A DNA stretch of 63,810 nt, counting the filler, from Reticulomyxa filosa (lineage: Eukaryota > Protista > Foraminifera): NCBI GenBank assembly GCA_000512085.1. It is 21 parts of 21 records of this genome, joined end to end, with 100 filler letters (N's around TTAATTAATTAA, not from the genome) between each part and the next. Parts side by side here need not be neighbours in the genome. Positions count along the whole stretch, not along the records: positions 36,270 to 44,674 come from ASPP01009479.1; 20 more parts are not named here. One strand, 5' to 3'. This document shows, one piece after another, positions 1-63,810 of the stretch. The position numbers were made by a program, and so were the translations under genes. The notes beneath the pieces were generated by a model, which saw nothing but the letters and a program-made list of their open reading frames with translations, searched no databases and was not told the origin of the DNA. Numbering within the stretch: position 1 is the first letter of the stretch; each line of letters begins with the position of its first letter.

Positions 1-1036
1 TGTCTTCACTAGTTCAAACTAGTTTTTTTTTTCCCCCTCCCCATTGCTTTGAGTTATCAGGAATGTTTTTGGAACAGGGAGAAAAAAAAAAGGGGGAGGA
101 GGAGGGGGAGGGGGGAGGCGGAGAAAGAGAGAATATGGAGCATGAATGAATCGGAATAAAAAATTTCTCTCTGAATTGATGCTTGCGTTTATTTCAAAGT
201 TTTTTTTTAATCATTTTTTTATTTTGAGTTTTTTCAATCATTTTGGTACCTTTATTTTTCTTTGTTGTTTTTCTTATCTTTTTGTTTCCCAAGGGCCATG
301 GCTTACATCCGTGTGTTCCAACACGTTAGTGTATAAAGGTCGGTGTTTTTCTTTTTCCTTTGTTTGGGCAAGTAGAATGGTTCGCTTTATATCAGTTTGT
401 AGAAGTGAGTTGGTCACTCTTCTGAATCAATAGTGGAATTTATTTTTTTTTTTTTTATTGTCATTTCTTTGTTTGCTCGTTGGTTCTTAATAAATTCCTT
501 TTGGTTCTTTTACTCTCTCCCTTTCGCCCGCTTGCCTATTTTTTTCTTTCACAAACAACATGAATTCTGTCCATGTCTTGGCGCACGTGTCTTCTTATGT
601 TTTGTATTTCACGACTTTTTTTTTGTTTGGTTTTTTTTTTTTGTTCTTAAAAAAGACAAAAAAAAAAGGTGTGTACGAATAAGTTTTTTATGGATCCACT
701 TTTTAACACGGACTCTAAATCAATTCAGATTGAAAACGTCCAATTTTTACAACCCTAAATCACTTTTGCGGAAGTGTCATACTATTCCTAATGTACGCTA
801 TGTCCTATCAATTAAAACTGGGGCAATTCCAAAAGAACATTCTGCGAAGAGGAAAAAATTTCAAATTGTGCAATTATTCCCGGAATATCAACAGCTCGTG
901 TTAGAAGGTCTCTTGTTCCAGGTAAGCAAAAGAAGACAGAGTTGGCGTTGTATCACAAGCAAAGACAAAACATCATCCATGAAAAAAATAAAACAAAAAA
1001 AGGGACAAAACCAGAAAACAAAAAGTAAAAAAAAAG

Positions 1037-1779
1037 ATGTCCCATAATACTGAAGAAAGCGACGAAATTGATAGAGAAGATAATAATCAGAGCAGTAACA
1101 CATGGTTGTGCTCAAACTGTGAGGCAAGTAACAAGCAGCAATTTCAGACGTGCATAAAATGTAGAACTCCAAAGCCCGTCTCTAAAAGGTCAGATACCTT
1201 GCAGGTTTATTCGGTCCAAGTAGGGGAAAGGGGAGCCTCCAGACTCTATTTTATTGACAAAAAAAATTTTTTTTCCGATGGGGGGGAGATAGGAGAGAAA
1301 AAGAAAGACAAAGCATTCCATGGAGAAATACAAAAGACTTTGGGTGCATAGTCGCCATTGACTTTGGCACGGATGGAACAGCGATGGCGATCAATATGAA
1401 AGGGTCGAAAGGTGTGCATTCAATTACGGATTGGAGTAGCAGCGGAGTATGCGACAGCAAAGAAACCGAAGGCAAAACAAAGACAGCATTGTTGGTGGAC
1501 GAGAAGCTCGAGCCCATTGCCTTTGGAAATGAGGCTTGGAATAAGTTGAGTAATTTTTTTTAAATGAAAGAAAAGAGTGCGCAAAAAAAAAAAAAAAAAA
1601 AAAAGTGGGATAAAAATGGATTAACATTAAATGGTATACATTTAAACACGGAAAAAAGATATCAAGCTCCAAATAATAAAGATGCTGACAAATGGTTATT
1701 ATTTCACCGATTTAAAATGAATTTATATGGTATTGTATTTTTTTTTGTTTTACAAGTTTATTTATACATACATGTACAT

Positions 1780-1812
<33 letters not shown>

Positions 1813-3605
1813 CATGTGTATGTATAAATAAACTTGTAAAATGTTATGTGATAAAAGGAGAAGTAAATTTGTGCCAAGGCAAACAACCGACGCTCCACGA
1901 CGAACTGCAGTCGATAAACGGCGTGAGCGTGAAATCGGAGACAGTGTTTGTTGGGGCGCTGCAATATTGCAAGAAGAAGGCGATGCAGTATCTAACACAG
2001 AACAAACTGACAGTGGACGAAAATAAGATTCAGTGGGTAATAACGGTGCCCGCGATTTGGAGTGAAGAAGCGAAAGGAATGATGAAACAATGGGCGCAGC
2101 AGGCGAAGCTATGGGATACGTCGGTCGACAATCAATTGATAATAGCACTCGAGCCCGAATGTGCGAGTGTGTGTGTGATGCTTGAAATGAAAGATAATCC
2201 AAATCAAATTCAATTTAAAACAGGAGATTGTTACATGATGATGGATTTGGGAGCAGGGACTGCTGATATGGTGTGTCATGAAATCACTGGACCATTTGAG
2301 GTGAGAGAAATGATCGCATCGTTTGGAGGGCCTTGGGGAGGGTCATATGTAAACGACGATATTTTAAAAATCATTCGCGATATCTTTGGCGAGGAACATG
2401 TCAATGCATTTCAGTCCACACATCCCAAGCAGTACTTGCAGTTGCTCGACAATATCGAAAGCAGCAAACAGCGCTTTTTCAAAATACAAAAGAAAACAGG
2501 CACTCATCGAATCGAAATCCCTTTCGAATTTGATGAGTTTATGCGAAAGAAGCTTATCGATGATTTGGAAAAGTTGGTTTCTAATTTCCGATATCTCGAT
2601 GAATCTGGGTTTTGTATATGTATATATATATATGTATATACATATATATAAATTTATTTATTTAATATCACTTACACTATATGTCACTCTTGTACCGACT
2701 CAGACATGAATATGATCATGAATACTTATCATTGTCTTGCCAATTGTGGATAAAACTGTTCGACTTGCGCATTGATCGCATAATCGAGGCTGTGCAACAA
2801 AAGCTGTCCGAAAACGCCAAGATATTGAATGGAAAATTGAAGTACATGTGTTTGGTGGGAGGGTTTAGCCAGTCGCCGTATTTGCAACACCGACTTAAAC
2901 AAAGCTTTGAACAGCAATTTACATTGGTGATTCCTACCAGACCCATTTTGTCGGTGATCGAGGGAGCCGCTCAGCTGGGGAGAATTTCGTCCTTTGTCAC
3001 GTCCAGAATTGTCAAGTACACCTACGGCGCGGGGGCCAGCTGGCCGATCAAGGACGCAAGCTTACATGAAAAGATCAATGAGGAACACATTCAGAAACAT
3101 AAGTATACGAGTGAAGTCAAACATAAAGAATACGTCGGAGACTGCTTTGATGTGTTTGTTGATAAAGACGATGAAATCAAAGTGGACCAAGTTTCGTTGT
3201 TGTTTATATATATATATACATATATATAAATATATATGTGTATATATGTATACATTGTTTATTATTATTATTATCATTTATTAATTGTGTCATTGCTTTG
3301 CATTGTTGCAACAGACGGTGGAACGAAGTTACGGCAAACGAAGTAAAAACAAAAAGACTGCACGTGTGTCCATATACCGCAGCGAGGAAAGGGACCCAGG
3401 AGTAATCACCGGATGCGAACGCTTAGGAAAACTGGACATTCCTTATCCCAATGACTTTGACGAAACCAAAGACAAATTTTATGTCCGCTTTTATTTCGGT
3501 GAAACCATGATTCGAGTGACAGTAATAATGAAGGGAAAAGAATATGTTGAACATGAAGTGCAAATTAAGTATGATTTTGGTGTTCAGCACGTGGATATTG
3601 ATTGA
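1037..3605 (+). CDS. HSPA12-like atypical Hsp70 with N-terminal RanBP2-type zinc finger (multi-exon)
   Basis: Exon 1 WLCSNCEASN-x6-CIKC (RanBP2 ZnF consensus). Later exons give actin-fold motifs VAIDFGTDGT, WVITVPAIW, IALEPECAS, MMDLGAGTAD, GGPWGG, LVGGFSQSPYL typical of HSPA12. GT-AG introns 1545-1658, 1730-1857, ~2610-2703, ~3191-3315 restore the frame; first intron boundary (~1189-1292) less certain. Confidence 0.9.
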
Positions 3606-4149
3606 TCTTCATCGCTTTCCATTTTTTTTTCCCACTTTATACTTTGCAAAATGTCGTGTTCTTCCAATGTACTGAAAACATTGTTTGAGCCAATGATCAA
3701 TTTTTTTTTTTGGTTGTTTGAAATAAGAGGAGGAGAAGACTGAGTGATGCACGATCCACAAAATTTTGTAATAAGTACAAGATTTCGGCAAGAATTCCTT
3801 ATCATTTTTTTTTCCCTCTTTTGAACTATAAAATAATCTTTCTTTTGGACTCAATAGAGCTTTTTATTCCGTCCTTCTCGTGCAAAAAAAGATCATTTGC
3901 TATATAACTCTCAAGCAAATTGTTTTTTTTTATCAATAACAAAAAAATAAAAAAATGATTTTTGAAAGAAAAAAAGATCAGAAACTTTTCTAGCCAAAAT
4001 CTGCAGGGTGCAGAATCCGTCGTTCAGCAGATAATAGTTAGTAAATGGAAACCAATCATTTTGAATTACCATTTCAGGTAGTTAAAAATCTTATTGTTGC
4101 CCTGGTCCCTTACCTTTTATAAAATTTCATTCAATACACTTTTTTTTTT

Positions 4150-4249
4150 NNNNNNNNNNNNNNNNNNNNNNNNNNNNNNNNNNNNNNNNNNNNTTAATTA
4201 ATTAANNNNNNNNNNNNNNNNNNNNNNNNNNNNNNNNNNNNNNNNNNNN
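4150..4249. other. Artificial 100-bp contig spacer (first of 20)
   Basis: 44 N + TTAATTAATTAA (stops in all six frames) + 44 N. Identical spacers start at 4150, 5318, 7200, 12443, 14508, 16942, 18634, 20506, 24037, 28676, 29987, 34131, 36170, 44675, 46196, 48815, 51802, 58909, 61355, 62624. Confidence 0.99.
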
Positions 4250-4306
<57 letters not shown>

Positions 4307-4645
4307 GTCATCATTCTCCCATACACTTACGTATCTCATCATCAACGTATACTTGGACTTGCCAGATCCTTGCCCTCCAAATGACAACAACATGATGTCT
4401 TTCTTTTCATCGTCGTTGTCCATTTCTCGTGAAACTACACAATGACCCCATAGGGATACCTCTTTGGGATACTCACATATCCGTCGATAATTGTTTTTCG
4501 TCGTATGATACGAATAGCAACTCCGCTGCTCGTAGCCTCCACAAATCAGTATCTCATCTTTATAGATTATACATTGAGTATGTTGGAGAGGTCGCGGCAA
4601 TCACGCATTGATTCGTAGCCAAGAGAAACATTTGTTTGCCCATTT
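4250..4645 (-). CDS. Kelch-type beta-propeller protein, 5' part (possible frameshift near 4600)
   Basis: LPRPLQHTQCIIYKDEILICGG...CYSYH...YRRICEYP...LWGHCVV...LLSFGG Kelch-like repeats; runs into poly-Asn and the spacer. Confidence 0.7.
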
Positions 4646-4944
4646 TGGTTGTTGGAAAATTAGCTCTGTAATATGTAAAGGACCCCTCTCGTTTCTCTTT
4701 TGACAAAGCCTTTTCTTGGTTTTAACGAATTTTTTTTTTTTTTGCGCTTGCAATAAAAATTACTTGATATTGTTAAGATAACAATGTACATGAATAGCCT
4801 TAAATTTGATGCTTTAATATTAATAACAAAATGTTTGCAGGTGAAGTCCAGAAAGTAAACAGACCTTATACTATGTCGTCGGATAAGTAGGTTTTTTTGT
4901 TAACAAAGTAAATAAATACATATTGATATTTGGAAAAAAGGAGA

Positions 4945-5248
4945 ATGTTGGATTCGCAGTCAGAAGTAGCTCCATTACTTGGAGGAGCAAGTGCATCAAG
5001 TGAAAAGCGAATAAATGCTGCTGCGAACTTGCCCTTGTGGCAGCGCTGGACACCGAGACTGTTGGGGTTGATATTTTTGCTGTCGTCGTTGATAGCGCTG
5101 TACCTGTACACGACATCAGTGAGCGAGTGGGTACAAATCGAGTCGACGCAATTGATGCGCAGCCAAAAGACATGGGTTTTGAAGCGCAAAATGGCGGACG
5201 ACGAAAAGATCACCTTGACATTTGCATTGAGACAGCAACGTGTCGAAG
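4945..5248 (+). CDS. S53 (sedolisin/tripeptidyl-peptidase I-like) peptidase, first exon
   Basis: Cytosolic N-terminus, hydrophobic anchor LLGLIFLLSSLIALYLY, then W-x-L...ADDEKITLTFALRQQ resembling the start of the S53 pro-domain; GT donor at ~5249; truncated by spacer. Confidence 0.65.
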
Positions 5249-5520
5249 GTTAAAAAAAGTATTGGCATATGCATATAAACATTATAAACATTATAAACAT
5301 TATAAACATATATACATNNNNNNNNNNNNNNNNNNNNNNNNNNNNNNNNNNNNNNNNNNNNTTAATTAATTAANNNNNNNNNNNNNNNNNNNNNNNNNNN
5401 NNNNNNNNNNNNNNNNNATCTAATTTAATCAATGAAAAACATTGAATTTAATAATTATGATTATCCATTTTTTTGAAACAAAATACAAAAATGATTTCAT
5501 TCCATATTGGAAATTTTAAA

Positions 5521-7199
5521 TTATCCCCAAATATGAATATTACCTTTTCTTGAACCATAACACAAATTGAAACCACAATCACTATCCTTTTCATTTTCTT
5601 TCTTTTTCGATGATATAAATTTCAGACACAATATTGCACCATCATCTACATTAATTACATGTAATCCTTTCTTTGATCGAATATCCCAAAAACGAATTGT
5701 TTTATCATATGATCCAGAACATATTACATTTGATTCATCCTTACACTGATTTTGAAAACGATTAATATGACTTACTACAAATGGTGAATATTCAACAGCA
5801 GTCACATAATTAAGATGTCCATTAAATATTTGGATTTGTTTACCAGATCGAATATCCCACAAACGAACACTCTTATCTGATGATCCAGATAATATTATAT
5901 TTCTTAATTCATTCAATCCATATTTTATGCTATTTACTGCTGCGTTATGTCCTTCAAAATTAATTGATAACTTTTTTGTTTCAATATCCCATATTCGAAT
6001 GGTATTGTCGTATGATCCTGAACAAATAGTATATCCATTACCACCAATCATATCAATATTATTACTTTTTTTATTTTCATTCTTGTTATTGTTACTGCTT
6101 TGCAATGGTGAAATATCAACACACAAAATATCACTTATATGTCCATTGAAAATATGTAATAATCTAGATGTCGCAATATCCCAAAAACAAATTGTTTTGT
6201 CACGTGATCCAGAACACATATATCTACCATTATTAAATGATGAAAATCCAATACTCCAAACAGTATCCTTGTGTCCATTAAATACTTGGAATTGTTTTTT
6301 ATCTTTGATATCCCAAAAACAAATTGTTTTGTCATCTGACGAAGAACAAACAACATGACATCGATTATTATGATAATGATATTGTGAAAATTTTACACAA
6401 TTAACATAATTTGAATGTCCTTCAAATACATTAGTTTGTTTATTGTTATCAACATCCCATACACGAACTGTTTTATCATATGATCCAGAACAAAGATATT
6501 GACAATCACCAAATGTTGAATAATCAATACTAGTTACACGATTAATGTGTCCATTGAATGTATTAATTAATTTGGATGATGAACGAAATGAATCAAACTT
6601 AACTTCATGAGATAATATACACAAAGGAGAAAGTGGAATAATGTCTTGATTATCTGTTTGTTCTTTATTTTGATCATCCATTTTTTGAAAATATTTTTGT
6701 GAATCTTGTATTGATATCAAATTAAATTCATTGCTATGAGACAACCATTGTTTTTCTTTATCATTGAAATCTTTTTTAATAATTTCAATATTTCTTTCCA
6801 TTTGTTGAATATGCTCATCTTTCAATTGAATTTCTTGTCTCAATGTATTAATTTCATCATTTTTATTTTGTATTTGTTTCTTCAATTCATCAATTTCAGT
6901 ATCAATTACATCATTATTATTTATTATGAGTTGAAATTGCTTTAATTCATCCTTTGTTATATTGTAAAAAAAAAATAAAAAAATTTGTAATAAATCAATC
7001 AACAAATTCAAATAAAAAGTAAAACTTGATATGTATTATTTTGTTTTGAAAATCGATCAATTTGTTCATCTTTTTCTTGCAATGATTTTGTTACTTCATT
7101 ATTTTGTTCAATCATTTGCTGTTCTTTTTCAATAAATTCTCTTTTCAATAATTCAATATCTGCACGATGTTTGAGCAATTCTTGTTGGAGATTATTTTG
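5521..7199 (-). CDS. Coiled-coil + WD40-repeat protein (3' part)
   Basis: About seven GH...CSGSxDKT(I/V)RxWD repeats in ORF 5521-7011, preceded by coiled coil; upstream exon ~7035-7199 truncated by spacer. Confidence 0.92.
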
Positions 7200-7681
7200 N
7201 NNNNNNNNNNNNNNNNNNNNNNNNNNNNNNNNNNNNNNNNNNNTTAATTAATTAANNNNNNNNNNNNNNNNNNNNNNNNNNNNNNNNNNNNNNNNNNNNG
7301 AGCAAGCAGCTGAGAAATATCATCGTTGAAAAAAACGAGTTGATTCAGCAATTGAAGACTCAGATCCAACAGCGTTTCGTGCTTGCTTTATATATGTATA
7401 TATATATATATTATAATAATACACACGTGCAAGGTTTGCTGCGACCATTTCAAAAAAAAAAAACTTGTTTCAACAAAATCGGAAGAAAGAACAGAAGAAG
7501 CAGTAAGCGAACCATTAAGTTGACAATTCCAAAAATAAATTGTTTGCATTAAACACCCCCCCCTCCCCTATTTTGATTTCAATTCCACTTTTTTAAAATG
7601 TAAATACAATTCTGTTGAATAGATGATTTAGACAATCCACAAGCCACTTCTTTTTCTTCTTCTATGAAACGTATGTGATAT

Positions 7682-7712
<31 letters not shown>

Positions 7713-7818
7713 TGTATATATTTATATATATTTATTTATTTATTTAAAATATATTTGTTTATTAATAGCTGATGGCAGAAGCAAAGAGTTTTCGACAGCA
7801 GCAACATCGACGGTGAAA

Positions 7819-8615
7819 ATGGCTGTGATGGTGCTGACGTTTGTGGTTGGCTGGATTGCAATAGCGCTGGTTGCAGGAGAAAGGAGCCTGATCGACATGA
7901 CCAAAGTGGACACGCTTTTCGATATCTTGCCCGCGCAAGCCAAGTTGGATGTGAACACATTCAGCACGGCCCTGAATTATTTTTCGGAACATGAATTGGA
8001 GTTGGTTTTGAAGCACGAAAAGATTGACTCTGTCATTCGTCCTTTGCAACAGCAGATCATGATGCTGACGTCCAAACTTGAAAGTACGGACAGCAAGATA
8101 AAGCAGTGGCAACACGACTACGGTGAACTGGACAAACAGCGCACCAGTTTGGTCTTGAAACACAAAGAGGCTGAGACACACGCTCAAACAGTCCAACTGC
8201 AAGCCACTGTCTTGGAAAACGAACTCGCGCTTTTGAAAGCACAAAAAACATCCGAATTGAACCGCAATGACACTTACTGCATTTGTAATCCTGGACACTC
8301 TGAAGTTTCATTTTTTTTTTTTTATTCCTCTCTTTCGCTTTACAAATATATATACATATATAAAAAAAAAAAAACACACACACACACACAAAAGTGCTCC
8401 CCAATGGAAGCCATTGGATCCACTTGGCTCTCCTTTTTTTAAGGTACTGTGCTTTCATTCCTCAAACAATTCCGTGTTTATGTTTTTATTCAGCCTTTGG
8501 CTTTACAATATAATACATTTACATATATGTATGCATATGTAATAAATTGCTTTGGATGGCATGTTGAGATTATAGACCTTGGAAAAAAAAAAAAAATCAA
8601 GTAACTAGATGAATG
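7819..8615 (+). CDS. Secreted/membrane coiled-coil protein of unknown function
   Basis: Signal-like MAVMVLTFVVGWIAIALVAG, heptad-rich body, higher GC than flanks, GT donor at ~8305; 3' exons uncertain. Confidence 0.55.
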
Positions 8616-11268
8616 AATAGGGAATTGCAAGACGAATAAAATAAGTTTTTTCAAAAAAAAAAGTTCCTCATTCATTATCGCTTTTAAAAGTAGAAGATTC
8701 GTAGTCATGTTGACCAACAATTGTGTGTGATTAATCTTCAGTTGCAGGTAAATCATTGTTTCAAATTTACTGCAACCACCCACATCGACTAAATCAAAAC
8801 AATCCATACAACATGCGTCAACTCGTTTTTTTGTTTCCAATTAGTAGTAGTTTTGCTTTTTTTGTTGTTAGGATTGCAAGTTTAGCTCAAAAAAAATTTT
8901 TCTTGCTAAAGTGATTTTTGTCGTGACTAAACAAACACATGTCAAACGGAATGAACAAATGCCCGCACAAAGCTCTACCATTACTGCACCCAAAAATTTA
9001 CAAAACGAACGTGGAATAATTAGTGCGATATTTCTAATATTTTCCAGACGAAAACAAATAATATGCAAAGCAAACAACTAGTTGAGAAAGCATTAAAAAT
9101 ATGCTAAAGTGCAATCGCTGTTAAATAACGACTCAATTTACTGAATTTGTAAAAAGTAATTCATGTAAATTAAAAAAACATAACACTTATGAAACGTGAT
9201 TTTTGTTAATAAATGGAAAATAAGAATTGCAATTTAAGCAAAAAGTTTAAAGTCTATATGACGTATACGTTGAACTACATACGTATCGTAAATCTAACAT
9301 AACAAATTGCTATCGGCGTAAAAATTATCGATTACTATTTAGACAGGCCATATGATTGTGAAATTCACTGTGATGATATGTATGTTACTTGTATTGAAGT
9401 GATATTTTTACATTAAATCAAGAGCCAAAAATACAATAGGCAAAGATAAAAAAGCTGTAACATTTAAATGCAATTATTGTTTCTGAGTGTATAGTCATGA
9501 AGAGAATTGATAAAACTAGAATATCATGAATTTTTAGGTGTCTATTATGTTTTTTCAGAGAAGTAAGTTGTGTCACTCAATATTGTTTCTTAGTATACAC
9601 GCTTTTCCATTTTTCATTGGAAGTAAATCAATTAAATTAAAGATTTATTGACAGAATAAGCATTATTTCCCGCAAAAAAATTTCATAGCAAAATGATAAT
9701 TGTTTGTATAAAAAGTGCAAGCATGTGCTATTTCTGGGTCACTGGTATATTTATTTGAACAAAACAAAAAAAAAACAAAAAAATTAATGTCAAATATTGG
9801 AAGAGAAAAAAAAATTAATTTTAGTATAGTCATGACAAAATATTTGAAAGAACAAATAATAAATAAATTTCACATAATCATTTAAATTCATTTTCACAGT
9901 AAATTGATCATACTTTAAAGTTATTGCTGCTTCGTAGTAAATCGTGTATTTGAAAATAGATATTATACAAATAAATGATTTCCAGGTTTAGAGAAAAGCA
10001 CATGTTATACACTTCATATTATTTCCTTTTTTAAAAAAGAATTGTTTCACAATTGCAGCACTTGTCCTGAAAACAAAAAATTTAGTAATAAGTTACAAAT
10101 TGGCATAATTGCATTCACTATGGCACACATTCATTCACAAATTTGCTTCTTTGTATTTATATTCATAGTTTCCGACAAACAAGCTAAGCTTTTTTTCCAA
10201 ATCATATGATGTTATTTATATCGAAAAAGCAGCAGAACTTGTAAAAGTGAATGACAAGCGATTCAAAGCAATTGTGCATAAAATTGTTATTAGATTTTAA
10301 TGATAACAATTAACATCTATTATACAAGGTCAGAAAAGGAATGTTATCCAATTCTTTTTGTTTCCAAAGAAACGTTTCTCACCGGAAAAAATTTGAAATG
10401 GGAAAAAACGAAGTTGTTGATTTTGCTTCTCTTCATGTGCCAAGTAACGTAGAAATAAGTGACTGTGAGTTACTACATATGAACTTCGTTCATCTCCAAC
10501 AAACATGTATTTTACCATTGTATTGTGCCGTACATTAGTAACAGCAAGTAAAATAATAGTTCAAAATTGTGTTCTACATTTGGATGGATTCGTTATTTGA
10601 CAAAATTGTCGCAAACTACGTTAATTTTTTGTCAATCATATTTTGAAATTTTTATGATTTTTTAAAAAATGTAAAAATAATGAAAATTGTCAATTATTAT
10701 GAAATTATTAGTTCATAAAATCTTTTTGGAAACTTATTAAAAGTTCATTGAAAGTATAATTTTAAAAGTGTTATTTTCGCAAAGAAGATTGACAGTCTTC
10801 ATAAGGTGCCATTAATAAGATCACTGTTTATTTCAATAAATAATAGGAAATCATGTATGAAAAGAACTGAAGACAATTGCAGAATCTATTCCTTTTTACT
10901 TGAAGACATAAAAACGAAAGTAATTATAATTTTCAGAAATGAAAAAAGATATTAACGATTTTTTCATGGTTTTTTACATTTTTATTAAAAACCAAATACA
11001 TTTTTGGATCTCTAAGATGCATAAGTATTATTTAAAAAGAATTTTGATTAAACATTGCTTTTTCGTAGAGAAAATCATCTTTGTAAGGTGCTGTTTTATA
11101 TTATTAACTTTTTTTCATTCTATTAGATTTATTGAATAGTTTTTAGTTTACTTGTTTTGTTGAGCTGACAATCAATAATTTTGATTTGCATTTCAGTCTG
11201 AGTTTAATAATAACCATCTCAACCATAAGTAGAAAAAAACATCATTCTGCTTTGTTTATTTGGAGAAA

Positions 11269-11820
11269 ATGCGAGCGATACTGACAATAGAAATTGGTCA
11301 AGCAGGCATTCAACTTGGAAATGCAATATGGGAGCAATATTGTGCAGAGCATGGCATTGACAACACAGGCAAAAAGGAAGGCGTGCAGCCAAAAAATGAT
11401 TCATTCAAAGCATTTTTTGAAGAAACCAGCATTTGTCAATTTGTACCACGAAACCTAGCAGTTTAAAAAACTGATATTTTTAGCACAATGCAGAGATTTT
11501 TGTTGTTGTTGGGCAATTGATCTTATTCGACCTCCAAGCAGAGTTGGGTGTTGATTTGATTCATTATTCAAATACCTTGGTTGCTTTTCCACTGTTACAT
11601 TTTTTGACTACGGGAATGAGTGCAATTGTACCCAAAACACACGTGGCCAGCATCTCATATACTTTACGAGATATTGTCGATGAGTGTCTGAAGCCCTCCA
11701 ATTGGCTTGTTCAATACACAAACAGCCAGAGAAAGAAAATACTCGTTCAAGACTAACCCCTAGTTTTGCACATCAAATTAGGTTGGGCAATGTTTTTGAC
11801 AAAATGGTTGCAAATATGTT
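11269..11820 (+). pseudogene. Alpha-tubulin pseudogene with large internal deletions
   Basis: MRAILTIEIGQAGIQLGNAIWEQYCAEHGI...FFEET...FVPR then stop; next block LGVDLIHYSNTLVAFPLLHFL (cf. [20 protein letters not shown]); then FDKMVAN (cf. FDLMYAK). About 550 bp versus ~1350 bp expected. Confidence 0.85.
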
Positions 11821-12635
11821 AGGGTCATTTATTTTGTTTTTGAGTTTATATTTCAATACAATATGATTTTTCATATAGGGATTTTTTTTTTTGCTGTCGA
11901 TTGTGATGTTTTAATTAGTTAATTGTAATTGTATTATTTTTTGAAAATCATGAGTTGTATATTTTTGTGATTTTCAGTGTAGAGAAACCCTCATATATTT
12001 ATTAGTCAGAGTGTGATCCTAATTTAACTTGCTATCTTTGACACCTTGCTTTTCAATTTTTTGTTTGCTATTGAACCTTCAATCTTAAAAAACAAGAGGA
12101 TTAATAATCATGTAACGGCAAATGAATAACTGTTTATAGATCACTGTAAATTGACTTAACATTGCAAAATTATTTATCTGTTTACCTAAGATAAAGGTAG
12201 TACCTTTTTGTTGTTTCTTCTCTTAACAAAATGTTTTTAAAAAGCTAACAAAAAAAAGGCTAGACAGCAGTTCCAAGTTTGCGTTTTAATCATCCAAGAT
12301 TATTTGTCATTTTTCTGCTCAAATAAAAGCAAGAAAAATGGATATCACAGAACCACAATTGGTAAGCGAGAAATATCTTTATCTTTGCTTTGCCGTTAAC
12401 TGTTTTTTTTTTTGTTAGCGTGTCAGTTCAACAAAAAACGTTNNNNNNNNNNNNNNNNNNNNNNNNNNNNNNNNNNNNNNNNNNNNTTAATTAATTAANN
12501 NNNNNNNNNNNNNNNNNNNNNNNNNNNNNNNNNNNNNNNNNNTATTTATTGTTTGGTGTATTTATTTATTTATTTCTAAAAAAAAAAAAAAAAAAAAATG
12601 ATAATAATAACAATAACAATAATAAAAATGAAAAG

Positions 12636-13465
12636 TGAAGAATTGTCGGAGAAGACAAATGAACCGTATGCAAAGTCGGCATCATTGTTAGCATCAAAGA
12701 TATTCTTTCACATGCAAAGCTACGAAGATGCATTGCATCATGCACTATCTGCAGGAGAGCAGTTCCAAATTGATGAACACAGTGAATATGTGCAAAAGCT
12801 TACTGAACAATGCATTGACAGCTACCGTTCTTATGCCCAAGCTCAATATGCTTTTGACAAAGGTTTTTTGTTATTGCTGTTGAAAAACCAATACTTTTTT
12901 TTATAAAAAAAAAAATGATTCCAGTAATTTTTTTTTTGGTTTAAAAAAAAAAAGGGGTAGCAACGACGGAACCAACGAAAATCGACCAACGATTGATAGA
13001 AATTGTGGAGCGCATGTTAAACTATTGCTATCAAGTGGGCGATAGCAAACAGGCTCTCGGAATAGCCTTGGAATTGAGAAGAATGGACCATATCTTGAAG
13101 GCTATTGATTCTTCCAGTTATCCATTTTTATGACACAAACAATACGAAAGAAAGAGAGAGAGAGAGAGAAAAAAAATGTGTGAATGTGTGAAGGGTGATG
13201 CAATGGGACAAAGCGAAGCATCAACTAATGACAATGAGGATAACAATAATAACAAAAACAGATAATCCAAGCGAGATGATCGATCACTGTTTCAATTTGT
13301 GTGAGACGGTGGTGACATCAAAAATATTTCGCGGAGAAGTATTGGTCGAACTGGCGAAATTGTATGAGCAACAAAACTCTGTCAATTATTCCAATCTTTG
13401 TCGTTGCTACTTTTATTTAGGTTACGTCTTCATACATATACATATATGTATATACATTATATATT

Positions 13466-13496
<31 letters not shown>

Positions 13497-14507
13497 ATAA
13501 TGTGTGTGCATTTGCATCGATAAAACAGGACAACCACAAGAGATATCCCGAGTGTTATGGGCACTGTGCCAAAAGAAAGAACAAGAAGGTCTGGCGCTTC
13601 AAGTGGCCTTTGACTTGGCGGAATATCAAAACGAGCGCTTCCAAAGGGCGATCTTTGATCACATTCCCAAACCGCCACGTTCACAGCGTCCAGAAGACGT
13701 AATCACCACTGTGCCTAAAAAGCCGATTTCAGGTGATGCAAATGCAAGCGCAAATGCAAATGTGACAGCAGGCAATGAGGGTGAAGGTGGAGCAGAGGCA
13801 CAACCTCCAAGTCAAGGTCAAGACCAAGGCCAAGGTCAAGTGAAAGAAGAAGAAGAAAGAGAGCCATGGGCAGAAGAGCTGTTGAAACGATGGGATAAAC
13901 TGCGTTCGATATTATTGGGAATCGGAGTAATACCATTGGAACTGGACTTTTTATTCCGCAACAACCATAGCGATCTGTTGGTATTGAAGCAAATGAAAGA
14001 GGCGATATCGGAGAGAGACTCTGTGAAGAATAACGCGTTGGTATGTTGCAATGGGCTGATGCACAGTGGGACGACAATCGATCAGTTTTTACGTGACAAC
14101 TTGGAATGGATGAGTCGAAGTGCACACTGGGCCAAGTTCACCAGTGTGGCGACTTTGGGAATGATCCACCGACATCACATCAAATCGTCGATGACAATCT
14201 TGGAACGCTATTTGCCCGGAAGTGGTGGCGGTCCTTATCAAGAGGGGGGATCATTGTATGCACTCGGAATGATCCACTGCGGAGATAGCAATCCAAACAC
14301 CTGTTTCAAAGTTAGAGAGTACCTATTGGAACAACTCATCCAAGCCTCCAATGAAATCTTGCAACATGGCAGTTGTTTGGGATTAGCATTGGCTGCCCTG
14401 GGCTCACAAGAAGAACGATTCATGACCGCCGTCAAAGATATTTTATACAATGACAGAGCTGTTCCCGGAGAAGCCGCTGGCATGGCGTTGGGCTTGTTGC
14501 AAGCCGG
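12636..14507 (+). CDS. RPN2: 26S proteasome regulatory subunit RPN2/PSMD1 (internal fragment)
   Basis: ASLLASKIFFH...ALHHALSAG, IDQRL..IVERM, ALQVAFDL, FLFRNNHSDLLVLK, NGLMHSGTTIDQFLRDNLEW...WAKFTSVATLGMIH, PYQEGGSLYALGMIH, GEAAGMALGL. Introns 12863-12954, 13117-13261, 13421-13528. Confidence 0.96.
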
Positions 14508-14644
14508 NNNNNNNNNNNNNNNNNNNNNNNNNNNNNNNNNNNNNNNNNNNNTTAATTAATTAANNNNNNNNNNNNNNNNNNNNNNNNNNNNNNNNNNNNN
14601 NNNNNNNTTATATATATGTACATATATACATATATGTACATACC

Positions 14645-15447
14645 GGCACAAAATTGTCGCTTGCGCAAGAACACTCTATCATCGGGCTCCATCCAATAGG
14701 GATGATAGTAAGAAGCATAATAAGGCAGAAACTCGACGATACAGCCATTGGACTCTAGAACGTGCTTTTCGGTATAATAGGGATGTATCTGCAGCTCGAA
14801 CTCGACAATGTAGCGATACCACATCGGCCCTCCGCCCTTGAGCAGGTATTCAAACAGCTCGTTGGGATACACCAAATAACTGCCGTTCTCCAAGTGGCAA
14901 TGCAGCAAAGATCGGATTTGGTCATTGTCGCCTGCTGTCACGTGGTCATTGCGTCGTCGTGGTTCTTTCTTCGGGTCGACGGCGTCCACTTTGTTGTGTT
15001 TGATCGCCTTTTTGTCGGGCTGTCTGCGATTGCTGAAGCGATAGTCAAACCACAGATCCTCGTACACACGTGTGTACCATTTGAAGAAGGCACGTTTGAA
15101 CTCGTGTGCAATAATGGGGGCATCATATTTGAACATGGTTTCCAGCTTCAAGACAATGTTGAACCAGCCCGGCGGTTTGGTCCACAAGTCGATCACACGA
15201 ATGCTCCCATAAGGAGATATCTTATCTTTCAATGGATAGAATGCACGTTTGCTTGCTTTTTGTGTTCGTTTCATATCGTCGCCCGCTTTGATGGGATCGT
15301 ACGTCCATAAATATAACAGTCTGGCCGCATTCATATCATATTGAATGATGCGTTCATGTTTCATGGCTGGTCTGATACTTGCTCGTCGACCTGCATTTAA
15401 AATGCTACTAATGCTGCTTCTTCTTTTTTTTGTTGTTGTTGCATTTG

Positions 15448-15483
<36 letters not shown>

Positions 15484-16052
15484 TATTATTACTATTTGCA
15501 ATAAGGCTATTGTTCACACTCTCCCAATGCTTGCGGAAATCTTCTTGTGTTTTGAATCTCTCGGTGTAACTCAATGTTCGAAACATTTCGTAAAATACAC
15601 TGTGACGCAAGATTTTTGTCACGTCTTCAAACGTCCCATTTATCAATAATCGATAAAAGTCTGACAAACGATAGAGTGACCAATGACGGAATATCGACGC
15701 ATGTCGCTTATATTTCTCATATAACACTTCTTCATCTTTTAGATACTCTTCCAACCATTGCGGTAGCAGCTGCTCGATTGCGTCGTCGTGTTTTATTGCA
15801 TCTCCTATATCTGGCGCTTCTGTTTTCACATTCATCATATTACAAATTTTTTTTTTTTCGTTTGTTTCACAAAACAACCCAACTCGTTCCAATGTGAACA
15901 AAGAACACTGATTTTGGTAACACTTTGAGCGAAGCCAATGTTGTCTGGGGATGCCCCTCTGTATCGACTGCTGGAAAAAGAGCATAGTTACTACTGATTG
16001 GTCGGAAAGTCCCATCCACTGGAAGATTAAATATCTCTTTATTACTATTCAT
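14645..16052 (-). CDS. Hypothetical protein (5' part, two exons)
   Basis: Exon 1 MNSNKEIF...HIGT, short intron, then ~390-codon open exon with coding-like composition and poly-Asn; no family recognised. Confidence 0.7.
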
Positions 16053-16386
16053 TTTCTCCCTCTTTCTTTTTTTTAAGTGCTTCCCCTTGGGTCCTGTCCA
16101 CTGCTCTCTAAAACTAGTTGGTTTTGAATACTTTATTATACATTAAAGAGCTCAGTCATGCCTACGTATGCGTAATAATCTCCAGTGTTGATATTCAACA
16201 CAGAACCTTCTTTTGCAAATAGAAAATATAAAAGTTGTTTTGACTTTAAAAAAAAAAATGAGTATTCTTTTAAACTTGTTGATTACCTTTACAGTCTCAC
16301 GCCAAGTAGAGTTGCTGGTCTTCTCCTTTTTGTTTGTTTTTTGGAAAAAAAAGTCTGTCAGACAGTTTTTATTTTTTTTTTGAAAA

Positions 16387-16922
16387 ATGTTACAATTGTC
16401 AGTGTTACTTTGCTGTTTGTTCGCAATACTTGGTGTACACTCTCAATATGCTACAGCTGATCCTACAATTGAATCGTATTTACAGTCGTTGTTAGGCAGT
16501 GACTACCAGTTGCCTGACAACATATACGACGTTAAAAATAGAAACAATTTTTTGAGTCATTTCTATGTGTCTTGTACATTAGAGGGGCGTACAATATGAT
16601 CCCCAAAAAAAATGCGTTATTTCACAAACATAGTGGGACGTAGGAAAGATAGTACAAATTTTGGACGAGAAAGTCCCAGGAATAATGTGCAATGTTTCCA
16701 GAGCATTTTACGGGGTATTTCCAGAAGAGGTGTTGAAAAAGCTTCCTGTATCAATATTGTGGTGCCAAGAGTTTTATTGCTACATCAACGAAACCACGTT
16801 GTATGACCGGTACAATATGACTTACGAACAACTCGATCAAAACTGTACTAACTATCATGTCAATCTGACCGCACAATGTGTGGATCCCTTGGTATCAACA
16901 TCCCGTATTTCTTCACTTCCAG
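16387..16922 (+). CDS. Secreted Cys-containing protein (5' part)
   Basis: Signal peptide MLQLSVLLCCLFAILGVHS, intron ~16530-16633, second exon with several Cys and NxS/T sites; truncated. Confidence 0.6.
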
Positions 16923-17149
16923 GTAACAATTAAAAAACAAANNNNNNNNNNNNNNNNNNNNNNNNNNNNNNNNNNNNNNNNNNNNTTAATTAATTAANNN
17001 NNNNNNNNNNNNNNNNNNNNNNNNNNNNNNNNNNNNNNNNNATTTAAATTGAAATAACTTTATTGTTTTTCTTTGATTATTTTTTAAATGGACCTTTTGG
17101 TTGGTGTAGATTTTTGTGTCTTTCTTTTGTTTTTGTTTCTTTTTTTGAG

Positions 17150-17670
17150 TACTGTGTTCTATTTCTTGGAAATGATGTCATAGTTGATGATCTAAGTACA
17201 TATCATCCATTCCAATTGTTAATCAATTGAAGAATATACGATGAACATAATGTAATACAATGCTCGATGTTGCATAGTCTTTCATGAATGTGCAGCCAAA
17301 TGGTAATGTATTAATATAAGAATACATTCATCCACATCGTTGATATTATGATTCAGCCATGCAGAATGATGTGCATTCCAATCTCCCAATGACAATATAT
17401 TCTGGAATATCAATAGGCTGCTGATCATAGATCTGCTTGCATATTGGTATTCGCATCTACATCAACGTCAGGTTAACAATTGATTGTAATGACTTGGGAT
17501 TCTTTTTTCTCCGAGAATGCATTTTCATTCCTTGTCAAGCTTTTCTCTTGCTTTGCTAATCCTATGCAATGAATCACTTGGCCGCTTTGTGATTTGCCAA
17601 TCTTCAATACTTACATATTTTGCGCTTCTTTGGGCCATAATCTTCCAATGTCTCCTTGATTCACACTCAC
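17150..17670 (-). mobile_element. Decayed non-LTR retrotransposon fragment (ORF1 end + APE endonuclease)
   Basis: Minus strand reads, across a frameshift, IVIG-DWNAHHSAWL (APE GDxNAH motif) and SSI-x-ITLC; nucleotide similarity to 63388-63465. Confidence 0.7.
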
Positions 17671-19402
17671 TTTCGTTAGTTAGTTAGTCACTGTTTAGAA
17701 GCGAATGTCTTAAGATAAATATCACATCTTATAATTCTTGTTTAACATCTTAATTTTCTTTTTGTTCAATTTGTCCATTCTTGGCATCATTGAAATTTGA
17801 ATTAACTGCTTATTATTAACAACTGCGAAATGAACAAATAATGTCCAGAGATTTCCAGAAAATGTACGTGCTAATACTTTTCTGGACAGGAAAAAAAATA
17901 ATCCTTCATCATCGAGATAAACTTTTGAAAAAAAGTTATATTTTGAAGGAAGACAAGCACAGAACAACTAGATACTGCAACATCTAGTAGTATCTAAAAG
18001 AAGTTCGAAGTTAATCTTCGATTATTAACAACGATTTTCGTCGGGCGAAAACATACAAAGATACAAAGAAAATACTTTCAAACTACTAAAAAAATAATTT
18101 TTTTTTAACTAGTAAAATTTTTATCGTTATAAAAATTTTTTTTACAGTCACGATCAGATATATAAGATAACAACACCCAAAATGAAAAGTCGATTAACAA
18201 GAAAGAATTGCGAACAAAATTGAGCCACTTTTATATTAAATAAGCCGAAATGGCAATATAAACAACATTCACATGCTTTTCTTGAATAATAAGTGTTTAA
18301 ATTTTATTTTTTGTTTTAGTTTGCTTTAATTTGTACTTCGAAAACAAGGCTCAGATGATTCGGTTGAGCATTAGCATTGCTCATGTAATTCCTCCTGACC
18401 ATTCCATAGGGAAGAGCCAATTTTGTTTTCACAACCGTTGGTTGATCTCACCGTACAACCTTTGAGATTTTATTTGTTTTTTTTTTTGATATTTTAAAGA
18501 TTAAAATTTTTATTTTTCACTTGCTGTTGTTGATTGTGTGAGTTTTTGATATGTTTCGTTTTATTAGAGTATTGTGTTCCTTTTGGGACGTGCTCATTTT
18601 AACTTGGATAAGATCTAACTCTTGACAAAAAAANNNNNNNNNNNNNNNNNNNNNNNNNNNNNNNNNNNNNNNNNNNNTTAATTAATTAANNNNNNNNNNN
18701 NNNNNNNNNNNNNNNNNNNNNNNNNNNNNNNNNAATGTTTACTATATATTCTTTTAGCAAAACAAAAAAACCAATTCTTGAAATCAAGTATGTTGCCCGA
18801 TCAACAAAAAGTATTACAAAATGAACACTCCGTGATCTTTGAACTGAACAGTTGGAATTAGCCAAAAAATATATATGTTGATTGTAGAAGCTGCAAGTTT
18901 CTAAATGCGCAATTGCTCAAGCATATTCTTTCACAAATTGTAAGAGCTGTTGCTGCGGAAGAGACTGCGCTAAATTTAATACGAAAGGTGATAAACTCTT
19001 TCGAGCAGATTTTTAATAACTCAAAGTAATTTAAATAAATAAAGAAGAAATGGCAAAACGATAACGAAAGAGTAAAAGGAAAACACAATAAAGGTTGTGT
19101 GAAGAGTTGGTAAAGTTTAACCCACCGGGGGCTCATCAGCCCCTTTTACTTTATAGGAGCTTCTCCTACAAAATTAAATAAATGTAAACTAGCGGTAAAA
19201 CGTTTAACAATACAGGACAAAAAATTGTTATATTAACGTCAAATAGTGCAAACGTACAAAAAAGAATAAACAATATAAGACAAAGTTTATTCAAAGTACA
19301 TTTACGTCATAATCCATGAACCAAAAAATCTAATTGACATTTGAAATATCAACTTCAGACTTTGATTTCTCAATAAATTAAATTTCAATTAAAAGATACA
19401 AT

Positions 19403-20158
19403 ATGGCGATACAAATGTATGTTTAATTTTTTTGATTTTATTTACTTAAATTTAAATGCTTTGTTTAAACGGCTTTGTGAAAAAATCATCACGTTGGATC
19501 GAATCTAACGTAGTAAAATTTTGTTTGCAAGAGGCTAGTTTTTTTGTTAAGTAGTAATTTTTTTTTTTAGAAGTTATTTTTTTTTTCCAAGTAGTAATTT
19601 TTTTGTGATTGCAAAAAATAGCTTTGTAAATACTTTGACTGGAAAAACTATTACGTTGGATTTGGAACCCGACGATACAATACAAAATGTCAAAGCTAAA
19701 ATCCAAGACAAACGATGTATTCGTCATGAACAATAACGTTTGATATTTGCTGAAAAACAATTTGAGGACGGCAGCACTTTTAAGTGATTACAACATCCGA
19801 AAAGAAAGCAAGTTGCATTTGGTTCTCTATTTGCAAGAGTGGAGCAAAGCAAATATAATTTATTATTTTTTTTATGCATGATTTTTTTTTGAAATTTGTG
19901 TAAATATACAAATCATTTCAATGAATTAAAAATAGTTTGTGAAAACCTTGACTGGCAAGACAATCACTTTGGATGTTGAGCCAAATGACGCATCCAAATG
20001 TAAAATCAAAAATTCATTGAAATGAAGGTATTCATTCTGAATAACAACGACTTATCTTTGCCTGAAAGCAATTATAAGATTAAAGAACGTTTAGTGACTA
20101 CAATATCCAAAAGTAAAGTACTTTAAATTTATTCTTGCGTTTAAGATGTTGATTGTAA
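19403..20158 (+). pseudogene. Polyubiquitin (two-monomer) pseudogene
   Basis: [30 protein letters not shown]...RLIFA...SDYNI..ESKLHLVL (19622-19840) and [18 protein letters not shown]...RLIFA...SDYNIQK...LRLR (19936-20158), with many stops and frameshifts; each monomer has an intron after (M)QI. Confidence 0.92.
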
Positions 20159-20839
20159 TTTATTTGCTCAATTTAAACTTGATCTTGCCTTGAAATAAGG
20201 CTAAATTTTGATTAACTTTTGTATTTTTTGTTTATTATTGATTCTGACTTTGCAATTAAAACATAATGAAGATTGTCATTGTTTAAAAATAAGCTATATC
20301 AAGATTCTCTTTGAATACAAATTGTGGTGTCTTTTGGCTCGTTGCACAACACAAAACGCAATAAATAATTTAGTCAAAGTTATAAATAAAATCTATCATT
20401 AAAAATTATTCAAATGATGCAAAAGCATTTGTGTATTTGTTGAGAAATAAAAAAGATACAATAATTAAAAATGTCCAACTTTATGGAGCAAGCTAATTAT
20501 GTCATNNNNNNNNNNNNNNNNNNNNNNNNNNNNNNNNNNNNNNNNNNNNTTAATTAATTAANNNNNNNNNNNNNNNNNNNNNNNNNNNNNNNNNNNNNNN
20601 NNNNNCTCATATTGTTAATATTGAACAATTATTAGGCAGTTTTTTTTTTAAAAAAAAAGTCGGGATTAACTTAAAAAAAACAAAAAAATGGAGTAGTTGT
20701 TCTATCTAATGTGTAATAACTCTAAAAAAATTACACAATCAATTATCCAATTTTATTTCAATTGTACTATATTTGAGACATTTTACAAATCTCATTTCAA
20801 AAAATTATTCCAAAAAAAAAAAATTGAGAAAGATTTTAT

Positions 20840-22020
20840 TGTTTATATGATTTTGTAATCCCCAAATTTGAATTATGCAATCCTTTAAACCCAATGCAAT
20901 TGTATTACCATTTTGAAAAACATCCATCTGGAAAATGTCGTACATTATTTGAATATCTTTTCCACATTCTAATTTATCATCCAATGAACATGATACAATA
21001 AATTTACAACATGAGAGAATATCCTTTGAATTGTCTTAGTCTTTTTACCAAGCTCTACATTTCATAGATTAATTGTTTTACCATTTGGTGAAAATTTTGC
21101 ACTCAACACATCTTTTGAATATCCTAATAATTTTTCCATAATTGTATAATATTATCTCGTAAATCTGATAAGTTTGTAACATTTTCTGCAGATGATAAAA
21201 AGATTGTTTCGACATTAAATGATAATACTGTTCGAATATGGGATATTACATCGGAAAAAGAACTTCAGATTTATAATTTTCTTTTGAAATGAAAAAAAAG
21301 AAAAGATGTGAAAAATTCTTGTTCCTCCTTTGGAAAAAAAAAATTTATGATGGTGAAAACGTAAAAATGTAGTGAACAAAACATTATTATGAAATAATAA
21401 ATCAATTCAATCTGTTATTTCCAGATTTGAATCATTCCATCATCAGATGCAGATACAATTGTATCTGCATCCGGTGAAACGGCCACACTTCTTACATGCG
21501 AATTTCTCTCCAATTTTTTGTATTTCATGTCCTGTTTTTTACATCCCACAAACGAACCGTTTTATCGTCTGAACAAGATACAATAGTTTGACCATCTGGA
21601 AAATATGTCACATCATTCACATAATTTGGTAAATCGCCCAAAGGATTTGCATGTCCGCTCAATATTTGTAATTCTTTCTCTGATTTTACATCCCATATTC
21701 GAATTGTTTCATCCCATGAACTCGATACAACTATTGGCAATCAGGAAAAAATTTGGCACATTATACAATATCATAATATCCTATAAACTCTTTCACTTTT
21801 TCACCTGATTTTATATTCCATATGGCAATTCTTTTATTATAAGATGATGCTAAAATCATTTGTCCATTTGATGAAAACTGTACACCTGCAATTGGATTTG
21901 AATAAAATAATAGTCTTTGAATCTCTTTTCCAAAGCTTATATCCCATATATATATTGTTCCATCTTGAATACCTGATATAATATATTTACCATCTGGAGA
22001 AAAGTTTGTAGATTATACTC
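20840..22020 (-). pseudogene. WD40-repeat pseudogene
   Basis: Fragments FSPDGKYIISG, IVVSSSWDETIRIWDV, FPDGQTIVSCSDDKTVRLWDV, IQIWG interrupted by stops and frameshifts. Confidence 0.85.
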
Positions 22021-22374
22021 AATCAATACATTCCAATTTCATTAATTCTCCTCCTAGTTCTATTCCATATGTCCCACGTACTGGTGTACGTCTGCACATG
22101 CATAAAAAGATTGTGCTTTTTGAGCATATTTCAATATAAAACGAAGGTGGCTTAAATAATGAAACAAGAATAAAAATATAAAAGTTGGTCAAAGAAGTTT
22201 TAGAAGAAAGGGGGGAGAATTTCAAAAGTTCCGTTTGATAATCATTCTTGTGATATTAAAAATATTGGTATTTACTTAAAAAAAAAAAAAAAAAAAGAAA
22301 AATATAAGACGTATTTTTGAATTGCAACTGCAGCATATAAATTCTAACTGATTTATTCCAAAGAAGAAAAAAAT

Positions 22375-23172
22375 CTACAAAATGAAACATGCATGGTCAG
22401 AAAGTTGTCTAGCAGTCATTTTATCTCTTCCCTCAATTTGATTGACATAATTTGCAAGCTGGGCGTCTTGTTGAGCAGCATCAGTGATTATTTCTACAGC
22501 TTTTTCCCAAACGTCATTAGGAACAGTGTAATGAATGTGCTTTTCCACCTTATTCACAAACCTTTTACAATTCATGTCGTCTGACTCTTTGAACTCATTT
22601 GGCGACAATCCCAATTCCCATGGCTTAAACGTATACTGTTTTCCCAACACATCATTCAATAGTGGGATGCATTGCTTCATTGTCGCAGTGCTCGTTTCAA
22701 ATTTGGATTGATAGATTTGGCCTCCTCCAATTACACGCAACAGCTCCTTTTCGATTTGTGATAAGTCGGAATAAAAGTGCACCCGCAAATGGGTATACTT
22801 TGCTGTCTTGATTTCATCGTCTCTTATCCCTGTCGTTTTTGTCGGCAACACGTGCGCAAACAATATTGGGAACATGCTTGCATTTGTGTCGGAGGCTCCA
22901 TTTTCAGTTATGTACCAATTGTTTTTCACAATCAAACCAAAATGAATTACCTTGTACTTGGAGCTGTATCCAAATATAGATGCCAATTCACTATATGATT
23001 TCACGTAAATCAACGCTTCGTCCAGTTGTACTGTGTAGCTGTTTATCACCTTCACTTGCTCCGACTTCACTATTTTGAAATATCTTTCTGCATCCACTTT
23101 TTCTTCTTTTTTTTCTTCTTTTTTTTCTTCTGTGTGAGAAAAAGATAAAAAAAACGACCAAAATGATCCCAT
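22375..23172 (-). CDS. Permuted papain-like NlpC/P60 (LRAT/PPPDE-like) protein with putative N-myristoyl and CaaX signals
   Basis: Intronless 265-aa ORF: MGSFWS start, IHFGLIV (His strand), WYITE, Y-x(n)-NCKRFV (NCxxF nucleophile motif), ends CFIL-stop. Confidence 0.6.
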   Translation of the reverse strand: MGSFWSFFLSFSHTEEKKEEKKEEKVDAERYFKIVKSEQVKVINSYTVQLDEALIYVKSYSELASIFGYSSKYKVIHFGLIVKNNWYITENGASDTNASMFPILFAHVLPTKTTGIRDDEIKTAKYTHLRVHFYSDLSQIEKELLRVIGGGQIYQSKFETSTATMKQCIPLLNDVLGKQYTFKPWELGLSPNEFKESDDMNCKRFVNKVEKHIHYTVPNDVWEKAVEIITDAAQQDAQLANYVNQIEGRDKMTARQLSDHACFIL

Positions 23173-23999
23173 AGTTATACACGCAAATATAATATTTGGT
23201 TTAATAAAAAAACCCTTTTCTAACAGACGCCGTAATTTAATTTTTTTGTAAAATTTTAAACTGAAACCTGACAAAAATTTGATAAAAGCTTTAAAATTCA
23301 AAACCTGTATTTGTTTGTGCAACATGCAATAAAAGATTTTAGTTGTTGGGCGTCACTTTTTGTCTGCAAACATTTTGATGTTCCAAAATGAACTGTGTTT
23401 GGAAAAACTGGCACAATAAAGAGGATTTGAAGAAAAATACGTTTAAATAAAGTGAAACATTTCTGCTACAACGAAAAAAATCTAAGATTTACAATATTTC
23501 TAGTGTCAACGCTGAAACTATGAATCAAGTTCGTTCGTTGACTTCAAAAAAAAAATTGACATGATGACATCAAAAAAATCAACAGGTAGTGCTTTTGTTG
23601 ACTGGATTCACTGGAACAGTGCTGACAGCAGCATTTCAACATTCATAAGAGGAAGCAATAAGCTTTGTGGGGGAATGAATGAAAATACTGACCAAAAAAA
23701 AAAACGCAGAAGGCGTAGGCGTCAAAAAAGGGAGCAAAAGCAAAATTGCCTTTGGTAAGATTTCTTGAGACATGTTTGTACTTTAAAGTATAAGTATATA
23801 TTGTTTAATCCACCGCACAACAAATGTAGCAAACATTAAGAACAGAGCAAAAGTTTGTGATGGTGTTGGAAAGTTGGCTTAGGTCATCATCTATAAATTT
23901 TGGATGGATTGAAGAATTTAACAAAATCATTGAGCAATATGTTGGAATGTATTGAAAACATATTTGTGCAAGCAAAAAAACAAAAAAAACAGAAAATTG

Positions 24000-24036
<37 letters not shown>

Positions 24037-24136
24037 NNNNNNNNNNNNNNNNNNNNNNNNNNNNNNNNNNNNNNNNNNNNTTAATTAATTAANNNNNNNN
24101 NNNNNNNNNNNNNNNNNNNNNNNNNNNNNNNNNNNN

Positions 24137-24744
24137 CTTGTTTGTTGTTGTTTAGCGGACAACAACGACTTTGCTCTTTCGTTCTCGGAAATCAAAAGTT
24201 TGGAATCTGCGATATACGTAAATGTAAACAATTTCCATAAACCCCGTTGGTTTGGACATTGTCTGGCAAACAACTCGCACGCGCTATATACCATGAGCGA
24301 ACTGTTTTCCCCATAGAATAATCCCGACGGTTTCTGACCATTATTGTTGTGGCCGGACGAACCTCTTTGCAGGTCATAAAATATTTGACGAAATAGCGTT
24401 GGGAAATATGTTTGGCAGCTGAACAATATCCAATTACTCATCGCGTTACTTACGATGTAACAATGGCAATTATCCAGTTTGATTAGCTTCAACATCAATT
24501 CCAATACAATCGCTTCCAATTCTTGCAATTTTGTCCGAAAGTCGTTTGGTAATAGATGATACGGAATTTGCAATAAGCCTGGATTACATAACAAATAGCT
24601 CGTTGGAAGTAGTGTATCGTCCCAATCCAAAATTATTATACGTTTTTTATCATTGAAAGGCGATGACAAAAATAGAAACGACTGCTCACTATCGCTGCTA
24701 CCGTTGTGTCGCAATGTTGGAAAGCATGAAGGCAAGTTGCTCAT
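24137..24744 (-). CDS. HAD-superfamily protein (5' part)
   Basis: IIILDWDDTLLPT (DxDxT motif I), CYIVSNA (motif II), WK..TF; truncated by spacer. Confidence 0.75.
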
Positions 24745-26611
24745 GCTATATCACTTTCAGTTTCGAAGTGGTCCGATTAGTTGTATATTGTGTTTTTTGC
24801 TTGTATGTTCTCGTTCAGATAACTTGCACCTTGTTTTGCTTCTGTTCTGGTTCCCAAAACGTTTTTTAATGATTCTCTCTCCTCAAGGTAAACAAGTGAG
24901 TGAGCAATAAGGAACGAACAACCAAACCAAAACAAAATGCTTTTTAAAGTTTTGGTTCTTTCTCTTTGCTTCAAAGGGGTTTTTTGTTTTTTGGTTCCTT
25001 TTTCAAAACAAAAACTAGAAACACTTCTCTCCAAACGTTCAGTTGTGGTGAGAACAAACTTTTTTAAATTTTATTGCTTGAGGATAGATATTACACTGTT
25101 TTCGTGATAATGTAATTTTTTCAAAAATATCAGTTTCTTTTTTAAACTATAAAAAAGTATTAAAATTGCTCGAAAAAGAAGATTTTAAATGAGCCCTTTT
25201 GGCTCACAAAACAATTGTTTACAATAAATATAAACCATTTGAGACATTAAACTAAGAATTCCAATCACAAACTCGATTTAGAGATTTGTCACGGCTGACC
25301 GCCACTATTCAAAGCAAGAAAAATAAAAAACTATATGATTTGTAAGTTTAAAATTGTTGCCACAGCAGTTAAATTCTTTACACATTAAAGCTGAGTTCAA
25401 TGTTCTGCCATTGCATTTTCTTTTCGAAATTATATAGCAATAACAACATCGTATTTGTCGTTATTGTGTCATCATTTCGGACACAAGGAAAAAACAAAAA
25501 GCTAAACTTACTGCAAGAATTTGTTGCCCTTGCCTATGTTCTTTGCGCACACGTTGCACTGCTGCGGCTTTTCGGAGATTGTCCCCTTTATGTCACTTGG
25601 CAACAAGACATTACAGACAAACGTGATGATTGATATGAATAAATTTTGGTCATTGAGTCATTTTTTCAAAACTTAACAAACACTTTGTGAGAAAAGCACA
25701 CTGAACCAAAACTATTTTTTTAAACTGACCTTTTTGCAGTCGTTATTTATCCTGAGCTTTACCAAAAGTCAAGTGTATGACGAAGACAAAAATTATCCGT
25801 TTCTATATAGACAATTGTAGAATACATTAAAAATGAAGATCAATTGCAAAGTTTTTAGTTTTTTGATAGTTTTTTTCACATTTTAAATTTTTCAGCTAAA
25901 CTCCTTTTAATAACCTTAAAAATTATGTTATTTGTTTTATAAACATTCTTTTGTATTACTTTTTAAAATTTGTGTTGTAGGAATAATGGTGACGGCTTAA
26001 GTGTAACACGAAAGAGGCTTTACTTCAAGAAACAAAATTTCAGTAAAATGAAATTAATTGGATGAAAATAATTCACAAAAAACAAGTAAGAATGAAAACA
26101 AAGAAGCAAAAAACTTTTTGGTGGAAGTAAAAAAGGGAAAAGTTTTAGTAACAAAAAGACTCAAGTACTGTATCACTCTATAACGTTTAGTAGGGCGTTG
26201 ACGTACAGTATTTGCATTAAATTTATAATAAAACAAAACGCAATGAAAAGAAATAATATTTTAACAAATCTGTAAAAAATTAGTGTCAAATGTTTGTTTT
26301 CATTGAGAAAATATTTTGTTAGATAAACATATTTTGAGACTCAACAAAAAAAGTGAGATTTTTTAGCTCAAAAAAATGTTAGAAATAATATTTGAACATT
26401 TACAGAGTATTATATCTGTAAATGAAACCAATAAAACGAAAAAAAAGTACTTTTAATTGTTTTGAAAGTTATGCTTCAGAGTTATCCACGGAAAAAAGGA
26501 CTTTTTCCTTTTTTTAACTTTTTTGTTTACTTTTGACGTTGAAAAATCCAACGTCTCGGCTCCATAATTCTGGTTAGTATTAACTTTGGTTTAATATACT
26601 GGAACTAAAAA

Positions 26612-28338
26612 ATGACCGACAAAACGCAAATCCAAGCGAAAGGAGTGTTGTTTCGTGTATTAGTGTTGTTGTTGTGTGGTGCTTACCTTTGTTGTAGTGA
26701 AGCATGTTACTATGCTTACCACCCAACCGAAAATCTTGTATTTTCATTGAATCAATGCAACACGTGATACAAACAAAGCCTCTTTTCGGTACAAATGTAG
26801 AAATTCGAAACGAGTGGTTTAGTGCGATTTGTAATAGTAGTGGAATAGCACGTTCCGATTATTATTCAGGTTAAATCACATTTTCATTTGGATTTTCAAT
26901 TTTTTTTTTTTCTAACTTTGATTGCGACTGATCAAAAGCAACAGTGGTAGAAGCCTATATGTATGAATATTAAATTACCAAAAAAAAAAGGGGGGGGAGG
27001 AAAAGGAGGAAAAAAGAGAGGATCTTGTTGTATTGTGTCGCTGGATTTGAACCATTGAGTTGATATACTGTGACAAATGGTGCAGGCCCGGGCTGTAATC
27101 CAGCAAACAAGACGCGATCAGTGGCGACATCGAATTACAATTGCAATGGATACTTTAACTGTGAGTACATATTGAATGTGACAAGTTCGAGTCAAACCGG
27201 GACGTGTGATGGAAACGGCGAGTTTACGTACAGATATCATTTGGCAAGGGTGGACACATTATGTGCCAATCGCTATGCTTATTCTTATGGGTCCGTCAAC
27301 TTCTCCAGAAACCTTTATGCCAACAGTGACTGCAGTGGAACCCCGTTGTCTCAAGAAAAAGTCGTATCGGGTTGTGCTCTTTCTAGTCTGGTTCATCAAT
27401 ATGCCATGTCGTCCGTTGAAGACAAAAGTGGTTTGTTTTGTGTTGTTTGAATGCTCCCTGTCTCTTTCTTTCTCCCCCCTTTTTTCGGAAAAGTAACAAC
27501 AAAAAAACTTTGCAATTTCTGGGTTTGTCGTTGCAAAAATGTAAAGTGCCAATTTAATTTAAAATACGTATACAAAAACTATAATACATATGCGGTGTAT
27601 ACACGAATAAAAAAAAATGAACAATAGAAATAAAAAAACTCAATGTGTATGTTGTGTGTATATGAATGATGGGAAAAAAAAAGATCAAATTCTCTGGAAA
27701 GCACAAAATGTGCCGCAACTGTTAACAGCAGCTGACATATTTGTAAAAGAAGTGAACGTCCGGCAAACAACAGTGGAGATAACGCTGACGTATCGTGGCA
27801 CACAAGCCAGCAACGTATGGTTCGGTATTGGGTTCGGAAGTCAACAAATGATAGACACGTATGGGATCGTCTACCAGCCAGTGAGCGGCACTTTGGAAAG
27901 CAAATTTGAAGAACACAAATTTGGCAATCACACTACGGGGACGACATTGCCAACATCATTTTTGTACCGCAACGTGGTTGTATCGGGTTCTGCCACCACT
28001 GTCACAGTCGTCCGACCCGTGACCATCAGCGGTGACAATAGATACTACTCTTTTGCCTTCAATCAGAGTCGGGCCACTCAAGTGCAAATCCCCGTTATTT
28101 TTGCTCGCGGCACCACGCAAGCCTTGCAAAGTCACGGGACAACCACCCGAGGAAGTGGCAGTATTACATTACAATATATTGGTATGAAGACTTGTTTTTT
28201 TTGTTTGTCATATGTGCCGATTTTCTAACATCTTTATTCAAATGAATGGATTGGACACATTGAATAAATAATGTCCTAAAAAAAAAGGAAAGAAATGCTT
28301 TTAAAAAAAAATTGGGGGTGCAATAGCTTCTACGAAAA

Positions 28339-28414
<76 letters not shown>

Positions 28415-28660
28415 AACCAAAAGCCAACTCAAAGGCCAACTCAAAAACCAACTCAAAGGCCAACTCAAAAACCAACTCAAAGGCCGACTAAAAAACCGAC
28501 TCGTCAACCAACTTGGCAACCACAACACTACCCACAAAGAAACCAACAGGACTTCCCACGAAAAAGCCGACGAAAAAGCCAACAAGTCGTCCGACCACTG
28601 CAAAACCCACAAAAAAACCAACAAAGCCTCCCTCTAAACCCCCAACAGCAGCTCCCACAG
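26612..28660 (+). CDS. Secreted protein: Cys-rich region + DOMON domain + Pro/Thr-rich mucin-like stalk (5' part)
   Basis: Signal-like VLFRVLVLLLCGAYLCCSEA, Cys-rich exon ~27020-27430, DOMON motifs VWFGIGFGSQQM...VTVVRP...IPVIFARG...SHG, then PTxKPTxR repeats. Confidence 0.75.
28340..28660 (+). repeat. Long poly-A tract followed by 12-bp-unit CCAACTCAAAAA/AGG coding repeat
   Basis: A-run ~28340-28412; tandem PTQK/PTQR units after it. Confidence 0.85.
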
Positions 28661-31600
28661 GTTGCATATATCCGTNNNNNNNNNNNNNNNNNNNNNNNNN
28701 NNNNNNNNNNNNNNNNNNNTTAATTAATTAANNNNNNNNNNNNNNNNNNNNNNNNNNNNNNNNNNNNNNNNNNNNACACACACATTGTCATTGGGTCGGT
28801 CATTCGATGGTGCGGAGCATCGGCAGTATTGTCATCTTTTTCCATTGAACTTTCCCAATCCAGAGGGATTGGGCGAATTGGATTTGAACAATGTCGCTTG
28901 TGGATTCTCAATCTGATGCAATGCTTTGTGTGCAACACGCCTCAAGCTGATGTGTTCCTAAAATGTTCCAGAACAATGAATAATCCACCTATTCTAAACT
29001 TGGTGCATTTCGTTTAGAGGACCTATCAATTTTGCACACTCCTTTCCGGCCATTGCCAATCGAATTATCCAATACTTGATCCATCTCCCTATGTGTTTCA
29101 TCGCTATCTTCTCAATGACTTAATGCATTTGGCCGAGTTTTATCTCGATAAAAATGATAATAATAATAATAATAAAACAACAATTCATATACAATGTGGT
29201 GCAGCAGCATGTGTTGGAACAATTTGAAATGAAGATTCCATCGACGGGGTGCTATCGATATTGTTTGAGTGTTTGTCGACTGTCCACTCTGTTCTTAGTT
29301 CTCTTGTCCTCCTCACAATACATCTCCTTGCATCGCTACTTAAAAAAAAGGACTCTTTTGGCCGTCCAGCAAAAGATCTCCAAAAAGGAAAACACAAGCA
29401 CGTACCAATGCCAGTGATGATATGGGCATCGACTATGAAGATAACGATGAAATGGAAAGAGATAGTGGCATTAGCGGCCATACTGAGCTTGAAAATGTCT
29501 GAAAAGTCAGTTCGATCCAAGTTATGCTCGATTCACACCAAAATTATGGCTGGTTCTACGTTCTTATGCTTGTCATGTTGTATCCCCTGCTTTGCTCAAT
29601 CGCAAACCTTTTGCCAATGTCATGCGTGGTCGTCGCACTTTGAAATGTGTACATTCAAGCTACTCCTACTCCTCTTATAACTGCCAAACCAAAAAGAGAA
29701 AACTTTGGGACATGTAATGTTAATTTTTTTTTTAGTTTAAAAGCATACAATATGCTTTCTGATTGTTTTTTTCCCAAAATATGGTAATATAAAAGTCTGT
29801 GGACCTCACATTTTCATTTTCTTGATTAATCTTTCAAAAATTTATCTATACACTCTTTCAAGGACGCAATGAACAAAAGTAATACTTTGATTCAAGTTTG
29901 AACATTGTTAAAAAAGAATATTAATTTATTATGGACTAAAGGAATGTAATGAATTAATTATAAGTTAACGTTTGTCCATGCGGATTNNNNNNNNNNNNNN
30001 NNNNNNNNNNNNNNNNNNNNNNNNNNNNNNTTAATTAATTAANNNNNNNNNNNNNNNNNNNNNNNNNNNNNNNNNNNNNNNNNNNNGTGGTGGATGCACC
30101 TTTGGACAATGATGGCAAAGAATGATGAAGATATTCAAGTGGATGCATATTCCATGGAAAACTTTCCTTGTACGTACAATCCTGCCATTAGTCAATTCAA
30201 ACAAAGAATGGATACACGTTGTCCAGGACAATGGGAAAGTAATAGAGAGTGATCAGAAGTAAAGGATAGCGGCTCTATTTGAAGGTTGGTGTTAATACTA
30301 TGTTGTTTGTATCATATTTTCAGTGGTTGTAATATAATCCCATCAAAACAAGTCTTTTATTGTGAAGTGATTTACATTAGGTTTGGAAATTAAGAAGTGA
30401 ATGATAGAAGAAAAGAAAAGAAAAGAAGAATGAAAGAGTTATTCAAAAACTATACGGACTATTTCAAGCAATATGGCAAGTGATAAAAGATTGTGTGAAA
30501 AGAAAATTATAGACGACGATCACAAAGAAGTATGCAACCATAAGAGGCAAGGCGGGCGCACATCCACTTCCACACAGAAACAAGGCGGGCAAGATGATCA
30601 ACACAATATACCTCTTATGCGTTATATCAAGGCCATGAAACGGTTATTAATGATATTTACACTTTTTTTTAAACATATTTATTTGTTTATGTGGTCTCAA
30701 AATTGATTAGTAGGAAAACTTGCTCAAGTATTGCTGTCGTTGTTTTTGTTTTTTTTTGTAAGCAAATTTAAATTATTTTGTGTTTGTTGTTGTTTTTTCT
30801 CTAAAACAGGGAATAGAATGCAAGCGTTGGAGGTGGTGGAACCACAATGAACAAGATGAACAAAAACGTTGAAGCAAATGCATTCAGCTGCCCGATCACC
30901 TGGTGGACAAGCCAATTTAAATAAATTTTGTCAAAATGGAAAAGAACTGATATTTACGAAAAAAAACGTCTGAAAGAATAGTTTCGTCCACAATGGCTCC
31001 ATTACGAAAAAAGAAACAAACAACCTGTTGAAAACCAGAGACTTTGCAAACACAAACGTTAAGACGTTGGCTCAAAATTCAAAGTTTCTGCAGATGTCTA
31101 CAAGCAGAAGTGAGATTGTTCCTCGAAGCAAGTAAATATAACCGCAAATGGCGATACAGAAAGATAATCAAAATTGCGTGTCTAGTCATTACAATGAAAG
31201 AGGCCTAACTGTTTAAGATATCATTGACACGCACATTGATCGATTGCTTGCAAAAAGCAAGAGCTTATGTGCAGAAGAGACATGGCCAGCAAGTATTAAA
31301 AAACCAAGACATTGTTCAATAGTGAAAAAGAAAGTCGATATTACACAGGAAGAACTCAAAAAAATGTTTATGCAATCTGGTGAAACACTGCTCTTTGGCT
31401 ACATGCTCGATGTGTGCGGAAAGTTCGATGTGAAATGAACTGTCGTTGCGTACAACTGTTCATTTGTGACTGTGTAAAAACGATAAACTTGAGCTGCTGT
31501 TCAAACTAAGTTGGAAAATAAAGATGCTCGTTTGAATCAACGAGGTATTTTTATTCATCATCATGTTGGCATGTTATGATGAACTTTTGTGAAAAAAACT

Positions 31601-32074
31601 TGGTTTGGGGTTGAAACACCTTTCCCTTTATTTTATTTTAATAATTTTTCCAATTTGTTGACATATTCTTAAAGTTCTGCAATTTCAACACTATTCAAAT
31701 TTTCAAACATTAAAATAAAAAATTTATTATCAAATATTGTATCTCTAAGAAAGAATTTTTCGGAAATTTTTTATGAACTCGTTCATCGTTACTTGAAACC
31801 ATTAAAAGAGAAATGAATTAATTCTCCACATTAGGAAAAAAATAGCTTTTTCAATCTCACATTCTGTTGATCAATTACAAAAAAGAAAAAGATTAATTCA
31901 TTCCAGCAAAAGGTAAACATGAAAGAGAAGGTACGCGCTGGAAGGCGGACCATCCCTGTGATTCAAATCTTCAAAATGAGTTTGTCGCTCAGTAACGAAT
32001 GAAATACAATAAAGAAGAAAGACAGCAAAGGGAAAAACAAGAATATTTAGATATCATTTTTTAAAAAATGTATG

Positions 32075-33202
32075 TTAATGATTCTGAGGAGAAGTGGAGG
32101 AGGAGGAAGAAGTGGAGGAGGAGGAAGAAGTAGTAGAGGAGGAAGAAGTGGAAGTAGAAGAAGAAGTAGAGTCTGAAGTAGATGTCGATGCGTGAGCACC
32201 AGTGGTAGAAGAGGATGAAAGAGAAGTAATGACAGTAGTATTGGTGCCTTGAGTGACATTGGACACAGAAGAAGAGAGAGTAGAATTGGAATGTTGAGAC
32301 TGGACGACCAATTGAGTATATAATTGGCAAGGATCGGGATGACTTTGTTGTTTGGGTACATGATGAAGAGTAAGATTGCGACGAGTATTGTCAAGTTGCA
32401 AGAGAGAAATGAGACACGCTCTCCACAAATGTTCCACTTGATTCAATTTTTGAATGTCTTGCAAAGTGGTTTGAATGGATTGCAAAAGAAAAGCAGAGTC
32501 TCGATCAATCAGTAAACTACCCATTTGACCTGGGCTGATTTTCCCGTTACGAAGCATGGGTTGAAAACGACAAACTTCGGGGATGATTAAATCAATGGTA
32601 TATTGACAAGTGTGAGGTTCCATTACATTTTGCACTCTCTGCGGCTGTGCAACGTCATTGCTACATTTAAACAATAGGTTAACAGAACGTTGCAAACCAA
32701 CTCCGCAAGAATGTCCATCTGTATACTTCAGGCAAAGTGTCTCTTGATTCGAATCCATACATGTGTCCCACTTTTCAAATATTCCCAAAGTCCAAACATG
32801 CCAGTTCTCATTTTGAGTCACTTTATCAAAGAAGCATACTTTGTATGTGTATTTTCCGCTTGCACATTCCAAACATTCTTTATCCTTTCGTGTCATATAT
32901 TGCACAATCTCCGGGTGGACTATTTCACTGTTTTGCAATTTATCACTTGCAGCGCGTGAATTTGTGGCCATATTGTTGTTATTATTATTATTGTTATTGT
33001 TATTGTTATTGTTCACATTTTGATTTGCATTGTAATTATTATATGAATTGCTATTCTGATACATATTGTTCAAATTCCCATAATTACTCGAATAACTTTG
33101 TCTTGGTTCGTTAATCTTTATGTCCTTCTTTTCTCCGCGTTTGCCACTTGATACTGTCAGCAGAACCACCATCGTCGTTAACAAGACCAATGGTTTCATC
33201 AT
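32075..33202 (-). CDS. Secreted MRH (PRKCSH) domain protein, GNPTG/glucosidase II beta/OS-9-like
   Basis: Signal peptide; KYTYKVCFFDKVTQ...LGIFEKW...YTDGHSCG...RSV..LFKC...VMEPHTCQY...PEVC; Ser/Thr-rich tail; intronless 375 aa. Confidence 0.85.
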   Translation of the reverse strand: MMKPLVLLTTMVVLLTVSSGKRGEKKDIKINEPRQSYSSNYGNLNNMYQNSNSYNNYNANQNVNNNNNNNNNNNNNNMATNSRAASDKLQNSEIVHPEIVQYMTRKDKECLECASGKYTYKVCFFDKVTQNENWHVWTLGIFEKWDTCMDSNQETLCLKYTDGHSCGVGLQRSVNLLFKCSNDVAQPQRVQNVMEPHTCQYTIDLIIPEVCRFQPMLRNGKISPGQMGSLLIDRDSAFLLQSIQTTLQDIQKLNQVEHLWRACLISLLQLDNTRRNLTLHHVPKQQSHPDPCQLYTQLVVQSQHSNSTLSSSVSNVTQGTNTTVITSLSSSSTTGAHASTSTSDSTSSSTSTSSSSTTSSSSSTSSSSSTSPQNH

Positions 33203-33649
33203 TTTTCCCGGCCAGCTCACAATATTTTTAAATTATATTACCCCACTGAAAGAGAATTCTAATGTATTTATTTTATTTATATTGCACGATGATATATATA
33301 GATAGCTTATCTTTCAGGTCCAAAAAAAAAAAACACACTTGACAAACGTACCTGACAAAATTTAGAGAACCATTAGGAAGAAAGAGAATTCGTTGATAAA
33401 TAATAATCATTTAAAAATGAAGCATGGGCCAAATATCGTTTAGAAAAACATACACATAAAAATATCCGCGCACATATCTCGCTTGGAGCGAGAGAGTTGA
33501 CTTTTGTGCATTTTTTTTGTGACTATTGTTTATTTTTAATGTAAAAATAGCACTCAATTATATATAATTTTTATGTTTTTTTTGTTCGACATTCCCTTTG
33601 GGACCTCTCTCCCTTGTCCACTAAGCTCACTTATCTTAAAAAAAAATAA

Positions 33650-34030
33650 TTAAGGATTAGAATGCTGTGATTGCCACCAATTAACAAAATCATTAACCCT
33701 CATTTTGAGTACTTTCAACTCTAAACTTAGAACAGTTTGTTTTAATTTCATTTGTTTGACAGCAGATTTTTGCTGCGTGTATATTTGAAGTAGTGATTTG
33801 TCATGTTGATTGTGGGTGGCATTTTCTTTCATGCGTTTAATCTCATGCGACTGAAAATTCAATTGAGTAGTCAATTGTTGCAGTTCTTGATATTTCTTAT
33901 CAAAGACCTTACGGCAATCGTGATAAACCTCGTTCGACTCAATCTCTTTGTAGCGATTTAGCCAATACTCTTCGTTCGTTTGCATCTTCAAATCCGATTC
34001 ATCTTCCCTCACACTGTATTTCCCCCGTTC
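33650..34030 (-). CDS. Occludin/ELL-domain protein, last exon
   Basis: RYKEIESNEVYHDCRKVFDKKYQELQQL...LSLELKVLKMRVNDF matches the ELL C-terminal helical pattern. Confidence 0.65.
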   Translation of the reverse strand, partial: ERGKYSVREDESDLKMQTNEEYWLNRYKEIESNEVYHDCRKVFDKKYQELQQLTTQLNFQSHEIKRMKENATHNQHDKSLLQIYTQQKSAVKQMKLKQTVLSLELKVLKMRVNDFVNWWQSQHSNP

Positions 34031-34686
34031 CCACATAGGCATAAAAAATCCAAACAAATAATTTTCAATGCAAAAGCAAAAAAAAAAAAAGTTTTGTGTA
34101 TGCACACATATGAGTATATATACATATACANNNNNNNNNNNNNNNNNNNNNNNNNNNNNNNNNNNNNNNNNNNNTTAATTAATTAANNNNNNNNNNNNNN
34201 NNNNNNNNNNNNNNNNNNNNNNNNNNNNNNAGTTCTGTCAACAAATCTGACAATCCCTCTTTTTTTTTTTTTTTGGTTAAAAAATACTATATATATATTT
34301 TTTTTTTTAAATAATCAATGAATCATCAATTTTTCTGGTTTAGTGGTGTTATTTACATCCACCAAAGCGAACTTAGATTGGATTTGCAAGTGATAAAATG
34401 TTTAAAAAGTATAGGAGAAAAAGAGCGTGAGGTTAGACACAAAGTGTAATACGAAAGACGACACTTTCAACAAAAATTAACTAATGCAGAATAAACCAAA
34501 AATATAAGTGAAGAATAAATTTCTGGAGAACAAGAGATCTCTCTTTATAGTTAGTAAGGAGTGTTACTGTAAAGTGTGAGTGCCCGTCTCCTTTTTCGCT
34601 CTTCTCTCCCCCCCCTCCCCTCCCTCTTTTTCGTTTTTAACTTTGTTCCTTTTGAATGAAGGAGAAAAACGCCCTCTGAAAAGTTC

Positions 34687-35154
34687 ATGGACTATTCGGC
34701 GTCAATAGATAGAGCAAACAACATTTTTTTCCTAATTGTGGGCTGTTGTGCGTTGTTTTCGCTGAACGGGCTGTTGGTGTTTTGTAAGCTACTGCAATTG
34801 AAGTGTGTGTTCGTGGGTCCGCAAAGGTACCCGACGTTGAATTTGGTGCACCAAACAATCGGCCTCTTGCGAGTGTCGGTGATATTTCCATTGATAATAC
34901 TGTTCGAACAAGGACAACGAGAATGTTGTTACAACCCGTTTCCGTACTTTCGAATAGTCGACAATCTGTTATTTCATTTGGCGACGAATCTGCCAGCATT
35001 TATAAATGTCTTGCGTCTGCATTACATGTGGCACGAACTAAAGAAATACAACGCGATAAAATGGCAAGTACACGTGGCAGGCGGTACAATGAGAGGCGAC
35101 GGGGACGGTGTGTCGTTGCTCGGAGACATAAGTCAAGAAGTTGGTCGCAATAAA

Positions 35155-35185
<31 letters not shown>

Positions 35186-36100
35186 ATCATTATGATTATC
35201 GAACACAGTGCAAAGAAGTGATGGAACGTATACTGAACTGGTTCAACCCGAGTCGCAGAGCACATAACTTGGCATACTTTTTTATTGTGCTGTTTGTGCT
35301 GTGTTTGCTGGGCGGGTCGGCCGTGTATGCGAACCACGGCGAACCAAGTTCTTTGTCGCGAATCACGTACGCATTGGGTGGACTCGTCATTGTCGTCCAT
35401 TCGTTTGCCATTTTGTTCTTTCTTCCCCAATTCCAAGACTTGTGGCATTTGAGAGACGAAATTCGCTGGATGGCTATCATCATTATCACTACTTTCATCA
35501 TTGGCTTGCTGCTGCTGCTGCCACTCTCGCAACACGATCCACCGAGTTCCTCTTATGCTATCATTTTTGCGTGGTTATGTATGTATCTTCTTTTTTTTTT
35601 TTTTTAAATAACTTATATACATATATACTTATACGTGCTTTTATGTGTAATTTTTTAAAGTACTATTTTTTATACAAACAAAAAAAAGGGGGGAGGGATT
35701 GGACACAAATTGAAGAAAACTGAAGGATTATTGTAAAAACAAAAAAAGGATATTTTTGTTTGTATACGTATGTACATGGAATGATAGCTGTTTCCACGAC
35801 GTGTTCGACAGTGGTGAGCAGCTACATGGTCTTTTATTGGAATCGACTGCCTTTGGGCTTGTGGACATATTATTGGAAGAAGGAAGCGGCAGTGGCAGCA
35901 GAAGATCGCCCTCGAGAACTTTCCACCTCGGCCACGGATAGTAACAACAATAACAATAACAACAACAATAACAACAACGTTCAAATATACTCGTTTTCGC
36001 AAAGCAAAGGGGGGCCGTCAGCAAGCAAGGATCTTCGCCACATGATTCAGTCGTCGTCTGGGTTGAATTTGTTCTGCCATTTTCTGATGCGAGAATTTAG
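34687..36100 (+). CDS. Seven-transmembrane RGS-domain protein (5' part)
   Basis: About seven hydrophobic segments with F-x-D-x-W-x-L-R-x-E loop, then DLRHMIQSSSGLNLFCHFLMREF (RGS helices 1-3 pattern) before a GT donor and the spacer. Confidence 0.75.
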
Positions 36101-37608
36101 GTATATACTAGCTCTAAGAACTTTTTTTTAAACACCTCTTATCCCCTCCCCCCCCCCCTGTTCCATCCTNNNNNNNNNNNNNNNNNNNNNNNNNNNNNNN
36201 NNNNNNNNNNNNNTTAATTAATTAANNNNNNNNNNNNNNNNNNNNNNNNNNNNNNNNNNNNNNNNNNNNATTGCTTCCAATTCATTGTTAAAGCATAAAA
36301 GACGCACGTCAATGTGATATCAGCTGGTTTTTTAAAAAGACTAACTTGTTGTATTCTCATTTTCTCGGTGGCCAAAGAATTTTGTACATGTGCAAAATTT
36401 TAGGAATTAGATCATGCATGTAGCCAAAGTAAATCATTTTTGGCAAATACATTTCTACATCTACCAAAATGAAAAAAATTGAACTACGTCCCCTTTTGTA
36501 ACCCCACTTGACCGATTTTTTAAAATTCGATCTGTTTTAGAGATCCAAGATTTTTTTTGAATGTTGCATACAACCAACAACTTTGAATTTCAAAGAGAAT
36601 AAAAATCGTGTCTCCAATACTGTAAAAAGGGGCTAATTTCGTTTTTTAAATTTTTTCTGTCTTTCACGTGAAGCCTGTTCTAGCAAAGCTCAAAGACTTC
36701 TTTGAGTATTTGTTAGTGAGCTAGTGTAACAAATCGCAATGATATCTGCTTTTTCCCACTCCAAACGACATAAATGCTTTAATATTTTTTAACATAAGTT
36801 TCATGTCTGAAGTTGTTACGAAATCTTTTTTCATATTCTTAGAAGTTATATTCTATAATCAAACATATTCATTGCATTACGTTTCACTACTACAACAGCT
36901 TGACACTTCCTCTCCGCTCCGTGGTTACGAGCAAGGAACAGCGGACATAATCGCAGGGATTCATATACCACGTGCGAAATTTTTTTTAATGAACAGAAAA
37001 AAATTAATGTCCATTTTCTTTGAGTTATAGTAAATCAAACTGAATCGAGAAGAATGCAAAATGCTTGCCAATTTTGAAAGGAAATAATTGAAGTCAATTG
37101 ATCACAGAAAATTGGAACATCGTGATTTATATCAAAATTATAATTTAAACAGCTGAAACTGTGGTCAGTGCCACAGCAGAATTATTTCACAATGCTCAGA
37201 AAACGCAGTATAACATAAAAATGATTACAAATTAATGTGGAGATAGGAAATACTTCCAACAAAAAGCAAAGTTTTGTTGATCATCGCATAGATTCTCAAA
37301 CAGGGATACATTTCCGTCTTACCAAGGGAAAAAGATTAAAAAAATAGGAACAAAGAAAAACAACGATAAAAAAAAAACTAATAAAGGCAGATCAATGGAT
37401 TGCCAAGCTGCAATATCTATCACATATTGAAAGAAACTCCAATAAAGTTCAAGAGAAGAGTTGATTGTATAGTCAATGTGTAGAAATAGGAGAGGGAGTT
37501 TAAATCATGGACATTCATGTTTATAGAAATGGAATCAATTCGGGCTCTAAATCTTAACTCAAAAACAAATGTTTTGGAAATCGTTCATTTTTTTTGCAAT
37601 GTTTTATT

Positions 37609-40080
37609 TCAAGTGTCTTTGTTCTCAGACTTGACATCATGTTCAGTGGCACTCTTATTCTCATTGGAATGTGTCTTTTTGATATTTTCGGAGTTGCTCT
37701 GTTGAATTGCATTGCTATTATTCCTATTGTTTGAAAGCTGGCTGCGACACTCATTATCATCGTCATACTCACTCCACAAATCTTTGACGGCATCGATCTG
37801 TCCCATGAGTACAGGTAACTGAGTCAAAGCAGTGTTATACCAGTCCCTGCCTCCGTTGTCAACAATGGACTCCTTGAAAGGCTCCAACATGGACTTCCAT
37901 TTGGTGGAGGGTATTTGAGAGCAAGTGATAATAACACATAAGGGGACGCCTAAATCCACGAGTTTGGCGCACATCGCAATTAACTTGGGCGCTTTGGCAA
38001 GCCAGTGGAAAAGAGGATACTGTGCCAAGTCTTGAGTCGATTGAGGTGGAGTCAATCCCTGGAAGTCATATTCGGTGAGTTGTCTTGTGCTGGCTCCAAT
38101 TTGGGTATATTTATGTATTATATATTATTATTATATATTATTATTATTGTTTTTTTGTTATTTTTTTTTTTTTTTTATCCAAACAAAGCAAGAAAGAAAA
38201 ACAAACCGTATTCGAAGTAATCGACAGGCATCAACATTGGAAATGGCCTTGAGTCGATACGTCCGACAATCGAGTCGATCGAAAGCTTCGATGGAAGTGG
38301 AGAGATTGGAGTGGCAAATAAGCAAAATACGAGCGCGACGTATTTCATTGGTCAAGGAGTGTAAAGTGGTGAGGAAGCGTTTCAACATGCCCTCTTTGTA
38401 TTGCAAATGGTCCAAGATGAACAAAGTGGGCCCGCGACACTTGCGTTTGATTTGAGCCAAGATGGATGCTTCGTCCATGGGTTTGAAAATGATGCGTCGC
38501 GATTGGACAGTACCAGTTTGGCGGTCATTCCAAATTTCTTTGGGGAATTCATTCAACGAGCACTTTTTGAAAAGCGTGGATACGTGAGAATAGATATCCC
38601 GTTCCAATCTCGCCTGCAAAGTTTGATCCTGATATTGGTGAGCGCGGAACAATATGTAATGATCTTGTTCGTGCACCTCATCGACAAAGTGAATGACATT
38701 GGGCGTGTCTTTGTATTGCTCACAGCAGATTTGGTCGTGAATGTCTTTGGGATAGTCCATCATGCGATGCGACTTGGGATCGCGATACTGGAACCTGCCT
38801 CGATCGATTCCAATGGCCATGCGATCGGCAATGAATCCAAACAAGCGATCGGGGTCCATGAGCGGATGCAGATCGATCCACCACACCCCTCCAGGGAAGA
38901 TTGGCGTGTACCAAGGGCGCGTGAAAAACTGAGCCACTCCATGTCCGACCGTCGTGCATCCCACATACTTGGGGCCACATAACACGACCATGTCTTGCAG
39001 GCGAAGATTGTCCGGATGCAGCAGCATTACGACATTACGAATGTCCTCCTGTCGACCGAGCACCGTCATGGGGTTCGTGCGATCGCGTACGCCTTGCGCA
39101 AAATTGGTGGGTAAGGGATGCACAATCGGTTGAATCAAGTCCTCTTCCCCTTCTTTTTCATCATCATTATCGTTATCATTATCGCTGTCATCTTTCTTCT
39201 TTTCATGCGATAACAATGGCACGTCACAAAGGATCTGTTCTTTATGATCCCCTTCTTTGCCAAGCAGCAAAAACTTCTTCGAGTGTTCGTGTGGGGCATT
39301 GGGTTGGCAGCATGCAAAAGAAGAAACGGAGGCAGAAACAGAAACGGAGGCAGAAGAAGAAGAAGAAGAAGAAGAAGTGGCTCCAGGACAGGAAGAAGAG
39401 TGATGTGTTTTACAACAACGTACCTGCTTGCAATATGGACACAAGCACTCCTCCTTATGTCCCTCATGACGACAGCAGCAATCGTCCTGACCTTGCAGCT
39501 TGAGCTGAGCCTGTGCATTTTTGAATGCCTCCAACACCATGCTCTTGTTGCCGAGCAAGTGTTCATAAAAGCTTTGTGCAAATGCGATGGCGATCTTGTC
39601 GTGGATCTGCACCAACGAGTGCACGGCGACGACGTGAGGGGACTCCGGCCTCGACAAATGCCGACGCCACTTGTTCGCTGAAGCACGTCGATACGAATAC
39701 TAACTTCAACTGCCACAAGCTATTAGTTAGAGCCGCCTTGATGGTCGCGCTTGTGACCACCTCCATTCCTCCTCGTCCATTTTCCACCTGCAACATCTGC
39801 GCGTTCGGGCCGTGTCCACTGATGTGCACAATCTGAGCGCCGCGGTGAATGCACGTCATCAACGACTGCTTCGTCAATACGCCAAAGAATACACCTAGTC
39901 GTCGTCCGGTTCGTCGGAATACGTACTCCAATTTATCGTGCTCCAATCCCAAGTCCAATGCGGCACCCTCCCCTTCCAGTGGCGCAGAGTGCAAGATCGC
40001 GACGTCGAGCTTGCGTTCGGAAAATGGAATTGGAGTCAAAGTTGGAACTGAAAATGGAGTTGCTTTTTTTTTTTCAACTG

Positions 40081-40115
<35 letters not shown>

Positions 40116-42548
40116 ATGATGATGTGCATAGAGGATAAGACACTCGTCGCTTCACTTGAATGCCTCTACTCTTCATTTCTTTTTTCGATCGGACTTGGGA
40201 TAATGCAGCTCGACTTGGCTCAACTCACTCTTGGTGTTCTTGATGTTATTGTTGTTGTTGTCGTCATCATCATCATCATCATCATCATCATCGTCATCAT
40301 CATCGTTGTCATCATCATCATCATTCTCATCGTCATTGTCATCGCAACCAGGGTTCTCACAAGTGGATTTGTCGCATGTCGTCTTTGCCTTTGCCTTACC
40401 CTTAATCTTTGTCCCAAATGCAGCGGGGTCTCCTTGCCACTCTCTACGACGGTCTTTAAGTGGAGACGATGGACTCGATATCGGCCAGGTGGTGGTCGCA
40501 GCTGCAGAGCTTTGGAAACGCGGCGGCACCGAGGACGACTTGCACGTGAGCGACGGCCCGTTGCTGAAATCCTCGGGCTGCCACTCATCGGCTTGGTCCA
40601 CGTGATTCAAATGGCGGATATCTGTCCCCTCGCCTTTCAAGCGCTGGAATACTCTTGTCTGCATTCCTGAAAATCGTGCCAGTGCTGATTGGTTGGGATA
40701 GGTGTCCATTTCTCCCTCTTCCACCTTTTCGTTTGCATGTTCTATTACACTTGCTCGTCGTTTATTATCATTATCATTGTCATTATCATTGTATTATCAT
40801 TGTCATTATCATTGTTATTGTCGCTGTTTTTTCTATCCGGCTCTTTTGGGTACAATATGGACTTTGTTTTCAATGATGGGTCCTCTTCCAACAGCTGCAA
40901 CATCACGTTCATTAATTTGTCCCTTTCGCGAGCGTCTTCCGATCTTCCCGTTCGACACAAACGCCAAATTGCTAATGACAACACTGACGAGGGTAGCGCC
41001 ATGTCCGTGCACATGCACGCGTACATTTCACTTTTTTTTTTTTTTTTTTGACGTTTAAAAACACACATTTAAATAACCAATTAAATAAATAAGCGCTTAT
41101 ATTATATATGTAATGTACATTACATGTATAGGTTTTTTTTTTTTTTTTTTTAAATTATAAACTTGAATCGCAATGAGGGATAATTTCCCATACCCATCGC
41201 GGCCAAAAATAGAGCGCAGTTATTTCTCACGGCATCGTCTCGATCTATGTATTCAAAGGGTATTTATGTGTGTGTGTGTATGCGAGGAATTTGGATTGTT
41301 ATCGCTTGGCAACAATGACAACAATACGTATACACATACGCGTGACTTTGAGGTTGTAAGCCCTTTCCACTAATCCTACCCGCGTACAGTACTCTTGCAA
41401 TGCATCTTTTTTTTTGTCAAAAAAAAAAAAAAAAAAAAAAGCAAGCTATCTTATATCCGACTGGAGTGACTCTTTTTGTGTGAAAACACGTGCCAATATA
41501 TACATGTATATAAATATACATATATATCTATATATATATATATGTATGTATATATTGTATACGTCTCCCTTTGCCAAGAGGGTACCTTTGTCGGGGGAAA
41601 CAATTTTGCCCAATAGTGAAAAGGTATTGCCAATGATACTGACAGCGCCATCGTCAATGAATCCACACTTGACCACGTTGTCTAAATGGTCTTTCTTACT
41701 CCAAAATTTGTCAAGCCATTCTTTTTTTTTTTTTTTGTGTACATACATATATATTATTTAAAAGTTGTTGATTATTTCGATGCTCGCAATATATAAAAGG
41801 ATGATAGATACTACGTTTCTCCTTATCATAGGTACATGCATACAAAGAATAGAAATCCTTCTCTCCCTCTAGTTTTTTTTTTTTTTGTTTGTTTTTTTGT
41901 GCTTGCCTTTTTTTTCTTTAAAGTCTTCTTTGGACTGGCTACACACTTGATTTAATACGACCAACCCTGCTTCCCACAGTTCATCCGACTTGTTTTCCCC
42001 CCAATTTATCACATAACACAATGTCAAAGCCAACTCTTTTTTTTTTTAAGGGAAAAAAAAAAAACAAAAAGGTAAAAAAAAAAAAAAACTTTTAGAATAT
42101 TGCAAAATGTGAATAACCACATCCAAAACATTTTTTTGAAACAGTGCTTTATGCAAGTGGTGGTTGGATGACACAAATGCCAATGTTCGTAATGCGTTTA
42201 ATTGCAAAACGTGGTCCTTTTGTCGGACAAACTTTAGTAGCCGAGGTATATGTTTACTGAAGACGGGCATTTCTTTTTTTTGTTTGTTTGAAATCACACA
42301 TCGCATTCACATGTGTACATACAAAAATAATCCCACATACTACAATATACTGTCATTACATACAATAAACAACAAAAAATCTGTCTTTTGTTTTGTTTTA
42401 TTTTATTTTTACAATGTCTAGCACAACTGTGAGTGAGATGAGAATTGTACCACATTTGAGCTACGTTAAGGTAGTGATCTGATGCGTCTAAATCCACCAT
42501 ACCATTTGCTGCTGTTAACACTTCAAATGCCTCTCCATGAGCGGACAT
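37609..42548 (-). CDS. Large ARM-like + CHAT protease + STAND/NB-ARC-like NTPase protein (multi-exon, apparent frameshifts)
   Basis: ATG 42548; ARM-like exons (LQLNALRTLAFVSSN); CHAT motifs IVHISGHG, LKLVFVSTC, AFVEAGVP/HVVA, IHDKIAIAFAQSFY; NTPase motifs VLGRQED, VVLCGPKYVGCT, FPGGVWWIDL, TLFILDH, ARILLIC, YRLKAIS..DA..LL. Frameshifts near 40790, 40180, 40070, 39640. Linkage of the ARM exons is inferred from continuous GT-AG introns. Confidence 0.8.
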
Positions 42549-43042
42549 TTTTTTTTTGGTACTTTCTTTTTTGTAATGTGTTTTTTTGTTTTGTTCGTTA
42601 AGTAGTTGTATGGCAAGCCTGACCAAGTGCACAAACACTTGTCATAACAAGGTCGAAGGAAGAAATTGCAATTCTCAGTCAACAACAGAAGAGCGATAAA
42701 AGAGCAAAAAAAAATTGGAAAAAATTGTTTGATGACGATTTGTCAATGTTTTTTTAAGGTTCCAAAAAAACTCACAGGGAGCTTTTTTTGTGATCTGTTT
42801 TTGCTCGAAAAACGATGGAAAGGAGGAGGGAGGGGGAAAAAAAGAGAAAGTGTTTCATTTCAACAATTTCAACTATGAATCATTCACTTGATTAAAGGTA
42901 GCAAAAAAAAAAAACAAATTACACTTAAGGGAGAAAATAAACAGAGGGAGAGAGAAGAGCTATTAAAAAGGAGCTCCCGGAATGGTGCTCAACAAAATAG
43001 TAACAACAAAAACAATGATAAAAAAAAACAATGGAAACGAAA

Positions 43043-44600
43043 CTAGCGAATAAAAATTCTTCTATGACAATCTTCGGAAACACGAAATCCAAAATATTGA
43101 AAAACCTCTTTGAAATTTTTGAAGGAGTGTCCATTGCAAAGAATACTTATGTAAGGGCTAAAAGGAGTGCGTCCATTCCAAGCGTTTCCGGGCGCAGTTC
43201 CAAATACTTTACGGTCCATAACGACAGCAAAGCCTTTGAGTTTCATTTCCACCTTAATCAAATAGCACAGATGCACAAGAGCGTGAAACACTTGGCAAAA
43301 TTCGGATAGGCTGGAAAAGTGATAATTTGTAGGTCCAAAGGGATTGACACTGGCTTTGGCCTTGATGCAGAGTATAAGTCTGTTAATCAAAGACCAAGCA
43401 GGAGCAGTTGAAGTAGTAGAGTGTGTGATAGTGAAGGGCGATTGCAATGACAGCGGCGATGTGCAATGCTTGCTGCACCGGCTCAAAGCATTGGACAAGC
43501 CATTGAGCAAAGGGACGAGCAGCTGAGGATCATCGACGACCAGCTTGAGTGTATTGATGCCAATGAGCGGCTTGGGAGGACGCATTGTGTAATTGGCACT
43601 GTCATTCCATTCGAGCAGCTGCAATAGTTTGGTGAATGTTCTACTCTCGTTCCTCTGTTTCGTAATGACCCACTCCACCGCGTGCAGCATGTAGCGAGGC
43701 GTCGGTTTTATACGAAGGGAAGAGGAGGAGGAGGAGGAGGAGGAGGAGGAAGAGGAGGAGGAAGAGGAGGAGGAGAGAGGTGCTATTGATATTGATGATG
43801 GTAATTCTAATGCAGCTGCTCCTGTGTCTACTAATAATGATGATGATGATGATAAAAAGGAAGGATAAGAAGAAGGATTAGAATCAAAAAGAATACTAAC
43901 ATTCGAACAAGAAGAACATGCACAATAAAAAGGGTGTGTGCAAGTGCAAGTGCAAGCACATCGCGACAAAACATCGCGCAAAAACAGACAATTGGAAGCG
44001 ATGACTTTGGCTTTGATAGATTTGAGATGGGGCAGCTGCGGACGAGCGAGCAAAGGATTCAACTTGCCTGTGCATCCCTGAAATTTCAATCGTTTGCACT
44101 CGCGCGCGATAAAGAATGAAATTAGCATCGCCGCCGTAAAGTCCATGTCAATGGCTCTACTCTCATATCGCTCCCTTTGTGATTCTGCTTCATAACTGAT
44201 GTCCACATTGGTGATCTTGACGTCACTCATACGTCGCTTCAGTGTGTCCATTACAAAAGAGGCCATGTCTGTAATCGCGTTGCTGCCGACGGGACATTGC
44301 ACGTTCATTTGCGAATACTGCGAGCAAATGCTGTCCATTTGCGAACACCAAAACATGGAGTGATCAAACTTCAATACCCGCAGCTGCGGGAACTTGCTTT
44401 CGTAAGGCGGACTCCCACTCCGAAACCAACTGCAAATGTCCACCTTGCAGCGCTCCAGTCGCAACTCTTGCAGCGTCGGAATGTCCCCTGCAAGCAGTTG
44501 AATGCAGTCCTTTTTATCTAGGTTCAATAGACGTAAGCTTTTCAATTTGTTATGAGATAAAAATTTCAGTGAAATGTTTATATTTGCATGCATCTCCGAC
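43043..44600 (-). CDS. Leucine-rich-repeat (F-box/LRR-like) protein, large last exon
   Basis: LKSLRLLNL, LQELRLERC, FPQLRVLKF, LPHLKSIK motifs; poly-Ser insert; 516-codon ORF. Confidence 0.6.
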
Positions 44601-44809
44601 TCTTTTATTATTATTTATTATTTATTATTTATTATTTATTATTACATGTTTTTTTTTGTTTTTTTTTTTTTTTTNNNNNNNNNNNNNNNNNNNNNNNNNN
44701 NNNNNNNNNNNNNNNNNNTTAATTAATTAANNNNNNNNNNNNNNNNNNNNNNNNNNNNNNNNNNNNNNNNNNNNTTTTTTTTTTTTTTTTTTTAAATTTT
44801 ATATGTCCG

Positions 44810-45421
44810 GAAAAACAAAGGACTCAACAGATCAGAATAAAAACGTGCGCCTTTGAATTCGGGTGACAACATATAGAAAATATAACAAATTCCTCCCATT
44901 GACAATATAGCCGATTTGTTTGTTGGATGTGCGATAATGTCCAGCCCATCCGTTCTCTCGGCCACTTCGTCGCCCCAACCCCGAGGCAGACACATTACCT
45001 CCGAGCAGCCTCGACAATCCAGCGAATAACAAAAGGGCAGCAGCAGATAGCCCGCCTTGCCGGGTTGCATGGGCGCCGCTTTTTGCGAGGGGTTTTTCGG
45101 GAACCCGGCCACGCGAAGGTCTCCTCGCGCATAGATCGGTGGGGTATAGGTGGATCCACAGCTCATCAATGCCTCCACCGTGGGATCATTCATGGGAGTT
45201 TCCCAAAAGAACGCTTGTGCAATGAATCCATTGAACCCGCCAACGCCGAGTTGGATTGTGCCTTCATTGAACCCTAAAAACGGGAGTGTTAAAGGTTCGG
45301 CACCAACGCCATCCAAATAAATTTGAAAATTGTTCGTTCTAATTTAATATTTAAATAAATACATATACATATGATGATATGTAAGGATCAAGAAACGAAA
45401 GCTAAATTGATCCTCTTTCTT

Positions 45422-45454
<33 letters not shown>

Positions 45455-46110
45455 CTATCTTATCTTATCTTATCTTATCTTTTCTTTTCATCTCAACTTT
45501 GCTTGTGTTTGTGTAAACACAACAAAATGCCATCGTCCAAGAATTAGATTCACAATTTGGGCAACGACCTGCGATTTATGCGAGGACGCTTTTGCCGACT
45601 CTTCCGCTGGCAGCACTTGAATAGCAAAGCGAAACGCAGTTGTGCCCATTGACGCCAGTGGCACTGCATCCAAGGCAATACGTATCCCTTTGGTCGTCGT
45701 GTCATTTTGGAAATAAAACACGTCGTATAAATTCTTTTCGCAGGCGTTTAATTTCAGCCAAAAGCTGAACGACCACCCTTTGGGAAAGCGCGCAAAGGTT
45801 ATGTCCGGCACCACTATCAAGCATTGGAATCAAGCATAATTTTTTTTTTTTTTTACTTTTATGTGTTACGCTAATGCACAGATTTTTTTTTTTGCTCCCC
45901 CCTTTTTGATTAAAAGAAAATTATATACATATATAAACATTATAATAAATAAGAACAATAATCGTTACCTGTGGCATCCACTGACGTAGCGATATAAACA
46001 TCAGGTCCCCTCAACGCGACAGTTTTTGTAACTGCATCGATGATTGCATTTGCCGTCTTTTGCTGCTCCATCGATGGTATGCTTACTTGTCCGGTTTCTT
46101 CATCTAAGTA
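44810..46110 (-). CDS. BEACH-family (neurobeachin/LRBA-like) protein fragment with ConA/LamG-like domain
   Basis: FPKGWSFSFWLKL, GRWHFVVFT, FNGFIAQAFFWETPM...ALMSCGSTY, then ILSMGGICYIF, the order seen in BEACH-protein N-termini. Confidence 0.7.
45420..45485. repeat. Compound (TC)n(TCTA)n(TCTTA)n microsatellite in intron
   Basis: Directly visible. Confidence 0.9.
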
Positions 46111-46379
46111 AGGTCAGTCAAGTTTTTTTTTTTTTTTTTTAGTGTCTCTTTTCATCCGTTCATATGTCAATGTACACATACGTTGTCGTGCACACNNNNN
46201 NNNNNNNNNNNNNNNNNNNNNNNNNNNNNNNNNNNNNNNTTAATTAATTAANNNNNNNNNNNNNNNNNNNNNNNNNNNNNNNNNNNNNNNNNNNNGGAAC
46301 GAATACTAAAAAAAAAAAAAAAAGTAACATATATGTACATATACGTATAACATCAAAAGAATATAAAAAAGAAAATGAA

Positions 46380-47992
46380 ATGGTCGACTATACAAATGAT
46401 CTGGAACAACAAGAACCGATAAAGTATGACAATGAAAAAATGGAAATGAAAATGGGTTAGTGGATGAGTATTATGGTGAGAAGAACCGTACATGGGAAAA
46501 TAACGAGAGTGGGGACATGACACATGATGATAAGGAGGAAAAGGAGGCGACAAAAACGCCTTTGATGAGCAAGAATAAAGACGATGAGATTGTCGGAATG
46601 GAATCCATTGACAAAAACAATGTACGCATAAATAAGGAAGTAGAAAGCGACGTCGATGGCGCAGTGATGATGTCGTGGCTGCCGCAAGTATTGGAAATGA
46701 TCCCTATCGAAGATCAAGCACCTTTATTGAAAAGTGATGCTGAATACGTTGCCGCAATTAACCAAAAATATCATACGCAATTGAACACTATATTTGCACA
46801 TCAACCAGAGTTGTCTTTACGATTTGTGTTGGGATATGCTCACGAAAAAGTTTGCAATGGACATATAAATATACATATATAAATTTATATATATTTATGT
46901 ATATTCTCAATCACTTGAACTCTTTTTTTTTTAATTTAAAAAAAAAAAAAAAAAAGCCAAAGAAACGAATGTCAGTAACCTGCGAAGCATTAGAACGATA
47001 CATGCATACCTATGAGCAATTGAAGCTGAATGAAATCATTAGTACAAACGTGAGCGACGACGAGAAAAAAGTCATTGAAAGTTGGACTGCGTATATTTAT
47101 GGGACGGATAAAATGGGACATCCAATCATGTATGACCATTTGGGATCATTGGACTTGAATATATTGCAATCCATTTACAATAAAAACCCGGTTAGCATCA
47201 AACTTGCCAAATACAGATTTATGACTAAGTTTTGTTTTGGTATTATCAAACTTAATCTACTGTCCATAGCTGCTTTTTGCTACACTCCAAACTATTATAC
47301 TCTTTTATATACATATATGCATATATTCGGCTTTGAATATCAAGGTTGAATCATTTGAAATCATTCTTAAGTCACAAATACGGCAAATTGATTTATAAAC
47401 ATGTTATGATATTCGATTTGAATGGATTCACTTCTCGGTTTATGGGGTCTACTCCCAGAAAATTGTGCAAGGAAATTATTGGTGATTTGACCCAGATGTA
47501 TCCTGTTTTGTTTTGTTTGCATATTATATATATATGTATGTATATGTATGTATATTATTTTTTTTTTTTTTGTAGATCGAAAAGTGGTTTTTTTTTTAAA
47601 AAAAAAAAAGAGTGAAATATATACATGTATATAAAATATTTCGACAAAAAATAATACATGACAAATAAAAGGAAATGGCTTACAAAGTATTTGTAATAAA
47701 TGCGCCTTCTGTTTTCAAAAACTGTTGGAAAATTGTTAAAACATTTATGGAGCCTGTCACTGTGGAAAAAGTCAAAGTTTTTGGAACTGCAGATTCAAAA
47801 GAGTTTTTTAAGGAACTCAATGCAATAGCCAGTCCAAATATGATACCCCCTTCATTCGGTGGAACCGGAACATTTACTATTCGCTTGAGCGACGTCCCTC
47901 AGGAGTATATGATCAACTTGTCCAAATCTTATCCTTATCAACTCCCTCAATTTCAAATTAAAGACGATGCAAAAAAGAACTCTAAAACATAA
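46380..47992 (+). CDS. CRAL-TRIO (Sec14-like) lipid-binding protein
   Basis: LRFVLGY, IYGTDKMGHPIMY, MIFDLNG, YP|EMAYKVFVINAPSVF...WKIVKTFMEPVTVEKVKV, IPPSFGGT. Introns start 46850, ~47229, ~47505; probable A-run frameshift near 46440. Confidence 0.92.
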
Positions 47993-48243
47993 TTATTGTT
48001 TAATTTTGTTTACTTTTGATAACTTGTTTATTTGATTGTTGGGCTATTTGATTTGCTTGGTTTATTTTGTGAATTTATCTCATAAAAAGTACTACATGTC
48101 GTGATTCTTGTTAAGTCCTCAATACAATTACATATACGTCGATAGTAGTGCTTTCTTTTCTTTAACTATTCAACATTTTTGTTTTGACAACGCCCAGAGG
48201 GTTAAAAATATTTTTTTAAAAAAACACAGATCAATCAAAAATT

Positions 48244-48770
48244 ATGTCATCTGAATCAAGTAATCTTTCCATATCAGGCTTGACAGGCCTTTTCTTCAAT
48301 AATACCGATTCGCAGTCTTCATCTTTTTGGTCGCTTGGCAAAAAGAATATTCCCTTTTGGCGGTCAAACAATGAGAAAACTCCAGGAAGCGCCAAGCCAA
48401 GCACAAAAGTAAAAGGGGCACAACATCCACCAATAAATGAAACAGTGAGCCGACCTTCCTCCCATAGTGTTTCAAACTACAACTTGAACTCCATGGACGA
48501 ACGAAACACCACATTACGCGCGCGCAGTCAATCATCGAATGCATCGGACAGCAATTTGATAGGAGGCACAGGAGGAGAGAGCATTGTGAGCGAGTATCTG
48601 AAACGAAAGAATGAAAACCAAAATCAGACCACTGGCGACAAGACTTACACATGCAACGAAAGTGTCATCAAAAATGACAACTCATCGCAACAGGCTTCAT
48701 CTCCTTTTGGTCCTACTAATAAAATTGAGCCAACATTGAACAGTCCACCAGGATGGGAGGAGATTAAGAC
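48244..48770 (+). CDS. Ser/Asn-rich hypothetical protein (5' part)
   Basis: ATG-initiated open exon of low complexity; truncated. Confidence 0.5.
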
Positions 48771-49080
48771 GTTCGAATTTTTTTTTAATTTTAAAAAAAA
48801 AAAAAAACCGTATANNNNNNNNNNNNNNNNNNNNNNNNNNNNNNNNNNNNNNNNNNNNTTAATTAATTAANNNNNNNNNNNNNNNNNNNNNNNNNNNNNN
48901 NNNNNNNNNNNNNNGTTTTAAAAAAAAAAAAAATTAGAATAACCGCTTTTGCGTAATGAAAAATGGCAAACAAAAGTGCAATAATTTTGAACATATGAAT
49001 GATCAAATGGGAACGTTTGTGTGTATGTGTGTGGAGGGGTGAATATATATATATATATATATGTACATATATATGTATAG

Positions 49081-50542
49081 ACCATAGGAAATGAAAGCGT
49101 CGACCTTGATAGTGAGGTAGAGTTTTATGTTCGATGGAAAGTGGATCGAAATGGTAAAGCAAGAGAGCATGCGATACATATTACTCGCCCTGGCGGCAAG
49201 CTGATGCGAAATGGTCGGAATGACGAAACGAGTGTTGATGACGACAAGGTATACGAAGATGAAGTGGAAAAGGGGGAGAAAGATGAGGAAAAGAAAAGAC
49301 AAGAAAAGAATGAAATGGAACGAAAGGCCAACATTGCGACAAAGCAATCGAATGACTCCTCGTCACTGTCAATGACTCGACGAAAAGGGTATATGTATTG
49401 CGAATCCGCGAATGCAGTGAAAGGCACGATTGTCGCGTTGGACAATTCAAATGATGTGTTTGACGTGCACGCGGACGACTGTCACATGATTGGAAAGCAC
49501 GTGTTGACCAAGTTTATGTTGGTCGAATTCACGCCTTGCGTTCGAAAGCAACGCAAAGCAACGCACGTCACCGGCATAAATAAGGCTTTGTTGAAACATG
49601 TGTCGTCTAATTTTCATTTGTCGCTCTCATTGTGCAATCTCAAATTAAACACCTTTCAAAGTCAGAAGCACGTTGGTCAAGTATGGTGGAGAAGCAAGTC
49701 CACGCCTTGGTTTTTAATTAAGCCCACGCTGTATTCGTCACAAGTCGTGTGGGCATTAAAACGTGATATTCGAGTTTAATCATTATACTATATATTATAT
49801 ATACACATATATGTACATATATGTTATTCTTTCATATCATATGTAATGTACTCCCAAAAAAAAAAAAAAAAAAAAAAAAGGCAATGAATGTGCAAGACAT
49901 CAATATAAAAGATTTTATCGAATTTCGAGCTCTTGACAAAAATGCCAGCGATCAAAGCGAAACAAATCTTCCTTTTCAACAAGCTTACGATATCACTGCT
50001 GGTGGTGGATATCCCGTCGTTGCTGAAAATGGAGCGTATGGCGAATATCTGTTGCGGAGGATTCATTTGTGGACGCGCTTAGATGATCAACCTTTGTGTC
50101 CTCTCACAACTGACACACTCCTGTTTCATGGCTGGGTTTCCACATGGGATGTCGATCGTCAAACTGGCACTATCGAAGTTTGTGATATTTCATCTTCTTT
50201 TCTTTTTTTTTTTTTTTTTTTTAATACAGTACATATCACAATGTTTTGATTATTTATAGAATATGTCTCTTTCTTGTCTTGCCTTTGAAACAGGTCGAAG
50301 CTCCACGTGGCAAACGCTATCGTCGTATACACTTTGATTTGTCCAATGCAATTCTCAATAAAGATGTTGCAACACATGGGGTTTTTTTATGTGTTGGGCA
50401 TCCAGTGTCGTTTAACATACGATCCTTACAAAAAGATATTAAGACACAATTCTCTTCACCACTTAGTCAGGAGGCTTTCAATGTCACTTCAAAAGGGCTG
50501 TCCCGTGTTGAACCTACCTCTTTTCCAGATATCTCGTTCTAA
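49081..50542 (+). CDS. Tandem cold-shock/OB-fold domain protein (3' part)
   Basis: Repeated G..G.I...(V/F)H....L....V(E/S)F....A..(V/I)T units: SEVEFYV..HAIHIT; KGTIV..DVFDVH..LVEFT..KATHVTG; FIEFR..QAYDIT; GWVSTW..GTIEV..LCVGHPVSFNI..EAFNVT. Introns 49774-49880 and ~50178-50293. Confidence 0.65.
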
Positions 50543-50879
50543 ACTTGTGATTGTTTCTTCTCTCTTATCTTCGATCCAATATAATGACAACAACACATCA
50601 TTTATTTTAATATTACGCAAATCCAAACGTCCATTTGATCTTTTTTGTTTGCGTAACAAATGCTTTTTTTCCTTTTCTCATCATACATTGTACAAGTGAT
50701 CTCTTTTTATTAACCGAAAGAAAAACTAAAGTACCGGACACTCGTTTTCTCACTTTGACTTGGACAACAGTGAGATCGAAACCGAAAAATTTTAGGGTAT
50801 TTTTCTCATCAATAATAGTATAAGGATGATTCGCATAGTTAAGAAGATAAACATTGAGAAAAAGAAAAGACAGCTCTGT

Positions 50880-51680
50880 AGCTAAGACAAAACATCGTCA
50901 ACTAACATTGACTGAAATAAATATTATTTACTGGGAGGGTTACAGACACCAGTTGGGCACTGTCCCCGTGGACCGAGTTATTTATTAGAAATATTTTACG
51001 ACATCAACCAAAAGGCGAGCGGTAAATCGACAAATATATTGGTGGACACTCCCATTGAACTGCAACACCTTGGACTGTTTGCGCCTCCTTTGCCATTTGG
51101 CGTGTACGAATTATGCAATTTATTATTATTATTTTGTGTTTTACCTATTTTTTTCGCAGTATTGTAAAAATACAAGGACAAACAACACATAAAAAAAAAA
51201 AGTCAATTTAATGAGTCAGAAAAGAGCAAAGGGAAGAATAATTGCGAGATGAGCAAAGACTATTGCAAAATAGGGAATCAAACGTATCGAAAGCCTCCAT
51301 TGGAGTTGATGGTACCATTGAAGAGCGGAGGGACGACAGGGACGTTAAAAGGTTGTGACGAGTGGTGTGAATATATTGACAAGAATATTCCAAAGTATCC
51401 ATTATTGCACGTGTCGGAAGACACAACGACCACGGATCGAACCGAAAAGAGTCCACTTGGAGTCGTTAAAGAAAAGGACAAAGACAAAGACAAAGACAAA
51501 GATAAAGACAAGCAAAAAGACCGACAAACGAGCAAAAAAGAACCTGCCGTCGGCAAACCACAACACATTCGTCATCACTCTCCATTCGATTCACAGCCTA
51601 TTCGAACTGCCAAGCCCGTGGACTTGAATGATGCTTCCGCTCCCTCTGCTCCAATCCAAACTGCCATATCATCTCTACAA
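50880..51680 (+). CDS. Hypothetical protein fragment
   Basis: Coding-like exons (YYLLGGLQTPVGHCP...; PLELMVPL...WCEYIDK, KD repeat); start unclear. Confidence 0.4.
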
Positions 51681-52168
51681 GTTAATTTTCATATGTATTA
51701 CATATATGTTATGTGTATGGTAATATTTGCTATATATATATATACATATATATATATGTGTATATGTATATATTTATTTTTTTTTTAAAAAAAAAAAAAA
51801 ANNNNNNNNNNNNNNNNNNNNNNNNNNNNNNNNNNNNNNNNNNNNTTAATTAATTAANNNNNNNNNNNNNNNNNNNNNNNNNNNNNNNNNNNNNNNNNNN
51901 NTTTTTTTTTTATTGACATTATCATTTTTGTTGTGTATTTTTATTTTATTATTATCATGAAAATAATAATGTAGTTTTATTTTGCCTCGTTTTGTATTAC
52001 TAATAACTCTACTTTTATCATTCTATTGTTATTACAAAAGAAACAAAAACAAAACTTGTCCGGCAGTTTGTCCAGTTTTTCCAGCGGCGGCAGCAGCTTC
52101 ACGTCTTTCTTTTTTTCTTCTTTGTTTTTCAGCTTTTCCTTTTCGGTTATAATAATCAGTGACCATTT

Positions 52169-53003
52169 CTAAGATCGACGAACTCGGCCACTGAACTCAT
52201 CCATAAACAATCGACCATTTGCGGTCAATTTTCTGCCTTTGTAAGCTTTTTTCACAAATCCCATTTTTTCCCATTCTTTCAACGCACTTCGATTATCATC
52301 CACACACAAGCACAAAATACAAGCCACTATTTAAAATATTTTCCCTTAAAAAAGAAATAAATAAAAAGCACACACGAAATTGCGCAAAGATAGAAGGAAG
52401 AAAAAAAGGGGTACCGGAGAAAGTTGTAAAACAGAAAATAAAAAATAAAATATTAACTGTCGGATAATCTTTCTACTGCCTTTGGCGGTGTGATTTGGTC
52501 GGACACCTCTTCTTTTATTTTTGCCACCAAATCTTCTTGACAATGCACCGACACCACTTGGACAACGCATATACACACGTCGAGCAACAGCGGCTATGTT
52601 TTGTTTTTTTTAAACACGTGGTGAAATCAAAATCAAACAATTTTACAAAAATAATTTTTTTTTTGTGACGGATTATCGCATTCGATAGAAATCCAGCCAT
52701 TACTTAAAAATACATAAAAAAACATACCCATTCTTGTGTAATACCAATCAGGGTTTTGTGGTGAGAACTCTTTGAAGTGGCCAGTTTTTACATAATCTAA
52801 CCATGCTGGTGTTGCCACTTTTCCAGATTTCTTCAACCAAGATGCCAATCGACGGACAAAGGCCGATTGGTTCACATCTTTCACTGGCAATATTGCGCTG
52901 TGTTAAGTATTGCAAGGGAGAAACAAAAACAGATTATTACAAAATTTCGGTTGATTCCGATCAAACATCATTTACAGAATTCACCAAACTGTCTTTTTGG
53001 CAT
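52169..53003 (-). CDS. RPS19: 40S ribosomal protein S19 (eS19)
   Basis: VKDVNQSAFV..LASWLKKSGK..PAWLDYVKTGHFKEFSPQNPDWYYTR|AAVARRVY..GVGAL...FGG...RRGVRPNH..GS.KIIR|HALKEWEKMG...GRKLT..G...MD; both termini ambiguous. Confidence 0.95.
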
Positions 53004-53381
53004 GTTTTGATTGCTTGCCGATGTTAAACAGAATAAAAAAGTTCACGCCCAAATTTTACCGCTTTTTTTCATTCCGTTAAAACAACTCAAAAGAGTTTAT
53101 GCAAAAACAAGTTTAGATATTTTGTTTCATTTTTGAAACACAAAGAATTACGGCAGATACAAATAAACAATTGAAAATAAGGAATTTCACTTTTTTTTAA
53201 AAAGCCAATAATTAAAAAATTATGTGGCCAAGGTTTGTTTAATTCTGAAAGTAGTGATACTCTTAACTTGAAATAGTTTGTTGTTCATATCAATTTAACT
53301 TATTTAAAAAATTGTCAAAGACACAAACTTTCAATTAATAAAATTTTTTGTGAATATTTTGATAACTTTTAAGACATTGCA

Positions 53382-55102
53382 TTAATTTCTAATTTTGCAA
53401 CATGCCCAAAGCCACTCTAAAAGTAAACTACACTTGTTTTTATGATTGGTATTATTTTCATGTATATGACTTGACCCGGAGATTATGTGAATTTTTTGCG
53501 TATTATCGTCAATCACAGGACCTTCAACCTGAGCAGAGAGAAGTTTCTGTGGACTGTCGGCTTTTCTATCAGTAATATCTTTATTCCATTCTGAACTCAC
53601 TGTTTGGCGTATCACATTCCATTGTTTTAAAATGTGCCCAAAAGGATACGTTTTACAAAAATAAAAGTACTGATAACATTCACTTAACACAAAGAGTAGT
53701 TCTTTGCTGTTTTTTCAAGAGGGGACACGCTACGTTCAATTGAACTTTTTTCATTGACATTTTTGGAGGTGTTGGATTCGTCTTGCTTTACAATTTCACG
53801 GATTTCAATGCTATTGTTCTCAACAATGGTTGTAGAAGTGGTTTGTGTTTGATTTTTGCTGCCAAGTAGCAGCTGCTGTGAGTCTGTGGACTCGTCAGAC
53901 TCTAACGAGGCGTCGTTCTCGAAATTACTTTTACTTTGAGGTGATGCAAAACTTTTATTTTCAATGAGAAATCCTTGAGTTTGGACAATATTATCAAATC
54001 TTTCTTCTGTAATTACAGGTATATTTGTCTGAAAAAATGTGCTGCTTCTTTGGGCAACATTTTCTTTACTGGGCTTGGACTTTGGGCTTTGATTTCCGAA
54101 AAGTTTTCCCTCACTTAATCGTCGAACAATAGATATAATTGAATTACTTTGATTTTTTCGTCGCCAATTTGTTAAATTCAAGCCTTTATGAAATCTTTTT
54201 TTGCAATTGTTTTATTTACTTATTAAATAAAATTATTTTAAAAAATATCTCCTGAATTACCTAAATCTAAAAGAGAATAAATAAATAAATTAAAATTAAC
54301 AAGTCAATCGTAGTTGTATCTTTCGTGTGCATATCAAAGACTCGTAGCATACTTTGCCCCAAATCATTCTCATACGAAATTTGTAGCCTTAACAAAAAAC
54401 TGTCAACTCTTTCAACATTATCTGTGATAAAATGGCATCAACAAAGACATACAATTAAAAATAATAATTGAAAAAAAAGAAAAAAATGTACAGATTAAGT
54501 GTAATGGCACTGCTACTTTTGGTGGTCGATTCGTTTCTTTTTCATGTTGTGACCCCCAATATTGTAATTGTGATGATGACAACACAAAATATCTTTTTTC
54601 AAAAGGTTTTGCATTTATTTCTTGCGTGGCCCATTCGACATACATTTCTTTATCTGTTTAGAAAGTGTAACAAAAAGCCTTGGACAAACCCTTTTTTTTT
54701 TGTTTTTTGCAAAACTGGATCCATTCAACGAATTTCGACAGATCTTTTTTTGAAAACAGCACATTGTTTCATAATTGTCATTGATTTTCGGTTGACACGG
54801 TCTTTGAGTTCATTGGCCCAGTTTTTACAAAGTACAGCGGAAGGACAGTCAAAAATAAAGTGCTCTGAAACATAATCCGAATTTCCCCAAAAACTGAATT
54901 GTGTTTTTTTTTTGGATTCAACTACGATACTATAAATGCGTGATGTCAATATCATGCCAGTTGGTTTCTCTTGTTTCACATGTTGCTCCTTGGTCTTGTA
55001 TATTAAGAATGTGTCATTGTTCAAAACACAATAACGACTTTTCCATATCGTTACTAAACGTGATCTCCCCTTTTGTTTTAAGTATCCAGCCAATGCTGTC
55101 AT
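53382..55102 (-). CDS. Tandem PH-domain protein
   Basis: AGYLKQKG...WKSRYCVL...KPTGMI...FIFDC......WANEL and second FEKRYFVLSSSQLQYW...PKVAVPL; low-complexity C-terminus. Confidence 0.8.
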
Positions 55103-55556
55103 TTAACTTAAATTAGCCTTTTTTGATAAATATGATATAATATCTTTCTTGAAATAGCATTAAAAAATAATTTGAAGTTTGAGTCTCGAAATGACGAAAG
55201 ATGAGTATTTCAAAGGAACTTGGACAATAGCTTTTTCATTTAATGCAAACTATGCTATAAATGTAATTAAATCTGTATTTTATCTATCTAAAAAGAGTAC
55301 TTATTTAATAATTTTAAAATTATTTGAAAGCTTGTCTATGTGTATGCATCTGTTTTTAAATAGAAATCACGTGGGACAAAATGATATTTTTCCTTTACGA
55401 CAAATAGACGTGTTTGTCATCTAATTAATTTTTAATTTGGTTTGACATATTTTTTCAGCTTTATATTGCGAGACTCAGTGTGTAAAAAGGACCTTTTTTT
55501 TTTTTTTAGTTGAAGAGAACAGACAAAAAAAATATTTTAAAAAACAAATACGTCTG

Positions 55557-56561
55557 ATGTTCATTCAATTGGTTTGGCTGTTTTTGTTATTTACTGCGTC
55601 TAACGGTTGCTCCGGTATCTCTATTTATTTTTCTTCTGAGTCAACAAAACAAAGTTTTTGTCACACACAGAATTGGAGGCAACTACGTCTTATGCCAATC
55701 GTCAGTGGGCATTTTACGTAAGCGTCGACTGCAATTTGACCATTTGGGGTTCTGGAAAGGCTTCTGGCTGGTAATTTTTGTTTGCAATAAACAAGGTCTA
55801 TTTTTTTGTTTTCTTTCAATCATTCTTTTTTTTTAAAAAATAAGGAGTATTGAAAAAAACAACAAACAGGTACGCTTTTGGAATTGGAGGAAATTATTCT
55901 GGAGAGGGCAGCAGTTAATTTTTTTTTTTTTTTAAATGAGTAGTAGTTTTTAATTTTGATGATTGATAAAAAAAAAAAGAGAGGGAGGATGGAGGGTGTA
56001 GATAAAGACTAAACAGATAGATAGATAGACAAGAGAGAGAGAGAGCGCTCAAAACAACACAACAGGAAAAATGGACGGATGGGCGCTGATCGTGGACAAA
56101 AACGGGAGTGCAGCAACATGGACGTTAGAGCCAGCAGCTCACACATTGAATTCCGTGCAAGACTTGCGTTGTATCGTGATGACAGTGAATGGCATAAACA
56201 ATGTCAATTGTACCATCCCACTAAAAACGCAAGGAAAACTTACTTCGCAAACCTTTAAGGCATTGTCCGCATTTAAATACAAAGGAGTGCATACAACTTT
56301 GCAAGCAAGCAAGGACTCGGGCTCTGTCAATGATGGTATCCATGATTATGCCAGTCCTGTCGATATCAAAGTCACGGAGGTGCAAACGACGACGATAACT
56401 AACTCAACCGAAAGCAGTGGATTTAGCATTCGTGCAACAGCATGTAGTTTGGACCTTTTTTTCTCTAAAAAAAAACAAAAAAACAACCACTTTTTTTTTT
56501 TTTTTTTAATTAAATAGCAATTGCAGTTGTCAGTTTAACGATCGTACTTTTACTTCTGTGA
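55557..56561 (+). CDS. Putative GPI-anchored DOMON-like surface protein (5 exons)
   Basis: Signal MFIQLVWLFLLFTASNG; spliced GWYAFGIGG...KMDGWALIV...GIHDY; Thr/Ser spacer, SSG, terminal hydrophobic IAVVSLTIVLLLL-stop. Confidence 0.65.
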
Positions 56562-57478
56562 AGAACTCGTTATTACAGGGTGTATTTTCAATGCATTACA
56601 AACAAAAAGAACAAAAGTGTTCAATTATATGAAATGCCTGTTTTTTTTGTTTGTTTGCTTGTGTATTGGCGCTTTGAGATCATCTTTAGAAAAAATGTCA
56701 AAAAACGAATCATTTTTGTTTAAAAACAGGAATGATTTTTGTTTGCTTTGCTTTCTTTTTCAATCTCATTTAGTGCTTTGGATGTGGTGGTTTCTTCCAT
56801 TTTAATGTAAAAAAAGCTTGTTATGATTTCTTTCTTAATGTTATAATTTTTTGATCTTTCAGATGGAAAAACTTCCAAAATGTTCTTTTTTTTGTATACA
56901 TTAAGTGACAATTAATTTTTTATTTTCTACTTGGTTATAAAAAATGTATGTAGGCACTAAAAAGTGGACGTTCTTAAGAGGCCCTTTTATTAAAACCTTC
57001 ACTCGCTTCTCCGGTCAGTTTATTATTATTCTTTGATTTTGTTTTTGCTTTCTCTTATATTTGACTACATTTTTCTTGAAATTTGACAAAAGAGTAAATT
57101 TTACTTTACCAGTGGCATTTCTAGTACACACTCATTATCTGATTAGTGTTTTTTCGATCAAAGCATTTTTAAAAAGGTTGCGTATAAAGCTTTCTTTTAA
57201 AATATGAAAAAAATTATTTAATAAATTGAATGTTTACTTTTGATGTTTCCATCTACTCGTCATTGCCCAGTTATTTGATTTTATTTTTTATTGAGGATAT
57301 TATAGAAAAACGATATCCCTTTACTTGCAATACTATTTCTAGGATAATATTGTTTGTTTATTTGTATCAAAGTTTTTACTTTTAAAAAACTAAAAACAAT
57401 CAACTTGAATATAGAATTTGAGTGAAAAAAGTTGAAGCGAACTCAGAACCTAATTTGGTTTGGAATAAGTCACCCAGC

Positions 57479-58890
57479 ATGTCAAGATTATCCCGCAAGG
57501 GAGGGCCGATTTCCGCACAAGCGCGTGCAGTAGGTCGGAATACACAAGATATCAAAGTGAATTTGGATTCACTAAAAGCAAAATGTAAACTTTGAGCACT
57601 TGGTGAAATGGTCACTGAACGCACTAGCAGGACTGTCGAACAACAAATGGAACTGTCAAGAGATAATGAATTGCAATGGGATATCAATAGTCCACGAGGC
57701 ACTAGTCCACCACCCGAAGAACACACAAATACTAGAGTCATTGGGATCAATGATTGGGAAGCTATGTAAAGCCGACAAAAAAACGGCATCGAAGCAAATC
57801 AAAGAGTGTGGTTTATTTCAGCAAGTCTTGGTTCATTTATCCAACACAAAGGATTCGGTTGACTATGCGCAAATCATACCTTTATGTAATTTGATCAACA
57901 TCATCGTCGAGGCCGAGCCATCTTTTTCTCAGCAGTTTTTTGACAAAAAAAAAAATAAAAAAATAATGACAATAATATATAAATAAATAAATATTTTTTT
58001 AAATAAAAGAATAATAAACTCCGACGTCGTTCAAGTGTTATTAGAACACATGAAAACGTTGGAAACGAACAAAACGATAAGCAATGCGACAGGTATGAAC
58101 CTCGTCGAAGCCATTGTGCACACATTGAATCGATTGACATCTTCCAATACTCAATCTCTCGCCAATTATGACGGCCATCATATCATGCTCCAAGCACTTC
58201 GACATTATGCCGTTTCTCCTCAAATTGCCATCGATGTCACCCAGTGTCTACAGGTTTGTTTTTTTTTTTTTTTTTGCAAATATATTGTTGTTTCAAAATC
58301 CCCACAAAACAAACAAACAAAAAAAAAGAGTGTGGCTAAATTGGATGAAAAGTATTTGAGCAATTTACAGTTGCAAGGGGTGGTGAACAGTATATCAGCA
58401 GCACTGACGTATAATCCAGAGAACGGCACGCTAGTGAGAGAGGGCAAAACGGCTTTGCAATTGTTTGCCGCAAGTCGAGACTTGGAAAATGCTTTGCAAA
58501 TTATTCAAACAGCTTATCGTAATGGATTTGATCACTTGCATTCGGATTTATCTTCGGTTTTTTGTTTTTTTATTTGTCAATGAACTCAAATCAAAAAAAA
58601 AGGAAAGACGATATACATAAACATATATACATGTATATACATATATATACATATATGTATTTGTATAGAGTATTCAATTACTTGCAAACTTGGCCTTGAT
58701 TCCAAGTCATTGCGATTACATAGTGACAAAAGGTGATGGGATTCAATTGTTGGTCGGATGCATCACGTACTTGCAAAAGAAGGTGGACAGCGGAGATGAC
58801 TCAGTCGAATGCATCGACATTTTAAGTGGTTGCATTCGCGCTTTGGGACGACTATTGACGGATGATGACAAAATCCTTGCTTTTCAAAAG
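57479..58890 (+). CDS. Armadillo-repeat protein (5' part)
   Basis: Repeats such as LNALAGLS...EIMNCNGISIVHEAL, LNRLT...ANYDGHHIMLQAL, YIVTKGDGIQLLVGCI; probable frameshift near 57590. Confidence 0.7.
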
Positions 58891-61559
58891 TTGATCTTTT
58901 TTTTTTTTNNNNNNNNNNNNNNNNNNNNNNNNNNNNNNNNNNNNNNNNNNNNTTAATTAATTAANNNNNNNNNNNNNNNNNNNNNNNNNNNNNNNNNNNN
59001 NNNNNNNNTTTAATGCGCTTTGTTTGCTTTGACAAATTTTTTTTTTTTTAACATGTCTTTAACTTATTTTTAGTTTTTATTTTTAATTAATTTGATCTTG
59101 GTTTTAAAAAGTTGCTTTTTTCATTAAATTGTGTCTTTTTTATGAACTTTTCCATTTTTAAACTTTATTCATTAGCACATATTTAGTCTTTTATTTTATA
59201 TTTTTTGTTTTTTTATCGTGCGGTATTAACACGAGTTCAATATATACATATTTTCAATACTTTTTTTTTATTGAGAAAAATATCATTTGATGATTTTCTT
59301 GCGGCCAAGTGTATTTTCTTAAGCAGAGAGAAACTGCAAATAAATTTACGGTCCCTTTCAAAAAAAAAAAGAATGATTTTTGAACTAACTCACGCATTCG
59401 ATCGATAACGTTTAATGTAGTACCAGCAATGTAAGCATATCACCTTGTTTTTATGTGGAAAGAATCTGATCTGCCGACCTGACCCGGGCGTTATGCATTC
59501 TGTATCTGGCGACATGCATCTTCCCAAATTTTTCTTTTGATATTATTATTAACAAAAAAAAAAATAACTGATCAATGTGCAAAAAGATTTTAAAAAAATT
59601 TGCAATGTTTTGCAGTGTCCGAAAATTTTTTTTCCAAAGAAAGTGATAATAATATCGTAAAATTATCTATATAGAAATGTTCAATTTTTTCTACATATGA
59701 CTTTCTTTGTATTATCCATTATATCCTTCCTTATAATTATTCGAACATAACATTATATCAAAAATGATGAAGATGATGCGATGCAACAACTGAATTGTCA
59801 CATTTCATTAATTGAAATCATGCAATAATTGTACAAAAAACTTGATTAAATATAACTTGTACTAAGTTCGAAAATAAGTACATGGACGGCACTTTTTAAA
59901 ATTTTTTTTATTTTAGCATGTTTATTCTTTTGTTTTGAACAGAATTTTGTTTGCACATGCAAACAACAAAATGAATTCAGGCAATCTTCATGAAATATAT
60001 CTGTCTAACAAAAAAATTTTTAGAAAATTTATTTTGATATTTTGGATAATGTATCGCAAGTATGTTTTTTTCAAATCACAAATGAATATTTGAAAAACTC
60101 AGAATAAATTATTATATTATTTTTCTTTGAGTAAATTGATGGAAAAATATATATTTATTTTGCGTAAACATATGTTCGGAAACAAGTATATTCAAAACAC
60201 ATTTTTTAAGGTTTGTTTATGTTTTTTATTCGACTAATTTTAACAAAAAACAAGTCGTAAAAGAGATTATGAAATTTGTTGTAGAAATGATTGATTACAT
60301 TTGTTTTGAAAATATCAATGACAAAACTAATAGTTGGACTACATTTTATTTTTTATTTTATTTAAATATGAGATAAGTAATAAGCATTACACTGCAATAA
60401 AGATAAAAAAAGCTTTGTGGTGTATGTTGCTTTTTGCAATATATCTTCTGAACGACTCGTTAAATTTTTAAAGATATACATTTTCGGCGTTTCGGCAATA
60501 ATGATATAATGACACACCAAAAGAATGAATATCAACGGTATTTCATTTAAAAATCCGAAAACGAACAAATACCAAGAGTTATAGCATTGCAGCGAAAGTG
60601 TTGATGATAAAATAACAAATTAGTATATGGTTTTGTGTTCTCATTCGTGTAATAATTCAATTTTCATCAAATGCTAGACAAATTGGTGAATGACATGAAA
60701 AAAATATGTCATCCACGAGATTACTAGTAAAAAAATGAAAATGATAAAAAGTCTATTTTTTTAAAACATATATTTGGCAAAGAGAATCATCGCAAAGGTA
60801 ATAAAAAGAAAAAGCACATCACATTGTGTACAACAATACAATGGTTTTAAAATAATTACCAACAAGTTTTCGCCGTTGTTTGAATAATATATTTTGCTCA
60901 TGTGCAAACAAATTTGCTGTTAATTACGCATTTTGTAATGGGATTCAATGATTACATATGCAATGAGTTATCATAGCAAGAGACCAAATAATGATAAATC
61001 TTGAAAGGTTTCTTGCAATTGACAGTATTGCGATTATTTTAAGTGACAATGAAAATGATATATTGAAAGATAATTTTTGACAAATGAAAACAAATATATG
61101 AGAAATCATATAATTTAGTTGATGAAATCAAAAAAGGTGTGTAAAGGGAGAAATCAACATTGTTGTAATGACTACAATAACTCCATTTCATTTAAAATAC
61201 AAAATCAATGGATTCTAGTTTCAATTGTTGACAATGCCACAAACAATAGTCAATACAAAGTATTTAATGGCATATTGATGACAATTACATCAATCATTTT
61301 TTTGTATGTCATTGTTGTCAACAATGAACTAAAATATTACAAATTTCATCGTATNNNNNNNNNNNNNNNNNNNNNNNNNNNNNNNNNNNNNNNNNNNNTT
61401 AATTAATTAANNNNNNNNNNNNNNNNNNNNNNNNNNNNNNNNNNNNNNNNNNNNTTTTGAATCTCGACAATACAACTTTCTCCATCTAAAAAAAAAAACC
61501 ACGAATCGAACGACAAAAGATTGAGACTTGGGACCTGAGAAGTAATAAATGGGAACAAT

Positions 61560-62623
61560 TTAGATTGAGATTGAAAAGAAATATTGCAATCTATTGATCC
61601 TATTGTATTGGGAAGCACAGAGACATTGGACAAAGCAGTTGAATCTTGGACCAAATGTGTTGTTGAAGCTGGAGACAGTTTATGTCGATTACGAAAGAGA
61701 GTTCAAAAATCAAACAGATTTCGTAAGCAGAGGATACCAAGGAATTTAATGCTATATAAAAGAATTTCCAAGCAGTTGCAACGGAAATTATTATTTGAAA
61801 AACATCAGCACATGGTAAAAAGTATTGACTCATTGCATGAAGGGAACACCAGGAATCAACCTCCCAAAGATGTGGATGAGAAGCATTATGAGATGGTAGA
61901 AAAAGATATTAGATTCAAAGTGGCGATATCCAAGCCATTGGAATTGGATGAAAGTTGTATTTGGTCATTTGATATCCATCAAAATGACATACAAAGGAGG
62001 AGTTTATTGAGTCAATGAGACATTTGTCTCTATATAAAGCACAAGTTCCTGATAACATCTACAATCAATGCTTAAGAATGGTGGCAATACAATGATTGAT
62101 TCTTTGGCACTCCTATTTGGATGGAAAAAGGCAAATATTGTACCTATTCAATTGCACTGTTATCAAGTGTTGGTAAATTGATGGAGAGGATCATCACAAG
62201 GAGATTAATGTGGTGGTTGAATGAGAAACAGTTATTACATCAAACGCAAGCAGAATTCCAATCGTTGCATAACACATATGAATTGTTATTAAGATTGACT
62301 GAAACAATCATTCGATTGCAATTCAATTACTTATGCTGTGTTGTTGGACATCTCTGCAGCATATGACAGTGTTTGGAGAAATGGATGAATTTCAACTAGA
62401 TGGAAGATTGTATTGGTGGATTGATAGCTTTTTATCAGATCGATTTGGAAGGGTTGTATTGAATGGATTGAATTCAATACTGGATCTGCTTTATCCCCAA
62501 TATTGTCCCTATTGTACACTAATGACCTATCGACAGTGGTTCATCAGCCTGTTCAGTATGGCATGTTTGCTGATGACGTGCATTGTGGACATCAATATTT
62601 ACAAGTGATGTAAATGAGATGAG
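61560..62623 (+). mobile_element. Decayed non-LTR retrotransposon reverse transcriptase
   Basis: IALLSSVGKLMERII, QAEF, AVLLDISAAYDSVW, WIDSFLSDR, GSALSPIL, MFADDV across stops and frameshifts. Confidence 0.93.
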
Positions 62624-63139
62624 NNNNNNNNNNNNNNNNNNNNNNNNNNNNNNNNNNNNNNNNNNNNTTAATTAATTAANNNNNNNNNNNNNNNNNNNNN
62701 NNNNNNNNNNNNNNNNNNNNNNNCGATTGACCAATGACCAATGTCGGTGATTTCTTGCAGAAATATTTTTTCTCACTTTCATTTTCTGCTTCCAAATATT
62801 ATTTTCATTTATTTCTTCTTTGCTGTCTTGTTCTTTTTGAGAAAATAATACAACATTTAGTTCATAATATTTTCTCATCTTTTTGCTTGCCTAATCTTCA
62901 TTTTCATTCTGACGCTTTCTTTTTCGCGTTGGAACATATAAATCCACAGAAGGACGTCTACCATTGTTTGAATTTGTGTTCATATTAATATCATAATCAT
63001 TATTCATTGCATTTGACTTTGATTTATTGATATTCGTTGATATTGTGTCATTTGGATTCGGCAATGTTACCAACGGCTAATCTTTTCGATGTTTATCTTT
63101 ATTGCTTTCCAAAAACTTGCTATAATCAGAAAATTTCTT

Positions 63140-63810
63140 AAGAATTTTCCAAAATTTCACAATGTTCCGGAGGGTTATGAAACGATTCCATAAGATGCCA
63201 ATTGTTAAAGTGATGCTATCCAATTCTGATGTTGTTAAGACATTGAAAGACAGTGGTGAAAATAGAACCATTCGATAAAAACAAATCATGCCCAAAGTCG
63301 CATTTCAAACAATGCAGAAAATGCAGCGAAATGCAGAAACAAAAACGACACAAGCAAACATAAATGTATTCTATGTCGTAATAAACATCCAAGTGATTCA
63401 TTGTAATTCGCAAAGTAAGAGAAAAGCTTGGTATTAAATTGACAAGAAAGGAAGATGCATTCATGAAGAAGAAAGCATCTTAACCCATTCCAGTTAAATC
63501 AAATGCGCAGCAGCAAGCAAAGAATTATTTTTACACTAATGCTATCAAATGACAAAGATTAAATGGAAATGAAAATAAAAATGAACACTAATACAAGCAG
63601 ATATATAATCAGCAATCTATTGGTATTCCAGAATAACATCAACAGATTTTATTCCAAAGTCCAAACATTAGAATAAAACTTGCATCAGAAGAAGCCCATA
63701 TCTGGGTTCAGATCAAAGAAGAAGGACATCGATTATAATTTCCAGTATCTTTATGTTCATCACTGGATTGAGACATGAAGATCTGGAGTGTTATGTCGAA
63801 GAGATTTGCA
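63140..63810 (+). mobile_element. Decayed LINE 5' region (ORF1 zinc-knuckle remnant + start of APE-encoding ORF2)
   Basis: FKQCRKC...KCILCRNKHPSDS (gag-like knuckles) then LLVFQNNIN...SGVLCRRDL (endonuclease N-terminus); shares sequence with 17510-17600. Confidence 0.65.

Follow-up and report, generated by a model that had tools for sequence, protein, structure and literature searches.

A CHAT protease fused to a STAND/AAA+-like module that lacks canonical NTPase residues in a foraminiferal protein family

Background

Does a gene of the foraminifer Reticulomyxa filosa join a protease to a nucleotide-driven switch in a single protein, and is the gene whole? From animals and plants to fungi and bacteria, innate immunity and cell death commonly work through effector-STAND fusions, and the original prediction for this locus, made from the DNA sequence alone, was of a CHAT protease followed by an NB-ARC-like NTPase, with ARM-like exons at the N-terminus and no repeat sensor at the C-terminus, acting as an apoptosome-like proteolytic switch in a lineage for which no characterised system of the kind was known. 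On this last point we concur, having found no description of such a CHAT-STAND system in Foraminifera or Rhizaria. The window is the whole stretch of DNA that was analysed, 63,810 nucleotides with filler included; the gene within it is referred to as the window copy, and all positions count along the window.

Gene limits and exon structure

The gene and all of the features described below lie on contig ASPP01009479.1 of R. filosa, on the minus strand; the gene spans 42548-37609 in approximately 9-10 exons. Its ATG (42548-42546) and stop codon (37611-37609) enclose conserved blocks that are collinear with those of the paralogue L001, and both ends agree with the terminal residues of the full-length orthologues P0019 and P0016, which bears out the limits of 37609-42548 that had been proposed. 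The NCBI annotation divides this one gene between two models of 127 aa (42306-41869) and 897 aa (41068-38158) and misses the first and last exons; the public annotation is here corrected to a single gene. Exon 1 (42548-42428, beginning MSAHGEAFEVLTAANGMVDLDASDHYLNVAQMWY) aligns to residues 1-34 of P0019, from Ammonia sp., and to 2515-2616 of L001, with a GT donor read from the sequence at 42427-42426. The last intron (38206-38090) is AT-rich, 117 nt long, bounded by GT..AG, and in phase 2; paralogues L001 and L006 have an intron at the same position, and the junction, at which ...LLRIR meets TRQLTEYDF, aligns to the orthologues without interruption. The last exon (38089-37609) encodes an HD1-like helical lid, a two-helix hairpin that ends in ...VKDLWSEY, and a low-complexity tail that runs to the stop.

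The N-terminal region (42272-40835) is ARM/HEAT-like and built from small exons whose exact limits are approximate, with conserved coding blocks at ~42272-42090, 41982-41935, 41706-41590, 41421-41338, 41245-41162, and 41035-40835. These blocks are collinear in alignment with L001, P0016, P0017, and P0019, and Pfam gives weak matches to Adaptin_N, Proteasom_PSMB, and Arm in the window and to ARM_ARMC5, ARM_PUB, HEAT_2, and Arm in the orthologues; the predicted ARM-like exons are upheld. A poorly conserved low-complexity linker, Asn/Asp-, Asp-, and Ser-rich, follows at 40834-40055.

CHAT domain and its fusion to the module

The CHAT domain (clan CD, caspase fold) occupies 40054-39508, and both of its catalytic motifs were found where they had been predicted, the His in HISGHG (39826-39809) and the Cys in VFVSTC (39700-39683). 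In Pfam (CHAT, PF12770; gathering score 24 bits), the window domain is matched in two pieces of 17.1 bits (profile 129-225) and 14.9 bits (227-271), each below the cut-off, that are collinear on the profile and separated only by a 1-nt frameshift, whereas L001 (34.6 bits) and the orthologues P0003, P0004, and P0006 (28-30 bits) all score above it. HxSGHG and FVSTC are retained by every aligned member, with the His/Cys dyad in the correct order, and Peptidase_C50 had no match in the Pfam search of the window. Because the sub-threshold pieces are collinear, relatives exceed the threshold, and the dyad is present in every member, the CHAT identity of the window domain holds, with a dyad that looks intact.

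Between CHAT and the downstream module lies a Cys/His-rich connector (39486-39283; DDCCCRHEGHKEECLCPYCKQVRCCKTHHSSSC, then poly-Ser, then CCQPNAPHEH) that has no Pfam match but whose pattern is kept in all full-length members of the family; it is possibly a Zn-binding module. The connector and a beta-rich insert of ~110 aa in the module (~38800-38470) are two conserved pieces without a known family.

The STAND/AAA+-like nucleotide-binding-domain module (39141-38207) shares the open frame of the CHAT C-terminus. It could be supposed that two neighbouring genes have been misread as one, as the public annotation of L001 does give CHAT and the module as separate adjacent genes; this reading is contradicted by the uninterrupted window ORF at 39657-38158, which covers CHAT profile positions 227-271 as well as the entire module, and by RFI_01212 and at least five full-length foraminiferal proteins in which the two are fused, and we consider it extremely improbable. 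P0016 is a 1307-aa predicted protein, the sole gene on a 4086-bp contig that it fills, and carries all parts in one chain, and the full-length proteins P0019 (Ammonia sp., MMETSP1384) and P0017/P0024 (Nonionella stella, EukProt), predicted in datasets that derive from transcriptomes, each combine the ARM-like region, CHAT, and the module. CHAT and the STAND/AAA+-fold module are thus physically fused, with CHAT directly upstream as predicted.

Fifteen relatives were found among 1.84 billion representative proteins. All of the named relatives are from Foraminifera, to which the family appears confined as found so far. The original prediction had called for paralogues to be counted, and R. filosa carries at least four loci of the family; at the three R. 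filosa loci that were read, there was no gasdermin-like neighbour.

Frame changes in the window copy

Frameshifts, which the original prediction would have counted against it if confirmed with no expression, are present. With the uninterrupted ORF of L006, the closest paralogue, as the reference (tblastn of ORF 401-2155), the window copy has four 1-nt frame changes within ~1.2 kb: three in the linker, at ~40793-40787 (a GAT/AAT/GAC microsatellite), ~40180 (an A6 run), and ~40125-40070 (an (AGC)n / A11 run), and one inside CHAT at ~39643-39640, between the catalytic Cys and the C-terminal helices, where DNA alignment to L006 places one extra base in a CCCC run (GTCCCCTCAC).

These changes could be real slippage mutations that recently inactivated the window copy as a pseudogene of a functional family, since redundancy in a multi-copy family would permit its loss. 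All four fall in homopolymer or microsatellite sequence, a setting in which assembly error and recent decay are indistinguishable; apart from the stop codons that the shifts themselves create, none lies in frame, neither the 1.45-kb module exon nor the last exon is broken, and L001 and L006 show the same type of break at other sites, which suggests a systematic assembly problem. The dN/dS values against L006 were 0.04 (N part of CHAT), 0.11, 0.066 (module), and 0.10 (last exon), low on either side of the CHAT break, with off-frame controls above 1, although with dS at ~1.5-2, near saturation against the paralogue, recent decay would be invisible to them. The family is conserved under purifying selection as measured by these ratios. 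For the window copy itself, we lean toward errors of the draft assembly as a likelier source of the four changes than real inactivation, and regard pseudogenization as possible but doubtful. The practical value of the finding is limited, in part because the window copy may be broken.

The STAND/AAA+-like module

Each sequence feature that had been listed for the module was located on the minus strand as described: the GRxxD motif (LGRQED, 39060-39043), a P-loop-like but lysine-less GPKYVGCTT (38976-38950), FPGGVWWIDL (38898-38869), the Walker B strand LFILDH (38424-38407), RILLIC (38331-38314), which is the beta4 strand, and a helical part that includes a GxP-like LGVPLCVI (37953-37930) in the last exon. 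The module also holds a family signature (RPWYTPIFPGGVWW, 38919-38878) and a helix (YRLKAISNVDACRLL, 38259-38215).

The canonical reading of the P-loop fails, because a Cys replaces the Walker A Lys in the window copy, and none of ~19 family members has Lys in that column (Leu in eight, Cys in five, Thr in five, Ile in one). The Walker B Asp is present in 20/20 members and is followed by His in 18, Gln in one, and Asp in one. The family alignment has no conserved sensor-1 Arg after beta4, where the window reads RILLICHSN and the family columns hold H/S/R/N and then D/S/E/N. What the family does conserve is a P-loop pattern, G-x4-G-x-[TS]-[TS], and a lid motif, [VM]-P-[LF], whose Pro occurs in 13/13 members but whose Gly is variable; the equivalence of this Pro to that of GxP was judged by position in the alignment and the model only.

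NB-ARC, NACHT, and other STAND profiles had no match at threshold in the window (Pfam). The best STAND-type match in the family was to AAA_16 (23.2 bits, below the cut-off of 32.6), with sub-threshold or weak matches to nSTAND3 (E 0.046) and KAP; PADLOC gave no match, and PDB sequence searches returned nothing significant. LRR, WD40, TPR, and ANK repeats are absent from the C-terminus: full-length orthologues end in ..KKIWN ~120 aa past the nucleotide-binding domain, and the last exon of the window copy has no Pfam match, so the predicted lack of a C-terminal repeat sensor is confirmed.

An AlphaFold (AF2) model of residues 880-1307 of P0016, which stands in for the window protein at ~30% identity, reached a pLDDT of 91.3 and a pTM of 0.86. 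In this model the module is a P-loop alpha/beta domain of STAND/AAA+ type with a helical lid, and Cys51 takes the place expected for the Walker A Lys, after beta1 and before alpha1. The protein ends ~120 residues past beta5, and the tail (residues 325-427) consists of helices only, without a beta-hairpin or a winged-helix domain bearing an MHD-like His. Of the NB-ARC-like module as predicted, a fold of STAND/AAA+ type stands and the NB-ARC profile assignment does not.

Comparison of the model with known structures gave Foldseek E-values of ~1e-4 to ORC5/Cdc6, Apaf-1, and CED-4 and VIA Z-scores of 13-15.6 to Cdc6/ORC, Apaf-1, CED-4, and plant NLRs. Initiator-type proteins lead both searches (ORC5 at Foldseek rank 1; archaeal Cdc6/Orc1 at VIA Z 15.6 and 14.7, with TnsC and MuB also among the top rows), and the large insert falls after beta2 and ahead of the Walker B strand, the site of the initiator-specific motif. 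The module might on these grounds have come from the Cdc6/ORC, TnsC, and MuB branch, its likeness to NLRs and Apaf-1 being general kinship between these clades. PDB fold scores do not separate that branch from STAND proteins, as NRC4, ZAR1, CED-4, Apaf-1, and Dark lie at most 2 Z units below the top, and do so at higher sequence identity (14-17% against 9-13% for the initiator-type matches). Each of the ten shapes closest to the model in the ESM-Atlas is a bacterial STAND protein, and the ten nearest clusters of the Atlas embedding search all belong to STAND families, with AAA_16, NACHT, and NB-ARC at 0.97. The weak Pfam matches likewise go to AAA_16, nSTAND3, and KAP. An hhGRxxD/E stands ahead of the P-loop and a GxP-like Pro in the lid, and a fused protease effector is typical of STAND proteins. 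We consider an initiator origin quite unlikely.

Proposed working

Foraminifera possess a conserved, expressed, multi-copy protein in which a CHAT protease is linked with a STAND-like domain. We think it fairly probable that the family consists of ARM/HEAT-like repeats, a linker, CHAT, a connector, and a hydrolysis-deficient STAND-like scaffold. The protein is probably large and cytosolic, with a disordered linker and a connector predicted to bind Zn.

Alignment shows a family-wide loss of the Lys of Walker A, the second acidic residue of Walker B, and the Arg of sensor-1. The label NTPase, which the original prediction attached to the module, fails on these residues, and because the Lys is missing, Walker B reads D-H, and neither a conserved sensor-1 Arg nor a winged helix was seen, the ATP-driven, apoptosome-like proteolytic switch is unsupported. 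A switch of Apaf-1 type, by nucleotide hydrolysis or exchange, is unlikely in this family, and a non-hydrolysing scaffold appears more likely. The STAND-like part would no longer hydrolyse NTP but would serve as a scaffold, perhaps still ligand-binding, that controls the protease by induced proximity, through self-association or partner docking, while the ARM-like region would bind the substrate or trigger.

The conserved G-x4-G-x-[TS]-[TS] pattern, Walker B Asp, and lid Pro suggest that the pocket is still used, and to call it dead may be an overstatement. A module that still works as an NTPase or nucleotide-dependent switch, and hence a deviant apoptosome-like switch, would need to employ a relocated basic residue of the P-loop (GRPKxG, GPKYVG): most members have Lys or Arg at loop position 3 or 4, and both glycines and the [TS][TS] pair persist. 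This residue shifts position among members, however, and is missing in L001 (GLPFVG); the canonical Lys position is free to vary among L, C, T, and I, the second Walker B residue is His, no sensor-1 Arg is conserved, and NTPase profiles all fall below threshold. We judge a working NTPase to be rather improbable and retain the scaffold as the preferred reading.

A more specific version of the scaffold reading, which we advance tentatively and regard as unlikely, is a nucleotide-independent apoptosome in cis, in which the CHAT protease is permanently joined to a STAND scaffold whose ATP hydrolysis was lost before the split of monothalamids and rotaliids, and ligand- or partner-driven assembly via the ARM-like and Cys/His-rich parts would switch the protease. 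If true, the family may take part in regulated cell death, or in self/non-self control, within giant, syncytial, fusing cells, and would be the rhizarian equivalent of the NLR-CHAT systems of fungi, with a Zn-binding connector and an insert domain that are both new. With its NTPase residues systematically missing, the family is a natural experiment on whether control of a caspase-type protease by a STAND scaffold can dispense with an ATP cycle.

Comparison with known systems

Some plant NLRs have degenerate or dispensable P-loops; in these, as in the foraminiferal family, the STAND fold may work independently of ATP hydrolysis. Those receptors are single diverged members of otherwise canonical families, whereas in the foraminiferal family the loss goes back to the common ancestor of all members across Foraminifera.

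The family resembles Apaf-1, CED-4, and Dark in the fold of its nucleotide-binding domain plus lid (VIA Z 13.3-13.9 over 218-251 aligned residues) and in its link to a caspase-fold protease. These proteins recruit a separate caspase via CARD, whereas the foraminiferal protease is in cis; apoptosome activation proceeds by nucleotide exchange, in Apaf-1 with WHD/HD2 and WD40, whereas the foraminiferal family lacks the nucleotide-handling residues and its model shows no WHD.

Cdc6/Orc1, ORC subunits, TnsC, and MuB, which ranked highest by raw structural score (Z 14.3-15.6), have an insert in the topological region that matches the module insert. These are DNA-loading ATPases that carry arginine fingers as well as a winged helix; none has a protease attached, and their identity to the module is lower than that of the NLRs.

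Close architectural parallels are NLR-like/STAND proteins of fungi and bacteria that carry an N-terminal CHAT or S8 protease, among them receptors that control gasdermins (PMC12881547), and bacterial conflict systems that pair caspase-like peptidases with STAND NTPases (PMC10907252). Like the fungal and bacterial CHAT-STAND proteins, the foraminiferal family is multi-copy and places a clan-CD CHAT directly N-terminal to a STAND-type domain in one polypeptide. Those proteins have canonical Walker A/B motifs and C-terminal WD40, TPR, or ANK repeats, whereas the foraminiferal family has neither; its repeats are N-terminal and ARM-like, and it adds the connector and the ~110-aa insert.

Separase and TPR-CHAT (Csx29) share with the family a helical-repeat N-terminus followed by a clan-CD protease, and are regulated by partner binding. 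The CHAT and separase folds are themselves similar (PMC12881547). Separase and Csx29 are without a STAND/AAA+ module, whereas the foraminiferal family has one.

Results

Locus and gene limits

The gene lies in the part of the window (36270-44674) that corresponds, reverse-complemented, to Reticulomyxa filosa contig ASPP01009479.1 (8405 bp, GCA_000512085.1); the 516-aa ORF at 44593-43043 matches that contig without a single difference. Coding blocks have a G+C content of 45-55%, versus ~32% in introns and spacers, which are AT-rich and full of homopolymers. On the minus strand the gene extends from an ATG at 42548 to a stop at 37609. Residues 1-34 of its product match the start of a full-length Ammonia sp. 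protein, its last exon aligns with the C-termini of all full-length relatives, and its conserved coding blocks are collinear, from 42527 down to 37753, with the R. filosa paralogue locus L001 (ASPP01018417.1). The last intron (38206-38090, 117 nt, phase 2) is bounded by a clean GT..AG pair, and its predicted junction, which joins LLRIR to TRQLTEYDF, agrees with the uninterrupted orthologues; for the small exons of the N-terminal part, the boundaries given are approximate. The NCBI models, both on the minus strand, cover 42306-41869 (127 aa) and 41068-38158 (897 aa). This public annotation (38158-42306) lacks both exon 1 (42548-42428) and the last exon (38089-37609), and it apparently spans the frame breaks of the gene with short introns; that of L001 presents the CHAT part and the module as separate genes.

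A bacterial or contaminant origin of the gene was rejected given its GT..AG introns, the eukaryotic neighbours on related contigs, and the presence of relatives in four foraminiferal species. On L003, the metagenome scaffold that carries the orthologue P0003, fragmented genes for a clathrin-adaptor mu-subunit and UMP1 adjoin the family member, and this scaffold is therefore eukaryotic and probably a foraminiferal contig within a metagenome. Upstream of the window gene lies an intact minus-strand ORF (43043-44593, 516 aa) with poly-Ser tracts, which NCBI lists as a hypothetical protein and for which no Pfam or NCBIfam match was found; its ESM-Atlas model is of low confidence (pLDDT 0.47) and comes closest in shape to LRR or F-box-LRR proteins (TM 0.31-0.42). 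The ORF was considered as a possible sensor partner and rejected, and it is probably an unrelated neighbour because it was not found beside the paralogues.

Fusion of the protease and the module

A single ORF in the window (39657-38158, minus strand) encodes not only the C-terminal helices of CHAT but also a Cys/His-rich stretch and the entire module that follows; the fusion therefore needs no splicing assumption, and a reading as two separate genes was rejected on the same ground. The closest R. filosa paralogue, RFI_01212 (locus L006), is annotated as a fused protein. Among the orthologues, P0016 (1307 aa) takes up an entire single-gene contig of 4086 bp in a JGI dataset and is transcript-like in appearance, P0019 belongs to the Ammonia sp. 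transcriptome MMETSP1384, and the EukProt Nonionella stella set supplied P0017 and P0024; Bolivina argentea contributed a fragment. These orthologue chains hold the ARM-like region, linker, CHAT, Cys/His connector, module and helical tail together, so that at the level of the family the two halves do not lie on separate transcripts, and the fusion proposed in the original prediction is borne out.

CHAT, N-terminal region and connector

Both catalytic motifs of CHAT were recovered on the minus strand where they had been placed, HISGHG at 39826-39809 and VFVSTC at 39700-39683. Searches with the window gene were run on its individual exons or pieces, and the Pfam CHAT profile matched it in two pieces, of 17.1 bits (profile positions 129-225) and 14.9 bits (227-271), each below the 24-bit cut-off, yet exactly abutting on the profile. 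The break between them is one surplus base in GTCCCCTCAC, at about 39640-39643; L006 and L001 are uninterrupted there, reading FVEAGVPHVVAVH and FVEVGVPNVVAVH, respectively. The intact CHAT ORF of L001 scored 34.6 bits, the orthologues P0003, P0004 and P0006 scored 28-30 bits, and the catalytic His and Cys columns are kept in every aligned family member.

The N-terminal region of the orthologues gave consistent weak ARM/HEAT matches (ARM_ARMC5, E 5e-6 to 4e-5; ARM_PUB; HEAT_2; Arm), and that of the window gene gave weak Pfam matches to Adaptin_N, PSMB and Arm. Residues 114-213 of P0016 matched Pfam DUF7377 at 27.9 bits, just above the threshold of 27. Between CHAT and the module, a connector (39283-39486, minus strand) is conserved in all full-length members, each of which holds about 15 Cys/His in a fixed, strongly conserved pattern, DCCC[RK]HxGHx3CxCx2Cx4CCx2HH...C...CCxPx2PHxH. 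The connector matched no Pfam family and may be a new Zn-binding module.

Frame breaks and selection

The window copy shares 76-79% nucleotide identity with L006, in which one continuous ORF (401-2155) takes in the last ARM-like block, the linker and CHAT. Across the matching span the window copy changes frame four times on the minus strand: in a GAT/AAT/GAC microsatellite (about 40793-40787), an A6 run (about 40180), an (AGC)n or A11 run (about 40125-40070), and a C4 run (about 39640). L006 has a frame shift of its own in a poly-Ser tract (~1950-2155), and L001 has shifts in a T-run inside the module and at the CHAT-connector junction (~6350-6360 and ~5293-5469). In all three draft contigs the breaks fall only in low-complexity sequence, which suggests assembly error, and for the window copy we regard this as the probable cause. 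Real slippage would be indistinguishable from such error in appearance. The copy may be broken, and we give a somewhat doubtful but appreciable chance to its being a pseudogene with genuine breaks. Relative to L006, dN/dS was 0.04 in the N part of CHAT (138 codons), 0.11 in the C part plus the Cys-rich stretch (94 codons), 0.066 in the module (364 codons) and 0.10 in the last exon (167 codons), with off-frame controls above 1, at a dS too saturated to expose recent decay.

Searches with the module and its predicted fold

The motifs first used to recognise the nucleotide-binding part of the module (38207-39141, minus strand) were confirmed in place: LGRQED at 39060-39043, GPKYVGCTT at 38976-38950, FPGGVWWIDL at 38898-38869, LFILDH at 38424-38407 and RILLIC at 38331-38314. 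The window matched no Pfam or NCBIfam profile for NB-ARC, NACHT or any other NTPase, NCBIfam and PADLOC searches returned no matches, and PDB searches with the single sequence and with two profiles yielded no significant match; the top alignment, to RFC1 (E 0.3), was nonetheless collinear over Walker A, Walker B and beta4. An exhaustive profile search among 1.84 billion representatives retrieved only 15 proteins, and in all the long ones CHAT lies directly upstream. Weak Pfam matches scattered over the family members were all to P-loop NTPases, comprising AAA_16 in three members (best E 1e-4), AAA_22, AAA_25, NTPase_1, KAP and nSTAND3. In a language-model embedding search the window module adjoined AAA_16, NACHT, NB-ARC and nSTAND clusters (top score 0.97), and its ten best matches all fell in one clan.

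AlphaFold prediction of the window's own module from a 4-row alignment was unusable (pLDDT 33), and the usable model is therefore that of P0016 (residues 880-1307), predicted confidently with the 25-row family alignment (pLDDT 91.3, pTM 0.86). In Foldseek this model had matches of E about 1e-4 with ORC5/Cdc6, Apaf-1, CED-4, a wheat NLR and the archaeal ATPase SSO1545; VIA-align superposed 210-250 of its residues on Cdc6/Orc1, TnsC, MuB, NRC4, ZAR1, CED-4, Apaf-1 and Dark, with Z 13-15.6. We conclude that the predicted fold of the module is that of a STAND/AAA+-type nucleotide-binding domain followed by a helical lid. The Z values for initiator-type and NLR/apoptosome structures are effectively tied, and the ten closest ESM-Atlas shapes all belong to bacterial STAND proteins (NB-ARC, AAA_22, HTH_77 or TPR type); descent from STAND proteins is more likely than descent from the Cdc6/ORC branch, though not proven. 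A beta-rich insert of roughly 110 residues (~38470-38800, minus strand; P0016 ~980-1090) between beta2 and the Walker B strand is confidently modelled and lies outside every structural match.

Residues for ATP hydrolysis

The P0016 model has a classic P-loop arrangement (beta1 40-45, loop 46-50, alpha1 51-63), in which Cys51 occupies the position of the Walker A lysine. Across the alignment this column holds L (8), C (5), T (5) or I (1) and never K, and both P-loop glycines and a [TS][TS] pair are retained. Loop position 3 or 4 is commonly occupied by a Lys or Arg (GRPKxG, GPKYVG), which is absent in L001 (GLPFVG). The Walker B Asp is present in 20 of 20 members and is followed by H (18), Q (1) or D (1); no conserved Arg follows beta4 anywhere in the family alignment; and the Pro of a [VM]-P-[LF] lid motif is present in 13 of 13. 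In the model the tail consists of helices throughout and lacks a winged-helix hairpin; the family proteins end about 120 residues past beta5. Since the Lys, the second Walker B acid and the conserved Arg after beta4 are lacking, the canonical ATP-hydrolysis machinery is, as read from the aligned residues, absent from every member seen; the module may bind an anion or nucleotide. The observation behind the original prediction holds and its architecture was largely right; its interpretation as an NTPase switch is not supported.

Discussion

Domain order, fusion, conservation, an intact protease dyad and missing NTPase residues are direct observations on the family, and we propose a mechanism in which the STAND-like part would act as a non-hydrolysing scaffold that governs the protease through self-association or docking, the ARM-like repeats would bind a trigger or substrate, and the Cys/His connector would couple the two halves. 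Because dN/dS between paralogues is low and foraminiferal motifs such as RPWYxPxFPGGVW are near-invariant, a conserved cellular role fits the family better than that of a fast-evolving immune receptor. Our literature search found no paper on such a CHAT-STAND-like protein in Foraminifera or Rhizaria. In fungi, CHAT or S8 proteases serve as N-terminal effectors on NLR/STAND sensors and control gasdermins (PMC12881547), and bacterial conflict systems combine caspase-like peptidases with STAND NTPases (PMC10907252). Unlike the foraminiferal family, which is without canonical Walker motifs, both the fungal and the bacterial systems keep these motifs together with C-terminal repeats.
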